Shown here one piece after another: positions 1 through 64,000 of a DNA stretch of 64,000 bases. The stretch spans positions 1 through 64,000 of the forward strand of contig OZ025648.1 of the NCBI GenBank assembly GCA_964019335.1, in the 5' to 3' direction. Numbering within the stretch: position 1 is the first letter of the stretch; each line of letters opens with the position of its first letter. The stretch is from Diplonema japonicum. Its lineage: Eukaryota; Protista; Euglenozoa: Diplonemea. A model generated the notes under the pieces. The model saw only the letters and a program-made list of their open reading frames with translations. It had not been told where the DNA came from and ran no database searches. The translations under genes and the position numbers were made by a program.

Positions 1-384
1 GGGTTTGCGGGTTTGCGGGTTTGCGGGTTTGCGGGTTTGCGGGTTTGCGGGTTTGCGGGTTTGCGGGTTTGCGGGTTTGCGGGTTTGCGGGTTTGCGGGT
101 TTGCGGGTTTGCGGGTTTGCGGGTTTGCGGGTTTGCGGGTTTGCGGGTTTGCGGGTTTGCGGGTTTGCGGGTTTGCGGGTTTGCGGGTTTGCGGGTTTGC
201 GGGTTTGCGGGTTTGCGGGTTTGCGGGTTTGCGGGTTTGCGGGTTTGCGGGTTTGCGGGTTTGCGGGTTTGCGGGTTTGCGGGTTTGCGGGTTTGCGGGT
301 TTGCGGGTTTGCGGGTTTGCGGGTTTGCGGGTTTGCGGGTTTGCGGGTTTGCGGGTTTGCGGGTTTGCGGGTTTGCGGGTTTGC
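1..384 (+). repeat. Perfect tandem array (GGGTTTGC)x48, truncated by the window start; telomere-like/G-quadruplex-forming satellite
   Basis: 8-bp unit repeated without mismatch from 1 to 384, then an abrupt switch to unique C-tract-rich sequence. The RVCGFAGL ORFs in three frames are artefacts of the repeat. Confidence 0.97.
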
Positions 385-777
385 GCGGGCCCCCCTTGCT
401 CGAGTCCCTCTGGGCCTCCGTATCCCCCTTAGGACACTGGTCCAAGGTCTGGTTCACCGCAGTTTATGGAACTCTTTTTCATCAGAGACGACCACTTCGC
501 ATCCCAACTGTTCGAAAAACACTTCTGTTACCTTTGTTGCTGCTCACTGTTACCCCGTTGCTGTTCAGGATGTACTCTTCGATGACAGAAAGCCTGCCTA
601 TGATCTTGCAGGTACAGATGGCACTCCCATCAAAACATATTTTATTGTGCATGTTGCTCTCCTGAGGTACTAATGAAATATCGCATTTGTAGGATAGGAA
701 GAAACACTATCAGCACACGCAACGAAAAGAAAATAATAAACCGGATAAAAGATGATTGAAAATAAATACCCAAGCCA

Positions 778-2805
778 TTAACAGCTCAGCTTCTGCAAAT
801 CCTGCTTGTCCTGCTCAGTAATCCAGCGCCTCTTCAAAGTAGAAGTGCCAGGCCATGGTCTTCTGCCAACAGCAGACGCTGGGAGACCGGTCTCGCGTGC
901 GATCAATTCAGCTACACGACCCTCGCAGTCGTAGTTGCATGGCTCAGCTTGACAATGTCCCATTCCAGCACGGGTGCGCTTTCTGATAGCTTGTGTGCTG
1001 TCGACCGGTAGCGAGCGGTGAATGGCTTCGACTACCTCGGCCTCAGTCACGAGCTCGCACTTGCACACAACATTCTTTCGAGCGTCAGGGAAAGACGTTG
1101 TCCCCCTTTTTGAAGCCTTGAGCCCCTTCCATCCTTCCTTCGGGAATACGATAGGTGCTCTGTTTGGGTTGAATGACTGATCCGGCTTAAGCACCAGACC
1201 ATTCTTCTGAAGCAGCTCAACAACATGGAGTGCAATGGCGGGCGATCCAGCCAACCCTGGTGAATCAATACCAGCAGCATGGATGAACCTTCCCCTCTCG
1301 TCTGCAGCTGACGGCTCAATGATCCAGTCCTTCCTGTCAGACTTGGCACGGGCCCCACAGAAGGCGTGGATGGTCTTTGCAGCGTCAAAGGAGGGCACCA
1401 ATGCCTTGCACTTCGACAAGATATACCTGTTAATGTCGTCTACCGTGTCCTTCTCTGACTGCCCGTCCGACACGTCCCTGGCCGTGGGGCCGAGAATTAA
1501 GTTCCCCCAAAGGGTCGCCTGCACCAGCACGCCCTTGCCCTTCTTCGGGTCAGGTGCAGGGAAGATTGTATGATTTGCCAAGTGGCCCTCAGATTTGTGC
1601 AGCAGCACGTACTCACCCAGCCTGGGGGTGATCGTGAAACTCTTGTCATTTATCATCCGTGCAATATCGCTACCACCCGACCCAGCACAGTTCACGATGT
1701 ACCTTGTCTTGATAACATGCTTCTGTGTCACTGAGCCGTTGACCGCAGTCGAATAACCGCTCCCACCCTTTGCCATTTCATTGACCTTGGAGCACACGTT
1801 GATGCCAGAGTTACCAGTATCCTTTGTGAGAGGAACAGTCTTGTTCTGCAAAATGCGCAGCACCTGAATGACAACGAGTGTCAAGGCAAAGAGGCCACCG
1901 GCGGTAGGGAAGAGCATGTCGGCGTCCCCATACATATGCATGGCAGCAGCGCCCATACCTGCCACGACAACCGCAATCAACATGCTTTCAAACACGTATC
2001 CCTTCTGTGTCTTCATGTAGGCAGCCGTGTCCCACTGATCCACTTCCAGATCATAGCCCAGGTCAGTTCTCTTGATACTCTTAACCTCGTGCCTGACACG
2101 CACCTCCACGCCGTTGTCAGCAGCATTCTCAGCCAAGGCAATGGCAAACTCGTACGGGATCACTGTGCCCGCATCTGGTGAGAGAAGAGCAGCCTTGGCG
2201 TTCGGGTGGACATGCGGCTCGCGCTCTCTCAGCTCTTCTTGGTTGATGATACTCAAGTTCTTCACGCCATTGACATCGCCGCGCTTCATCAGGTCATGGA
2301 GAACTTTGATCTCCTCGTCGGACGTGGCCACGACAAGGGAGCCGTTCTGGTTGTAGCCAAAGTGTAGCTCCCTGTCAAGTTGGGGGAACATCTGGTTGCC
2401 TTTCCAACAGAACTTAGCACGGACAGACCCAGGGGCGTCGTCATACCCTGCATGCACGATTCCACTGTTGCCCTTTGTAGCGCCCTGCGTCACGTCATCA
2501 GCACTGTCAAGCATGAGGACAGAGAGTTCACTCTTGGAAAGCTCCCTTGCGATTGCAGACCCAATGCACCCAGCACCAATGATTACCACATCGTAGCTAC
2601 CGTCCGCCTTTGCTGCACTGTGTCTAGTACGTGAGCGGGGGCACGTGGCGCAAGAGTTCCCACATTTACCCTTACCACTGCCGTTCGTGATGTTGTAATG
2701 CTCTGCACACTCCTCGAGATCGTGCCATTTGCCGCCAACATAAGCACCTTTGTTGCCATGCACCCTGAGGTCAGCTTTCACTGGTTCAACACTTTTTCTC
2801 GCCAT
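778..2805 (-). CDS. FAD-dependent oxidoreductase, GlpA/LhgO-like, with C-terminal BFD-like [2Fe-2S] domain and an internal two-TM insertion; intronless
   Basis: Rossmann motif DVVIIGAGCIG, ATKGNSGIVHAG, GIDSPGLAGSPAIA, and C-terminal VVCKCE...RTRAGMGHCQ...C. Likely start MARKS at 2805, shortly after an AG acceptor. Confidence 0.85.
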   Translation of the reverse strand: MARKSVEPVKADLRVHGNKGAYVGGKWHDLEECAEHYNITNGSGKGKCGNSCATCPRSRTRHSAAKADGSYDVVIIGAGCIGSAIARELSKSELSVLMLDSADDVTQGATKGNSGIVHAGYDDAPGSVRAKFCWKGNQMFPQLDRELHFGYNQNGSLVVATSDEEIKVLHDLMKRGDVNGVKNLSIINQEELREREPHVHPNAKAALLSPDAGTVIPYEFAIALAENAADNGVEVRVRHEVKSIKRTDLGYDLEVDQWDTAAYMKTQKGYVFESMLIAVVVAGMGAAAMHMYGDADMLFPTAGGLFALTLVVIQVLRILQNKTVPLTKDTGNSGINVCSKVNEMAKGGSGYSTAVNGSVTQKHVIKTRYIVNCAGSGGSDIARMINDKSFTITPRLGEYVLLHKSEGHLANHTIFPAPDPKKGKGVLVQATLWGNLILGPTARDVSDGQSEKDTVDDINRYILSKCKALVPSFDAAKTIHAFCGARAKSDRKDWIIEPSAADERGRFIHAAGIDSPGLAGSPAIALHVVELLQKNGLVLKPDQSFNPNRAPIVFPKEGWKGLKASKRGTTSFPDARKNVVCKCELVTEAEVVEAIHRSLPVDSTQAIRKRTRAGMGHCQAEPCNYDCEGRVAELIARETGLPASAVGRRPWPGTSTLKRRWITEQDKQDLQKLSC

Positions 2806-2871
2806 GGTTCCCTTGGATATACTAGATAAAAGAAACAACACAATAAAAAAAAAAGTTAAAAAGGGTATCTT

Positions 2872-4461
2872 CTACAATAACTGATCGAACACCTTAGCAC
2901 GATACTCAAAGGTTTTTATTATCTGGGGGTTAGTTATTCATTGTATCACACATACCTGTCTTGTCATTGTGCTCATGCTCTGCAGCACATTTCCACCCCC
3001 TAGCATGTTGTCATGGACCATTTTCCCTAGTTGCTGCATTTTGTTGATTGCTGTAGCATTAGCTTTCAGAGTACGCAGTTTCGCAATGAACTCTTTTCTG
3101 TCCGCCTCCGAGTAAAGCACGTCCTCCGAAGCGAAAACAGCTACAGACTCCCACGCCACAGTGTCATTCATAGGAGGCACAGAACTGACACGCTCTGATT
3201 CCAAGTAGGTCTCGTCACCGTGCTTACTAGACAGAACACCAGGATCGAAGATGATAGGAACACACCCAAAGTACAACGCCTCCGTCAGCCTATACGAGTG
3301 GAAGCCCCACCCTCGTATGATAGGACAGAAGGTAGCATTCCCCATCTCTTTTGTGTAAACATCAGCAGTTGGGTCTTTGAACTGCTCTGGAGGGATCATT
3401 GCCTGACCCCTCTTCTTGAACGACGGCATAAAGCCGTCTACGACAGCCCTGTCGGTCTCGTATTTACATTTCTGTTTCATTTTTACCCACTTCAATGCAC
3501 TCTTCTTTTTCTTTGTCTTGTCATAGCAGTACACCCAAACACGGATGTCGCTACCGTGGTCTCGCAGCAAGCGCAGCTGATACCGCGAAGACTGAAAACA
3601 GTACGATGAACCTGAGAAGAACAGCAAGTTACCTCGCCTCGATGCTGGTACTATGTGGCTATTCAGGTTGCTCACAACCTTTGGGAGTGGAATGGTTAAA
3701 TCGATCCATCTTTGGTAGGTGGAACTTATCGTGCTGCTCCTCGTGGCAAGCATGCCCTGATTGGTGTAGCTGCGCTCCTCATCTATGCCCCAATCGCTGA
3801 ACCCAAGGGCAAAGTGGTTGAGGCCCCACATAGCCCTTCCTCGTTGTGTTGCGTTCATGCTGAGGCCTCCTAGCACCCATTTTGAGAATGGGGCGGCAGC
3901 ATATGGATGGTGCTGTGCAAGAAGCGCGTTTCCTTCATTTACACTCCCAGGCATCATGCCGCGTGTGTTCCCGAACATAAATGTATCCACGGACAGGAAG
4001 AAGGCGCATGCTTGACTCGCGTTGTGCGTCACGTAGTCGGCGTTTGAGGTCCGAAGTGATTGGTGAACCGCTTTAAAGAAGGCACCTGGTTGCCCCGAAG
4101 GCACTTCTTTTTGCATTCCATAGGAAAACACCTTGAAGTCGGAAGCACATTTCTTTTTGTGCAGGTAGCATCGCGGGAGGCTCGGCTGTGGATTGCCGTA
4201 CCTGCGCGAAGCGTCACTGCTGCACAATAGTGCCCACCTCTCACTTCCGGAGCCGCCAGATGCTGTGACTTTGAGTAATTGCCTGGCTTCCTGCACATCG
4301 GTTTCAAATGACCTGGACCGCACGATACTTTTATCAAACGGTGCTGCTAAAAACTGCTCTAGTAACGGACTCACGTGTTCCTCATACCGCACTGTGTAGT
4401 TGACTGTGAGCAATGTAACCACCACAACAAGCATGCACACCATTGCCAACCGGCATCTCAT
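2872..4461 (-). CDS. Exostosin-family (GT47) glycosyltransferase, type II membrane protein
   Basis: N-terminal TM; ACAFF, LLFFSG and ATFCPIIRGWGFHSYRLTEALYFGCVPII motifs. A 33-nt intron near 2923-2955 adds the terminal exon IIKTFEYRAKVFDQLL*. Confidence 0.85.
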
Positions 4462-4820
4462 TATTCATTAAGCTGTGTTCTTGAGATCACATCACAGTAC
4501 TATAAAAGCAATTAATAACAAGCTAATATCTACACCACTTGGGTGCTAAAAAAAAGAACTAGTGAGTAAAACCACAGATCTGAGTAACTAAAAAAAAGGG
4601 AAACCAATTGTTTAATTTAAACCATGTCTTTGTCATCAGTTTTCTTTTTCTTTCACGGTGCAATTTTATACGTTTTCTTGACGAAAAGCTTTTTCTTCCC
4701 CAGAAGCACCAGTTGCCTGTATCTTATTTGTTTTTCCTTTAGAAAGCTAGAGTTGCAAAAGCAAAAAAAGTAAACCAAGCTAATGCTAATTGGTACAAAA
4801 GTCCGTGTCATGTATGGCAG

Positions 4821-5638
4821 CTAGTTGAGACGTTGGCGGGAGCGAGACGAACCACCTCCTGTCACTCGGCGGGCCTGTAGGGCGGGGTTCTACACGTCAC
4901 AGTTTGCACACCGTAGGCTGGTCGTCTACGCTTTCCTCTACATCTTCGTGCACTGTGCCGTCAGGCTGTGTCGTGCGCGTCACGGTGCGTGTCACCTGTA
5001 GTGCAGTGTGGCGTGGTAAGGGCATACCTTCTTGCCATTTTTGATCACAGTCTGCTGCGTCACTGACTTGCTCATCCCGCCACCGCCCCCCATTGAAGAC
5101 ATTGAGCTCATAAAAGAACTGTTTTGTCTGCAGTTAAATAGCCTTGCATACCTCCCACCCATGCCTCCTCCCATCCTCTCCATGTCGTTCATCATACCCA
5201 TCATGCCTCCAAACCCAAAGCCCCCATGGCCAAATGGGTCTGAATCGCCGAATGGGTCTGTCGCGAACCCCTGCCTCCCCATTGGCCTCATAAACGATTC
5301 AAAAGGGTCCCTTCCACCGAAGAATGCGTTGAACAAGTCGAACGGGTCATGTGTCGCGCGTCCTCTGCTTCGTTGGTGTCCGCCTCCATGCCCATAAGCG
5401 TCGTAGTTCCTCCTCTTCTGCGGGTCCCCCAGCGTTTCGTAAGCCTCAGCTACGGCTTTGAATCTACTCTCTGCATAATCACGCTGCTGCGGGTTCTTGT
5501 CAGGGTGCCATCTCACCGCTAGTCTCTTGTACGCCCTGCGTGACATGTCTTACTGCCGCGTGCATACCGTCTAATTTCTTCCTGCGAGGCACCCCTAGAA
5601 ATTTCTAAAATCCCATAGTAGTCCTCCGTACCGCTCAT
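4821..5638 (-). CDS. DnaJ/Hsp40 type II (DNAJB6-like), 4 short introns
   Basis: DYYGILE start, WHPDKNP J-domain motif and G/F-rich region. Introns of 32, 33, 32 and 37 nt restore one continuous frame. Confidence 0.92.
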
Positions 5639-5759
5639 TGTGTGGAAAAAAGCCTAACATGTGGCTATGTGAAAGGGAAGAAATTAAACTAAAGAAAAAA
5701 CCGAACCAGGTCATCAAACCTACCCTCTATCCTCCCAACTGCATAAGCACCGAATAACC

Positions 5760-7436
5760 TTAGTTGGAGCTTGCGGCAAGGTTGCGACGCCTTCGCTCAA
5801 CCAAGTTGCGAAGCCTTGGGAGCTCAGTCTGTTGCATCTGCGGTGGCATAAGAATGGCTCTTATCAACAACATACTGTTTGCAGTGTGGCAATAGCCTTG
5901 CGTGCGTTCAGCTTGTACTGATCGAGCAAGTTCTCACCTTCACTCCCATTTAAGTACATCATCTGCGCTTTCACCTCCTTCCACCTCATCCTCACGTCGA
6001 CGTCGCTCTTGTTGCGAAGCGTGTCGCGGTACGCTTTTTCAAATGACCTCTCGAGCCTTGCATCAGTCATTCTCTGCAGTTTGTCGAAAACTTTATTTTT
6101 GCGTACCTCAAGGTCAAACAGCGTGCTAACAGCTGTTGCAGCAGCGCATACACCAGACACAACCGATACCCCTGTACAGTGTTGTATTGTAGTTTATTCA
6201 CATACATGGCCTCGAGCCCTTCAGGAGCGCTACGATAAGCGCAGTACTTGACGCAGCCGCAGCAACGAGCCTGGCACTCTTCGAGGGGATATTAGGGGTC
6301 TGTTTGCTGACCCTGAAAAGCATCAGGAGCTTCTTTGCCACCTCGTCAATTGTCTGCACGGCATTGTCATGGTGCCTTTCTGGTGCCAGTCTGATCTCGT
6401 TCAGAACCTGCTCCCTGGCACGCTCAAACTCAACGATGGGTAAAACAGACTCTTCATGCTTCTGATTTGTCTGACTGAAGGTTGTGTAGATGCGTGGAAT
6501 GTCCTTAGTGGTCAGGACCTTCGACAAGTTCCAGCAAAGCGTTCCGTAGGCGCGAGCGAAATCGCTCACGTTGTCCAAGGTGTCGACCTGTGTGCATCAC
6601 TTGGCATGGAAGCGATACCTACCTTGTTTAGAACAATTAGGAACTTGTGCGTGCTGTCCCTCAGGGTTTCGTTGAGCACTTCTAAAGTCTCTCCCGTGGT
6701 GCCAGGGTTTGCAGGGTCGAAGAACAGCAAGATGACAGCACTTCGCCTCACAAACCACCTAACAACCTTGCTGAAATCATAGCCTCTGTTGCACTCGGGT
6801 GTCTAGAATGAGTGTGTGTTAAGTGGTGTGACGTGCCATACCGGCGTGTCAATTGTCCCTGGTGAGTCAACAATCACAACACCGTTCTGAAGCTTGGCAT
6901 GGCCTCCCAAGTTGCGAACCTGTTTAGCTGGCGCTATATGTTGGAAATACCTTTAGTTTGAAGTGCTGGATGAAGGACTGCCCGAAGGCTGTTAACCCTT
7001 CGAACCCTTTGCTGGACCCCTCACATTTGCTGACGGCGGTGTAACCATCTTCGTTGAGGTCCACGTCTCCGTTCTGGATGACGGTGAACGCGTCGTCGGT
7101 GGGAGCTGTTCCTACCTCTTGGATCTTACCGTCGCACAAGTTGTTGATGAACGTTGACTTTCCACTACTGTGGTTTCCGATCAACAGCACCATAGGATGG
7201 CACCTGGGCGCAATACATTCGTGAGCGTAGCTATCATGCTTGTCTAATTTCATCATCTCCTTCTGCATATCCTCTAACATATTCTCAATCTCCTCTACCA
7301 GCTCTTTGTCATTCAAGTCATCAGGGGACCTCTTTTCCACAACTACAGGTTCCTCATGCTTCAGGTACCGGTACCCTAAGATGGAGAACCCAGCCAGAGC
7401 ACTCCCACCCACCACGGCGCCTGCAATTTTACTCAT
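5760..7436 (-). CDS. EHD/sarcalumenin-like dynamin-superfamily NTPase with N-terminal signal anchor, 5 introns
   Basis: GNHSSGKSTFIN P-loop, GTAPTDDAFT, VIVDSPG, RGYDF, LLFFDP and LIVLNKVD motifs. Introns of 31, 39, 35, 34 and 38 nt. Confidence 0.85.
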
Positions 7437-7652
7437 GGTGTTCCTTATGTAAATTAAGAAATGTTGCGATGCACATGGACCAAAAATCTTAAAAGGGAAA
7501 ACGTGCACAAGATCTAAAAAAAGAAAAGAAGGGGGAGGGGTAGGGGGTGACCAAGCTTATTAGAGTCTAATCTACAACAACAACAGTGTAGGGTAATTTT
7601 ACAAATACATCGGATACGAAAAGCGCGCAGCTATCTAAGTGAAGAAGTACAG

Positions 7653-10600
7653 CTAAGAGCTGAACAAGATTTGTGACGCCTGTAATAGAGTGATAAGTCT
7701 CAAGCGACATACCTTCACGAGGACCTTCCGTTCCCCCGTCGAGCAGGGTAATGAACGCAACGTGTGTTGCTTTTCGTCTTGATAAGACGTGAAGCCCTCG
7801 ATGCCAAACTGATGCCTTTCAAGGTCAGTCATGTACTGTGTAATGGTGTGCCTCAGCAAGGCTTCTAGCTGGTTAATCGTTGTGACGCTGCCTTCCAATC
7901 TGTCAGCCATTTGTGTGGCCCTCTGTTTGGACGTATCGTCTTCCTCGCCCTGCCTCCTCGGTGTCGCAGACCTCTCAACACTTTGTCTACTTTTCTCTAG
8001 GGCCCTCTTCCTCAGCGCCGACGACCTTGTGTTTAACGACGCAAGCTGTTGCCATTTCCCCTCCTCTTCATTAGGACTCGCACCACGTGGCTTCTTCTGT
8101 GGTGCCAAGGACAACACCTTCTGCAGCGGGGCAAGCAAGGACTGTGCCACCAGCCGGGCAGCTGGCAATTGCAAAAATAGCTCTGCAACTTGCTGCATGC
8201 TCTTCTTACTTGATACAACTAATCTGTAAGAATCACTAACAAATGCCATAATCTTGGGCCTTGTATTCAAGATGAAGGCCAGCCTCTCGAAGCTTGCTGC
8301 ATCGCCTTCTGTATTGTTGTGAACCTCGTGGGACTGCTGCTCCAATTCTAACAACTCGCATTCGTGGCGCTCGAGCACCTGACGGCGGTGCACCTCATGC
8401 TGTGTCCAAGCGCGATAGATCTGGACGTTGTACTCGACCAGTTCGTCGCCTTCTACGTTATCAAGGACACGGCTGCTGAGGTCATGGATGAACGAAAAAA
8501 GCTGCTCTCCCCACTCGCTGCTGAGCCTCTGCATCTCGTCGATGTGAAGCTCGATAAGCTCTTCACGCCTTCTTCGTAGGGTGCCCAGTCTCTTCCCTTC
8601 CTGTTTGATTGTGCCTTCAAAGTCACGTGTTGACTTCTGTTGGGCAGCCTGCAACAGCTGCTTGTTAGTTTCAACAGCTGTGTTCAGCTGCTCAATCTCC
8701 GAGTTGTGCAACTGAGATACTTCTAACTGCTCTTCGGGTGACAGGGAGGTAAACTCTAGACTAGTTGACTTTGCGGCCCACATGGCGGTGATCTGTTCGA
8801 TCTGTGTGCTCCACTCAACTTCTGCGTCTTGGAACTCTTGCATTTGTGCTACAGATAGTTCCGTCCGCCTCCTCTTGCTGATCTCGGCTAGGAGATGCGA
8901 TTCATCAGTTCGTAGGCCATTCTCAAATTCAGTCAAGCTATCAGCCAGCAATGTGTTCCGCTTCCTCTGTTGATCTGATTCATCAGCGATTTCAGAAAAC
9001 CCCCGCAACATATCCTGAACCAGCTCACCCTGCTGGTGCTGTGGCATCGTTGCGAACACGTCAGAAACAGAGAGGCCCCTCCAGTCGTTGACCAACTTGT
9101 CAAGCTTTGTGAGCCACATCTCTTCGTTCTGTCGCCATTCGGCATCAAGGCGGAGAATCAAGTCGGACCTTGCTTGGCGTGAGGCAAACTGTAGTACATT
9201 GACAAAACTGCAAATAACAACACACCAGATTGGCAGTGCGGCCTTCTTCGATCTCTTGCTTTATATCACTTGCACAGGTAGTAACTGGGCCGGGCACTGT
9301 GGGAAAGGCTGCTGGTGCATATTTCATCGCGAAAGACATGAACTCAACACGACAAGCGAGCTGTTTTTAGATGCTGGCACCATATGTCACAATACCTCAT
9401 CTCTGTCAATCTCCAGACGTGTTATGCCCTCAGACTGAATGCAAGCAGCAATATCACCCTCTATCTTCATCCTTGCTAGCTCTTGCACTACGACTTTGCG
9501 CAGTCTGTCGTTGTCACTCTTCAGTGCTTCGTTGTATTTTTCAACACGCTCTAATTCATAGCGCAGAGCTTCCATTTCCTGGTAGCAGGCATCCTGATCT
9601 TCCAAGAGCTGCTGTGTCGCTTCATCGTGCGTCTGCCCCAAAGTATCTCTCAATCCCTGTTTGAGTTGCTAGGTATAGGCCATGTACCATACCACAATAG
9701 TCATCTCAAGCTGTGCTATAGTCTCATCTCTCAACGCTAAATCCTTCTTGATGTGATCAAACTCAGCACTGTCCCTTGTGGCCTTTACAGACAACCTGCC
9801 CAGACGCTGGTTTGTGCAGTCCAACTCACGCTTTGTCTCTTCTGCCTCATCCAGCTTCGCCTCCAGAAACCGCTGCTTTGCACGCTGTTGCACATCACCG
9901 TGCGACAATCTCTCTTGCAGCTCCTTATAACGTCCCTGTAGTTCTTGGTACCTACCGTCACTTTCCCGCAGTCTGGAGGACAGCGCCCCGTTCTCAGAAA
10001 GCATCCCGCTTTTATCACCACGCAAATTCTCAAGGAGCTGCTTTGTATCACTTAAATGCAACGCAGTTGCCTCAAGCTGCTGGGACAGCGCTAAATTCTC
10101 AGCCATCAGTCTGCCCCTCTCCTCGTTCATCACGTTCATCTACAGGCATTGACAGACGAGAAACAAACATACCTCTGCCTCCGCCATGTCGGCCCTCTTT
10201 GTCTCGTTCATCGTGCGTGACGTAAGAGCATCTCTCTCTCCTTGGAGCACGCCCATGTGGTCACGTAGCACCGCCGCCTGGTTACGGAAGTCATCTGCGT
10301 CCCTTTCCAGTGCCGTCAGCAAACACGCTGACCTGTTCCATCCCATCTGCGACTCCCAGAGAGAATCTTGCAGAAGGAACATAAAACAGTATTGCTGCTC
10401 GAGCTCTACACACATGCGTTGTCTAGCCTCCTCGTTTTGCATGTTGTAGAAAGCATTGCATAGTTCGGAGCTCAACAACGATCCTGCGATGCAACCTGCC
10501 CTGAGATCTGCGGACACCATTCCAAGCTTTAACGCACTTGCCGCTTCCTGACGCTGGAGCTCCAACCTGTCGATCAATTCGTCCTGCTGCAGCAAATGAG

Positions 10601-13600
10601 ACGTGGTGGCGTAAGTCGGGGCTTGCTGAACGGGCAAGCCTAAAGACAGATGACGTGGCTCCTGTTAAGCTGCACAGATGTCATGAGCATACCTCATAAG
10701 GGTTCAGCCTCTCCTTTCCGATTAGCATTGTTTCGATCTTCTGCATTCTAGTAGTCATCTTACTCAAGCGCACGTTCTGCAAGAATGTCTTCTTGTAACT
10801 CGTAGTGCATACCTCCCAAGCGCTCTTCCATTTGTTGAGATATCTCATAGCCAACTTCTGCAAAGCGGATGACCCTAAGGCCCCCGCGGTGTTCCGGCGG
10901 GTCTGGCTGTATCTGGAGTGCCAATAACAGCTACACAAACAACATACTTAACACCGAGCCTTTTATCACTCCGGTCTTGGCTGTATAACGGAGTCTTCTT
11001 GGCCATTGCCGCATGAAGCTTGTCTAAACAGTTCTTCAACAACGTGAACATGCACCTGTGTGAAGTGGGTTGAGCTTCTTGCGTTGCATACCTTCTTCTC
11101 AGTATGTTCTGATTCCTTCTAAGCACTTCCCCCACACGTCTCCTGCCTACCCTTCGCAGCCTCCATCTCTGCCACAGGGCGAAATATCTAGACATGAGGC
11201 TGGTCTTCACCGTGTAAAGCAAACGTCCTGTCGCTATCTTACCTCTGCGGGTCACCGGCTTTTTGTTCTTCATGGTGTATGCCAACCACGTTATAAACCT
11301 GCGAGCAATCATCGCCTTTTGGTTATTCTTTGTAAGAGCCAGCGAAAGCTCCCTCTTGGTCTTCCAACTTCTGCGACGCTTCAGGGCGTAGGTGTACAGC
11401 TTCCAATAACACTTAGACATCAATTTCCTCGCGTTGCTGGCCTGCAATACCCTGCAGCATGATGCCCGCATCTTCTGAACACGATTGGCTGCTTTCTGCC
11501 ATGAAGCGCCCTCTTGCTCCATAAGACGCAGACGCCTCTGTGCTTTCCTGCTAGCATTCATAGCAAGACCCGTCCAATAGTAATGCAGTCTTTGTGCCAA
11601 AGTCTTTCTTTCAAGCAATTTCGCGAGCCTTGCTTGAAGAGACTTGTTTCTTGAAAACAAGATTCTTGTCACGGCAGTGCATCTGCCGTGCACCAAATCA
11701 AGTCGCTGCTCGGCCTCCTTTGTAGCTGTCTTGGCCTTTTCCAGCTGCGCCTCGTAGTCCACGAGCATTAACATGCTGGCATTTGCCGACTTGGACAATG
11801 TCTCGCTCAGCAGCATCTGACTTCTCAGTTCTTCCGTCAGCATGGCGACCTGCTTTGTGCGCTCGTCAAGAGCTTTATTGGCGTTCTCTAGCTCTGCACG
11901 CAATCTCGCAATCTCATCTGCCTGGTCATTATTTTTCGATTCTGCAAACTTCAAGCGTTCCATCAGCAGTTCCAGCTCCTTCCTAAGCGCCTCTGTGTTC
12001 CCTAACCTGTCCTCAAGCTCCTTGAGCAAGATGCGGAGTTGCCGAATCTCTTCTTCCCTCTCTTTCAGCTCTTTTGCCAGCATATCCCTTTCCATATCAG
12101 ACCTTGCCTGCCCCAAAGAAGCTGCCTCCAACTTGGCCCTGAGTTCTGCCATCTCCCTGTCTTTAGCCTCAAGTGACTGTATGAGGGATCGTATGCGTGC
12201 TTCAAGGTGGTCGATCAACTGCTGCTTGTCTTCTGCCACTTTCACGTCATCTTGGCCCCTTGTCCGCTGGCTCAGAAGATGTTCTGCAGCAGCAAGTTGC
12301 TCCCTTGTACGTGCAAGCTCCTCCTTGAGTACGAGCAAGGCATCTTCTTTTCCTTCCAGTCTTGCTAACGTGCTAGCCAACTGTGAGCGAAGTTCAGTCA
12401 GCTGCACCCTTGCATCTAGTGCCTCAGCCTTCGTCATGTCCAGCTGCTGAGCAAGCAAGAGTACCTTTTCTGAAGCAGCTGACTTCTGCGCCTCTGACGC
12501 AGCTGCCATAGCACGGTCGTCAACAGAGCCCTTCAGCATTTCCTCCTTTTCAGAGCGCAACATGGCAACCTGCTTCCCCAAGTCGTCGATGATGCGCACT
12601 TGTCTTTGACACTCGTCTTCTAACCACCTTATACGTTGCGACTTGATCTCGAGGTCGCCTTCAACCTTGAGCATCAAAGCATGATTGCCAGATAGTTGCG
12701 CCTCCGCAGCTGCCGCTGCAGCTGCCCTGTCGCGCAGCTGCTCTTCCAGCCTGTACGACTGCGTGTGTCTTATCACGTCTGTGTCGTTGCTGTGCAAGGA
12801 CCTGATCTCGCTCATCTGCAACCTTTCCTGCAGACGTGAAATCTCTGTCCGTGCAGCTGCGAGCTCAACATGAAGATTTTCGATTTCTCTAAAACGCGAT
12901 TCAAGCTGATCTCTTAGCATGGTCTCATTTGTGCCCAGTGTCTCCTGCATCCTGCTGGTGCTAGCTTTGATAGACTCCAATTCCAGTTTTGCGCCCGAGG
13001 CCCCCCCCAGCTCCCTGCGCAGCATTTCAATATCACTGTTGAGACGTGTGATGCGTGCATCATGTTCCCTACGCTGCTCTTGTAAAGACAAGTCGAGATC
13101 CCTGGAATGCATGACCTTCAGGTTTGTCATGTCCCTGTCGCAACGTGTCTTCTCGTGCATTAGCTCTTCCCTCAACTGGCGATTCTGTATGGGATAAAAA
13201 GATTCAAAAAGTAGCAGACCTCTTTTTCGCGTTGTTCCTCAGCAGCCTTGCAACCCACCAGCTCCTGCTGCAGGTGACTTTTTGTCAACAAAGCTTCTTG
13301 CAAAGCCATTTGTGCTTCCACCAGCTTAGAATCACCAGTGCACGCCTTGCTCAAAGCGAGTTCAAAATCCCTTGCGTTGCGGTCTATCTCAGTTCTTGCT
13401 TCTTCCAGACTCTTCAGTGCTGATGCTGCCGAGACACGTGCCTCCTCTGCTTCTTTGCTCAGTAGATCAACGCGGCGGTTGCACTCGTTCTGTATCTCGC
13501 GCAACTTAACTGCCATGTCTTCCTGCCCTTCAGCAAGGCAAGCGCGTTCTGCTTTGGCTTCGGCAGCTTCAATACGCGCGCTGGCAAGGTCAACGTCAGC

Positions 13601-14356
13601 CTTTGCCAGAGCAAGTTGCTCTTGAAGCTTACCTATGCTTCTATCCTTTTCCTTGCAGCCTGTTGAAGCCTTCCTCAAGCAGTGCCCTAGCCACCTCACG
13701 AACACCTTCCCCAAGCTCGATTTGTTTGTCAATTCCTTAAGGTGGTCGGCTGTGCGGAGGGCTCGATGCGAGAGGCCCGTCCTCTTGGGAGACATTGCTC
13801 GTGCACCTTGGTGATGCGTACCGTGCTCGTCCCGTGAAGGGCTCACCCTCCTAGACGTAGCAGCGAAACTTGAACGTGCCACACTACTTGGAGGTGCCAG
13901 TTCAGGGCTTGTCGGAGATGTGGGGGACAGGGGCCGCGGCCAAGCAGGCGAAGGCGTCATGCTGGTCACAGAAGGATACGGGGACATTCGCGTTGGCGAC
14001 CTCTGCCTCGTGGGACTGGTTTTGCGGTCGCGGTCAAGCGGAAGGGGCGGAGGCGATGCGATGAACCTGTCAGGAGGACGTCTCCCCATGCTCATGCTCG
14101 GGCTGCTAGATCGCATAGGGTCAAGGGCACTCCCCGCAAACGCCACGTTCCTGATAGCCTCGACAGCGGTCATCGCATTTGGAACAGGCACACTGGGGCT
14201 GCGGTTTGCATCTACTGCGGGGGATTGCGAACCATGTTCACCAAACCACCTCCTTTGGTCTTTGATGATGTGTGCAGTGTTCGAAATCAACCGCTCGAGC
14301 AACTCCCTGTTATTTTCGGACCTCCCCGCCAGTTCCCCAGCAGAGGGCGCGGACAT
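7653..14356 (-). CDS. Very large coiled-coil protein (>2000 aa), about 10 introns, function unknown
   Basis: ORFs 13172-14413, 10875-13175, 10681-10938, 10140-10637, 9669-10139, 9387-9653, 9145-9339 and 7653-9161 join in frame through 31-37 nt GT-AG introns. S/P-rich N-terminus, heptad E/L/R composition, Sfi1-like W-containing basic stretch near 11100-11600. Confidence 0.75.
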
Positions 14357-14415
14357 ATCTAACTCCTGTGCGATAATTATCGAAACTGCATGTATGGTAG
14401 CACTAAAGAGCAAGG

Positions 14416-15903
14416 TTAGATTTCAACAGTCGGCTGAGACTGCCCAGTGTGGTGGCTGATATGGAACAGTTCGCTCTGGTTCAGCTGCGTAGCGATGATG
14501 GTAATTGCAGTACATACCTGCAGCTCAGGCCTCTCAGCGTTGAGGCTGAAGTTTGGGCTAAGAACCTTCACCCAGTCGATTTCGTTGGCAGCAGAGCCGT
14601 TATCAGAAGATAATTCCTTCAGAGCCTTGAGTTGTTGCAACGTGACATCTCAATAGCATACCTCGATAACATCTTCCCGGTCAATAGAAGTGGCATGCTC
14701 AATGTCAGCTATCAGCTTACCCGTGTCACGGTGCAGCTGGTCGCAATTAATGCTAAGATAATCTAGGATCTGGAGATGGTATGTTCACGATGTACTAAAA
14801 TCGAATACCTGCCCCTTCTGGTACGTGCTATAGACCCTCTTCCCTAGTGTTGAAAGGGGCTTCTCAGGTACGCCGGATGTATTTTCTATTCTGGACAACA
14901 AGTAACTGATGTGGATCAATCTCTTGCCCCATCCACTGCGCTGCCATGGAGGGAGCATCACAATGCAAGAGAGATTGTTGATGCTGTGTCCCTTCTCCTT
15001 TGAGAACATTCCCCTGAGCATGTGTTTGGCCTCGCCATGCTGATTCCGCCCCATCTCAGTAAGCACGTAAAACCTAAAAGGAGATGTTCCATATCTATTC
15101 AGCTTGTTTTCCAAGAACAGTCTTGATATCAAAGATAGTGCGTGGCAGTACCTGCTGCGAGACTGTGCCTCCATCTGTGTAATGGACCCCTCCTTTGGAG
15201 CGTACGACAAAACAGACGATCTTTCCCACATGAGCAGTTCATCATCGTTCAGCGTTGCTTCCGAGTCACCCCCATCGACATCCCATACAGACCAGTTGAA
15301 GCTGCTGTAAGTCTCACACCCAGGGGGATGTAGGAGCCCCCTAAGAGGGCCTTCACCACCACAGTTTCCCCTGTCGCTCTTGTGCCGCGCGAAGTCATTC
15401 GGGTCAGTTGTGTACTTCAAACACACCTCGCATACATATAACCTGCCACCGTTCGCCAACAGCTTAGGGTGCAAGCTAGAGGGGAACGAAGACGGGTACC
15501 ACACGGGGATGTTCAGATCACCGAAGATGATGTGGTCGATCCAGCGCACGAATTGTTTGTGCTTTGTCTGCTCTTGTCCCGATCGTTGAGTCAATTTTGA
15601 CGTCAGCACCCAATGGTCCAGCTTCCCGTCATTGCAATCTGAAAGATGTATGTAGCTGTAGTGTGGGTCAGCAGCAGGATCTTCTGTCACTGCCAGTCGC
15701 TCCGCAATGTTCCCTTTGTGTCGCCCCTGCCGTGAAGAACTCACTGACCACAGGTAGTCGTACCTTGCAGGATCATCAATAACCTTCCACTTCGGCAAAG
15801 GTATAGGTTGCGGGGGTCTGATGAGCTGCACTCTTTTCTTCTCCGCTGTTTTCGGCGCCGGTTTTTTATTCTTCTGTGCAGCGCCCTTCTTTTGCCCCCT
15901 CAT
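14416..15903 (-). CDS. MYST-family histone acetyltransferase, 3 introns
   Basis: WYPSSFP, C2HC finger YVCEVCLKY...H...C, HPPG, LFLENK, GMFSKEK, NNLSCIVMLPPWQRSGWGKRLI and PEKPLS. Introns of 39, 36 and 33 nt at the 3' end. Confidence 0.92.
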
Positions 15904-15980
15904 TTAAGTAGCATCCTGTTTCGGGCTGCAAAAGAAAGAATAAAAAATATGTCACTAACATAATCTAACTACATTAAGCT

Positions 15981-18900
15981 CTACTGCTGCCTGTCAAGCT
16001 CGTACTTTATTGTCTCTAAATATCGTGTAGCCTTCTCATCGGCATCGGTGATTGTCGTTGAACCACCCGAGTAGCTGAACCCTGCATGTGTGCCGAAGAC
16101 ACCGTATGCAGTGTGCACTGCATTGTCGACAGTGCTTTTGTCTGCAGGAGGAATACGGCCCTTGAAAGGTGTGCTGCGCAAAGGCTGTTTGGCACCACCA
16201 CAAAGACCCTGCTCGTACATCTCCACCCAAGTTGACTTTACTCTATCGTCCGTGTTTGCTGGGATGTTCTTCCCGTCAACAGACTTGCCAAATGCCGTTC
16301 TGAAGTTCGATGGCATGGCGTGAATGAAGAATGGCTGGCTGCGAGATGGCGACAGTTGCGTAGATATCCCGTTCGGGAAGGGGTAAGAGTTACCGTCGTA
16401 GTTCAGCTTCTGCGTAGGCTTCTTCATCCCGTTGCAGTCCCACCCGTAGTAGCCACCCTCGTAGTCAACGAATTCCTCGGGCCTGCGTGCATGGTGGCGA
16501 ACGGGCGACAGCACCGCCGGCTCCGTGAAGGGAACAGTCGCCTTCTGTTTCAATAGTGTTACGCGAGTAGTCGGATTGAGCGGCTCCATGTCCAGCCTCA
16601 CTCGCTGCACTGCCATATCACTATCAATCACTTCTTTGATAGCCTGCGCTGTCCGATTGTGAACCACAACACCCTCGAGCTCCTTCACGCCCTCGATCCT
16701 CGGTAGCTCCATCATCTCCTCGCCCCTGTGTTTGTGCCAAAAGTGTACGGTAAACATACATGTCTTGTTTACTGCCTTGTCGGAAGGCATCCATTTCGGG
16801 TGGCTTACTTTTTTTGCTCTTGTCGCTGTCTGCGATAGCAAAATATCTGTCATCAGGCGATGGCTGTGTGGTTCTGGGATCGGTATTTTATCATCATACC
16901 TCCTCATTCGGTTCTCTGAACAGGTATACAAACCCACCGTGTGTAGGCTGTGGGTCCAGACCGAGGTCCTCGTCAGGCTTCAGCCAACAGAAATACTTCG
17001 CACCTACATCAGCTAACTGCTTAATAGTAATCGGCTGCATCCTACCAGACCTTTCCACACCGCGTGTACCATCAGTGTCTATCCATTTATAAGGCCCGTT
17101 AAATGAGAGGCCCTCGCCCGGTGTCAGCGCGTTCACTGAAAGCGGGATGCCGTTCTCATCTAAGTAAATGAACCCTCCATAGATAACGAACATGACAGCC
17201 GCTAGGCTGCTATCCAGAGCCAAGCTTGACAAGCCATTCATACCAGGCAAAGGGTATGCCCACACGAATGTGTGAGCCAGCCTCGGTATTCCTGCACGTC
17301 TGCGTGCTGATATTGGAAGCGTGACGGGGCTAGAAGGCGACACCCTGCCCTCACCCGGTACTCCTGCCTCTTCCAAAGGCTGCAAAGGGCCTTCTAAAGG
17401 AACAGAGTATCTTCCATCACGTACTTCCTTTACAAGCCCCTGGCAAGGGTGAAGCATCAGCGGGCCAAGAGAGTCTGGGAAACCTCCCCTCGTTTGAGCC
17501 AACTTTGCCATGGCTGGTCTACCTGCCTGCTCATTAGCCTCCTGTTGTGCCAGCTCTCTGTTTTTCTTTACGCGTTCGCAATGCCTTTCATGCAGCATGC
17601 CCTGTGATACCAGTCGCTTGATGGCTTCTATAGCACTCTTGCTCAGTCTCAGCGGCGCGTTGACCTCGCGTCTACCTTGCCCAAGCAGCTCGAACAAATT
17701 CTCAGGCGCCATTTTGTTCAATGTCTCTGCTTCTTTCAGTATGATTGTTTGGTAATCATGCCTCGCTACATTAGGTTCCCTGAAGTGCGCCTCGCCCTGG
17801 TCCAGTCCTGGTGACGGCAGCACGTGACTTTTGATATCGGGCATAGGCCCCAGCTGTTCATTTGGGTGTCGCAGCGGCGAGTCGTTGTCAAGATGCACAG
17901 TCTGTGGTGGGGGGTCTAAAGGCGTCCTCGCCTGCAACGACGACTTCTTCCACTCGGCTAGCTTCCGGAGTGGTTCAGACCGGGCAAGGATTCCCTTGTG
18001 CAAGTACGACTCGTCTTCCTCGACAACAGTGCGAACCGTTTCAGACGGCTGTTCTGACTCGGACGTCTCTTCCGTTGGCTTCATGAGTTCGTCCACCAGC
18101 ATGTGTGCCAGCTTACCACGAGTAAACGCCAAGAACACAGGAAGGTGCGTTGCGAGTACCCTCATAGACTGTTGTGCTGTTTGAAGCGAAAACCCACCGG
18201 ACTTCCCAGAGGGTGTCTCGTCTGCAGCGAGCCCTCTGATAATGTTAGCCTTTTGTGACAACTTTGCAGCTATGAAGCCAGTAACCATCTTGGCTGGGTT
18301 CATCACTTTGACACGCAGCTCCTCCAGGCGCGAGTGTGCGACATCCTTCAAAAAGACCTTCGTCTTCCCCACCTGCGAGTCGACGATGTCATCGATGCCT
18401 GCAAACTTCAAGATAGCTGATATCGAGACAGCGCCGTCAGGGCCATCGTAGCTACTACCTCTTACGACGCCCCTGTACCTGCTGAGGAAGTAATCATGCG
18501 GCAGACGGACAGGGTAGCAGTTGCGGCGCACCCTTACTGTTTCAATGACACCTGAGGTGAGCATCTGGTTGAGCACCATAGTTCCGTTGAAGGATCCAAG
18601 TGCATGGTCAGGCCTGATGCACTTGACCCAGTTTAGCTGTCTACCTTTCAGAATAGTCTTGATGTGCTCCATAGTATTTATGTACTGTGTGCAGACGGTT
18701 TCTCTTGTCAGGCTAGAGAGCGCACCCTCCCCCACCACGAACAGGTCCTTCACAACACTGTTTGTCGAGTCGTTGAAGATCTTTTCAAGAGTTGGCTTTG
18801 CACCAGTCCCGTTGGCCTGCCGCCAACCAGTAACAGGTCCATACCACACCATGCCAGTACAGTGTCTGACTCCGAAGGTGCCATTAGAATTCACATAGAG

Positions 18901-20836
18901 CGCGGGGTTGTCTTTGTGGTGGCTGTTCAGAAGGCCCAACAGAGCATGGTCAGCCAGCATTGCGCCTCCCTGCTGCTTGCTCTGCTCGTTCAGCAACAGA
19001 AGGACACCCTTGGGTGGTGCTTTCAGCAGGTCTATCGTCGGTGTAGTGTCAGGAGGCACCAAACCTAGCATATCTAAACCTTCCTCCTTGCACTCATGTA
19101 CCTCATCAAGGAAGATGTCGCTGTTGTAGATTCTTTGCATCTCTTCGTTGGTGGCGTTCATCACAAGCTGCTCGATGTGGTTCCCATAAGTTTTGTCATC
19201 CTCAAACCCAAACACGTCCAACAGACCCAGCCCACAAGGCTGCTGCGCTCTCCGATCTAAAGTAGAATCCCATCTCTGCAGCCCGCACGCGATTTCGGAG
19301 TTAATTCTTTTGACTAACCATTCTACCAACGCACAGTATACTGCAATGCAAATATTATTCCGAGCCGTCTCAGCCTGTGCTGGCCGCAGCCTGCGTGTTT
19401 GGATGCCCTCCCTGCTTGCTGTGGTGACAGAGGCAACCTCACCGAAAAGGAGATGGGGCTCAACACCCCACAAAGACGCTGCTATACGGACACGCTCCTC
19501 CATATCTTGTGACCATTCGACAAGGTTGCGCTTCAAAGCCTGAGACGAAGCTACATTGATACTGCGGAGGTGGATAATGCCGCCTAAGATCTTGTCGATA
19601 GCATCCAGCTCAAAAGCGGCCAGTCCTATGTCTGCTAGTGTTTTCCTATTGATTCTGTACGCAGAAGCATCCAAGGACTCGTCTTCGTCAGTTACTACAA
19701 CATTGCTGTACAGCCACTCATACCTCCTTGAGTCTTCGAGACCCAACCGCCTTCGCGTGACAGCATCCATCCCTGTGATGAGATGGTAGAAAGCGTGGAA
19801 CGACCGCTCTCCCTCAGGGGGGGACACCACTCTGCTTCGCTCTAACATGTACACATCGAACCTCCCGCCTACAAGTGCACCTCCTTTCGAAATGAATATC
19901 TCTGTCCACTTTGTCATCCTGCTGCTATTCGTATATCTGTGTTGCGTGGCGTTTCCAAAGGCATCTATGACAGGCCCTAACCTCATGATAGTCTCTGCCA
20001 AATCCTGGCTGATCGCTCGTGGCTTTCCCGTATTGGCTTGCGATGCCGCTGCAGAGGTGAGGAATCTGAGTGCTAGGTTTGCTGCTTCTGTCTTTCCAGA
20101 CCCTGGGGCGCCTGTGAGGATCATTGCTTGCGGTGCAGCATCAGGGGACTGTTTCAAGCACTGCCAATACATCTGATGAGCGGCCCCCCATATGTGTGAG
20201 GATTCTTGAGTGCCCCTCGCGTCAATAAACTCCTCGAACTTCTCCTCCGAGTACGCACTTGACGGCACCTGACCAGGGTTGAGGGAAAGAATCACGTTGG
20301 GACCGAGGCGCATGTACACCTCCTGCCGCTCAAATACGCTCCTCAGCTGCTGAAGAATAACAGCCTCATGTAGCTGGTGTATGTTGATGAGATCTTTCAC
20401 AGGAGTGAGGCTCGCTTTCATGGCAGGTGTAAGCTCGTCACGCTTCAACCTGACTAGATCCTTGACCCTGGCGTGCATCGGTGCTACAGAGGACATGCTA
20501 AGATCGATGTCATCTGTGCCTTTTCTAATGTCCCCTGGTATGATCGAAAACAGCTTGTCATTCCCCCGACCCTGGTGCGCCCTGTGTACTGTTCCAATCT
20601 GCCATCCCTGATCGGCATCCTTATAAAAAACACGTGAACCTCTTTGGAAGTGGTCACCTGACTTAGTCGGTGACAGAGACGAATTACTCGGCCTGCTAGC
20701 GTTGTGCTTGGCAAGCTCCTTCGAAAAGAACGCAACACGGGCCGACGCGGCAGCCTTCCTGGGGCCTTCCTTGTGCCAGGCTGTGGGCTTCCCGGGTTGT
20801 GACGTGACTGTGGCCATAGACACAGACTTCACTCAT
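15981..20836 (-). CDS. Divergent myosin heavy chain (SH3-like N-terminus, motor, unusual tail)
   Basis: LHEAVILQQL, GAPGSGKT P-loop, AFGNA, NSSR, ERSFHAFY, LLDVFGFE, WVKCIRP and VGKTKVFLK. Introns of 36 and 34 nt near 16864-16899 and 16726-16759 join it to ORF 15981-16937. The ATG at 20836 requires a 40-nt first intron (uncertain). Confidence 0.88.
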
Positions 20837-20915
20837 CTCCTGTGTGAATTGGTTTCAGAGAATTAAAAAAATCAGGTTACAATAGTACAGTACAGCTAAA
20901 TAGGAAAGTACCCGA

Positions 20916-21788
20916 TTAGCAAGCTTTGGGGGAAACATCGTACAACGAAAAGCATAGAGAAGTGTCAGTGGGGCCATCCTCAAGCAAAGGAGGATAGCAA
21001 GGGGTTGCAGATGACCGACTAATAGACCGCGTTAATAGGGACTCGATAGCAATAGGCAGCAGGGATGGAGGGCGCTTCTCACCTTTCTGCATGACGTACA
21101 CCTGCATTTTGTTGCGGAGTTGCGTTGTGTTAGTCATCGCTCGCCATCTCCCGTCGGTACCCTGGGCAGTGATATGAGAGATTCGTAAAGTAACGTTCGT
21201 GCGCATGGCAGCTTCCTCCCCTAAAAGCTGTTCGGCGGCAGCATGCACCTCTGGCAGAGAGGGCTGTGAAGGGAAGCTGTGTTCATAGTTCACCTTTCTG
21301 CCACCTACGTCACCTGCTATGTGTAGTATCATAGGGATAGACGAAGTAGGTGTACCGTGCAGTTGCAGTACCTGCTGAGGACTCAGCGCTCTTTGCTTTT
21401 CTGAGTAGGGGGGGATGTGACCTTGTGCCTCGTCAAGATCCATCTGAAATGCATACAGTTGCATGCCCGACTTCACCGGGTGCTTGTACTCCTCGAGAGG
21501 CACCCATGCACTACTGGCATCGTCAAAGACGGCCACATAGTCGATTAGCACTCGCGGCAGACATCTTCTCTGTGCTTCAAGTTGCACAACACTCTGCACG
21601 TGGCCTGTGATGCTAGCAATACCGGGATTGTGTCTTGCAGAAAAACCAACCTTCCTATTTTCTTTTGCACCTTCCAACTGGTATCCAACGAACAACTCTA
21701 AACTAGCTTCCACACGTGTCGGTGCTCTTGGTGTTGCAACCTTGAGGTACCCATCACATATTGCCTGCAGTCTTGGGCTAAGAGGCAT
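20916..21788 (-). CDS. Protein with two tandem BILBO1 N-terminal (ubiquitin-like) domains
   Basis: LHIAGDVGGRKVNYEHSFPSQPSLPEV...W...QL....QVYVMQ, plus a second copy ending WVPL...GMQLYAFQ, match the trypanosome BILBO1-NTD pattern (VAADIFNNKVNFELSFPSRPS...QLYVFQ). Start follows the acceptor CACACAG|GCATG. Confidence 0.72.
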   Translation of the reverse strand: MPLSPRLQAICDGYLKVATPRAPTRVEASLELFVGYQLEGAKENRKVGFSARHNPGIASITGHVQSVVQLEAQRRCLPRVLIDYVAVFDDASSAWVPLEEYKHPVKSGMQLYAFQMDLDEAQGHIPPYSEKQRALSPQQVLQLHGTPTSSIPMILHIAGDVGGRKVNYEHSFPSQPSLPEVHAAAEQLLGEEAAMRTNVTLRISHITAQGTDGRWRAMTNTTQLRNKMQVYVMQKGEKRPPSLLPIAIESLLTRSISRSSATPCYPPLLEDGPTDTSLCFSLYDVSPKAC

Positions 21789-21847
21789 GCCTGTGTGCAT
21801 AAGCATGAAGATGAACAGTTATGTATCAAAAATAATTTAACTATTTA

Positions 21848-23015
21848 CTACAAGGCGATAAAAAGCAGCAAAAGTGCAAATGAGATGGTGCAACTAACGA
21901 GTGCTTGTGCGTCATTTGTGCCTGGCAGGGGCACGCCTTCACCAGAAAAGCATGGGGTGACACTCCTATCGAATGCCTCACACTGACCTGTCTGCGTGCT
22001 GAAAGTGCAACCATTAGGACACCCAACACACATATTATTGCTAACAGAACAGGCACTGCAGTGTGTCGCGTTCGCCAAATTGTCGACCACGTGAAAGGAG
22101 AACCCACCAGCACTCGTGAAGCCTGGGGGGTGAAGGGTATTCAAAAAATCTTCCGCTCCTGTTTCGCCTGTGAACCACGTGCTGGGGATGATCGAATTAC
22201 CGTCTAGTTTCAAGCCGCAGTCGTCGTACACCCTTCCAAACACCTGGTTGGGCTGACTCGATGCGTTCCACATTGCATTTAAGAAGCTCCTGCATACCCT
22301 CCAAGAAAGTTTGACCGGTGCGTACTCCTGCTTTGTGTTGTTATGGAAAGCGTCATACATTGCGTGCCACCGTCGCACCGGCTCCCCACTCTGCGGTCTC
22401 AGGACGGCTCGAGAAGGTCATAGCTGACTCAGTCAACGTTGCGCCTATGGCGACCTCCCACTTGTTCGTGATAACGTTGTAGCTTATGCCATCCCCTGAC
22501 GATGGCCCTTTCCAAATGGCGGATCCGTTACTTAGGCCCGCGTGCGCAAAGTTGCTGGCAGGCCCGTTCCCAAGAACAACTGAGAGCGAGTATGGGGGCA
22601 TTGCCTGGGTGTTATTTCGAAGCAAACAAATCCATACCACAGGTTCGATATTATTGGCGGCGTACCCGTCGTACACGTTAAACCTGTACTCAGGCTCCTG
22701 TGGGTCGCACATGAAGCAACTCCAGTACCGCAACCTCAGATAGTTGTGTTTAATCTTGTGTTCTGATCTTGAGCATGGTATCCCCAGATCCGAAAGCTCT
22801 GAAAAAAAACCATGTGCCTCTGTGTCGTGTGTAGGCAAGCAGCACGAATTTTTCAGATGCCAACTACAAAACTCCAAAGCACGCGGCTTCTTCGGCGGTC
22901 TTGTCGACGCTATACAGTTCCCATCTTCATGATCTTCGGCCTGCATCGCGCCTTGCTTGTGCTCCCACAGCCCACCGACACTTTGCACCACAGCTAATAT
23001 AACTAGCGCCCTCAT
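21848..23015 (-). CDS. Secreted, probably GPI-anchored folate-receptor-family (Cys-rich) protein, 2 introns
   Basis: Signal peptide; LEFCSW...SCC, WSCFMCDP, RVCRSF and YDDCGL cysteine pattern; hydrophobic C-terminus. Introns of 33 and 31 nt. Confidence 0.7.
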
Positions 23016-23126
23016 CTGTGTAGCCTAGGTAGGAAGTAATTTGTAGTCAACTTCAAAAGGGAAATAAACGTAAACGATTTCGAGTAATGGAAAGATCGTG
23101 TGAACATGCCACAGTACATACACTAC

Positions 23127-26100
23127 CTAGTAGTCGCCATCCAGCCTCCATGAACCCACCTCCCGTAGTTTGTCTCGTTCGCTGATGAACGGCTGTCCTA
23201 TTTCGTTAATCTGCATATCACCGCAGTAGGGACAGTCATTGGAGAGGAACCCCTGCAGCTCGCTGTGAATTGACCGCTGCCGGCTCTCGCTCTCGGTATC
23301 TCTCATTCTGTCTTCCAGCTGTCGTATGGACTTCATCATACGCAGGCCGTCGTCACTGCTGTCTTCGTCGAGGTACTTTTTCACCTTAGCAAGCAAACAC
23401 TTCTCATGGAAGATGTGACCGCATGCTGAGAAAACACAAAAGTCCCTCGCCAGCACAAGATGCGAACACTCGATGCATGAGTCCTGTTCCCTGACGTAGA
23501 AGTAATCATTCTTTAGATCAGAAATGTCTTCCTTGATACCCTCCGCAGACCGGGTCACCTCGTCCATCCCCTTCTTCAGGATATCCAGTTTCTTGTTGTA
23601 CCCACCAAGGCTCTCACAAATCTCGTCCTTGAAGTCCTGGATGTACACAAAATCGGGAAAGTACGGAAGGATGTCCTCCAACTCCAGCACACGGCACTCT
23701 CGATCCCGCAGCATATCGATTACCTCCTTAACGCCCTGCGTGAAGCGGTGAAAGAAAAAACTTAAAAATAAACATACGTTTCTATGGTTCTTCACAATAT
23801 GCTGCACGATACACATCCAGAATCTCTTCTTGTTCGCATCGTCCTCATCTGACTCTTCAGCAACCTGCAATGCGTGTGTACCTTACAGTGCAGCCATACC
23901 ATCTTAGCAAGTTTCGTGTCACCTGTAGCCAACGCAAACCTTACGGCATCTTCATAAAGCTGGAGAGCTGAGTAGATGTGGACGCAAGCACGGTGTTTCT
24001 CTTCCGTAAGACACAGACGAAGAGCGTACTTCAGATCGTAGATGGGATTGTCCATGTGCTCTTGCAGGAAGCGCAGCAGGTCCGTGTCATCGTTTTGCTT
24101 GGCGTACAATGAAAGGAGCATGTTGTGAATAGCTTTGTCCTTGTTGCCTTGGTCGTCTACCAGCCACTGCAGGTACCTGATGGCCTGGTTTTTCGTCACA
24201 CCCGGCGGGTTGTATTTCACGTGGTACTTGATTAGAGCAGGGATAAGACGCGGTGGCTTCAGGAAAGGTCTCTTCCCATGCTCGACACGCATCCAACCGG
24301 TCACGAGCGCAACAGGTGCGTGCTGGATGAGACGTGGGCTGAACTGGTACCACAACTCGTCGTACTGCTCCGAGAAGCAGTGTTCGGTGAGAATGCTCAT
24401 GGCGCTCTCGTACTCACCATGGGTCACGTGCTGCGCAATTACCCTGCGATAGTCCTTCAGCAACTCCACGAAATACAACAGCTCCTCCGGATTTGCTAAA
24501 CTCGCAAGAAGATCGCAGATGGTAGACTTATCCAAAAAGTTCAGATCCAAATAGTACTCGATAAAGGTGTGGAACTCGTACTGCACCTCCTCGTACTTCT
24601 CCTCATCGCCCATTGCATCGTTTAGCTGCACAAGGTACAATTGCGTAACCCACGTGCACAGGCAGCACAGCTGCGATCTCTCTTGCAGCCTTGTCTGTAT
24701 TCTGGACTCCATGAACTTCAGGCGGTACAACAGGAAGCCGAGGAGCTCATCCATCTTGTTGTTCTTTATAAACTTGATCACAATCTCCTCGAAACTCTTC
24801 GTTGTAGTGCTGTACACCCTTGCAGCCTGGCCGTACTCTTCAACTTCGAAGTAAAAGTCACCAAGCGCCGAGTTAACGCACGCAGTCTTCTCCGGCTCTC
24901 CTTTGCAGAGATCAGCTGCGATCTGGAAATAGGTCTCCCTGTCGCGCTCCTTCGGATCCATCGCGCGCTCCAAGAAGCTGCGGAGGTGGTTGGGCAAGCT
25001 GGGCATACCTTTTCCACGTCACGTTGTTGTTAGAATTCGTGTCATAGAGCTCGTGAACAGATTTCTGCGAATGTCAGTGTCGCGTGTCCTGCCATACCGT
25101 TGAATAGATGTACGTCTTTCCTGTGATGACATCTTGCACGATGTTCCGCCCTTCATTGTGAAACCCTGCACTGAACGGCTTGCTCCACACTGTCCGCTGC
25201 TTGATCTCGTGTGGCTGCAGCTTCTCCCGAGAGTTTGAAGCCACCCAACTAAGACCAGGCGGCTGTGCGATCACCTGGATGCGGTCTGCGTAAAGCAGGA
25301 AGAAGTGGTGCTCAGATATCGTAAGTCCCTTCAACGGTGACTCGCTCTAGTGATGGAGATGGGCAGATCAGAAGACATACCATCGTTGTGTCGAAAGACA
25401 GCACCGTCTCGGAGGTCAGGACTGTGTCTTGGCGCTTGGAGAAATTCATCTTTCCGTGCATAATGCCCGCCTTGGTGCTCCAGGCGAAAACAATGGGCGG
25501 CTCGTTAATGGACTTCCGGTACATGCGCAGGTCAGAGTGCGTCCCAGGCATCTCCCGCTACGTGGTGTTGCTTACAGTGTGTTTGCATACCAGCGAGGGG
25601 GTGTCGTTCGCAAAGACGGCATCGAGGGTAGGTCCGCCTACGTACTGGAAGAGACGCGAGGAGGCAGTGGCGATGACTAGCAGATGGCCGCCAGCCTCAA
25701 ACTTCTCGATGTGGAGGCTCGTCACAGGAGAGTCAACATTCAAGGCGGTCATCTGCTTCTTGGGCTTCCAACCTGTCTTGGCATCGTGCTTCACCTGTGG
25801 AGAATGATTTAATTTGCAACATAACTGGTACCTCATAAATGCACCCGTTTACGTCACCCAGCAGGATACTCCCACCGCACACTTGGTTGTCAGAGTTGTC
25901 CCAGCCGACAGACTCTATCACGATGCCACTGATCTGGCTGCACTTCGAAGCCTTCTCATCCTTGTGCAGGTTAACGTAGTAGTTATCTCCACTGTTCAAA
26001 GAGATGATGAGATGCACGCCCCTTGCGTCCATGAAGATCTAGAAGAACATGAAGCGAAGTAGAGCAGCGCATACCTTGTGCACGTTGTCATCCATCGTTT

Positions 26101-26314
26101 TCGACAGCGGCTTCTTCAGCGTCGTCAGGTTGTACACAATGACACGCCATTTCTTCTTATTAGGCTCGTCCACGATGAGAGCTAGTGTGTCATTGCACAC
26201 TGTCAGCTGCCTAATCGTTCCCTCAAAGGGGATCTCAATCTCCTCAAGCTGGAACATCTCTCCTTCACTAACTCCATACTGCATATGGTCCTCTTCATAA
26301 TCCCAATCTGCCAT
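23127..26314 (-). CDS. VPS18: Vacuolar protein sorting 18 (Pep3), HOPS/CORVET subunit, about 8 introns
   Basis: IESVGW..., ILLG, SFEEIVIKF, TWVTQLYL, AIHNMLLSLY, YDLKYALRLC, LEDILPYFPDF and C-terminal RING-H2 (C..C...CGHIFH..C...CPYCG). Confidence 0.93.
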
Positions 26315-26598
26315 TGTGTATCCTGTGCAAGCATTGAGAAACAACTACGCGATTTAAACAAATAAAAAATGGATAGCAACAGATAACTCTGTATGAGGGT
26401 AATCTAAAGCCTCGATGCATCTCCGCACAGCTGTGCAGCTGCAGAAGCTTTAGGAATTAACATAAGAAAGGAATACTAAAGTAGGCGCAAGAACGACGGT
26501 CTGGCTAGTAACATTGCCAACTCGAAACCTACGAAAACAAAAACAAACTCCGTACGACGGAGTCTGGCAGTAGTTAGGAATGGAAATGAATTAATTAA

Positions 26599-27417
26599 TT
26601 ACAAAAGGTCATATGCCACGCTGTGCTGCGCTATGGCTTCGCCAAGAGTCGCAGCAAAGGCTCTCGTGACATTCCTATCCTTGCGCTGGAAGGAACCTGT
26701 TTCAACTTGCATGACAGAAGCTTTATTAGTGTAAGGGGTAGTGACAACAATGTCAGTGTGCTCCACACGGGAGTAGCGCACAGTGCAGTAGCCGCCTTCG
26801 AAAGTCTTCATCTCTTGGGGGAAGGATGAGAGAGGCACGTGAAGGGGAGGGTCGATGTCGACGCCCTGATCTTCAAGGCACCCGAGGAGGGACTTCTCGC
26901 CGATCAGGAACTCTTCCCCGTGCTTTTCCACGTGGTGTTCACACGAGAGGCCGTTCTTCGTACCACGAATAGTACACAGCAACATGTACCCTTGTCCGTG
27001 CAGGTCGAACATCATGGGCACCTTGTTGTACTTGGTAGTCATCTCGTCGATGAACATCTCAACCGTGTTGTGGTATTCCCTGTAGTACTTAGCCATCTCT
27101 TCTCCTTCGTAGCTCTCAGCAGGAGGTCTGTTCAAGTCGCAGTACTTCCTGATGATCATAGCCCTGACCCAGTACACGTGAATTCCCTGCTTAGCAAGGT
27201 ACGCTACTGTGTCATCCAAAAGTTCCTGAGTCATGGCGTCCGGAGTCACGATAGTAGACGGGAGCTCAACCTTCCTGCTGTCCACGTCGTGGAAGCCGAA
27301 GTACCCACCGTGCGGGGCCGTCAGGATCACAGGACATGTGCCTCTGCCATATTCGATGTAGCTGCGCTCGCTGTCGTAGTAGAGCATTTCTTCTTTGTGT
27401 GTGTTCACTGTCACCAT
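26599..27417 (-). CDS. N-formylglutamate amidohydrolase-like Zn hydrolase, intronless
   Basis: PVILTAPHGG, RKYCDLNRP, YREYH, FDLHG, GGY and MQVE motifs. Confidence 0.75.
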   Translation of the reverse strand: MVTVNTHKEEMLYYDSERSYIEYGRGTCPVILTAPHGGYFGFHDVDSRKVELPSTIVTPDAMTQELLDDTVAYLAKQGIHVYWVRAMIIRKYCDLNRPPAESYEGEEMAKYYREYHNTVEMFIDEMTTKYNKVPMMFDLHGQGYMLLCTIRGTKNGLSCEHHVEKHGEEFLIGEKSLLGCLEDQGVDIDPPLHVPLSSFPQEMKTFEGGYCTVRYSRVEHTDIVVTTPYTNKASVMQVETGSFQRKDRNVTRAFAATLGEAIAQHSVAYDLL

Positions 27418-27684
27418 CTTAATATACAAACGTTAGAAGAACTGTTGTGGTGTTGAAAGCGTGTGGCGAAACAAAAATAAACAGTGATTCGAAAAGACTA
27501 TTCACTTCGAAAGCTCGGAAGGGTAATGTGAAAAACAAACAGTGACTTGCAGCAACAGCGATCAAAGAGCAAAACGTTTCTTTATTGTTTCGTTAATAAA
27601 TCATAATTCTCTACTACAACACACAGACACAAGCATAGGTAATTTTTCTCAGCGTATCACCGGCACTGCTGTCAGTTTAATACC

Positions 27685-28905
27685 TCACGCCTTCGTGGCA
27701 ACGACCACCTTAGTGAGACCACCGATCATCTCAAATGACGAGTCAACCGATTCAAACCCAGCGTCCTTCATGTGCGAGGTAACATTGGCGGGGCACAAGC
27801 CTAGACCCTCCGCATTGACAGCCACGTGCTGAAGTGCCCACAAAGCGGCGATAGGGGGACCGTCCAACGTATCGTCAACCATGAAGTCGTGCACGATGAG
27901 GCGCCCGCCAGGTACGAGTGCCTTGTACGCCTGCTCATACAGAGGGCGGATGAGACTGGCGGGGACAGACCCCGACAGGTATGACATCAGCACTACATCA
28001 TGCTTTCCATCGTCAACTGGCCACTCAACAAGCGCTGTCCCCGACCTGTACTCAATGCGGCTTGCAACCTGTCATATGTCGTCGATATTTCTTATTCACA
28101 CCTCTGGCTTCTCTTCAGCAACAATGGACCTCCCCGTCTCTGCAACCTCTGGCAACTCCAGGACGGTCGCGTTCAAATTCGGGTTGCTGCAGTGCTTTGA
28201 ACATGCAATTGAACTACATACTTACGGGCCATCACAATACTGAAGGCACCCGAACCACCACCGACATCGAGGAACTTGCCGACGTTGGACAAATCCAGCT
28301 TCTTGCTCTGCAAGTAGGGTTGATTGGAGGGAAACAAACAATAGCTGCATACCAGCATCTTCGCCGTTGCAAGAGAACCGTTGTGCTGTGCCATAGTGTA
28401 CATCCTGGCCTCTGCAGGATCCTCGAACCAGCTGCTGTACGTGGGTGCCTCCCCAGATGTCATGATCTTGCCGAGGTCCGTGAGGCGCTTGTAGAACTGC
28501 CTCCCGATCTGGTACTTGATGTAATCGCCGTAGTAGTGTCTCGAACCCTCCACGAGGTACCTCTCCACAGGAGGTGTAAGAGTGTAAACCCCCTCGCTTG
28601 ATCTATCCAGCATCCCGTGCGCCGTGAGTGCTGTAAGAAGTGTCTGCAGCCTCGGCTCTGCAATATTCAGCGTCTTCTGCATGTCAGCAATCCTAGCATT
28701 CTCACTCTTCTGTATCACGTCAAAAAGCCCTAATTCCAAACCAGCAAAGAGTCCCTGTGGTCATGTGTGTCGCTACAAACGTGCATACCTGCGATGCCAT
28801 GTATCCATAGGCAATAGCATCGATATCTACTTCCTTCCTGCCACTGCACTGCCTCACCTGTCTAGGGGCTGCCCGCACACCATTTCTAATGATTTTTGAA
28901 AACAT
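27685..28905 (-). CDS. DSYB: DSYB/DsyB-like SAM-dependent methylthiohydroxybutyrate methyltransferase (DMSP synthesis), predicted mitochondrial transit peptide, 4 introns
   Basis: IDAIAYGYMASQ.LFAGLELGLFD, YYGDYIKYQIGRQFY, WFEDPAEA..YTMAQHNGS, DVGGGSGAFS, VLMSYLSGSVP and HDFMVD..LDGP..AALWALQHV match DsyB/DSYB blocks as I recall them. Introns 28755-28788, 28308-28352, 28187-28221 and 28069-28101. Confidence 0.82.
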
Positions 28906-29151
28906 CTGGGTTCACCTGTGGGTGCCTTTTTGGTGGCTTAAAATAAGAAACTCAAACCCGTACCCAGTGAACACAATAACGGAGAGGTACAACCACCAAA
29001 TAAATTCATTATGATGGGGAGAAGTGTTAGCAACGGCTCATCATAAAAAATAAAATAAAGAGAAGAAAAAAAAACCAGGAACAACGGATAACGCGGCCTT
29101 TTAAAGCCTTTCGTTCGGAACACACCTGCCTTCATGAAAACTTGAGCGCTT

Positions 29152-30287
29152 CTAGAGGTTGTGGGGGAAGTTCGTCTTTTCAGCGAGGCGACGGAGACGG
29201 AGCAGGATAGCTTGGTCCTCGGAAGGCAGTTTGCAGGAACCGGCACCGCTGTGACAGAACTAAATATGTGTTTTATGCATACCCGCAAGACAAGGTGTTC
29301 GAGTCCTTGTCGTACGACAGGTTGCCAGAGGGGGCCACAGCACCGCCCCTCATCTCCACAATAAGCTGGCCCGACGCACCGTTGAACTTCACCCTGTCGC
29401 CTTCCGCGTCAGTGAACTCAACGAAGTTCTGTTGTGTCTTTGTTTAAGTCTTTGGCATGCATACCCCGACAAGGTTGTGCGAGAGGCCGGTGTTGTCAGC
29501 AAGAGTGGCAAGCTGCCCGACAAGAATCTCCCTCCTGTTTTCGGGGAACTCGATCTTCGACGAGCTATAATGTAGGTAACCAGACCGCATTCGAAGCATA
29601 CCTGACCGTGACAGAGCCAGTGGGCTCATCGTAAGTGATGCTCTTGCTGAGGGAACCGACGGCCTTACCACCAACAGTCACATCGATCTCGCCCTCGCCA
29701 GTTCGCCTGAACGACACAAGGTCGCCCTTATCGGTGACGAAGCCCACTGAGGTAGACTTTCCGGTCTGGATCTTCGCGTTGATCTGTTTTGTTTGGGTCG
29801 AAGGACGAGCAGCATACCCTGTCGGTCAGGCTGTTGATGTAGGTCTCGTTGTCCTTCGTCAGGTCGTCCATCTTCTGACGCGCAGTGAGGAGCTCGTTCT
29901 GGGTGGCCTTCAACCTGCTGGCCATGTTTTCCATCTCGCCCGTAAGCTGCTCAGACCCCTTAGTGCACTGCAGGAAGTCATCACTCAAGAGCCTCAGCTC
30001 GGCGGTTTTGCCCTGTGTGGATGTTAGAACACCATAATGGAGTTGCATACCATGTCCTGTTCTTGCTCCTTGGCCTTTGTCTCCAAAGCAGCGATGTTCC
30101 TCCTCAGCTCGGACAACTGTTTGTCTTTGCTGTTGTCATTCTGCGACCCATAGGTGAGCGCGAAGAGACCACCCCCGAAAGCAGTTCCAACAGCGAACAT
30201 CTTGATTGCGCTGTTGTCACCACCGGCGGCCGTCGTCGTGCTCGCCCATCGCCCTTGCCTGCCGACACACCTCACCGCACGACGCAT
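29152..30287 (-). CDS. Probable mitochondrial single-pass protein: transit peptide, TM, coiled coil and two copies of an ~80-aa domain ending in LA...HNL
   Basis: R-rich presequence MRRAVRCVGRQGRWAS, TM AVGTAFGGGLFALTYG. The spliced C-terminus has two repeats F.D..GD.V.F...L.YD...L..LA......HNL. About 5 short introns. Confidence 0.65.
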
Positions 30288-30336
30288 GTTTATTTGATGC
30301 TCTGTCATGAATGGGTAACAGCAGGTCAGAGAAGTA

Positions 30337-31347
30337 CTAATAGAAATCTGCCCATCCAATGAACAGTAAAAAAAGAATGTAGCACACATAAACAAAGACA
30401 GGCGTGCTAGTATTCCGCCATCTGTCATATACGGTCTTCAAAAGAGAAGGACCCTCATCTAATTTATCCAACCATGAGCCTTCCTGTGCTTTGGATTGCA
30501 GCCCTTGCTGTGTGATGTCTTTCAATTTCAAGGACATTATCCACCTCGGTACCGAATATACCACCTCGCGAGGCAAAGAAGGACCGCAGTGCACCATGAC
30601 ACCTGCACCCATCCTGAATCCGAAAAAGTCAGAAATGAGACTACCGACCGAAGAAGATAAAGGAAGCTCAGGGCAGGTGCCCCACAGGAGAAACAAGCGT
30701 AGTTTTTTGTCCGTCTCCAATGACATGTTGTTGCTGTTTGTCACTTGTCCGGCTTTGCACGCAAAGTCAAGAACCTTGCCCACAGTCCACCTTTTGTTCA
30801 CGACCACATAGCGGGGGCGTGCCAGCAAGCCTACCGTGTAATGTACTCTCAACCCCACTCGTGACTCGATGCTGATGTTGTTTGTATCGAGTTTGGTCAG
30901 GTCGTTGGCGTAGCGCCATGTGTAAAAGGGCTGCACTGCCTCCGTTGGTGACAATTCGTTAGACTCACTACTCTTGGTATTCCCAGATACGTCGATATTC
31001 ACACAAGGATGATCCTGCGGGTGTCTGTGGCTTACACAATGTTTCCTCCCGCAGTCCTCACATAGGACAGACACTGCATCATGCGCAGTGCAACCCTCTA
31101 CCATGCATTGCGTGGTTTCTACTATTGTCACTTCTTTGCATTCATGAAATTCGGAGAGCGAAAATCTCTCCCTGCACTTTGCACACGTGCCCGTATCCTT
31201 CAAACCCCTGCATCGGTGCGCTTCAGGCGCCATATGACTGCTGCATGTCACAGCGCTGCAGTACTTGCACTGCGACGCAAGAAGGTCGTACTCGCCGCAC
31301 CCTGGTGCCAAACAGACTTCCCCCAAGTCAGGGTACAGCAAGGACAT
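30337..31347 (-). CDS. AN1-type zinc finger protein (ZFAND1/Cuz1-like) with ubiquitin-like domain and hydrophobic C-terminus
   Basis: PDLGEVC...C...DLL...C..C....C..H......H.C, a second AN1 finger C..C....CVSHRHPQDHPC, and WTVGKVLDFAC...N.NN. Confidence 0.82.
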   Translation of the reverse strand: MSLLYPDLGEVCLAPGCGEYDLLASQCKYCSAVTCSSHMAPEAHRCRGLKDTGTCAKCRERFSLSEFHECKEVTIVETTQCMVEGCTAHDAVSVLCEDCGRKHCVSHRHPQDHPCVNIDVSGNTKSSESNELSPTEAVQPFYTWRYANDLTKLDTNNISIESRVGLRVHYTVGLLARPRYVVVNKRWTVGKVLDFACKAGQVTNSNNMSLETDKKLRLFLLWGTCPELPLSSSVGSLISDFFGFRMGAGVMVHCGPSLPREVVYSVPRWIMSLKLKDITQQGLQSKAQEGSWLDKLDEGPSLLKTVYDRWRNTSTPVFVYVCYILFLLFIGWADFY

Positions 31348-31387
31348 CTATCTGTGAACTTTGTGTGAAACATTAAAACAATATAAG

Positions 31388-34300
31388 TTACGCATCTCTA
31401 ATGGAGCTCCGCTCCTGAAGGAACAACCTTACCTTTGATAGCCAATTGGAAACCTCAACGTTGCTCGAGTACCTTTTGTCGACCATAACCCCTGCAAGCC
31501 ACATCACATATCTAATGTCGAGACCTCCTAAGCACTCTGTTGGAACTGCCTTGACAATCAAGTCCTTGGGTGTTCTGTTGAAGTGCATGGCGCTCTTCAC
31601 CACATCCTGTTGTGCTTTGAAGAAAAGAGGAATGCTGGCATACCATAACCTGCTTTTGATTTTTAAAAGGAACCTTCTTGTGAAGTGCAGCTGTCAGCTG
31701 GCACCACCTGTCCGATACAGGTCCATAGTCATTGTCCTCAAGGGGCACGTGCAGGCACGACTCACAGAGATCAACACGGAACTTGTCAACTCCTATTTTC
31801 TGGATGAATACTGCTACAAACATCTTTTGTATTGCGGGGGGGTAGCTGCCCAGTCGCTTGTGCAGAGCAAGATGCAACGGAGCTACTACATGAGAGATGA
31901 GAAGTGGGTACACAGCGTGGTTGTAAGGCACTCGCAAGTGTTGTGCGTGCAAGAGAGCAGTCGGAATGATCTCAGAGTTGTTAGGTGCCTTGTCCATCAC
32001 GATATCTACCACAGTGTTAACAAGCTTAGATGCAGACAGATACTGCATGCCGTACTGGTACACTGCCACCAACATGTACAACGCATGCCGGGAGATAGCA
32101 GTTCTGCAGTACTCCGCAAGTCTAGTCATGAAATTCAAGCACCCTTGTAGGTGTCGCTTGTCTAAAGACACAAACAAAGTGGACGCTTCCTTTACAGTGA
32201 ACAGTATGTAGTTCTGCTTGTCCATCAATGCAGCCGCCCTGTTAATAATCAACTGGTGACGTTTTGGTGTCACCTTCACGAAACCCACAGCACGGTGACC
32301 TCTAATTAGCCGAACCAGCGCATCACCCGCCATGTATGGGTACCGCTCCGCCAAACTGCCCACTTCGAATACCAAAGACGTTGCCATCGCGTGTTTGCCA
32401 TGCAGCAGCAGCAGGCCGACCATCCACTGCAGCAAATATGCATACCCGTCGAAAATACGTTGCGAAGTTCTCGTCCACCTTCTGGCCAATACCCTGCGAG
32501 TATACAATATTGCAAAGTCCTTCCCCAACCCCCACTCCACAGGACACCGTGCGAAGACCTGTGCAACAGCTTCTGCCTGTTTTGGGTGGAACCCATTAGC
32601 ATTCCTTGCACTCCATTTCGATACCTCGTCCAGCAACTTCCTTCTACCCAATAAGTTCTTTCTCTGCACCGTTCGCATGAGCAGCTCTACGTTGTTGTGG
32701 GTTAAGGTGGTCCGCGACACAGAATTAAGCATCGTTGATTTTACTGGTAAGTACCCTGTGGTACGATGAGGGCAGTTCGACGCGTAATTTACGAAACGAC
32801 TTGAGGTATACACTCGCACCTGCTGAGGCCAAGGCTCCAGCAAAACGACTGTCGTTGAGGCGAGATAAAAGGGAGCTCAGGATATGGCTGGAAACATGCC
32901 GCAACTCTGTCAAAGCATGTAACAAGTTATAGGCATCAACGTTTCCTATGCTGTGAATGTGCTTCATATCATTCAGCGCATTGCTGAGCCAAGCACGGTC
33001 AATGGGGACTGACAGCTCAGTGCATGACCAGAGCACAGACGGCAGGTTTTGGGGGTCAGCATGTTGCAGCAGCACAGCACACGCCTTAGGAGCATTATAA
33101 CTAACTCGTGCTAGTGACCACATCACGGAAGCGAGGCTTGAGGACGACATGCTCTTTACGAAGCCATGGCTCTCGTACATTTCACATATTTGGCACATTA
33201 GACCTGGCCTGATACACCTGATGGCAGCAACACCCCACAACACTCTTGATAAACTCTCCGCATTAAATGAAAGCAGCAGCTCAGCATCGAGCATCAGAGT
33301 ACCACACATGTTCGACACTACACGGTGTACCTTTGCACACACCGTGTCAGAAACCAAAGGAGCAGCACTGCTGCTGATAAGGTTTGACACAAGGGGTCGG
33401 AAACCATTTGGTTTTTGAGTCTTGCCACGGCTCTCCAAATCGCGAGTTAGATACGCGTTAAGGCATTTATTTATCCTCCTACTAACAACCCTTTTGACTA
33501 CATTACTTTGCTTGCCTGCCGGCCGATGTTCTACAACAGTGTGCACCACCTGCACTTCATCAGGGCTCGCTCTCTGGTACACCTTCCCTAGTGAGTCAAA
33601 CAACAGACAGTAGTTGAGATGGTGTTTTAGTGAGATGTCAGACATTGCAACGAGTCTGTCCATCATGCTGTGTACCAGAGTGTCACAATTTGATTCTAGC
33701 GCAACTGCGGCGTTGAAGACAGTAGTGAAAGTCCGTATGTCCATACTAGCTAGGTCGCCTGCTGCGGAAGCTGAGAGTTGCATGACGAATGTAGGCATCT
33801 TGTGGCTGAGCCGCGCAAGCGACGAGAGAATTGTGGACAGCTGCTCGGGGCTGTGGTTTGTGTCGCGTATGACCTGCACGATGCTGCCGGCCATGTCACG
33901 TGTGCCCCTCACCTGCGATAAGGACCACAGGACATTGACTGCTTGGCGCTGGTCGACGCTGGGGCTCGCAACAAAGCACTTCAACAGCGTGTCGAAAAGC
34001 TGCTCACTGTAATAAGCATGCCGTGCGTAGCCCCACATGGTGTTGGCACACGCTTGGGGTGTAAACCTTCCTTGCATGTCTTGCTTCAGAGACCTTACAG
34101 AAAGATTGTGCATAACCTCTGTATCTTTGTAGCTTGTCACTCCTAAGGCCCACATGATGTTAGACACGTCCTGGGGAGACCACTTGAAAGCTGAAAGCAC
34201 TTCATTAGCATTGAGCCTGCCGCTGAGCACACGAAGTGTTGTTGTTGCGTCCTTCGTTATATCCTTGCCCCGTGTCACCTTCGCTATGCTCCACATCGTC

Positions 34301-34593
34301 ACGGCTATATGATAAGGGACCGTCAGCTCATCGGCTTTCATCCACAAAACGTTGTACATTCTGTTGTAGAAAACATCACAATTGACTGACATTGCCCCTA
34401 AGGCCTGAAGCGTCATTGCTACCTCACGCACTCCATACCTTTCAGCAACTACGCTCTTTAGCGACTCTTTCACGAACAGTGCGGCCTGCTTCCGTACCTC
34501 ATCCTTCTGTACTCTACTACCCTTCTTGTGCAGCGCAGCAAGCTGCTTTACCTCATCAAGGACATCGACTGGGAATCGAAACGACCGATTCAT
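31388..34593 (-). CDS. Helical-repeat (FAST/OPR/HPR-like) organellar RNA-binding protein
   Basis: Repeated PQDVSNIMWALG, PQACANTMWGYA, LSRVLWGVA and LASVMWSLARV. ORFs 32725-34656 and 31512-32843 join through a 64-nt intron (about 32756-32819), with another intron near 31608-31643. Confidence 0.7.
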
Positions 34594-34700
34594 GCATGCT
34601 GAACCCTGCTGCAAACTAGAGCCGACAAAAAAGGGGAGTGAAAAAATACATAGCATCTATATTTACTTCTAACTGTTTTTCATTGACACAAATTATACAG

Positions 34701-36990
34701 CTACTTGGAGGTTATTCCATATTGCTCCTCCATCTGGCGGATCTCTTCGAAGAGTGCTTCGATGCCATCTTGTGGGGTGTTCGGCTGTGCGAGGGACTCT
34801 ATAAAATCGTGGGTGTAAGTCTCGCGAGGGGAGTGCGAGAACGAGAGGTCAGGACCAAGGGAGACCTTCAGGTCATCTCCAAGGACTGCTTTGAGGTCTG
34901 CATTGTCGTCGTCGTCGCTCCATTGTTGCATGTCCCTCAGGTCCTCGCCATTCAGCTCTAGCCCAGCATCCTCAGCGTACGTAAGACTGTCCTCCCCGTG
35001 TCCTTCGTCAGCGTACTTCTCTATTTTAGCAGCGCTTTCGGCAAACTGTGCGGACAGTTTTGCCCCTTCGTCGATACTCTCTCGCTTCCTCCCACTCTGC
35101 CTTCGCTCTACCAACTTCGGTACTAGCGTCTCTATATGATGTTCCAGCACCTTCAGCAGTTTCGTCTCCATTCCACCGTCCAGCTGGTATGTCGAAGCAA
35201 AGCTCTTCGCCAGCCCCACGGCAGTGTCGTTCTGGTGGATCCCTATCCTGCCCTTCTTCCCCTTCGGCAGCTGGATGTCAAGATACATCAGAGGTTTCTC
35301 CCTGCCTTGCTTCCTTTCGAGTTTGAAGTTGAATGGCTTCACTGTCGTTGTCTTCATCACATGTTTTTGCGAGTAGCCCCCCATGCTCGCGGGTTCGCGA
35401 AGTTTATCCTCGAATGTCCTGTTGTCGGATCTGCTCTCTCTGAGCCTCTTGATGGACTCGAAGTACCCATTAGGCAGCGGCTGGTCGCGTATCCTGCAAT
35501 ACAGATGAACGAATGAAAAAGCATACCTCCTGTAAGGGTTCACCTTAGGCTCGAAAGTACACTCCTGAAGTGCTATCTCCTCCTTGCTTGCTGGAGGCTC
35601 CACTTCACGTTGTCTTCGGTGTGTAGGGTTCATGAACGACTGCTCGTCGCGTACACGCCCTGGCTGCATCTGTTGCGGTGTCATAGTGTTCACGTGCATA
35701 CCCTATTGATGGTTGGTTGGAAAGTGCATTCTTTTTGCTCGTACTGCAGCTTCTCCTTTCGTGATTTTTCAAGTTTCCGTTCCCTTCGCGTTGTTGAGTT
35801 ACTACTTAGCCGCACGTACCCTGGGCCGTTGCTCCTTGTACGCAGCAGTCTGTGGTTGTATTATGTTGGCGGGTGGCGGAATACCTCCGCGAGTTGTCAT
35901 TGATCGCTGGGTTAAATGTGCACCGATCTTCGTCAGGATTTCCATACTGCCGCTTCACCGTGCTGGGTTCAGCTAGCTGTCTGGATATGGCGTTCTGCCG
36001 TTTGTTGCCTTGCAGCTGCACGGCATCGCTGGCCGCTGGTGACACAGATCGGGGACGCCTTGCCGCCTCTGAGCTTTGTGCGCGTCTCCTGTAGTTTATC
36101 TTTCGCAATGTCAAGAGCATACCCAGAGCCGACAGAAGGAGAACGCGACCGTGAGTCAGACTTATCAAGCATTCCAAAAACCACCTTTGCGAACCCAGGG
36201 AAATGGATATAAACAGAGGGCGGTGAGTAAGGCGCCTGTACTTGGTGCATAGCGCACCAAGCATTATCTGTGAGCTTCTCATCATCTTCAGTACCTTTCG
36301 AAGACACAAACCCAAGGTCGAAGAGGGCAGACTTCAAGGCTGCATAGCTCATCTTTCCACACTGCCTGTCTTCGTACAGCACTGATGTGTCCGTCGATCG
36401 CGTCGAATATCTTGCAAACAGCTCCTTCAGCTCACGCACCTTCCGCCTCTTGGCCATCACTTTACTAGCAGGTGCTGTGATAACGCGCCTGCTCTGTTCC
36501 TCTGCTTGCTTCTCTTGTTCTAGTATCTTTTCCTGCAGGACCCTCCTCCTGCACTCAGCATCTATGTACAAATCTCTTCTTTTGTCCTTCACATTAAGAT
36601 CCCACTCAGTGGGCTTCCTCTTGACCTTCTGAGGCATTGGTTTCTCTTCCACAGGCTTCGGTGTCGGTTTCTTTTTGGACATGTTATAAAGCCTGTCATA
36701 GATGTTCTCCTCCTCGAGGTCTTGAATGAGCATCTGTAGGGCTTGTTACAGCACGGTGAACATACCATCGGAGCTTGCTTAACAATACTGCTGTCACGTG
36801 AAACTGGCAGCTTTGCAGGCTCGGGATCACGACCTCGCAAAGGGCTACCGGTCGTCTCGACAACAGGACTGAACGCGTTCAGTTTCACAGACGGCATGGC
36901 GCGAGTGTCGGTGAAGATGCTTTTTTCCAGAGACTGCGCCAGCTGGCGGAGCTTCTGCATTTGCTCTTCATCTGAAGCAAAATCATCCAT
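34701..36990 (-). CDS. Conserved hypothetical protein with CTF.P.IN repeats (ciliary/cytoskeletal type), multi-exon
   Basis: IYDRLY, DRCTFNPAIN, ECTFEPKVN, KPFNF and PLMYLDIQL....GRIGIH motifs. Exons joined by short GTAT introns; start after ACAG|GAAATG. Confidence 0.65.
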
Positions 36991-37049
36991 TTCCTGTAAT
37001 GCGAAGTAACAACATGAAGGACAACACTATCATACAATACATTTCTATA

Positions 37050-38654
37050 CTAGTAAAATGAAGAACCTGAGGAAGAAGATGGCGGGTACAGAGGTGCGTA
37101 CTGCATTGGGGGCTCGTCGCTGTATGAAGGCTGCCACTGTGGGGAGAATTCCGACTCCCTATCACCAGCCGGTAATGACTCAGACTCAACCTCGGCTTCC
37201 TTCCTCGAAAGCTCTTCCTGCAGCATTTCTATCTGAGACTGCAACTGCTGCTTTGTAAACCGTTCCTTCAACATACTGCTTCTACATTCACCAACCACGT
37301 TATGGAGTAGCTTTGTGTTCTTCGCTGCCCACATGAGCTCCATCCATCTGAAGTAGTAGCAATGCAACAAGCCATTACTGATGCCCGACAGCATGGACCG
37401 TAGCACCTGTCTCTGGTGACACCTCCTCAGCCGCAGTGCTTCCTTAGACAGCATATGCATAGCACGTGATGGCTGTCGCCTGTGCTGCACAACGTTCGCA
37501 CCCCCCACAGGCTCAGGGCCGTACTTAGAAACTAAAGCTATCATGAGCTGCTCCTGCCGGTGCCTGTAACGCACTGCAAGAGCATCTAAATCTTGATTGT
37601 GGCTTGGATTGTGGTAGTAGTAAAACCGCTTCAGACGCTGCACAAATGTGAGGTTCACTTGCTCCCTCTCCCCATGCTCTAGCTGCAGCTTGGGCTCCGG
37701 GCCGTACAAGTTGACCAATGCTGCAAACATGTCCTCCTCGTTCCCTTTAGCCGCGCCCAGCATGTCATCCACCATAATGAGCTGCGAAGGATTGTATTTC
37801 TGGTAGAAGCGCCGTAGCCTCTCGCGATATTCGTGTGTCTTGTCGTATGTATCTTCCTGCACCTCTTCGACTTCCTCAGCGTCGGTCACACCCCAGTGCC
37901 GAGCCCATGCTTTCAGGTCGCTCTCTCGTTGGGCTAGTCGGTGCTCATCCGCCTTCAATAACTTTTCACGCAACTCAAGCTCCTTCATCATAACGTCGCG
38001 TTCGTCATCAGCGGTGAGCTTCGGGTGTGACATAGCGTCTGTTGGCTCGAGCAAGGCACTGTCAATGCCGTGTGTCGTGTTGCCGTCCGTCCAACGCACA
38101 TTGCACGAGTGATTGGAATTGATTCCAATGACCTCACCTCTGCGTTCTGGGCCTGTAACAGGCGGGAGCCTAGTGGACACACGGTCACCAGGGTGCCATC
38201 GCGAATTGCGTAGCAGGGAAGAACCCGCAGAAGCAATCGACGTAGCAGACGAGACAGAAGAGACGGAACGGGCACGCGGTGCAGTACTCTCTGTGGCAGG
38301 CGGCATCTCACCATTATACGTCAATGTAGGGCTCTGCTGGTTGTTAATCTTCAACATTAAGTACCATTCTTCCTCCTTTCCTTTGTTCGTGACAAGATCT
38401 GTCTCCAGTGTTTTAAGCTGCTCTACATCATGCCTCGCAAGAAATGCCTTTATCCTCTTGCGGTACTGCACCGTAGGTCGCGGGGGCTCTGGACCATACG
38501 TCTTTTCCATCCTCTTGATAAGACCCTCAAGATCGTCGCTCCAGCTCCCCAGCAGCTCGTCCAACATCTTCAGCTTGTCGCCCAGCTGTTTCTTGTCCAA
38601 CTTGCTCGAGCTGTACCATCGAGCCACCCTGTTCCGCATATTGGTGGTGTCCAT
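37050..38654 (-). CDS. Hypothetical protein with 3-4 RL..FY..YNP....YGPEP helical modules and an SH3/MIB-like beta domain
   Basis: Three YGPEP motifs; WHPGDRV...RRGEVIG...VRWTDG. Single 534-aa ORF. Confidence 0.75.
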   Translation of the reverse strand: MDTTNMRNRVARWYSSSKLDKKQLGDKLKMLDELLGSWSDDLEGLIKRMEKTYGPEPPRPTVQYRKRIKAFLARHDVEQLKTLETDLVTNKGKEEEWYLMLKINNQQSPTLTYNGEMPPATESTAPRARSVSSVSSATSIASAGSSLLRNSRWHPGDRVSTRLPPVTGPERRGEVIGINSNHSCNVRWTDGNTTHGIDSALLEPTDAMSHPKLTADDERDVMMKELELREKLLKADEHRLAQRESDLKAWARHWGVTDAEEVEEVQEDTYDKTHEYRERLRRFYQKYNPSQLIMVDDMLGAAKGNEEDMFAALVNLYGPEPKLQLEHGEREQVNLTFVQRLKRFYYYHNPSHNQDLDALAVRYRHRQEQLMIALVSKYGPEPVGGANVVQHRRQPSRAMHMLSKEALRLRRCHQRQVLRSMLSGISNGLLHCYYFRWMELMWAAKNTKLLHNVVGECRSSMLKERFTKQQLQSQIEMLQEELSRKEAEVESESLPAGDRESEFSPQWQPSYSDEPPMQYAPLYPPSSSSGSSFY

Positions 38655-38657
38655 TTC

Positions 38658-38695
38658 CTGGGTGTATTGGGTTAGTTGTTAGGTGCAATTTAAAA
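38658..38695 (-). promoter_or_regulatory. Putative trans-splice acceptor region: two CTAAC branch-point-like motifs, then CCCAG 3 nt before the ATG
   Basis: Minus strand reads TAA-ttttaaattgcacCTAACaaCTAACccaatacaccCAG|gaaATG. Similar AG|0-15 nt|ATG arrangements occur at 23015, 28905, 21788, 36990, 39349 and 14356. Confidence 0.55.
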
Positions 38696-39349
38696 TTACA
38701 ATGGCAGAGACAAAAAGAAAGAGCAAAGGGGCTTCCTTTTCTCTCCCTCGCTTATCTCGATGGCCGACCTGCCTGAGGCCTCAGCTTTCTGCCACCTGCT
38801 GAGGGCCCTGGGCCATGCCTGACCGTAACGATGCTTCCGGAAGGAAGGATCGTGTGCTTCTAGGATCCATTCAGGTGTATCGGGTGCAGCGGTACAGCCA
38901 GAGGCTGTGAATTGCTTCATTTCAGCCCGTCTAAGGTCGATGGAGTACATCATGGGGCAGAGAATCTCCTTCATAGCAAGAGTCAGCACGCGGTACATCT
39001 GCTCGGCCTCCAGAACAAGGAAGTGCCGTGCTAAGGTCTCCGCATCCTTGATTGCTGAAAGGCTGTTGAGCTGCTTTGTTGTTTGGAAGACTCGTGCTAC
39101 GGATCTTCTCTCTAGGCCCTCAGAATATCTTAGTGTTCTTCTGTTCTGCCACTCGGCTAAACATACACCCCTTGCAACATCCCATTCTAACCTTTCTGCT
39201 CTAACACTTCTCCTCTCTTTCACCAGGAGTGCCTCCAGACTCTTCATAGTTTCATCATACATGTCATCGCTCAGCATAAGTCCCCTTTTCCCGCCACGCA
39301 GCTCCCAGACCTGAAGTCTGGCATCACCCGGCAACGGGCATATTGCCAT
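38696..39349 (-). CDS. Hypothetical helical protein, 217 aa
   Basis: ORF on the coding strand; ATG 5 nt after the acceptor CACATAG. E...R repeats; no family recognised. Confidence 0.6.
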   Translation of the reverse strand: MAICPLPGDARLQVWELRGGKRGLMLSDDMYDETMKSLEALLVKERRSVRAERLEWDVARGVCLAEWQNRRTLRYSEGLERRSVARVFQTTKQLNSLSAIKDAETLARHFLVLEAEQMYRVLTLAMKEILCPMMYSIDLRRAEMKQFTASGCTAAPDTPEWILEAHDPSFRKHRYGQAWPRALSRWQKAEASGRSAIEISEGEKRKPLCSFFLSLPL

Positions 39350-39655
39350 GTTACCTATGTGCGTTGCAAGTGCTCACAGCGTGCAAGCAGATACTTCTAA
39401 AGTACAAACTACTCTCATACAGAGGCGTTGTATGCACAGCGACACCTACAGGTAAGTTGCCGTGCAGGGATCAGAATCTAGTTCTTAACCAGCTCTTTTC
39501 TATTGTTTTTTATTCAAAAAGAATTCAAAAGGGAAAAAAAACGTTCGGGCTGACGCCCCTCTACTTAGTCAGAGAGCCCCCCGCCTTGGCCAGAACGCGG
39601 AGGCCTCTCATGAGCACAGAACATAACGAATACTGAATATATTACACCAACCCCA

Positions 39656-41655
39656 TCATTTCTTTTTCTTCGCCTGCTTTAGTGTAAACTGTTTCGCCTT
39701 CTTATCCTTTCTATGTGCGAGCACCTTCCTCACTGTGATGCGTGACCACACACTGCCTTTGGCTTCTTCAGGAAGCTCAGAGAACTGCAAGCACAGCCCG
39801 CCGCCTGATATGAGGTTCTCGGAGGGCTGTGACATGACAGTGGATATGATGGCTGACAGGCGTGAGAACTGATTGGAGACTGCTTCACGTGACATGCCTT
39901 TCGACGTGAAGTACCGCTTGACACGAGCTAGCTCTTCCTCCAGAGAACTGGACTGCTCTGGGTAGTACCACCTTGTAGGACCTCCAGACAAGAACAGCCC
40001 ATTGCACCTAACGCACACTTCCCGCAGCAACACGTTGTAGACCTGATGCAACAACTCAGGTTTGTCAACTGGTGAAGCATTGAGCTTTGTCCTGTTTGTA
40101 GTGTTGTACAACAGACCTGCCACATACTCTAATGCTTCGACGATAGTCTTCATGGTGGTTGTGGCTGCTTGCTTGAGATGTTTGTTATGCTGTGTGGTGG
40201 CTGTAGGTTACCCTCTTCCATACCTTGCTGTACGAATCTTTGTGCTTGTACTTCTTGTAGTGAGCCATGTCTATAGTATATATCTCATCGAAGTACTTCT
40301 GCACCGATACAATGCACTGTTGTGCAATGGTATTACACAGCTCATTGGAGGCCGCTTGGAACGCACTTGAAGCAGACCGTTGGAGAGATGCAGCATTGAG
40401 AGAAGGCGAATCTCGCAGGTGCGAGGGCCGCGCAGCCCATGCTTGGGAAAGAGTTACGAGAAGCTTCTCGTACTCGGAGTACAGGTGCGAGATGGTGTTG
40501 AGCCTGAAGGTCAGGGAGGGCAGAGTTTTCGCTGTTGTAGAGGCAGAAGCCACGCACTGTAAAAGTGCATCTGTCGCAAGAGTGCAATATGTATTCCATT
40601 CGTGGTAACTTGGGAAGCATAACAGCGTAAAGAACTCTGAAGTAGAGGCGACCTTTGGCATCAGCAAGGATAGGTTTCTGCTGCGAGTCTCTGCCTGTGT
40701 AGCAGACCATGTTTCCTTTTTGAGGAGCACTTCGGTGTACATATTTATCTCGTCCTTGATGTGCTTCATCCACCTGCCGATTTGCTCCTGCATGTCAACA
40801 TGGGCTTGCTCCAAGATGCCGCGAACCTCTTGTTCGCCCTCCTCTCCGATCATTTCGATGGCGTCAGCCGCCACCTCCACCACGTAGTTGCTGAGGTGTG
40901 CTACCTTGTCCAGGTCGACCGTGTCGATCGCCTTGAGATCGTCAACAGCCTTCGTGACGGATTTTAGCTTTACATGCTGCAAGCTTTCGAGCTTTTTTAG
41001 AGACTCCTTTAATAAGTTCTCATTTTGCCGTTCTGTCTCCTCCAACTCGGTGTTCTGCAGGGTTCATGTACATTAAGCACAATGCATACCTTCTGCAAGA
41101 TAGTCTCTTGCGCACCTCGCAAGTCATGACCAGTGCTTTCGAGATTCTTTGTCAACCTATATTTGATAAGTTAAAATGTACCGACATACTCATCTCTCTC
41201 ACGCTGCAGTCGCTTGCACTTCTCTTCGGACTTCTCCAACAGCCGCTTTGTCTCTGAAAGGTCATCGTCATACTTACAAATCACACGCTGCTGCGACCTG
41301 CGGAAGTCATCAAGGTCCACTTGCAGTACCTCAATCTGTGCACGTGTACAGTGCGAGGGGATACCATACCTGCGCTTCAAGACTCTTCACTCGAGGCGCA
41401 CTCCCCTTACCATTATTCTTTGCGCCAAGGTCATGATTCAGGAGCTCGTTCTCCTCGACAAGCTTAGCATTTTCATGCTTAAACTGCTTCAGTTCTGCGC
41501 TCACCGCTGAGACTGTGGTTTGGTAAAGCGAACACAGGCTCGGACATACACTCTTTCTGAAGTATACTGTGCTCTTCAAAGATGCCTTCAAATGGGCGTA
41601 CCTGACAGCCGTTCCTCCTCGCAACTCGTGAATGGTACAGCTCTGACCATTCCAT
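39656..41655 (-). CDS. ATG16-like protein (N-terminal ATG5-binding helix plus coiled coil) with non-WD40 C-terminus, about 5 introns
   Basis: Spliced N-terminus MEWSELYHSRVARRNGCQVRPFEGIFEEHSIL resembles ATG16 W...I...L..R...Q...F..II. The coiled coil ends LEETERQNENLL. Confidence 0.6.
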
Positions 41656-41746
41656 TTAATCCTAAAAAACAGTAATTCGGGGCGAGTGTAAAAATATCTA
41701 AAGGACAAACAGCTACATTAACAACAAGGAACAAATGTACAAAAAT

Positions 41747-44700
41747 TCAAGGTTTTGATTTCGCAGCTACTGAGCGCAGCCGTTCCCTTTCGTCTAAGAA
41801 GTACTGTGCATCAGCGGAATCCATCTGGAAGCCTTCCATTAGTTCTTTAAGGTCAAGGCGAAGCAGCTTGCCCCCGCTTACCTTGGCACTAATAAACTGG
41901 GTTTTATAGTCCGTGAAGCCAATCATATCTAACCACTTCACAACGCCCTGTGATGGTGTGGTGCGTGTACAACTCTCGCATACCTCATTCGACATTTTCA
42001 CGACCTTCATGTCGCCCACACGCGTCTTCCTACCACCACCTGGAGACGGCGACACTGCGGATCCGCTTTCCTTGTTTCCCAGTTTAATGGGGCGGCTTTC
42101 TGAAGGCGGGGGTATCTCGACAGAAATAGGTGCAGGCTTTAGTGCAATAGGATCGGGAAGAACGGGAGTATGTATAGGAACTGGGTCTGCATGCACAACA
42201 CGCTGCACTGGCTGCTCAGCAGTTGTGTGAGACGGCTTATTGTAGATATCAGTCCTTTGCGTAGGTTGCCGCACAGCAGATTCGTAAATAGGACTGTTCT
42301 CAGGGAACAGCTGCTGCCGTATGCTGGGTTCAGGTGAATATGACACAAAAACAGCCCCTTCATCTTTCAGGATAGGCCCTGTATCACTTGCCTTCACCGG
42401 CCCTGTAGCCGGTGTCTTGGAAGCAGGCGTACTTACCATATAGCACCTTGCCAAAGCTCTCCGCCGCATGAGTTCTTCCAACCGACCTTCATCTATGTCC
42501 TTCTTAGGTCTTGCTGCGGGCTTCTTCTTAACCGTACTTGCGGTGGTAGGTGTTGCAGTAGCAGCAGTAGGCCTTTTCCTTGGTGTGTGAGCTCGTGGCG
42601 TGGTCGGCTTCTTCTCACCTAGCACACCTGAAACAACGCTGGCCCTTATGACAGCATGTTCAGCGCTTCTAGCAATGGCTCCCACAACAGGGTCGTCCAG
42701 GTCGGCGTTGCTGAATCTAAAAAAGCGCCTGCAGCTGTTGCAAAAGCCTCTCCCCTGGTTCAAGCTCACCCCCTTACCATCGCAGTGTGGGCAGACCTCA
42801 CCAATGGCGTCGTGTATCCTTGGGCGCTTGCCTGCCCCAGCACTGTTACTTCTGATACGAGGCGACTTCGCCCGCCTCAACGCAGACGGGGACGTCCTGC
42901 CTGCTGTGGGTGCAGGTGACTGGTGCGTGCGTGCTGTGTGGGGTTGCGGCGCTCCTATGTTGTACAGTTGCGGTACTTCAACAACATCAGTTCCTTCTTC
43001 TGTTCCAGCTTCAGCTGTGTGCAATCTTTTATATAACTGCAAATGTGGTGGAGTATTCTGAAGGGCAACGTCTACTCTGAGGTCCTGTTCCTCCTCCTGC
43101 ACTTCTTCTTGTTGTTGGACCAAGGGTCCATCGTCATTGCTGTAGATGACTTTCATTTTACGCAGCTTATCCTTCTCTTTCCTCTCTGCTATCTCATCAA
43201 AGGTCAAGGATGGCATTTTGGTCGTGTCGTACCATCGTGGCTTCGATATATTCGCCTGTCGGGCTCTTGTAGGTGTTCTCGCAGTCCTGGTAACTAGTTT
43301 AGGCTGCGGTGGTACAACCTCCTGGGTCTGGTCGCCCGCAAGGTTCAGCGCATCGGTTTCACCGAACAGCCTGATGGCGTCAACGATAGTGTCAGTCGAC
43401 AATGCTTTGTAGGCGGTCCCGTGGATGACACGCTGGGGGGGCATCTAAAGGTGTTGTGGCACTTAATTACAGCATACTTGTAACCGGGCTGCAAGTGCAC
43501 GTGCATATGGTTCAGATGAATAAGTGTCAGATGGTGCTAGTAGTGGCTCTATTGTGGGCACTTCGGACCTCGTCTCTTGCAATGGACGTGGGTCAGGGGA
43601 AAAGACCTGCGAGCGAGGCGACTGAGAAGGGGATCTCGAGAATCCATAGCCTGTCGTGGCCCCTTTTGCCAAGCGGACAAAGTCTCGGAGCGCTGCTGTT
43701 GCAGATGCACCGCCCTGTTGGTGTTCGTTGGTCTACGAGATCATACCTGACGCTCCCAACGCGTTTTCTTTCTTGTCATCTTTAAGATACCCTTGTACCA
43801 CAATAAATAGTACCTGCAGGTGATGTGTCCGTGTCATTCACATACCGATACAGCAAGGCTGTGTTAACAGCTGCCTTGATCTTTTCGAGGTTTCCCATTT
43901 TACGGATTAAGTCTTCTTTCTTCCGCGACACTTCTTCACCGCTGATCATGGTAGCTCTTATGTTTGCCTTTTGCTGTTTGTACATGAAGGTTCGCAGCTT
44001 GTTGTAGTAAGCCTGTGGATGGTGCATGGTGTAAGCAGACACACCTTCAGGAGGTACGTCTTGGATATGTCGAGCATGATGAGGTCCAGCGACTCGTAGA
44101 CGGCTGACACCATCTCGGGCGGGAATGTGGGCGGTGTGGGATCTTCTTCTGTGTATGTCAGGTACCGTTTCCGCAGCTCGTAGGCAAGCAGGTCCTCCCT
44201 CCCTAGCCATGACTGGAGCAGCTTTTCGATATCTTCATTCACAGGGCACACTTCGATGAGTGCATACACCTCCCTCCTATCAGCGTCCACCACATGTGGG
44301 GCGTATTTCTGTCTTGCCATGGCCAGGAGCACTGCTTCATCATTTTCAAAGTCTTGTATCATTACAGGCACGTAAGACAACAGTGTGGGGTTGTATCGCC
44401 TATATGTCACCTCTAGCTGCTTTATGACCTCAAGCCCTGCAGCCGATGGCATGTATGGCAGTGCTTTGGAGTCTGCCGGGAGCCCTTCTTCAATAGCCTG
44501 CTCTTCATAGTACTGCGAAAGAGATTTCAGTCATCACTGCTACATACCTGTATCGTTTTGTCGTTATGTCTGAGGCGCTGCCCTATCGTATACTCAAGAG
44601 ACTGCAGCTGCGGGGCAAGACGGGAGCTAGACGCTGTAGGGTCGCTTAGACTGGCGATCGCAGACTCGCTCTCGAACCGCTGCTTCATCTCATGCAACAG

Positions 44701-46806
44701 TGCCTCCTCAGAGAGCCCTCGTCTCACTAAGATAAGGTCGATGTTTGCAGCGTCCTCGGGTTGATACTTCAAAAACATGTTAAGGAGGTCCTGCCTCTTC
44801 GCGTTGTACGCCATGCTTTGGCCTAGAGATGTGTCGGCCTCATCTTGTATCCTCACGTCAAACTCCTCACTAGGGCAGGACACCCTCTCGTCACTGGGGC
44901 ATGACACACACAATTTTACCTCGGGTGCAATCTGCTCGTGCTCCCTAGGGGAAATGGTTCCATGGCTGGAAACAATAGACACCTTGCTCATGAGGGGGCC
45001 CAGCTGTACCTCCTCTTCAGGTGCCATGTGGGGCACCATGGACGGCTCAGTCGACGAAGACGACTCAGACGTGCCCATGGAGGGGATGCTGCGCATGTAG
45101 GCGTCTATGGGAGGTATCTTCTCCCTCTCACGTACCACACGTTTGATGTCTCTGTTCTTCACAGAGGCTGTGAAGTCCACGGACGGCTTCCTCTCGCTGG
45201 GTGACGCAGGCCGTGAGCCCATTAGACTGCTTGCCTTCGGATTTCCATCAATAAGCCTAGCCCTGAGGTTCCAACACGTCTCCTTAGTCTTTGTATTCCA
45301 GTAGTACTGCTTTCCTGAGCGGGGGTCTGTCTTTGCTTTCCAAGCACCCGATGCCAGAGCCTGCTCTACCACATCTTGTGGCTTTTTTAGTATGTCTATC
45401 GCCTCCTGTAAGCGCTTCCTCTCTCCCTCTTCTTCCAAGTACTCGGCAGTCCTGTTTGCTATACGGTACTCGCCGTCCTCGTCCTCACTCCGCAGTGTCA
45501 TATCACTCTTCTCCCGCCTGATGCCGAGCGAGCCTCGCCGTTCGAGCAGCGCCGCCTCACTAAGGATCGGCTTCCGAGGTGAACGTTGCTGGGTGTCAAG
45601 GTACCGCCCTTCTTCCAAAATGGGCCTTTGGCGTTCTTTTCCATTAGGGCCTTCGTTCTCTTTCTTCTGCTCTTCTTTTGCCATTACTGCCTTGTGTGCT
45701 TCTTCATCAGCCTTGGCTTTCTCGGTTCTTTTTCTCTCCTCTTCTGCTCTTTCAATTTCCATCCTACTTTCTTCCTTGGCAAGTGCCTCTTCAGTCTTCT
45801 TTGCTTCTCTCTCAGCTTTCTCTTTCTCCTCCTCCGCTTTTATCCGCTCCTGCTCGGCCCTTACCTCTTCCGCTTTCTTTTCTTCTTCTGCCTCCCTTTC
45901 TCTTCTTGCTTCTTCTACAGCAGCTTCTTTCCTTGCTTCCTCTGCCAGTTTTGCAGCTTCTTCTTCTGCTTTTTCCTCCGCTATTTTAGCTTCCCCAGCC
46001 AATCTTGCTTCTTCTGCTATTTTAGCTTCTTCCGCTTCTTTAGCTTCTTGTGCTATTTTGGCTTCTTGTGCCATCTTAGCTTCTTCCGCTTCTTTGGCTT
46101 CTTGAGCTTTTTTAGCTTCCTGTGCTTTTTTGGCTTCTTCTTCCCTTTTGGCTTCTAGCCTAGCCTCCTCAGCTTGTGCTTGTCTAGCCTCTTCCGCTTT
46201 ACGTGTCTCTTCTCGCTTTCGTTCTTCTTCTTTGCGCTCGTTCTCACGCTGCTCTTCCTGCCTCTTTTGTTCTTCTTCTTGCTGTTTCCTTTCCTTCTCT
46301 TCTGCCCTTCGCTCTTCCTCTTTTTCTTTCTCTTCTTCACGTTTCTTATCTTGGTCAGGCTCCCGAGCCTCTTGTACCAGAGGCTGATATGTACTTTGGA
46401 TATTGTGCTTCGTCTCAAGCTTGCTCAGGAAGTCAGAAAGCTGCTTCATGGCATCGGGTTTAGGGGCTAGCTTCTTCAGGATGGCCTCAAAGGACGCTAT
46501 TTTCTTCGGAGTTTCGTGCTCCTGCAAGATGCTTTTGATATGGTTTATAAGGTGCTCTTTCTCGTTCAGTTCGCCAGTGCTGGTGTCCCTGGGTGTCGTA
46601 GGGGCACTACTGGCAGCTCCCACGCTCAACGTCTCCTGCTTGTTCCCGTCATCTAACTTCGCAGCCTTCTTCCGAAGCCCCGCGAGCAGCTCATCCTCCT
46701 TTCCCTTTTCGCGTGATTTCTTCAGCAAGGTGTCGCACTGCCCTACGGCAGACGGCTTCACCTTCTTCAGAAGTTCATACAACTCATCGCGCACCGGGTC
46801 CGCCAT
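41747..46806 (-). CDS. Large scaffold protein: E/K/A-rich single-alpha-helix region, WW domain, YNP-type modules, CxxC pair, C-terminal SAM domain; about 6 introns
   Basis: WKAKTDPRSGKQYYWNTKTKETCW (WW) and VVKWLDMIGFTDYKTQF...SGGKLLRL (SAM). ORFs 44527-46806, 43958-44452, 43463-43672 and 41747-43444 splice in frame. Confidence 0.75.
45975..46145 (-). repeat. Coding 18-bp minisatellite encoding (E/Q)EAKxA, about 9 copies
   Basis: EEAKKA QEAKKA QEAKEA EEAKMA QEAKIA QEAKEA EEAKIA in the 44527-46806 ORF. Confidence 0.85.
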
Positions 46807-46891
46807 GCCATGCTACCTGTGTGTGCTTTACTGGGCATTGTCAAAACAAGAGACACTACACTCGAAAGACAGTATTATTGCTACAGTTAAC

Positions 46892-49800
46892 CTAGGCAAG
46901 CCCTAGCTCAGATGACACCAAACGAAGCACTGTTCGCAGTGCCTCCGTCAGCTCTTCATCGTGGCATGTCACAAACTCGGTAAGAACGGGGAAAAGGCGT
47001 ACGGAAAGGCCACGAGGGCCGTATGCTGCAGGGCACGTAGTGCGGAGGGAGGGGGGGTCTCGCATAGTGTCGAACAGCACAGGGGGAAACTCGCTTCTGG
47101 CAAGCCTTCCAAACACTGACAGAACCTCATCATGTCTGTGCTGGGGAAGAGGACACCTGCCTTGTGACTTGTAGTCAGTCAGGTACAGCTTGAGGATTTC
47201 TTTGCACCTGAGTGCGACGACAGGCATGGCAGCACGTCCTATTTGGATCCCAACATCTCCGTCAGCTTCGCACATGCCGAACATGATCTGCATCGCCGTT
47301 TCTAGAGACAGTGAAGTGAAGTACGCATATAACATACCTGACAAAAGCCTCTTTGTCTGTTGTCTGCTGCACCAGCAGATGCTCTCGATGATCTCTTGCT
47401 GCACATTAGCCACCTTGTGGCGCACAGTACATGGCAGCAACACTGTGTTCACGAAGGACAACACTTCCATGTCGCAGCCCTCAGCATGGTCTTGCTGAGG
47501 ATGCTCCGCATACGCTTGCGAAGGTGGCGCGGCTTGTACGGCTTTTGAATGGGTAACTTGATATCGTGAAGCATACCATCAATTAAGAGATACCCCTTCA
47601 ACATCGCGACTATCTTCTGCCACATGGCTTCCGTAGCTGCAAGATATGCTGCTATGTTTTGGGCATACCAAGGTCCTCCGTTTTGAAAGTATCAAGTGCC
47701 GCCTGGAAAATGCTTGGCATGACTTCAACTGCTATTTTCCACATCTCATATTTCCGAGGCATGAAGTGCCTTGTAAGCAGAATGGATCCAACCGCCTTTA
47801 GAAATGTATATGAAAACCCCTTGAGCATACCCGCACAATGGTGTCGAACGTATTCCTTTTCACATCGTCCTGCAGATCAGTGCTGCAGAACACATCCCTT
47901 AAGATACCAAGCACCCGCTCACACATCTGTGCTTCACCGTGCACCAACAGCTTAGGGATAGACTCAGGGTCTGCTGAACAACTCCTGAGAAGGTCAGATG
48001 AGGGAAGGAAGGAGCACAACAGTGCAACAAGCCTTGTCTTGAGTATGATGTCATTCGTGGGTACAGGCTGGACCTTGATGCACTTCAAAACACTCTGCTG
48101 CAGTTTCGAAGGAAATGCCACTGTATCATAGGCAGCTTTTGACTTCATCAGCTTTTCAAGGAGGGCCAGAACCTTATCTCCTTGCTTTTCCATGTACTCT
48201 CGCAATCTGATGTTGTTCTGCTGGTATGCCATTCCGCACAAGTCGGCCAAGCCTTCGGCCAAGGTGCTCATAACAACTGTGATCAGAGGGGACCCATCAC
48301 CACTTGTGTCTGCAATCCTCTCCCAAGTGCTCCATGCCACCTCCCACAGCATAACGGCGTGCTCCTCCTTCGCAGTGTTTGAAATGTCTACCAAAAGGAA
48401 CTGAAGGGACTTCAGTCCAACAGTTGCCACTTCCTCCGTGGAGTGAAGGCTGGCGTTGGCAAGGTGAACTGCCATCCTGTTCAACACCTCACTAAACCTC
48501 GTGACGCACGTCGATATCACAGGATAGAAGACTCTTATCAGTCGCGACACGCCGTCTAGCACAGTGCAGCGTGTCTCGTACCTGTGTGCGGTGGTTATAA
48601 CCTGCTTTTTGACATACCATTGCTTTGCTGCAGTGTTCCTGGAATGGTGCATGATCAGTCCTTTTTGCGACTGGAGCTCTTGGTTTAATCCCTGTAAGGT
48701 ATACTATGAAGGATGATGAAAGCACACCTGCTGTTCTGCGGCCAACGCCGCAGAGTGAACGTTGTCTAGCACCTTGAGCAGCACGTCCCAGAATAAAGTG
48801 TTCCAGCAAGGTGAAGGAAGACCATTGCCGTGAGTGACAAGGGCTGTGAATAGCGTCTTCATAGCACTGTGGCGCACCTCCGGCCGTGCATCAGAGGCTG
48901 CGTCACGCAGCTGGACAAAGAGCGAGTTCCAGTGAGTGGGAGATGCATGTGAGGGGTGAGAGGAACAGAAGTCAGCAATGGACAGGGTCTGCTGTATTGC
49001 CGACAGGTTGGTGTTGGTCTTATCGGGAATAGCAGTCTGCTGCGAGAACTGCCCGACACACGCAATCAACGCCTGCAGGCCGTCGTGGTCAAGGATGGGC
49101 ATGAAGTCAGAGCACACCAAGACTACCGACTTGAACCCGATGGGCACCTCGGCACCTGTCTGGCTGCTTGAAGACAGGATCGATAGAATCAACCTCCAGC
49201 TGGCAGGTACGAGCTCTTGCCCTGCCCGCTGCATGACCGTGAAGATCAAGTTAAGGCACCCAACAGCTACATCAGGCTTCCCGCTGCTGCGCATAGCACG
49301 CAACACGGCAATGACCTTCGGTTGCATTTCCCAGAACTGATCAGAAGGCGACTCGTCCAGCCAGGATGGTCTTTCCAGAGTAGATGTCGATCTTTGCCTG
49401 TTACCATTGGGCGCTAAAGGTACTGCTGGTGATAAAGGAGGTGACACAACAGGCTGGCGGTACTTCTGCAAGTAGGATAAGATGGTCTGCGAGGCTGCAT
49501 CGACACTTGCCTTCCGTATAGCTTCATTGTCAGATTCCTTCACAAGCCACTCAAAGTGCTCTTGCAATAAGTCCCAGAACACCTGCAACCTCAGCACGTT
49601 CACAACAGCAATGTCGGCAAGCCTCTGGATGGCAAATGATGAAAACACCCCACGCGAACTAGGCGACACAGATTGAGAAGACGTTACCATTTCCGACGAC
49701 AGCCTGCAGAGCGCATGCACCATCGTCAGGAGGGCGTTGTCGTCAAAGTACTTCGTGCCTTCGAAGATCTTCGACAGCAAGCTGCGGATAAGTGCTACCT

Positions 49801-51565
49801 CTGCCTGTTGTTTGATTTATTGCAAGTACTGGGTAGTACCTGTTCGTTGCTGCTGCTTGATAGCAGGATATCAAGCTGCTGGAAGTTCGTCAACAGCAAG
49901 TACCAGCTTGAGTCCAGAACGCCCCCCAGCCCGTTAGCGACGTCGAACAGTACGCGGAGCACCTATCAAGCTCAGTAGAAAAGCAAGACATACCTGCATG
50001 TTCTTCGGCGTTAAGACTCCCTGCTGCGGAAGCGTGTACTTATTCATTGCAGCAATGAAGGAGTCGCGTGCCTTCGCTAGGCCTGCCTTACCGCATGCAT
50101 GCGTGAACTGCTTGAAACAGCGCAGCGTCTCTTCAATAGTCTCTTCGTCTTGACTATTCTCCAGCAGCAAAGTGCATGCAGCGAGCATCTGCTGCCATAT
50201 CGAACTCAGCATGTGCTTAGCAATGTCTTGTTCCCCGATCTCTTCTTCTACATTGTTGTCCACCTCTGCAACGGTAAGGGGCCTGCCCTCCAGTTCTACT
50301 AGCTTGCTAAGAGACTTGCACACGGCAACGATGGTGTCGACCGCCCACACGATGGGCTCACCAGGCTTGATAAGTATCTCTTCATCACTCTTAATGGCAA
50401 GAAGCTTGTGCAGCGTTATCCTCTCACCATTCATGCTAATACTTGCAAAGAGAGCAGGCGGCGCCTTCTTGAAGACGTTGCACACTGCGGTGATGAGCTG
50501 CTGGAAAAGGTTCAGCTGCTTACTGTTGTTGTCAAACCGCATAAACAGCTTTTTCAAGTAATAATAATTCTCTCCGAACTCCCGCCAGCACGTCAGAATA
50601 ACCACTCTGTGCCAAGCAGGGACATCGGGGAACTCCACCGCCTTGATCATCAGGTTGATGAACAGCTCCTGTTGCTTCACAAGGTCGAAAGGGAAGTGCT
50701 GCAACATCACTGTGACTATGCGGTAAATCCTCACTAGCTGCGGGAGGTCGTTAGCCGATTGCATCAACTGTGCCAAGACGAGCGAAAGATCCTCCTTAAT
50801 GAACGTGACGAAGCATGGGATTCCAGCTATGACCTTTGAGTGGTCTTTTACGACACTATAGAGAAGCTCCAGTATGAAGATGCGGGGTACCTCGCCCTGC
50901 AGCTTAATGTAAGATCCCGTCTCGCCTGAGAGCACAGTGCACAGGTCTTTACATAGCAGATTTGCACCCTTGCATGACTTCTCGATATCGTCCTTTTCCT
51001 TTTTAGAAGCCAGCTTGTCAAACAATGCAGTGGTGACCTGACTCAGGGTTGCTGCTGCTGTTGATTGCACGGTGTAATTGCGTTGCTGGTGTAACGAGAA
51101 GCACAAGTTGAAGACAACGGGCATCTGGGCAAGGGATAGCTCGTAGCCACCACTGCTGCTGAACAGGGCCATGATGCACTGCAGGACCTTGAGGTGGATC
51201 GACTCGTCTGCCGCATCACGTAGTTTGGAGAGAGATGTCACGATGTTGGGGATGGCACTTAAAAGCACCAACTCATGTGATGCAAGCTTTTGCAGTGCCC
51301 CTAGAGCCAACGTTACCAACCCTTTGCTCTTGCAGTCGCATGCGATCAAGAGCGGCCGCCACACCTCCTCCAGCGCTTTAAGCAAGTCTAACTCCGACTC
51401 TTTTACATCATCCAAATTACCTAACTTCGACACTGCCCTCTCACAGGCTTCTTTCAATGGGGGGTGCTTCTTCCTCGCCTCTGTCCCGAGCAGCTTCAGC
51501 TCTGGCACCAACAAGGCCTGAAAAAGGCCGATCACAACCTCAGCATTTCGTGGAGAGGCACTCAT
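46892..51565 (-). CDS. MON2: MON2 homolog (Arf-GEF-like endosome/Golgi scaffold), multi-exon
   Basis: L..EARKKHPPLKEACE, LKVLQ, STAAATLSQ, ARDSFI, LTPKNMQ, GFKSVVLVCSDF, NTNLSAI, DARPEVRHSA and RCPLP motifs. Confidence 0.9.
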
Positions 51566-51630
51566 CTTATTAACATTTCATAAGTGCCTGTGAAAGGTAA
51601 GCATCAGAACCCTAATAACGGTCTATTTCA

Positions 51631-51870
51631 TCATGGTGTAATTTTAATATCAGGGCTCAGACTCTTCGCTGCGGCGGTGGCGTCGGAAGCTGAGGCCTCT
51701 GCGGGTAGTGTTGTGTTCTTTGCAGGGATATCTGTATTCGTTAAATGGGGACTACTGTGGACATTAGAGCCGATGTTTCCAGACAGGCTGCCGTATCTGG
51801 ACAGGCCGAGGTGGTGGTTGGGGTTCCCAGTGAGCCCTACCGCTGCGGAAGCAGGATCCCAGACGCCCAT
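51631..51870 (-). CDS. Small hypothetical protein, 79 aa
   Basis: ATG preceded by a polypyrimidine tract and AG acceptor; fills the gap between ARP6 and MON2 on the coding strand. Confidence 0.45.
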   Translation of the reverse strand: MGVWDPASAAVGLTGNPNHHLGLSRYGSLSGNIGSNVHSSPHLTNTDIPAKNTTLPAEASASDATAAAKSLSPDIKITP

Positions 51871-51929
51871 GTCGTAGTGTAACCTTGAAATGCTTGAACA
51901 AAGTTGATGGAAAGAAGAAAGAAAAAGTG

Positions 51930-53192
51930 TCATGGAAACCCCTCCCACATCTCCTCAACGAGCTTCTTCTGCTTTTGCTTAGGCACCGACCACTTCGAGG
52001 CGGCGATAGCAGGAGGGAGGAACGAAGACTTCACAGCTGCTTCCCCGGCGAGCACCGGGAACAACGATATGTCATCAGCAGAGCCTGCAGGGTGCCGTAT
52101 GGTGACAGGAACATGTGATGGTGCATCTTGCCTCAAGGTCTTCAGCACTCTCTCTTTCAAACCTGGGAACTGGATCGATGCTCCAGACAAAATGACATTC
52201 CCCCATAACGCCGGTTGTGCCACCTCAGGGCAGGCCTTGATGCTTGCCATGACCGCTTCACATATGCCACCTTGCCCCGCCTTGCCTCCTGCGCTGCCGA
52301 TGTTTGGTGTCAGAAATAGCTCTGGTGAGGTGAATGCTTCGTTCATTACCCTGATACACTGCCCGGTGTTCTGCTTAAGCATTTCTTTTAGTTTTTCTTC
52401 GGGCACCACGGAGCCTCGGGCATCGTAGGCATCATAGTCTGGCATGCAGTAAACGGTCTTTCTTCTTTTCTTTGCCGCGTGCAACTCCGTCGCGAAGTCC
52501 TCCGAGACATACCCCAGCCTCTCCTTCAGCGCATCGATGACGTAGAACTCAGTCTCCAGGTAGGGGCAACGCTTGGCGATGGCCAGCTGGATGTTGGCTG
52601 TGATGGTGTGCCCGCCAACATCGACCCTACGGTATCCGTTCTTACAGACGGAACCTCCCACGAACGGGACAATGTGTGTTGCAGCTGCACCGATGTCAAC
52701 GACGACACCAGTCATAGGAGGTGACTGCTCTAGGGGGTACTCTCCCTTTTCCGTCACAACAGCCATGTTCTTTCCTTTGGAAAGATACTGATTGAGTAGC
52801 GTCAGCAACTGCGGGATGACAACGGTTACCTCGCTGAACTTGAAGTACTCCAAAGCCAACGATACCAACCCATGCAACGCCTCCGACGTCGCCAGGGGTG
52901 GTGCTGTGACCACCAGCTTTCCGCCTTTGTCGCTGTCTGTGATAATGCGCTCCCAAATCTCAGCCTGCAACGGAATATCCACACAAAACCCCTTCAACAG
53001 CGGTCTGTACCACACTGTCTTCGCGTACCCTCCCTTTCGAAAGTTCTCGTCTATCTCGTAATGTCTGAGCCGCGTATCTTCGTTCTTTTTCTTTTTTACA
53101 ACAATGGCATTCTCACCAAGCCTGCTCCGACCGCCGCTTTTATGGATCTTCAACTTGAATCCATTGTCGATGATCACCCACTTCGGTGTCAT
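51930..53192 (-). CDS. ARP6: Actin-related protein 6-like (SWR1 complex)
   Basis: VIIDNG..K, YRP..KG, LEYFKF, VVDIG..ATHIVPF, RRVDVGG, LKERLGYVSEDF, YCMPDY, NEAFTSPELF.P..IG...GGI.EA and FPGLKER. Confidence 0.82.
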   Translation of the reverse strand: MTPKWVIIDNGFKLKIHKSGGRSRLGENAIVVKKKKNEDTRLRHYEIDENFRKGGYAKTVWYRPLLKGFCVDIPLQAEIWERIITDSDKGGKLVVTAPPLATSEALHGLVSLALEYFKFSEVTVVIPQLLTLLNQYLSKGKNMAVVTEKGEYPLEQSPPMTGVVVDIGAAATHIVPFVGGSVCKNGYRRVDVGGHTITANIQLAIAKRCPYLETEFYVIDALKERLGYVSEDFATELHAAKKRRKTVYCMPDYDAYDARGSVVPEEKLKEMLKQNTGQCIRVMNEAFTSPELFLTPNIGSAGGKAGQGGICEAVMASIKACPEVAQPALWGNVILSGASIQFPGLKERVLKTLRQDAPSHVPVTIRHPAGSADDISLFPVLAGEAAVKSSFLPPAIAASKWSVPKQKQKKLVEEMWEGFP

Positions 53193-53336
53193 GCCCTGCG
53201 ATAGTTAACGAGGGATAAGGGGAAGCTAACATTCATTCTATTTTCTACTTAGAGAAAAATGTATGGAAAAAAAAGAAATACCCCGAAACGTGGCCAGGAA
53301 TTTAGAATGAAAAATGCCTGGGACATCTCTTTGATC

Positions 53337-55011
53337 TCACTTGATCATCTTCTGTGCTGCTTTTGCAATATCAAGGTCGCCGACCTTTGTGCAAACATCT
53401 GATATGTTCTGGAGTGACTGGGCAGTTGCGAGCCGAACATTAGCTTTCTGGAATTTTTTATTTAAATCTATTCTTCTTTTCCCTGAAATTCAAAATTATT
53501 TCACAAACCATGTTGTCAAAAAGTGCAGTGGCAAATAAGTGCCATTTGTCGGAGGCAGTTTGAACTTTGAATGTACAGAGCTCAGTTAGGTGCTGTGCAA
53601 TAAAATATGAATTTAAATCACTGCATACTATATAAGTATCGCTGTTAGCGTTGATGTTCTCCTCGCTCATGGTCGAGTAGACGTTGAGGGCGGCGGAGCT
53701 GTCCTTGAGGAGTAGATGCATTTTCATTAAAATGTTGCAACAATTAACGTCGGGGAGGAGGTCTTTTGATGCCATGTCGTTGATGACGAGAGATGAAGCT
53801 GCCACGTCGCCTGTGTGCATGCACACCTCAAGAAGCGACAACAAGGTGAACTTATCGGCTACCAAACCCGCTTCGCGAGCTTCTCGGTACAACACCATCG
53901 CCGACTCCACGCTGTTGTAAGACTTGATACAAAAGTAAATGCACACCTTTTCGCACTTTTGATCGCTGTGTTGTAGGTCACGAGGTCGGGCTTCACCTTG
54001 TCCTCGACCATGATCTGCAGCAGGTTGCGCGCCCCCTCCTCGTTCTTCATCGTCGCGAAGCAGTTCATCACCACATTGTAGTTGATCACGTTCCCCTTCA
54101 ACCCATTCTGGCGCATCTTCGCCCACACCTCCTGCATATTCTTGAAGTCACCCTTCTTTGCAAACCCCGACATTGCCATCGTGTACGCCTTCGTGTTGGG
54201 GCTTTCTAAAGATTCAAGCAGCTGCAGACCGAAGTCCGGCCTGTTCACTCTGGCTGCAAGGCCAATAGCCTGTGATGCATTGCACGTGGCAGTTGGACAC
54301 ATACCTCAACTTTCTCCGTAAAGCCCATAGAGGGTAGGCAGTCTTTTATACCAGCGACAATAACCGCCCCGAGGTCCTTGTACAACGACATACTACCGCT
54401 TTTGAAACGTGACGCGAGCTTGTGATACTCTGTCACTGCTACTGGCGGTTTGTTGAAGGCTTTTTCATTAGACTTGGTGGCCACCTGTAAGTAGTAAGGT
54501 GCATTGAAGCACATACCCGCGGGGTGATTCCTTGGTAACGCACATCTCCCTTTCTTGTGGAGTCCTCATCTTTCTTGTCTGCGGACGCTTGCACGGGTGG
54601 CGTCTGCTGGGACTGGGACTGAGATTTAGGTTGGGGCTGCGGCTGAGACCGGGGCTGGCGAGACTGGGGCTTCGGTTGGGACTGGGGCTGCGGCTGAGAC
54701 TGGGGCTGGCGAGATTGGGCTGATTGTCCCATCGGTGGCCCATTATACCTCGGTGCCTTCGTTTCGTTCACGTAATCGTCTTCAGCAAACCAATTCCGCG
54801 GCAGTTGTGAGTTGTGTTTGTTCTTCTTATGATGCGGGTTCCTGTGTGATATGTTTCCCCATCCTGCGTTTGCGCTTGTTGCCATGGGCTGCGCCATCTC
54901 ATCATTCTTCTCCCGGTACGCAGGAGGCATGGGCTGGTCACTCAGTAGTGACATAGTACATAATCTTAGTTGAGCCGCAGGGGCGGCCTGCTTCAAGCCT
55001 CGCACAATCAT
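53337..55011 (-). CDS. Pentatricopeptide repeat (PPR) protein with mitochondrial presequence and Q/P/S-rich linker, multi-exon
   Basis: PNTKAYTMAMSGFAKKG, GNVINYNVVMNCFA, KPDLVTYNTAI and LPDVNCCNILM 35-aa repeats. QPQSQP repeats near 54600-54720. Confidence 0.85.
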
Positions 55012-55067
55012 CTTGCCAACCCTGTGGTACGGTGCGTGGAGAACTACGGGAAAAACTATCAACAGTA

Positions 55068-55787
55068 TTACAGATCTACAGGTCTGTGCCATTGCTTGCG
55101 ATCTTCGTTGGCGTACCACAAATCGCCTTGCTCGGATTCGATCTCCGTCCACCCAGCGGGAAGGGGAGTGGAGAAAACTGTGTTTCTTGTGGGTGGGAGA
55201 TAGGAAATACCTGGAGGCGGTTCTGGCCCATAACTGGCAACAAGACGTTCTATCATCGGTTCTTCCTGGTTTACGAAGAGTTTCAATGTGGGGACCACGC
55301 TTGGGAGCTTAGAAGGGTTGTAGTGGCAATAGAACGAATGAAGGCGGTCGCGGTAGTAGGTGAATGCAGCAGGCTCTGACAGGGAAGATATGCACGTCGG
55401 TGGTGGTGATGTAGATGCCGATGTACTTCGCGAAGGGCACTCTGTAGATACTGACATACTACGTGAGGGGCACCTGATGGGGGGCATTGCCCTGCGCCGC
55501 ATCCATGCCTTCATCATCTCCCTTTGCTTCGACTGCGCTGCCCACGCCTGCCACCGATGCATCGCGTTGCTCCGTATCAATACACACGATCTCCCAAGAA
55601 GCTCCTTCACCTTCTGGTTTATCACAACCCATTTCATCCACTTCACAACATGCCTGTAACTCACGCCTCGATCGCTCTCTTTTTGCATCTTCGCCACCTT
55701 TTTACGGCACTGCCTTGTGAACCTAAATATTTCCTGTGCCTCCTTCATGGAGTGCCCTATGGGCGTGCACCCCTGGCACACAGACAT
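55068..55787 (-). CDS. Hypothetical protein with YNP..YGPEP module and C-terminal WW domain
   Basis: YRDRLHSFYCHYNPSKL...LVASYGPEP; PLPAGWTEIESEQGDLWY.......QWHRP. Confidence 0.78.
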   Translation of the reverse strand: MSVCQGCTPIGHSMKEAQEIFRFTRQCRKKVAKMQKESDRGVSYRHVVKWMKWVVINQKVKELLGRSCVLIRSNAMHRWQAWAAQSKQREMMKAWMRRRAMPPIRCPSRSMSVSTECPSRSTSASTSPPPTCISSLSEPAAFTYYRDRLHSFYCHYNPSKLPSVVPTLKLFVNQEEPMIERLVASYGPEPPPGISYLPPTRNTVFSTPLPAGWTEIESEQGDLWYANEDRKQWHRPVDL

Positions 55788-55919
55788 TTTACCTCATTCT
55801 GATTGTTTAACGAGAAATAGCAACTAACCGAAGAAAGCAATTGTTGTACGGACAATCTTTGGTCTAACAAAAGGCGTCAAATGCCGTGTTTTCTAACAAC
55901 ATGAAAGGAATACAGTACT

Positions 55920-58900
55920 CTATGAAACGCTCCAGCAGAAGATGCAGCGGTCGATGTTGCCGATGGAGAGAAGGGTGCTGCTGCTGGGGGTCAACACGAT
56001 CTTCGAGACAGCAGCAGAGTGCCCGCGGAAGACACGCTTTGACTTGGATGCCGCTGGCAGGGGGAAGGTGGAGTAAATAAGTTTGCCGTGCACGTCGGAG
56101 GCAATCATGATGCTCTTCGTGGCACTGGCAGCAAGGGAAGACACCTCAGAGGCGTTCGTGTAGGCTGCAGGGTCCCACAGCCCCATAGTACACCACCCCA
56201 GAGGACTGGTCCAGTTGCTGTACAGCATGTCTCTGAACTGATGTGGGTGTACGATGTGCGCTCCGCTGCTTGTAAAGTGCAGCAGCTCATTTGAAGTAGT
56301 GGACACCTGAAGCACTGATGAGTCTACAGACCAATCGATTGACTTCACAGCACCATGATGCGCCCTGCACACACCCACCTTGCAAAACCCTTCAGACACC
56401 TTAAAAAGGTCTACGCATGACGACCTAAACCCCACAGCCAACATGTCCCCGCAAGGGCTATACTCGAGTACCTGTTAATTTCATAAGGCATTCTTTGGAC
56501 ATACCGTCACATCGGCAGCCTCTGGCTTTTCTTGTTTCTTGTCAACAGGACAGTCTTCGACCACCTCCAAGGGGTCGATGCTGTCCTCGTCTATCTCTAT
56601 TTTTTGTTGGATGGTGCTGTGGATGCTGTCTTCCGTAAGGGACGAACAAAACACCTCAAAACAGCCACTGGAGTAGCCCACCGCGATGTACTTCCCATCA
56701 GGAGAGTAACTCAGTGTGCGGACGCGGCCTCTCACCGACACCTCTTTCACAAACTGCTTTGTGTCGTACCGCCAGACGCGAACAGTTCTGTCGTCCGAGC
56801 CAGTCACGAAGAACGGATCCCTGCAAAAAATGAACATTTGACTAACTACACTACATACGTCGGATGTGCTGCTAGCGCCCGGAACTCACCCACCTTGTTA
56901 TGACTGGAGCTTAAGACCTTCGTAATGGGTGTCCTAGTCGTGCTTACCTGAATGTGTAAGTAGTAATGTGTCATGTGATGAGTATACCTCAATAAGCTTA
57001 TTCGTGGTTGTGCCTAAGAAGAGCGTGTCAGCTGTGCCGGTTACCATAGAAGCAACGCCACCGATGCTCTCCAGGTCACGCCCCTGAGCCTCGTCACTAT
57101 TGAGACACACTTCAGTGCCGATGGGGGAGTCCTTCGCGAGCGGGATGCACTTAGATAGAACGATGCCCACCTCGGTCCTCACCCATATCTTGACAACGCT
57201 GTCTCTGCCCGATGTGGCCACCTGGTTCGCGTCGCTGAGACCAGTCGCAGACAGCACAGGCCCTTTGTGCGCTTCCTTCGTGGACGAAGTGAGCTTCAAA
57301 ATCCCATCGATGCTTGTGCCAAACGTCAACAGGCTCCCTTCAGAGGTACCTACGAGCAGCTTGTCAGCAAAGTAGTGATGGCAGAGTATGCTCTGAGTGT
57401 CACCTTTCTTACCGTAAATAGCTAGCTTCCCCCCTAGCGTGGTCGACACATTCCATTTCCTTAAGTGGTTGGCCCCGTAAGTGATGAGCGTCTTGTCCTC
57501 GTAGGGGCTGAAGGCGATACCCTTAATCTGCCCACTGTCCTTTCCGGTGGGGGCTGTGCACACTATCTGTTCTTTGAGCCAATCCCAAATGGTGAGCGTG
57601 TTCTGCGAGTCGGATGAAACAGTACCCAGAAGGCCCCCTTTGCTGAAGCACATGAGCAGTACTCCCTTGCCTGCGTTGCAGGGGATCGTCCTGTACGGCT
57701 TCCTTACATCGTTGGAGTCCCACACCACTAGCTGGGGCTTAGACGCAGACAGCGAAGATGTTGCAAACACATGGCGCCTAGCGGGGTGCTGTGCGAGGCA
57801 CACAATGTCATCGTTGTGGTGTGCGAAGAACCTCTGTTCTTCCCCGTGCAGCGACTGCAGCACCACAAGGCCAGAAACGCAGTACACGAGGTCCTTCTTC
57901 GTCACTGCTAGGTTGTTGCTTACAATAGTTTCCGTCCCTCGTATCCCGCCTTTGTAGCCGTAGATGTGCTTTAGAGAAAGCTTCAGTTGCCTTTCGCACT
58001 TTGCAGCTGGGACCTCTGAGGGCTGGTACATCTTGCTTCGCATCCAAGCTGGCTGCTTAATAGGCGCCACAGTGCCTTGAGTGCCTGCTGCAGTCTCCAT
58101 GTTCTCTTTTTCCCTTTTCCTCTCTGCTACCGCTTTCAGGAGACCCGCAGAACGGCTCCTCTGTATTGGCCGTTCCTTTTCCTCGTGCACCTTGGTAGGG
58201 CGGACCCTTGTTGGGCCCACGGATGACCTTGTTTTCTTCAGGCTTGAGGCGAGGTTGGGTACAAGGGGAGACAGGGCCTTGCCTGGTGTCTGGTGGTCCT
58301 TACCAACGGTAGACAAGCTGGATGTAAGCTTTTCCGAGAGAGAATCAAGCGCGACAGACAACTTGCTGATGTCACTACCTAGGTTGGCGAGGGTGGGGGC
58401 TAAGGCACGCGGGCAGGATGCGGGAAGTGCGTCTGCTACGGTGTTCACGGAGTTGATGAGAGATGAGCAGGCGGAGGCGACGGTGTCGAAGGGGAGGTGC
58501 GCCGGATCGTGTTTGGGTGAGGCGAGGGGTGTGTTGGGGACACTGTGCAGCACAGGGAAATTGGTGCTAGTAAGGGACCCCCATTTACCGAAAGGCGTTG
58601 CGGGGTCAGCATGGATAGAGGTCTCTGTGGGTGTGCTGTTGGCGGTGGTGGACCTTGAGTTGCACGCTGACGACGCGGAGAAGATAACCTTTGGGTTCCC
58701 GATGGTGGGGTGCCGCCCGAGATCCTCACGTATCAAGAGCTCCGTGACCATAGGGCAGCTGGCCATGCTGTCGTGCACCACAGCGTGCACTTCGATAAGC
58801 TTCCCGATGCACAGTTCATCATTGTGGAAGGATTCCAAGGCAGTATCACCAAGGGTCATCTTCAGGCACACACTGGTGTCGCTCAGGATCAAGAACACCG

Positions 58901-59042
58901 ACCCCACCGCATCGTAACAATTCGTGTCACTGGACACCTGCAGCACCTGCGCTACATTGGGGCCAGCTTCCTCCTCATCGACATGGCGCCCTTTGTCTGC
59001 AAGGCGTTGGAGCCAGCCAGGAACCAGCTCTTCGAGGCCCAT
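55920..59042 (-). CDS. EML/EMAP-like HELP + WD40 protein with N-terminal RPA70N-like OB fold, multi-exon
   Basis: LKLSLKHIYGYKG...NNL (HELP), HNDDIVCLAQHP, TGSDDRTVRVW, IDWSVDS, WTSPLGWCTMGLW and GHSAAVS. Confidence 0.85.
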
Positions 59043-59389
59043 GGTCCAGTGATCCTGATGTTGCAATGTTGGAATAAAGTAATGCAAGCATGAAAATAAA
59101 GAAAAGAAAAACACGGCTCCTCCTTGATACGACCACGCAGCTCTTAATAGCAAGAAGCCAGACAATCGTGTATTCACAAATGGAGGCCACCAACAGGGAG
59201 GGGGGCAAGCATCATTATTGTGTTTTTGTGTAATTCCCATAAGACCAGTGGAAGCATACTGGAATAGGAAACCTTTGAGAAAACGGAGGGCTTATCTGTG
59301 ACACGCCAATACTGAGTACTAGACGGCAGGAGGGCAAAGCGACCACCCTAGCCAATTCGTCCTAGTAAGGACGTGGCATAAAGGGCGGC

Positions 59390-59822
59390 CTTTTTCTTCT
59401 TTTTTTTTTCGCTCCCACCAAAAAAAGTAAAAAAAAATAAAAAATAATTAAAACCAGCGTACAATAAAAGGGGCACAGGATAACAGTTTTTTTTTAAAGG
59501 AATAACCACGACCCCAGCTAAAGGATGGGGTAAGTAAAATAACGAAAGGGGGAAAAAAAACAAGGGAAAAAAAAAAAGAGAACTTGACCGCTGTTTGAGC
59601 TCCTTTCCAGTGGTTGTAAACCGACATTGCTGTACTAGTCAGAACCTGTAGGTCAGAAACACGTTGTCAATGTGTCCCCTTTTCCCCTTTTTGTTGTTTA
59701 GGCCAATCAGAGACTCGGTCCTTGCAGAGAAGAGAAAAAAAAAAAACAGAAACTTCCTTTATTTTGCCAAAAATTCCACAAAAAAAAAAAGTGAGGAATA
59801 ACGATTCATAATAGTACTCATT

Positions 59823-59857
<35 letters not shown>

Positions 59858-59969
59858 CCATTTCAGTTCATTCCTTTTTTCTGTTCTTTTTTCTTTCTTT
59901 TTTTTTTTCCCTCTTAGAAACAGGACAAAAAAAAAAAATAGAAACAGAAGAGAAAAATGGGAAGAGGGA

Positions 59970-60013
<44 letters not shown>

Positions 60014-60215
60014 AAGAATAGAAAGTGGGGTTCTTTCTTTCTTCCCCTCTCTCTGTGTTTCTTTTTTTCTTTTTCTGAAATAGGGAGAGGAAAAAAAAAA
60101 AACAGTCTCAATAACAAGAGCCTGGCAGAAAAGGTCATCGCAAGGGAAAAAAAAATACGGAGGGAAAAAAAAAAAAGAGAAAAAAAAATCGCATCAGAAA
60201 AAAAAAAAAAGCTAG
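59390..60215. repeat. Low-complexity tract: many poly(A)/poly(T) runs and a (GA)n microsatellite at about 59974-60010
   Basis: T run of about 32 nt at 59826-59857, multiple A7-A12 runs, about 18 GA units. Confidence 0.9.
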
Positions 60216-60378
60216 TGTGGCGCTTCATTTGCTTGTGCGCACGAGCGGGATTTTACCTTATAAAATAGCTCATTACGCTGCCATCAACTAGTTTTTAGTC
60301 TCGACAATAATATTGTTAAAACAAAAAAATTGATAAAGCTTCAGTGCTGAAGCATAAAGAAAAAAAAAACTCTCATTT

Positions 60379-63300
60379 CTAAATAGCGGTTTGGTCTGTC
60401 TGGGGATTGTGCGGGAGCATCTCAGCGCCTTCGCCCTCTTCATCATCAATGTTGATCTTCATAGAGCGAAGTCGTGGCCGCTCCTCTGGCACCCTTGGGT
60501 TATAATCATGCGCTGGGCCATCTTTGGTCTCCGGCGACAACTGTGAAGGGGAGAAATCAGGGAAGTCCGAGACAGCAGGCTTGTCGACAACACCTTCATC
60601 GTTGTAAGACCTGCTTGACGCGGGTGACACAACGTCAGGTGTCACCTTGCGTGACCCCAATAAGAATTTGATGCCAGATGCTGCACCACACACTACCATC
60701 AGCAGGCCTATCACAAGCACAACAACATGCCACCCTTCGTCCCCAAACTTGCTGTCTGAAGACGTCGGGCACAGCGTCGGGTCCGTAACGTTCCCAGAGG
60801 TACACGACCCTGGGGTGCTGTTTGTGACAGATATCGAATCGATACCCGCCACTGGCAGCCCTAAGCTGTCAGATAGTTCGTCTGTTGTAAAGGACTCCAG
60901 CCGCGAAGCAAGGTTCTGCAATTCCTTCTCCTGTACATCTGCGTCGTACGTCTGGCTGTCTGTCGACTCGATCTCGAACTTCACCACAATACTCCCACCC
61001 TGCACGTCCACGATACGTATCCTGCTCGGGTTGATGCCAAGCAGTTTCGCTATGTTCCCTGCAAAGGTCTCGCTGCTGCCACTGTAAAACGCCTCAATGG
61101 TCATGTCCAGCCTCATCGCCACACGCACCACAAGCAGCTGGTGGATCTCGAAGCCTTTCCCGCATTCCAGCACGACATGCACCAGCCTCTTCTCAAGCCC
61201 CTCGTAGTAGTTTGTCGAGTGCGGCATCGAGATGTCAACAGGCACCTCCGAAGTGGGTGCCCTCCCCGTCTCGTTGTTGTCCGGGTCGCGCCACACCTGT
61301 ATCCTCAGAGGCTCCCTGTAGTGCACTGTGAGCAACACCTTCTCCTTCTTCATGCAGTGGTTCAGCTCCCACTGCGTCCTTCTCGGAGGCAAGTCACCAA
61401 AATCAATTTTGTAATGCCGGTTGGTTTCCATCACTGCCCAGAACCACGATTCTCTCTTGAAAGATGGCCACTCCGTCTCCATGTATTTGTCGGGCGGCTG
61501 GTTGACAAGGTAGAACGGCTGCCCAGACACGTTCATGTACTCCACCCTCAGCGGGTAGATCCTGCGGTCTTTGGCATCGGGGTCCAAGGAGCGCACAAAC
61601 AGCTCAGCGTGGTTTACGTTAGTGCACTTCATGGCGTTCCAACTCTGTGGTGACGTTATGACAGCAAGCATATCATACCCCCACACGGCTGCACCTGTCC
61701 GAGGTGCCTCCAGACACATGCCCGTGGACAATCGACTGGGCTGTTGCTTCCTGCAGAATGTGTGGTGGTGTAATATGCCATACCATTCCAGGGAAAAGCG
61801 ACCCATCAGGTGACATGATCAGTGTCTGCTGCAAACCTGAGCAGTCCCAGCCATCCCCGCATTGCACACCTGTGCGCCATCCCCGCGATGGGTCGTGGAA
61901 GTAGACTAGTGCACCCTCGTCGACGTTTGTCCACTTCGCATTTGTGATGGTGTGTGGCAACACGTGCGTGCGTGCCTGACCAAGAGTGTGCAGAGCCGCG
62001 TCACGTCCACAGGAGGCACCTGTGCGGAAGTTCTTGAACTCTACGTTATTAATGACCGCATTCCCATAGTACGACACATGCCCCAACATGTCATATGGCA
62101 GGGGGCTATCCACTTTGCGCTTCATCTTAGACTTTTTGTTTTCAGACCTCGACTGCCCCAACAACACTCCCGTTGACGCTGTTTCAAACGTGTCGCCTTC
62201 GAAGGCTCTGTCCTTGCACTGCCCCCTGCCGCCGTACTCGAAGGCATGGATCGACACACACCGCACCTCGTCACAAGGCCTACCGAGTTCTGAGGTGCTC
62301 CTTCCTGCGATTACACTGTCCTCCAGGTACATCACGAACCGACCGTTACTTGTCTTTACCATGTTGACAGCAATATGGTTGTCATGGAAGACGGAGTCCT
62401 TGATGTGCAGGTGCGCGTTCATCATGGCGAATACCCCAAGGTAGCTGTTCTTCCAAGCACGCACGCCCCGTAGCTCAGTGCACCATGACCTCTTCAGCAG
62501 GAACCACCCATGAGCGCATGAGTGCGCTTCGTTGTTCAATAGCCCAGCACTGCTTCCGCAAGTCTCTCCTGGGATGCAGTACCCCTCCCCCCATGAACCA
62601 GCGACGACATTGTCCTTGGCCACGATGTGTCTGCCGCTGTGGATGGTGCAGGAGCGCTCGTCGAAGTCACCATTCCCTTCGAATTGCGTGTTGCCGACCA
62701 GATTCCCATACAACTGTGAAGATGAGCTGTAAGCAAGGAACATACCCAAACGTTCGTCTTCGACCACTTCCAGTAGTCCACCTGGACTGTGCTCTGCCTC
62801 GAGCGATAGATAACGCTGTCCTTAACAACTAGCCCGGAAGTGCCTTCCAGTCGCAGCGCCTGTGAATGGTGTGACAGCACAGCTAGCATACCCGTATCCC
62901 GTAGACAAGGTTGTTCCACATGCTGACATGACTGAAAGTGATAATCTCCTTGTCCAATGCATTAAGGTAGACTGTGCCCCTGCCGCCGCCGTACTGCCCA
63001 CAGTGCGCAAATTCTACGTACGAGATATTGGCCTTGGCGTGGAACTGGGGATCCTTGGCAAGGTTACCAAAGACAACATGTGGTCCGTAGGCACCCTCTG
63101 CGTAGGTTGTGGAGTCGGGATTTGTAATCTTGATGTTGTGCGACAGGTAGCCCACCTCACCACGGAGCTTGAAGCCATCAGAGGTGGTGCCTACATGTCT
63201 GTAGGCTAGTGGCGCATCGATTGTGATGGTGCTGCCCGCAATAGCGGTGATAGTGGCAACCTCAGCATGGTCGGACTCGTAGTCGGTGGATGTAACCCAC

Positions 63301-64000
63301 ACCTTTCCACCCACCTCCCAGTTCACTGCGTCTTGCAGCACCAGCTGTGTGGAACCTGCATCTGCTGTGGCTGCGAGCTTCGTCCATATCTTGCCGATGT
63401 TTTTGCCGTGTGCGCTGAATGTGCCAAAAACAGCAAGCACGGCAGATCCGAGGAAGTGTGTCTTGCTGATGGCTAAGCTCGGTATGTTGCTCGCGCCGCG
63501 CAAGTGGATATTAACTTTGCTCGTCATAGGCTCCTCGGGGGTGCCAATGATCAGCTCGCCAGACTGTGGTACAGTTCCTTGGGCCCTTCAGTATCATACC
63601 TGCACAAAGATGTGGTTGGCGTCGATAGTAACATCGAAGCCGTCGACCACAATGAGTACGCCCTGGATGATCAACGTCTTCAGCCTGGGGGTATTTGTCT
63701 TCAGCAGGACGGTCCTCCCTTTAGGAATGAACGCCACATCGCCTTCAACTGGCACACCAGTGGGTGTACCCACCCATGCAGCGGGGTCTGTCCATTCCCT
63801 GTGAGTATTACGATGCTTATAAAGCTTTGAGCATACCATTCTTCAGACGGGACTCTCTCCTTCAACATAGCGATGCACTGGTCAGAACCCGGTAGGACTG
63901 CACAGGGAATGGGTGTCAGCTCTACAAACTGCGACCTTCCAGGGTAAGAGATGTCGTGGCTGATGCTATTGAAGAGCAAGGAGAGGGTCTTGCCGTCGGA
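60379..64000 (-). CDS. Fibrocystin-L (PKHD1L1)-like surface protein, 3' part: G8 domain, parallel beta-helix repeats, C-terminal TM; 5' end outside the window
   Basis: WTDPAAW...PVEGD.AFIPKG (G8), LIIGTPEEP, WTKLAATA, GEVGYLSHNIKI, VEFAHCGQ, NNEAHS, FAGNIAKLLGINPSRIRIV and TM VVVLVIGLLMVVCGAA. Several 33-35 nt introns. Confidence 0.85.

What the first reader, a model, noticed from the sequence alone, without database searches (positions are those of the whole stretch)
27685..28905. Intron-containing, mitochondrion-targeted DSYB-like gene: possible DMSP biosynthesis in a euglenozoan
Seen: four short introns (34, 45, 35, 33 nt) of the host's own style restore a ~355-aa methyltransferase with an Arg-rich, acid-free presequence (MFSKIIRNGVRAAPRQVRQCSG). 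The host-style introns argue against bacterial contamination. Established: DsyB/DSYB is the MTHB S-methyltransferase of the methionine transamination route to DMSP, described in alphaproteobacteria, dinoflagellates, haptophytes, corals and some diatoms; DSYB was localised to mitochondria and chloroplasts in Prymnesium. The blocks AYG(F/Y)MASQ, GDY..YQIGRQFY, AQHNGS, LMSY.SGSVP and HDFMV...GP..ALWALQH are the DSYB-type pattern rather than generic O-methyltransferase motifs. Inference: the host looks like a diplonemid, a group of abundant marine heterotrophs that I do not know as DMSP producers. This could be an unrecognised marine sulfur-cycle source acquired by horizontal transfer.
Basis: partly seen in the sequence, partly recalled or inferred. 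Interest (0 to 1): 0.86.

Follow-up and report, generated by a model that had tools for sequence, protein, structure and literature searches.

The report
DMSP-synthesis gene DSYB in a diplonemid
A marine non-photosynthetic protist (a Diplonema species) has and expresses its own spliced copy of DSYB, the key enzyme that algae use to make the climate-relevant sulfur compound DMSP; this probably explains the DMSP already measured in a sister species and adds an abundant group of ocean heterotrophs to the likely DMSP producers.

Summary
On the minus strand, 28905-27685, five exons separated by four GT-AG introns of 34, 45, 35 and 33 nt encode 357 aa. Transcript-type contigs from three public runs skip exactly these four introns. 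They carry the host's spliced leader 10 nt before the ATG and end in poly(A). A DNA-type run of the same sample keeps the introns, so this is an expressed nuclear gene of a diplonemid.

The introns match the published style for Diplonema japonicum. The closest proteins are from D. ambulator (83-86% identity) and D. papillatum (68-82%).

Exon by exon, the best solved structure is DsyB (7WDQ, E about 1e-19; next best about 1e-3). All six MTHB-binding residues are kept. In three trees the exons fall inside the eukaryotic DSYB clade, as part of a basal diplonemid grade outside the algal subclade.

Published metabolomics already found DMSP, DMSeP and gonyol in D. papillatum, with no gene named. No searchable paper links DSYB to diplonemids, and NCBI names the D. 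papillatum copies as a naphthoate O-methyltransferase.

Mitochondrial targeting is plausible but untested. The time, source and direction of any horizontal transfer are unresolved. The exons were never joined for any search.

The parts
27488..28916 (-). Mature mRNA span of the DSYB gene, from the spliced-leader junction to the poly(A) site.
   Evidence: Transcript-type contigs of X6, X9 and X10 cover 27488/27490/27514 to 28916. Loose ends are the spliced-leader tail and a poly(A) run.
28916..28917 (-). AG acceptor for spliced-leader trans-splicing. The 5'UTR that follows is about 10 nt (28915-28906).
   Evidence: The loose end at 28916 reads, on the minus strand, GCTACAGTTTCTGTACTTTATT(G). This 23-mer occurs 214 times in the genome and 0 times in the reversed control.
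28789..28905 (-). Exon 1, 39 aa. It holds the start codon, a basic N-terminal extension and the start of the conserved block DIDAIAYGYMASQ.
   Evidence: The ATG at 28905 is the first ATG after the spliced-leader junction.
28828..28905 (-). N-terminal extension of 26 aa: 7 Lys/Arg, first acidic residue at position 25. It is a candidate mitochondrial presequence.
   Evidence: The D. papillatum orthologue P0001 has a similar 33-aa extension. Import was not tested.
28755..28788 (-). Intron 1, 34 nt, GTATGC...CAG.
   Evidence: skipped in X6, X9 and X10.
28353..28754 (-). Exon 2, 134 aa. It holds the dimerisation domain and the MTHB-binding residues Y97, Q101, Y129, Y142, Q146 and the SAM residue S150 (Nisaea numbering).
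   Evidence: Pfam PF08100, E 7e-9. 7WDQ DsyB, E 6e-19. Residues.
28308..28352 (-). Intron 2, 45 nt, GTATGC...CAG.
28222..28307 (-). Exon 3, 86 nt, with the SAM-binding loop LDVGGGSG. It ends two bases into a codon.
   Evidence: G173 kept.
28187..28221 (-). Intron 3, 35 nt, GTATGT...CAG.
28102..28186 (-). Exon 4, 85 nt, with the TVLELPEV strand. The acidic residue that corresponds to D196 is E here.
28069..28101 (-). Intron 4, 33 nt, GTGTGA...CAG.
27685..28068 (-). Exon 5, 127 aa plus the TGA stop. It holds the C-terminal half of the methyltransferase domain with LMSY (S239), HDFMV and LWALQH (H291).
   Evidence: 7WDQ DsyB, E 3e-19. Residues.
27488..27684 (-). 3'UTR, about 170-197 nt, with poly(A) addition at about 27488-27514.
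   Evidence: Contig ends and the T-run loose end at 27488.

Best explanation
The gene is the diplonemid orthologue of DSYB. DSYB is the SAM-dependent S-methyltransferase that converts 4-methylthio-2-hydroxybutyrate (MTHB) to 4-dimethylsulfonio-2-hydroxybutyrate, the committed step of the methionine-transamination route to DMSP.

Shown here:
- It is a nuclear gene of a Diplonema-type host.
- It is transcribed within a run of same-strand genes, trans-spliced to the host spliced leader, cis-spliced at four host-style introns and polyadenylated.
- Its product keeps the DsyB/DSYB substrate pocket and groups inside the eukaryotic DSYB clade.

Inferred:
- The enzyme methylates MTHB and feeds the pool of DMSP (and derived gonyol and DMSeP) that was measured in the sister species D. 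papillatum, where DMSP would act as an osmolyte or stress solute.
- This copy is imported into the mitochondrion through its basic N-terminal extension.
- The intronless paralogue on contig 52, which ends in -AKL, goes to the glycosome (peroxisome).
For: - Gene model and expression.
- Host spliced leader.
- Intron style matches D. japonicum (median 41 nt, (G)/GTATG, CAG): PMC12621601.
- Best solved structure is DsyB 7WDQ/7WDW, at E 6e-19 (exon 2) and 3e-19 (exon 5); the next best hits are 2e-3 and 3e-3. The paralogue scores 1e-57.
- All six MTHB residues that the field uses as its filter (PMC10989797) are kept. The far methyltransferases have M at Q146 and H291.
- Trees: the eukaryotic DSYB clade has 99* (FastTree), 100/99* (IQ-TREE LG+G4) and 99* (C20 PMSF). 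The window exons group with D. papillatum and D. ambulator at 98/80*.
- On a profile of 21 algal DSYBs the five exons, scored apart, sum to 453.5 bits. Bacterial DsyBs score 258-328 bits (Nisaea denitrificans 279, Roseibium aggregatum 316) and far relatives 107-158.
- The D. papillatum orthologue is 55% identical to Prymnesium parvum DSYB.
- DMSP (MS/MS-confirmed), DMSeP and gonyol were measured in D. papillatum extracts (PMC8611851).
- Diplonema has mitochondrial SAM carriers (PMC12699882).
Against: - No enzyme assay exists for any diplonemid DSYB.
- The diplonemid sequences lie outside the algal subclade that holds the Prymnesium parvum sequence, so function is extrapolated across a node.
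- The SAM-contact residue D223 is T here. This position also varies elsewhere: N in Roseibium DsyB, S in Scrippsiella.
- DMSP has not been measured in this species.
- Targeting is prediction only. The D. ambulator orthologue ends in -SKL, and the D. papillatum mitochondrial-proteome supplements held here did not show the protein (those files were cut when stored).
- The other enzymes of the pathway are unknown in eukaryotes, so pathway completeness cannot be checked.
Confidence: 0.8

Rival explanations
1. It is a DSYB-clade methyltransferase that has shifted substrate in diplonemids. It might act on another thioether or selenoether hydroxy-acid, or on a step towards gonyol or another sulfonium or betaine osmolyte. 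DMSP would then be made by another enzyme or taken up.
For: - The diplonemid genes form a grade outside the algal subclade.
- There are two or three divergent paralogues per species, 52-67% identical.
- D223 is replaced.
- D. papillatum holds several unusual onium compounds.
Against: - All six MTHB-pocket residues are identical to those of Nisaea denitrificans DsyB, the crystallised and assayed enzyme (PMC10989797), and to the algal DSYBs, whereas the neighbouring methyltransferase families differ at them.
- Bacterial DsyB, only about 33% identical to DSYB, has the same activity (PMC10989797), and the diplonemid proteins are about 55% identical to algal DSYB.
- DMSP itself is present in D. papillatum.
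Confidence: 0.13
2. The gene is a relic or a low-use copy without a role in the cell's sulfur metabolism. It would be transcribed only because euglenozoan genes are transcribed polycistronically.
For: Polycistronic transcription means that an mRNA alone does not prove use. Depth from contigs cannot rank expression.
Against: - The frame is intact over five exons.
- All functional residues are kept.
- Orthologues in D. ambulator and D. papillatum are conserved at 68-86% identity.
- All four introns are cleanly removed in every transcript contig.
Confidence: 0.05
3. The stretch belongs to an alga or a bacterium that contaminates the assembly.
For: DSYB is best known from haptophytes and dinoflagellates.
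Against: - The mRNA carries the euglenozoan-type spliced leader, which is encoded 214 times in this genome.
- The neighbouring genes on the same strand are processed in the same way.
- The gene lies inside a DNA contig of at least 59 kb of the same organism.
- The introns are of the host's style.
- The nearest proteins are diplonemid.
Confidence: 0.01

Closest known systems
Eukaryotic DSYB (Prymnesium parvum and other haptophyte, dinoflagellate and diatom sequences)
   Same: - Same family and same eukaryotic clade (100/99 support).
- About 55% identity between the D. papillatum orthologue and P. parvum DSYB.
- Same length class, with a dimerisation domain plus a Methyltransf_2 domain.
- All six MTHB residues, and E at the D196 position as in algal DSYB.
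- An N-terminal extension before the conserved DIDxIAYG block, as in algal DSYBs.
   Different: - The host is a non-photosynthetic euglenozoan.
- The sequence sits in a basal diplonemid grade outside the algal subclade.
- T replaces D at position 223.
- The mRNA is trans-spliced to a spliced leader.
- A second copy in the same genome carries a peroxisomal -AKL signal.
Bacterial DsyB (Nisaea denitrificans, PDB 7WDQ/7WDW; Roseibium aggregatum)
   Same: - Best solved-structure match for each large exon.
- Identical MTHB-binding residues and most SAM-binding residues.
- The same proposed proximity mechanism would apply (PMC10989797).
   Different: - Lower similarity: exon 2 reaches 83% identity to the D. 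ambulator protein but scores only about 71 bits against 7WDQ.
- A separate, well-supported sister clade.
- No introns and no N-terminal extension.
Generic family-2 O-methyltransferases (the NCBI name of the D. papillatum proteins is '3-hydroxy-5-methyl-1-naphthoate 3-O-methyltransferase')
   Same: The same Pfam domains, PF08100 and PF00891.
   Different: - PDB O-methyltransferases score E about 1e-3 against an exon, where DsyB scores 1e-19.
- The far relatives have M at the Q146 and H291 positions and F or Y at A224.
- They fall outside the DsyB/DSYB clade.
The database name is therefore a mis-annotation.
Isofunctional MTHB or methionine S-methyltransferases of other families (TpMMT, DSYE/DsyG, MmtN, BurB)
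   Same: They would serve the same pathway or end product.
   Different: They belong to unrelated or distant families. I had no reference sequences by id, so I did not search this genome for them.

Membership tests
DsyB/DSYB (MTHB S-methyltransferase) | Class I SAM methyltransferase with an N-terminal dimerisation domain, about 330-400 aa. | tested here: met
   - Exon 2: PF08100, E 7e-9.
- Exons 3 and 5: weak PF00891 matches.
- The full-length orthologue P0001 and the paralogue match both domains, E 1e-14 to 1e-17.
- Total length 357 aa.
DsyB/DSYB (MTHB S-methyltransferase) | Closest solved structure is DsyB rather than an O-methyltransferase. | tested here: met
   7WDQ/7WDW score E 6e-19 (exon 2) and 3e-19 (exon 5); the next best hits are 2e-3 and 3e-3.
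DsyB/DSYB (MTHB S-methyltransferase) | All six MTHB-binding residues (Y97, Q101, Y129, Y142, Q146, H291). The field uses these as its filter for environmental sequences (PMC10989797). | tested here: met
   Y, Q, Y, Y and Q are in exon 2 and H is in exon 5. The 26 far relatives mostly differ: Q146 is M in 20 and H291 is M in 19.
DsyB/DSYB (MTHB S-methyltransferase) | SAM-binding residues S150, G173, D196, D223, A224 and S239. | tested here: inconclusive
   - S, G, A and S are kept.
- D196 is E, as in 21 of 22 algal DSYBs.
- D223 is T. This position is N in Roseibium aggregatum DsyB and S in Scrippsiella, so it varies within the family.
DsyB/DSYB (MTHB S-methyltransferase) | Falls inside the DsyB/DSYB clade, on the eukaryotic DSYB side. 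| tested here: met
   - DsyB/DSYB clade: 99*, 100/99* and 99*.
- Eukaryotic DSYB subclade: 99*, 100/99* and 99* in the same three trees.
- Exons 2 and 5 were placed as separate rows, and both join D. papillatum and D. ambulator.
DsyB/DSYB (MTHB S-methyltransferase) | High score to a DSYB profile (the published cut-off is E <= 1e-80 with the authors' HMM). | tested here: met
   I used my own profile of 21 algal sequences, not the authors' HMM.
- The exons, scored apart, give 195.1 + 187.6 + 30.1 + 22.0 + 18.7 = 453.5 bits.
- The full-length orthologue P0001 gives 514.6 bits, E 1e-152 at Z = 1e6.
- Bacterial DsyBs give 258-328 bits.
The joined protein was not scored.
DsyB/DSYB (MTHB S-methyltransferase) | [quoted passage not shown] | not testable with these tools
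   This needs heterologous expression and an assay.
DsyB/DSYB (MTHB S-methyltransferase) | The host makes DMSP. | not testable with these tools
   Literature only: DMSP (m/z 135.047, MS/MS), DMSeP and gonyol were found in D. papillatum extracts (PMC8611851). It has not been measured in this species.
Mitochondrial presequence protein | N-terminal extension that is basic, poor in acidic residues and amphipathic. | tested here: met
   - 26 aa, 7 K/R, first acidic residue at position 25, maximum helical moment 0.91 over 11 aa.
- The D. papillatum orthologue has a similar extension of 33 aa with 7 K/R.
This is a resemblance only.
Mitochondrial presequence protein | Import into, or presence in, mitochondria. 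| not testable with these tools
   The protein was not found in the stored parts of the D. papillatum mitoproteome supplements. Those files were cut when stored, so this is uninformative.
PTS1 peroxisomal/glycosomal protein (the paralogue, not the window gene) | C-terminal [SAC]-[KRH]-[LM]. | tested here: met
   The paralogue on contig 52 ends in -AKL. The window gene ends in -TKA. That fits only the relaxed motifs and is the family's usual C-terminus, so it does not count as a signal.

The most novel reading that the evidence does not exclude
DSYB is an old, duplicated diplonemid gene family whose copies are sent to different organelles: a mitochondrial-type presequence on this copy, and PTS1 or PTS2 glycosomal signals on others. 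If so, diplonemids make DMSP, and from it gonyol and DMSeP, without photosynthesis. If the uncultured deep-sea eupelagonemids, which dominate diplonemid abundance, carry the same genes, there is a large unrecognised eukaryotic DMSP source in the dark ocean. The basal position of diplonemid and foraminiferal sequences would also mean that eukaryotic DSYB did not begin as an algal gene.
Probability: 0.25. Interest if true: 0.8.

Novelty: new member of a known kind. Interest (0 to 1): 0.62.

Why it matters
DMSP is a major marine organosulfur compound and the precursor of dimethyl sulfide. Its eukaryotic production is attributed almost wholly to phytoplankton and corals, and DSYB is the marker gene used to map producers in ocean surveys.

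Diplonemids are among the most species-rich and abundant heterotrophic eukaryotes of the ocean, especially below the sunlit layer. An expressed DSYB of their own gives a genetic basis for the DMSP, DMSeP and gonyol already measured in D. papillatum.

It also makes the question directly testable, because D. papillatum can be transformed. And it implies that DSYB reads assigned by similarity to algae in meta-omic surveys may partly come from heterotrophs.

The organelle signals on the paralogues offer a handle on where the still-unknown other steps of the pathway take place.

Tried and rejected
- NCBIfam gave no DsyB-specific model hit; all matches were far below cut-off.
- IQ-TREE with the mixture model on 103 rows did not finish in two 300-second runs. 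I used FastTree on all rows and IQ-TREE on 50 rows instead.
I therefore could not fetch the D. papillatum locus to compare intron positions, nor any algal DSYB gene structure.
- The D. papillatum mitochondrial-proteome supplements held nothing findable for this protein, by name or by its first residues. The files were cut when stored.
- Curson et al. 2018 (the DSYB paper) is not held. Its claims, including mitochondrial and chloroplast localisation in Prymnesium, rest on my own knowledge and on citations in PMC10989797.
- Searches with the D. papillatum proteins found no further close diplonemid orthologues in the protein collection.
- I first placed the intron 3 donor at the GT of 28225-28224. 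That breaks the frame. The GT at 28221-28220 restores it and is the one used in the RNA contigs.
- The C-terminal -TKA of the window protein as a PTS1: rejected, because ATKA/ANKA endings are common in algal-type family members.
- The joined (spliced) protein was never built, searched or folded. All searches were exon by exon by reference. The tree used exons 2 and 5 as separate rows, and the full-length D. papillatum orthologue served as proxy.
- I did not search for kinetoplastid or euglenid DSYB, DMSP lyases or the isoenzymes TpMMT/DSYE, for want of reference sequences by id. No structure prediction was run, because the sequence match to DsyB was already decisive.

Full report
**1. What is in the sequence**

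The gene lies on the minus strand. Reading and translating exon by exon gives this model:

| Part | Coordinates | Size |
|---|---|---|
| Exon 1 | 28905-28789 | 39 aa |
| Intron 1 | 28788-28755 | 34 nt |
| Exon 2 | 28754-28353 | 134 aa |
| Intron 2 | 28352-28308 | 45 nt |
| Exon 3 | 28307-28222 | 86 nt |
| Intron 3 | 28221-28187 | 35 nt |
| Exon 4 | 28186-28102 | 85 nt |
| Intron 4 | 28101-28069 | 33 nt |
| Exon 5 | 28068-27685 | 127 aa plus TGA |

The total is 357 aa. Every intron begins GTATG or GTGTG and ends CAG.

**2. It is a real, expressed host gene**

One search found 19 public runs that hold the stretch or part of it. I laid four of them on 27400-29200.
- Run X1 is DNA-type. One contig of at least 59 kb covers the region without gaps, so the introns are present in the DNA.
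- Runs X6, X9 and X10 (two studies; X9 is from the same sample as X1) each hold a contig of 1.3-2.5 kb. Each skips exactly 33, 35, 45 and 34 nt at the modelled places, with no mismatch.
- Two of these contigs (X9, X10) run on at 28916 into letters that read, on the minus strand, GCTACAGTTTCTGTACTTTATT(G). This is the 3' part of a euglenozoan-type spliced leader.
- The X6 contig ends at 27488 in a poly(A) run; those of X9 and X10 end at 27490 and 27514.

The mRNA is therefore trans-spliced at the AG of 28917-28916, 10 nt before the ATG at 28905, which is the first ATG. Its 3'UTR is about 170-197 nt.

The genes on either side, on the same strand, show the same processing: a spliced-leader junction at 27442 and poly(A) at 28958. 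The 23-nt leader tail occurs 214 times in the window's genome and never in the reversed control. Contamination by an alga or a bacterium is excluded.

**3. Whose genome**

- The nearest proteins to each exon are from Diplonema ambulator (83-86% identity) and D. papillatum (68-82%).
- A published survey of diplonemid introns reports for D. japonicum a median length of 41 nt, 98% GT-AG, a (G)/GTATG donor and a CAG 3' end (PMC12621601). That is exactly the style seen here.
- Earlier notes of this scan name the genome as D. japonicum. I did not verify the species, only that it is a Diplonema-type diplonemid distinct from the two species above.

**4. What the protein is**

All protein searches were done exon by exon by reference.

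*Domains and structures*
- Pfam sees the O-methyltransferase dimerisation domain in exon 2 and weak Methyltransf_2 matches in exons 3 and 5.
- Against all solved structures, exons 2 and 5 each hit DsyB of Nisaea denitrificans (7WDQ/7WDW) at E 6e-19 and 3e-19. The next best chains score 2e-3 and 3e-3.

*Functional residues*
- The DsyB structure paper defines six MTHB-binding residues (Y97, Q101, Y129, Y142, Q146, H291) and six SAM-binding residues. It uses the first six as a filter for environmental DsyB/DSYB sequences (PMC10989797).
- Aligned to the Nisaea protein, the window exons keep all six MTHB residues.
- Of the SAM residues they keep S150, G173, A224 and S239.
- D196 is E, as in 21 of 22 algal DSYBs.
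- D223 is T. This position is N in Roseibium aggregatum DsyB and S in Scrippsiella, so it varies in the family.
- The nearest non-DsyB methyltransferases mostly have M at the Q146 and H291 positions.

*Profile score*

On a profile I built from 21 algal DSYBs:

| Sequence | Score (bits) |
|---|---|
| Five window exons, scored apart and summed | 453.5 |
| D. papillatum orthologue P0001 | 514.6 |
| Bacterial DsyBs (Nisaea 279, Roseibium aggregatum 316) | 258-328 |
| Far relatives | 107-158 |

**5. Phylogeny**

The sequence set came from three sources:
- representatives from a full HMMER scan with the D. papillatum orthologue;
- named bacterial loci, including Roseibium aggregatum IAM 12614 and Nisaea denitrificans DSM 18348;
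- named eukaryotes.

I built three trees: FastTree on 103 rows, IQ-TREE LG+G4 with bootstraps on 50 rows, and IQ-TREE LG+C20 PMSF on the same rows. All three agree on the following.
- The DsyB/DSYB clade is separated from other methyltransferases (99*, 100/99*, 99*).
- Within it there is a eukaryotic DSYB clade (99*, 100/99*, 99*).
- Within that there is an algal subclade (100/93*) holding Prymnesium, Polarella, Alexandrium, Prorocentrum, Scrippsiella and Pseudopedinella.
- The window's exons 2 and 5, entered as separate rows, both join D. papillatum KAJ9458922 and the D. ambulator protein (98/80*).
- The genome's own paralogue is next to them. The second D. papillatum copy (KAJ9468405) and a Sulcionema specki protein branch just below.
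- Two foraminiferal proteins (Bolivina, Nonionella) are the most basal eukaryotes.

The diplonemid sequences thus form a basal grade. A single diplonemid clade is not rejected (AU p = 0.22). They are nested neither in bacteria nor in any algal group.

The family is present in at least four diplonemid species and has gained host-style introns in this copy. Any acquisition is therefore old, and its direction cannot be read from these trees.

**6. Link to chemistry**

- The metabolome study of D. papillatum lists DMSP (m/z 135.047, confirmed by MS/MS), its selenium analogue DMSeP, and gonyol among the osmolytes. DMSP ion intensities are of the same order as those of glycine betaine (PMC8611851). 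The main text calls the compound '3-methylsulfoniopropionate' and names no gene.
- The two D. papillatum homologues stand in NCBI as '3-hydroxy-5-methyl-1-naphthoate 3-O-methyltransferase'.
- No paper in the searchable library holds DSYB together with diplonemid, Diplonema or Euglenozoa.
- The 2022 survey lists DSYB hosts as dinoflagellates, haptophytes, some diatoms and other ochrophytes, cnidarians and ciliates.
- The gene-to-metabolite link therefore seems to be unreported. This is subject to the limits of a library that lacks most subscription journals.

**7. Where it works**

- The window protein has a 26-residue extension before the conserved DIDAIAYG block, with seven Lys/Arg and its first acidic residue at position 25. 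The D. papillatum orthologue has a similar 33-residue extension.
- This looks like a short euglenozoan mitochondrial presequence. Diplonema has mitochondrial SAM carriers.
- Nothing here tests import.
- The picture in the family is mixed:
  - the paralogue in this genome (contig 52, intronless, 348 aa, 55-67% identical) has no extension and ends in -AKL;
  - the D. ambulator orthologue, whose N-terminus is cut, ends in -SKL;
  - the Sulcionema protein starts MSRRLDVIASHI, which fits two published PTS2 patterns;
  - both foraminiferal proteins end in -AKL or -SKL.
- The patterns are those used for glycosome prediction in PMC9512073, whose authors warn of their low specificity.
- The window protein's own -TKA fits only the relaxed patterns and is a common ending in algal-type members, so I do not count it as a signal.

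My reading is that this copy is mitochondrial (about 60%) and that the -AKL paralogue is glycosomal.

**8. Verdict**

The main interpretation holds: this is a host-encoded DSYB in a diplonemid. Three parts need qualification.
- Mitochondrial targeting is a prediction.
- The time, source and direction of any horizontal transfer are unresolved.
- DMSP in a diplonemid was already published.

This is a new member of a known kind.

Noticed in passing
G000:C52:412023-413069 (locus L004:925-1971, minus strand): A second DSYB gene in the same genome. It is intronless, 348 aa and 55-67% identical to the window gene. It has no N-terminal extension, ends in the strict peroxisomal signal -AKL, and keeps all six MTHB residues.
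   Followed up: partly
Proteins P0004 (D. ambulator), P0126 (Sulcionema specki), P0140 (Bolivina argentea), P0172 (Nonionella stella), P0030, P0323, P0165: Peroxisomal signals recur on DSYB-family proteins of non-photosynthetic hosts.
- D. ambulator ends in -SKL.
- The two foraminifera end in -AKL and -SKL.
- Sulcionema has a PTS2-type N-terminus (MSRRLDVIASHI).
- Two unnamed environmental proteins also have one (RLRNLSSHL, RLGLVTSHI).
Only 4 of 335 family members in hand have a strict PTS1.
   Followed up: partly
Proteins P0127 (619 aa), P0135 (692 aa), P0279 (725 aa, MMETSP transcript): These are fusions of an N-terminal alpha/beta-hydrolase domain with a complete DSYB domain that keeps all six MTHB residues. 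They form their own well-supported branch near the base of the eukaryotic clade. The host organism and the role of the hydrolase are unknown.
   Followed up: partly
NCBI KAJ9458922.1 and KAJ9468405.1 (P0001, P0034): Both D. papillatum DSYB homologues are named '3-hydroxy-5-methyl-1-naphthoate 3-O-methyltransferase'. This name hides them from DMSP gene surveys that go by annotation.
   Followed up: yes
window 26599-27429 (-), spliced-leader junction at about 27442: The next gene downstream on the same strand encodes a 276-aa protein with an N-formylglutamate amidohydrolase (FGase) domain (Pfam E 9e-9). Its mRNA also carries the spliced leader.
   Followed up: partly
window 28957-29200 (-): The next gene upstream on the same strand ends with poly(A) at about 28958. 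That is only about 40 nt from the DSYB spliced-leader acceptor, a very tight polycistronic spacing.
   Followed up: no
PMC8611851, supplementary Table S2b: D. papillatum also holds dimethylseleniopropionate (DMSeP). If DSYB makes DMSP there, the same pathway probably also accepts the selenium analogue of MTHB.
   Followed up: no
Protein P0002 (Ceratium, MMETSP1075): This 428-aa DSYB has an internal repeat of about 60 residues (VKFVEMDASKPDWP... occurs twice). It is either a real duplication or a transcript assembly artefact. I left it out of the trees.
   Followed up: no
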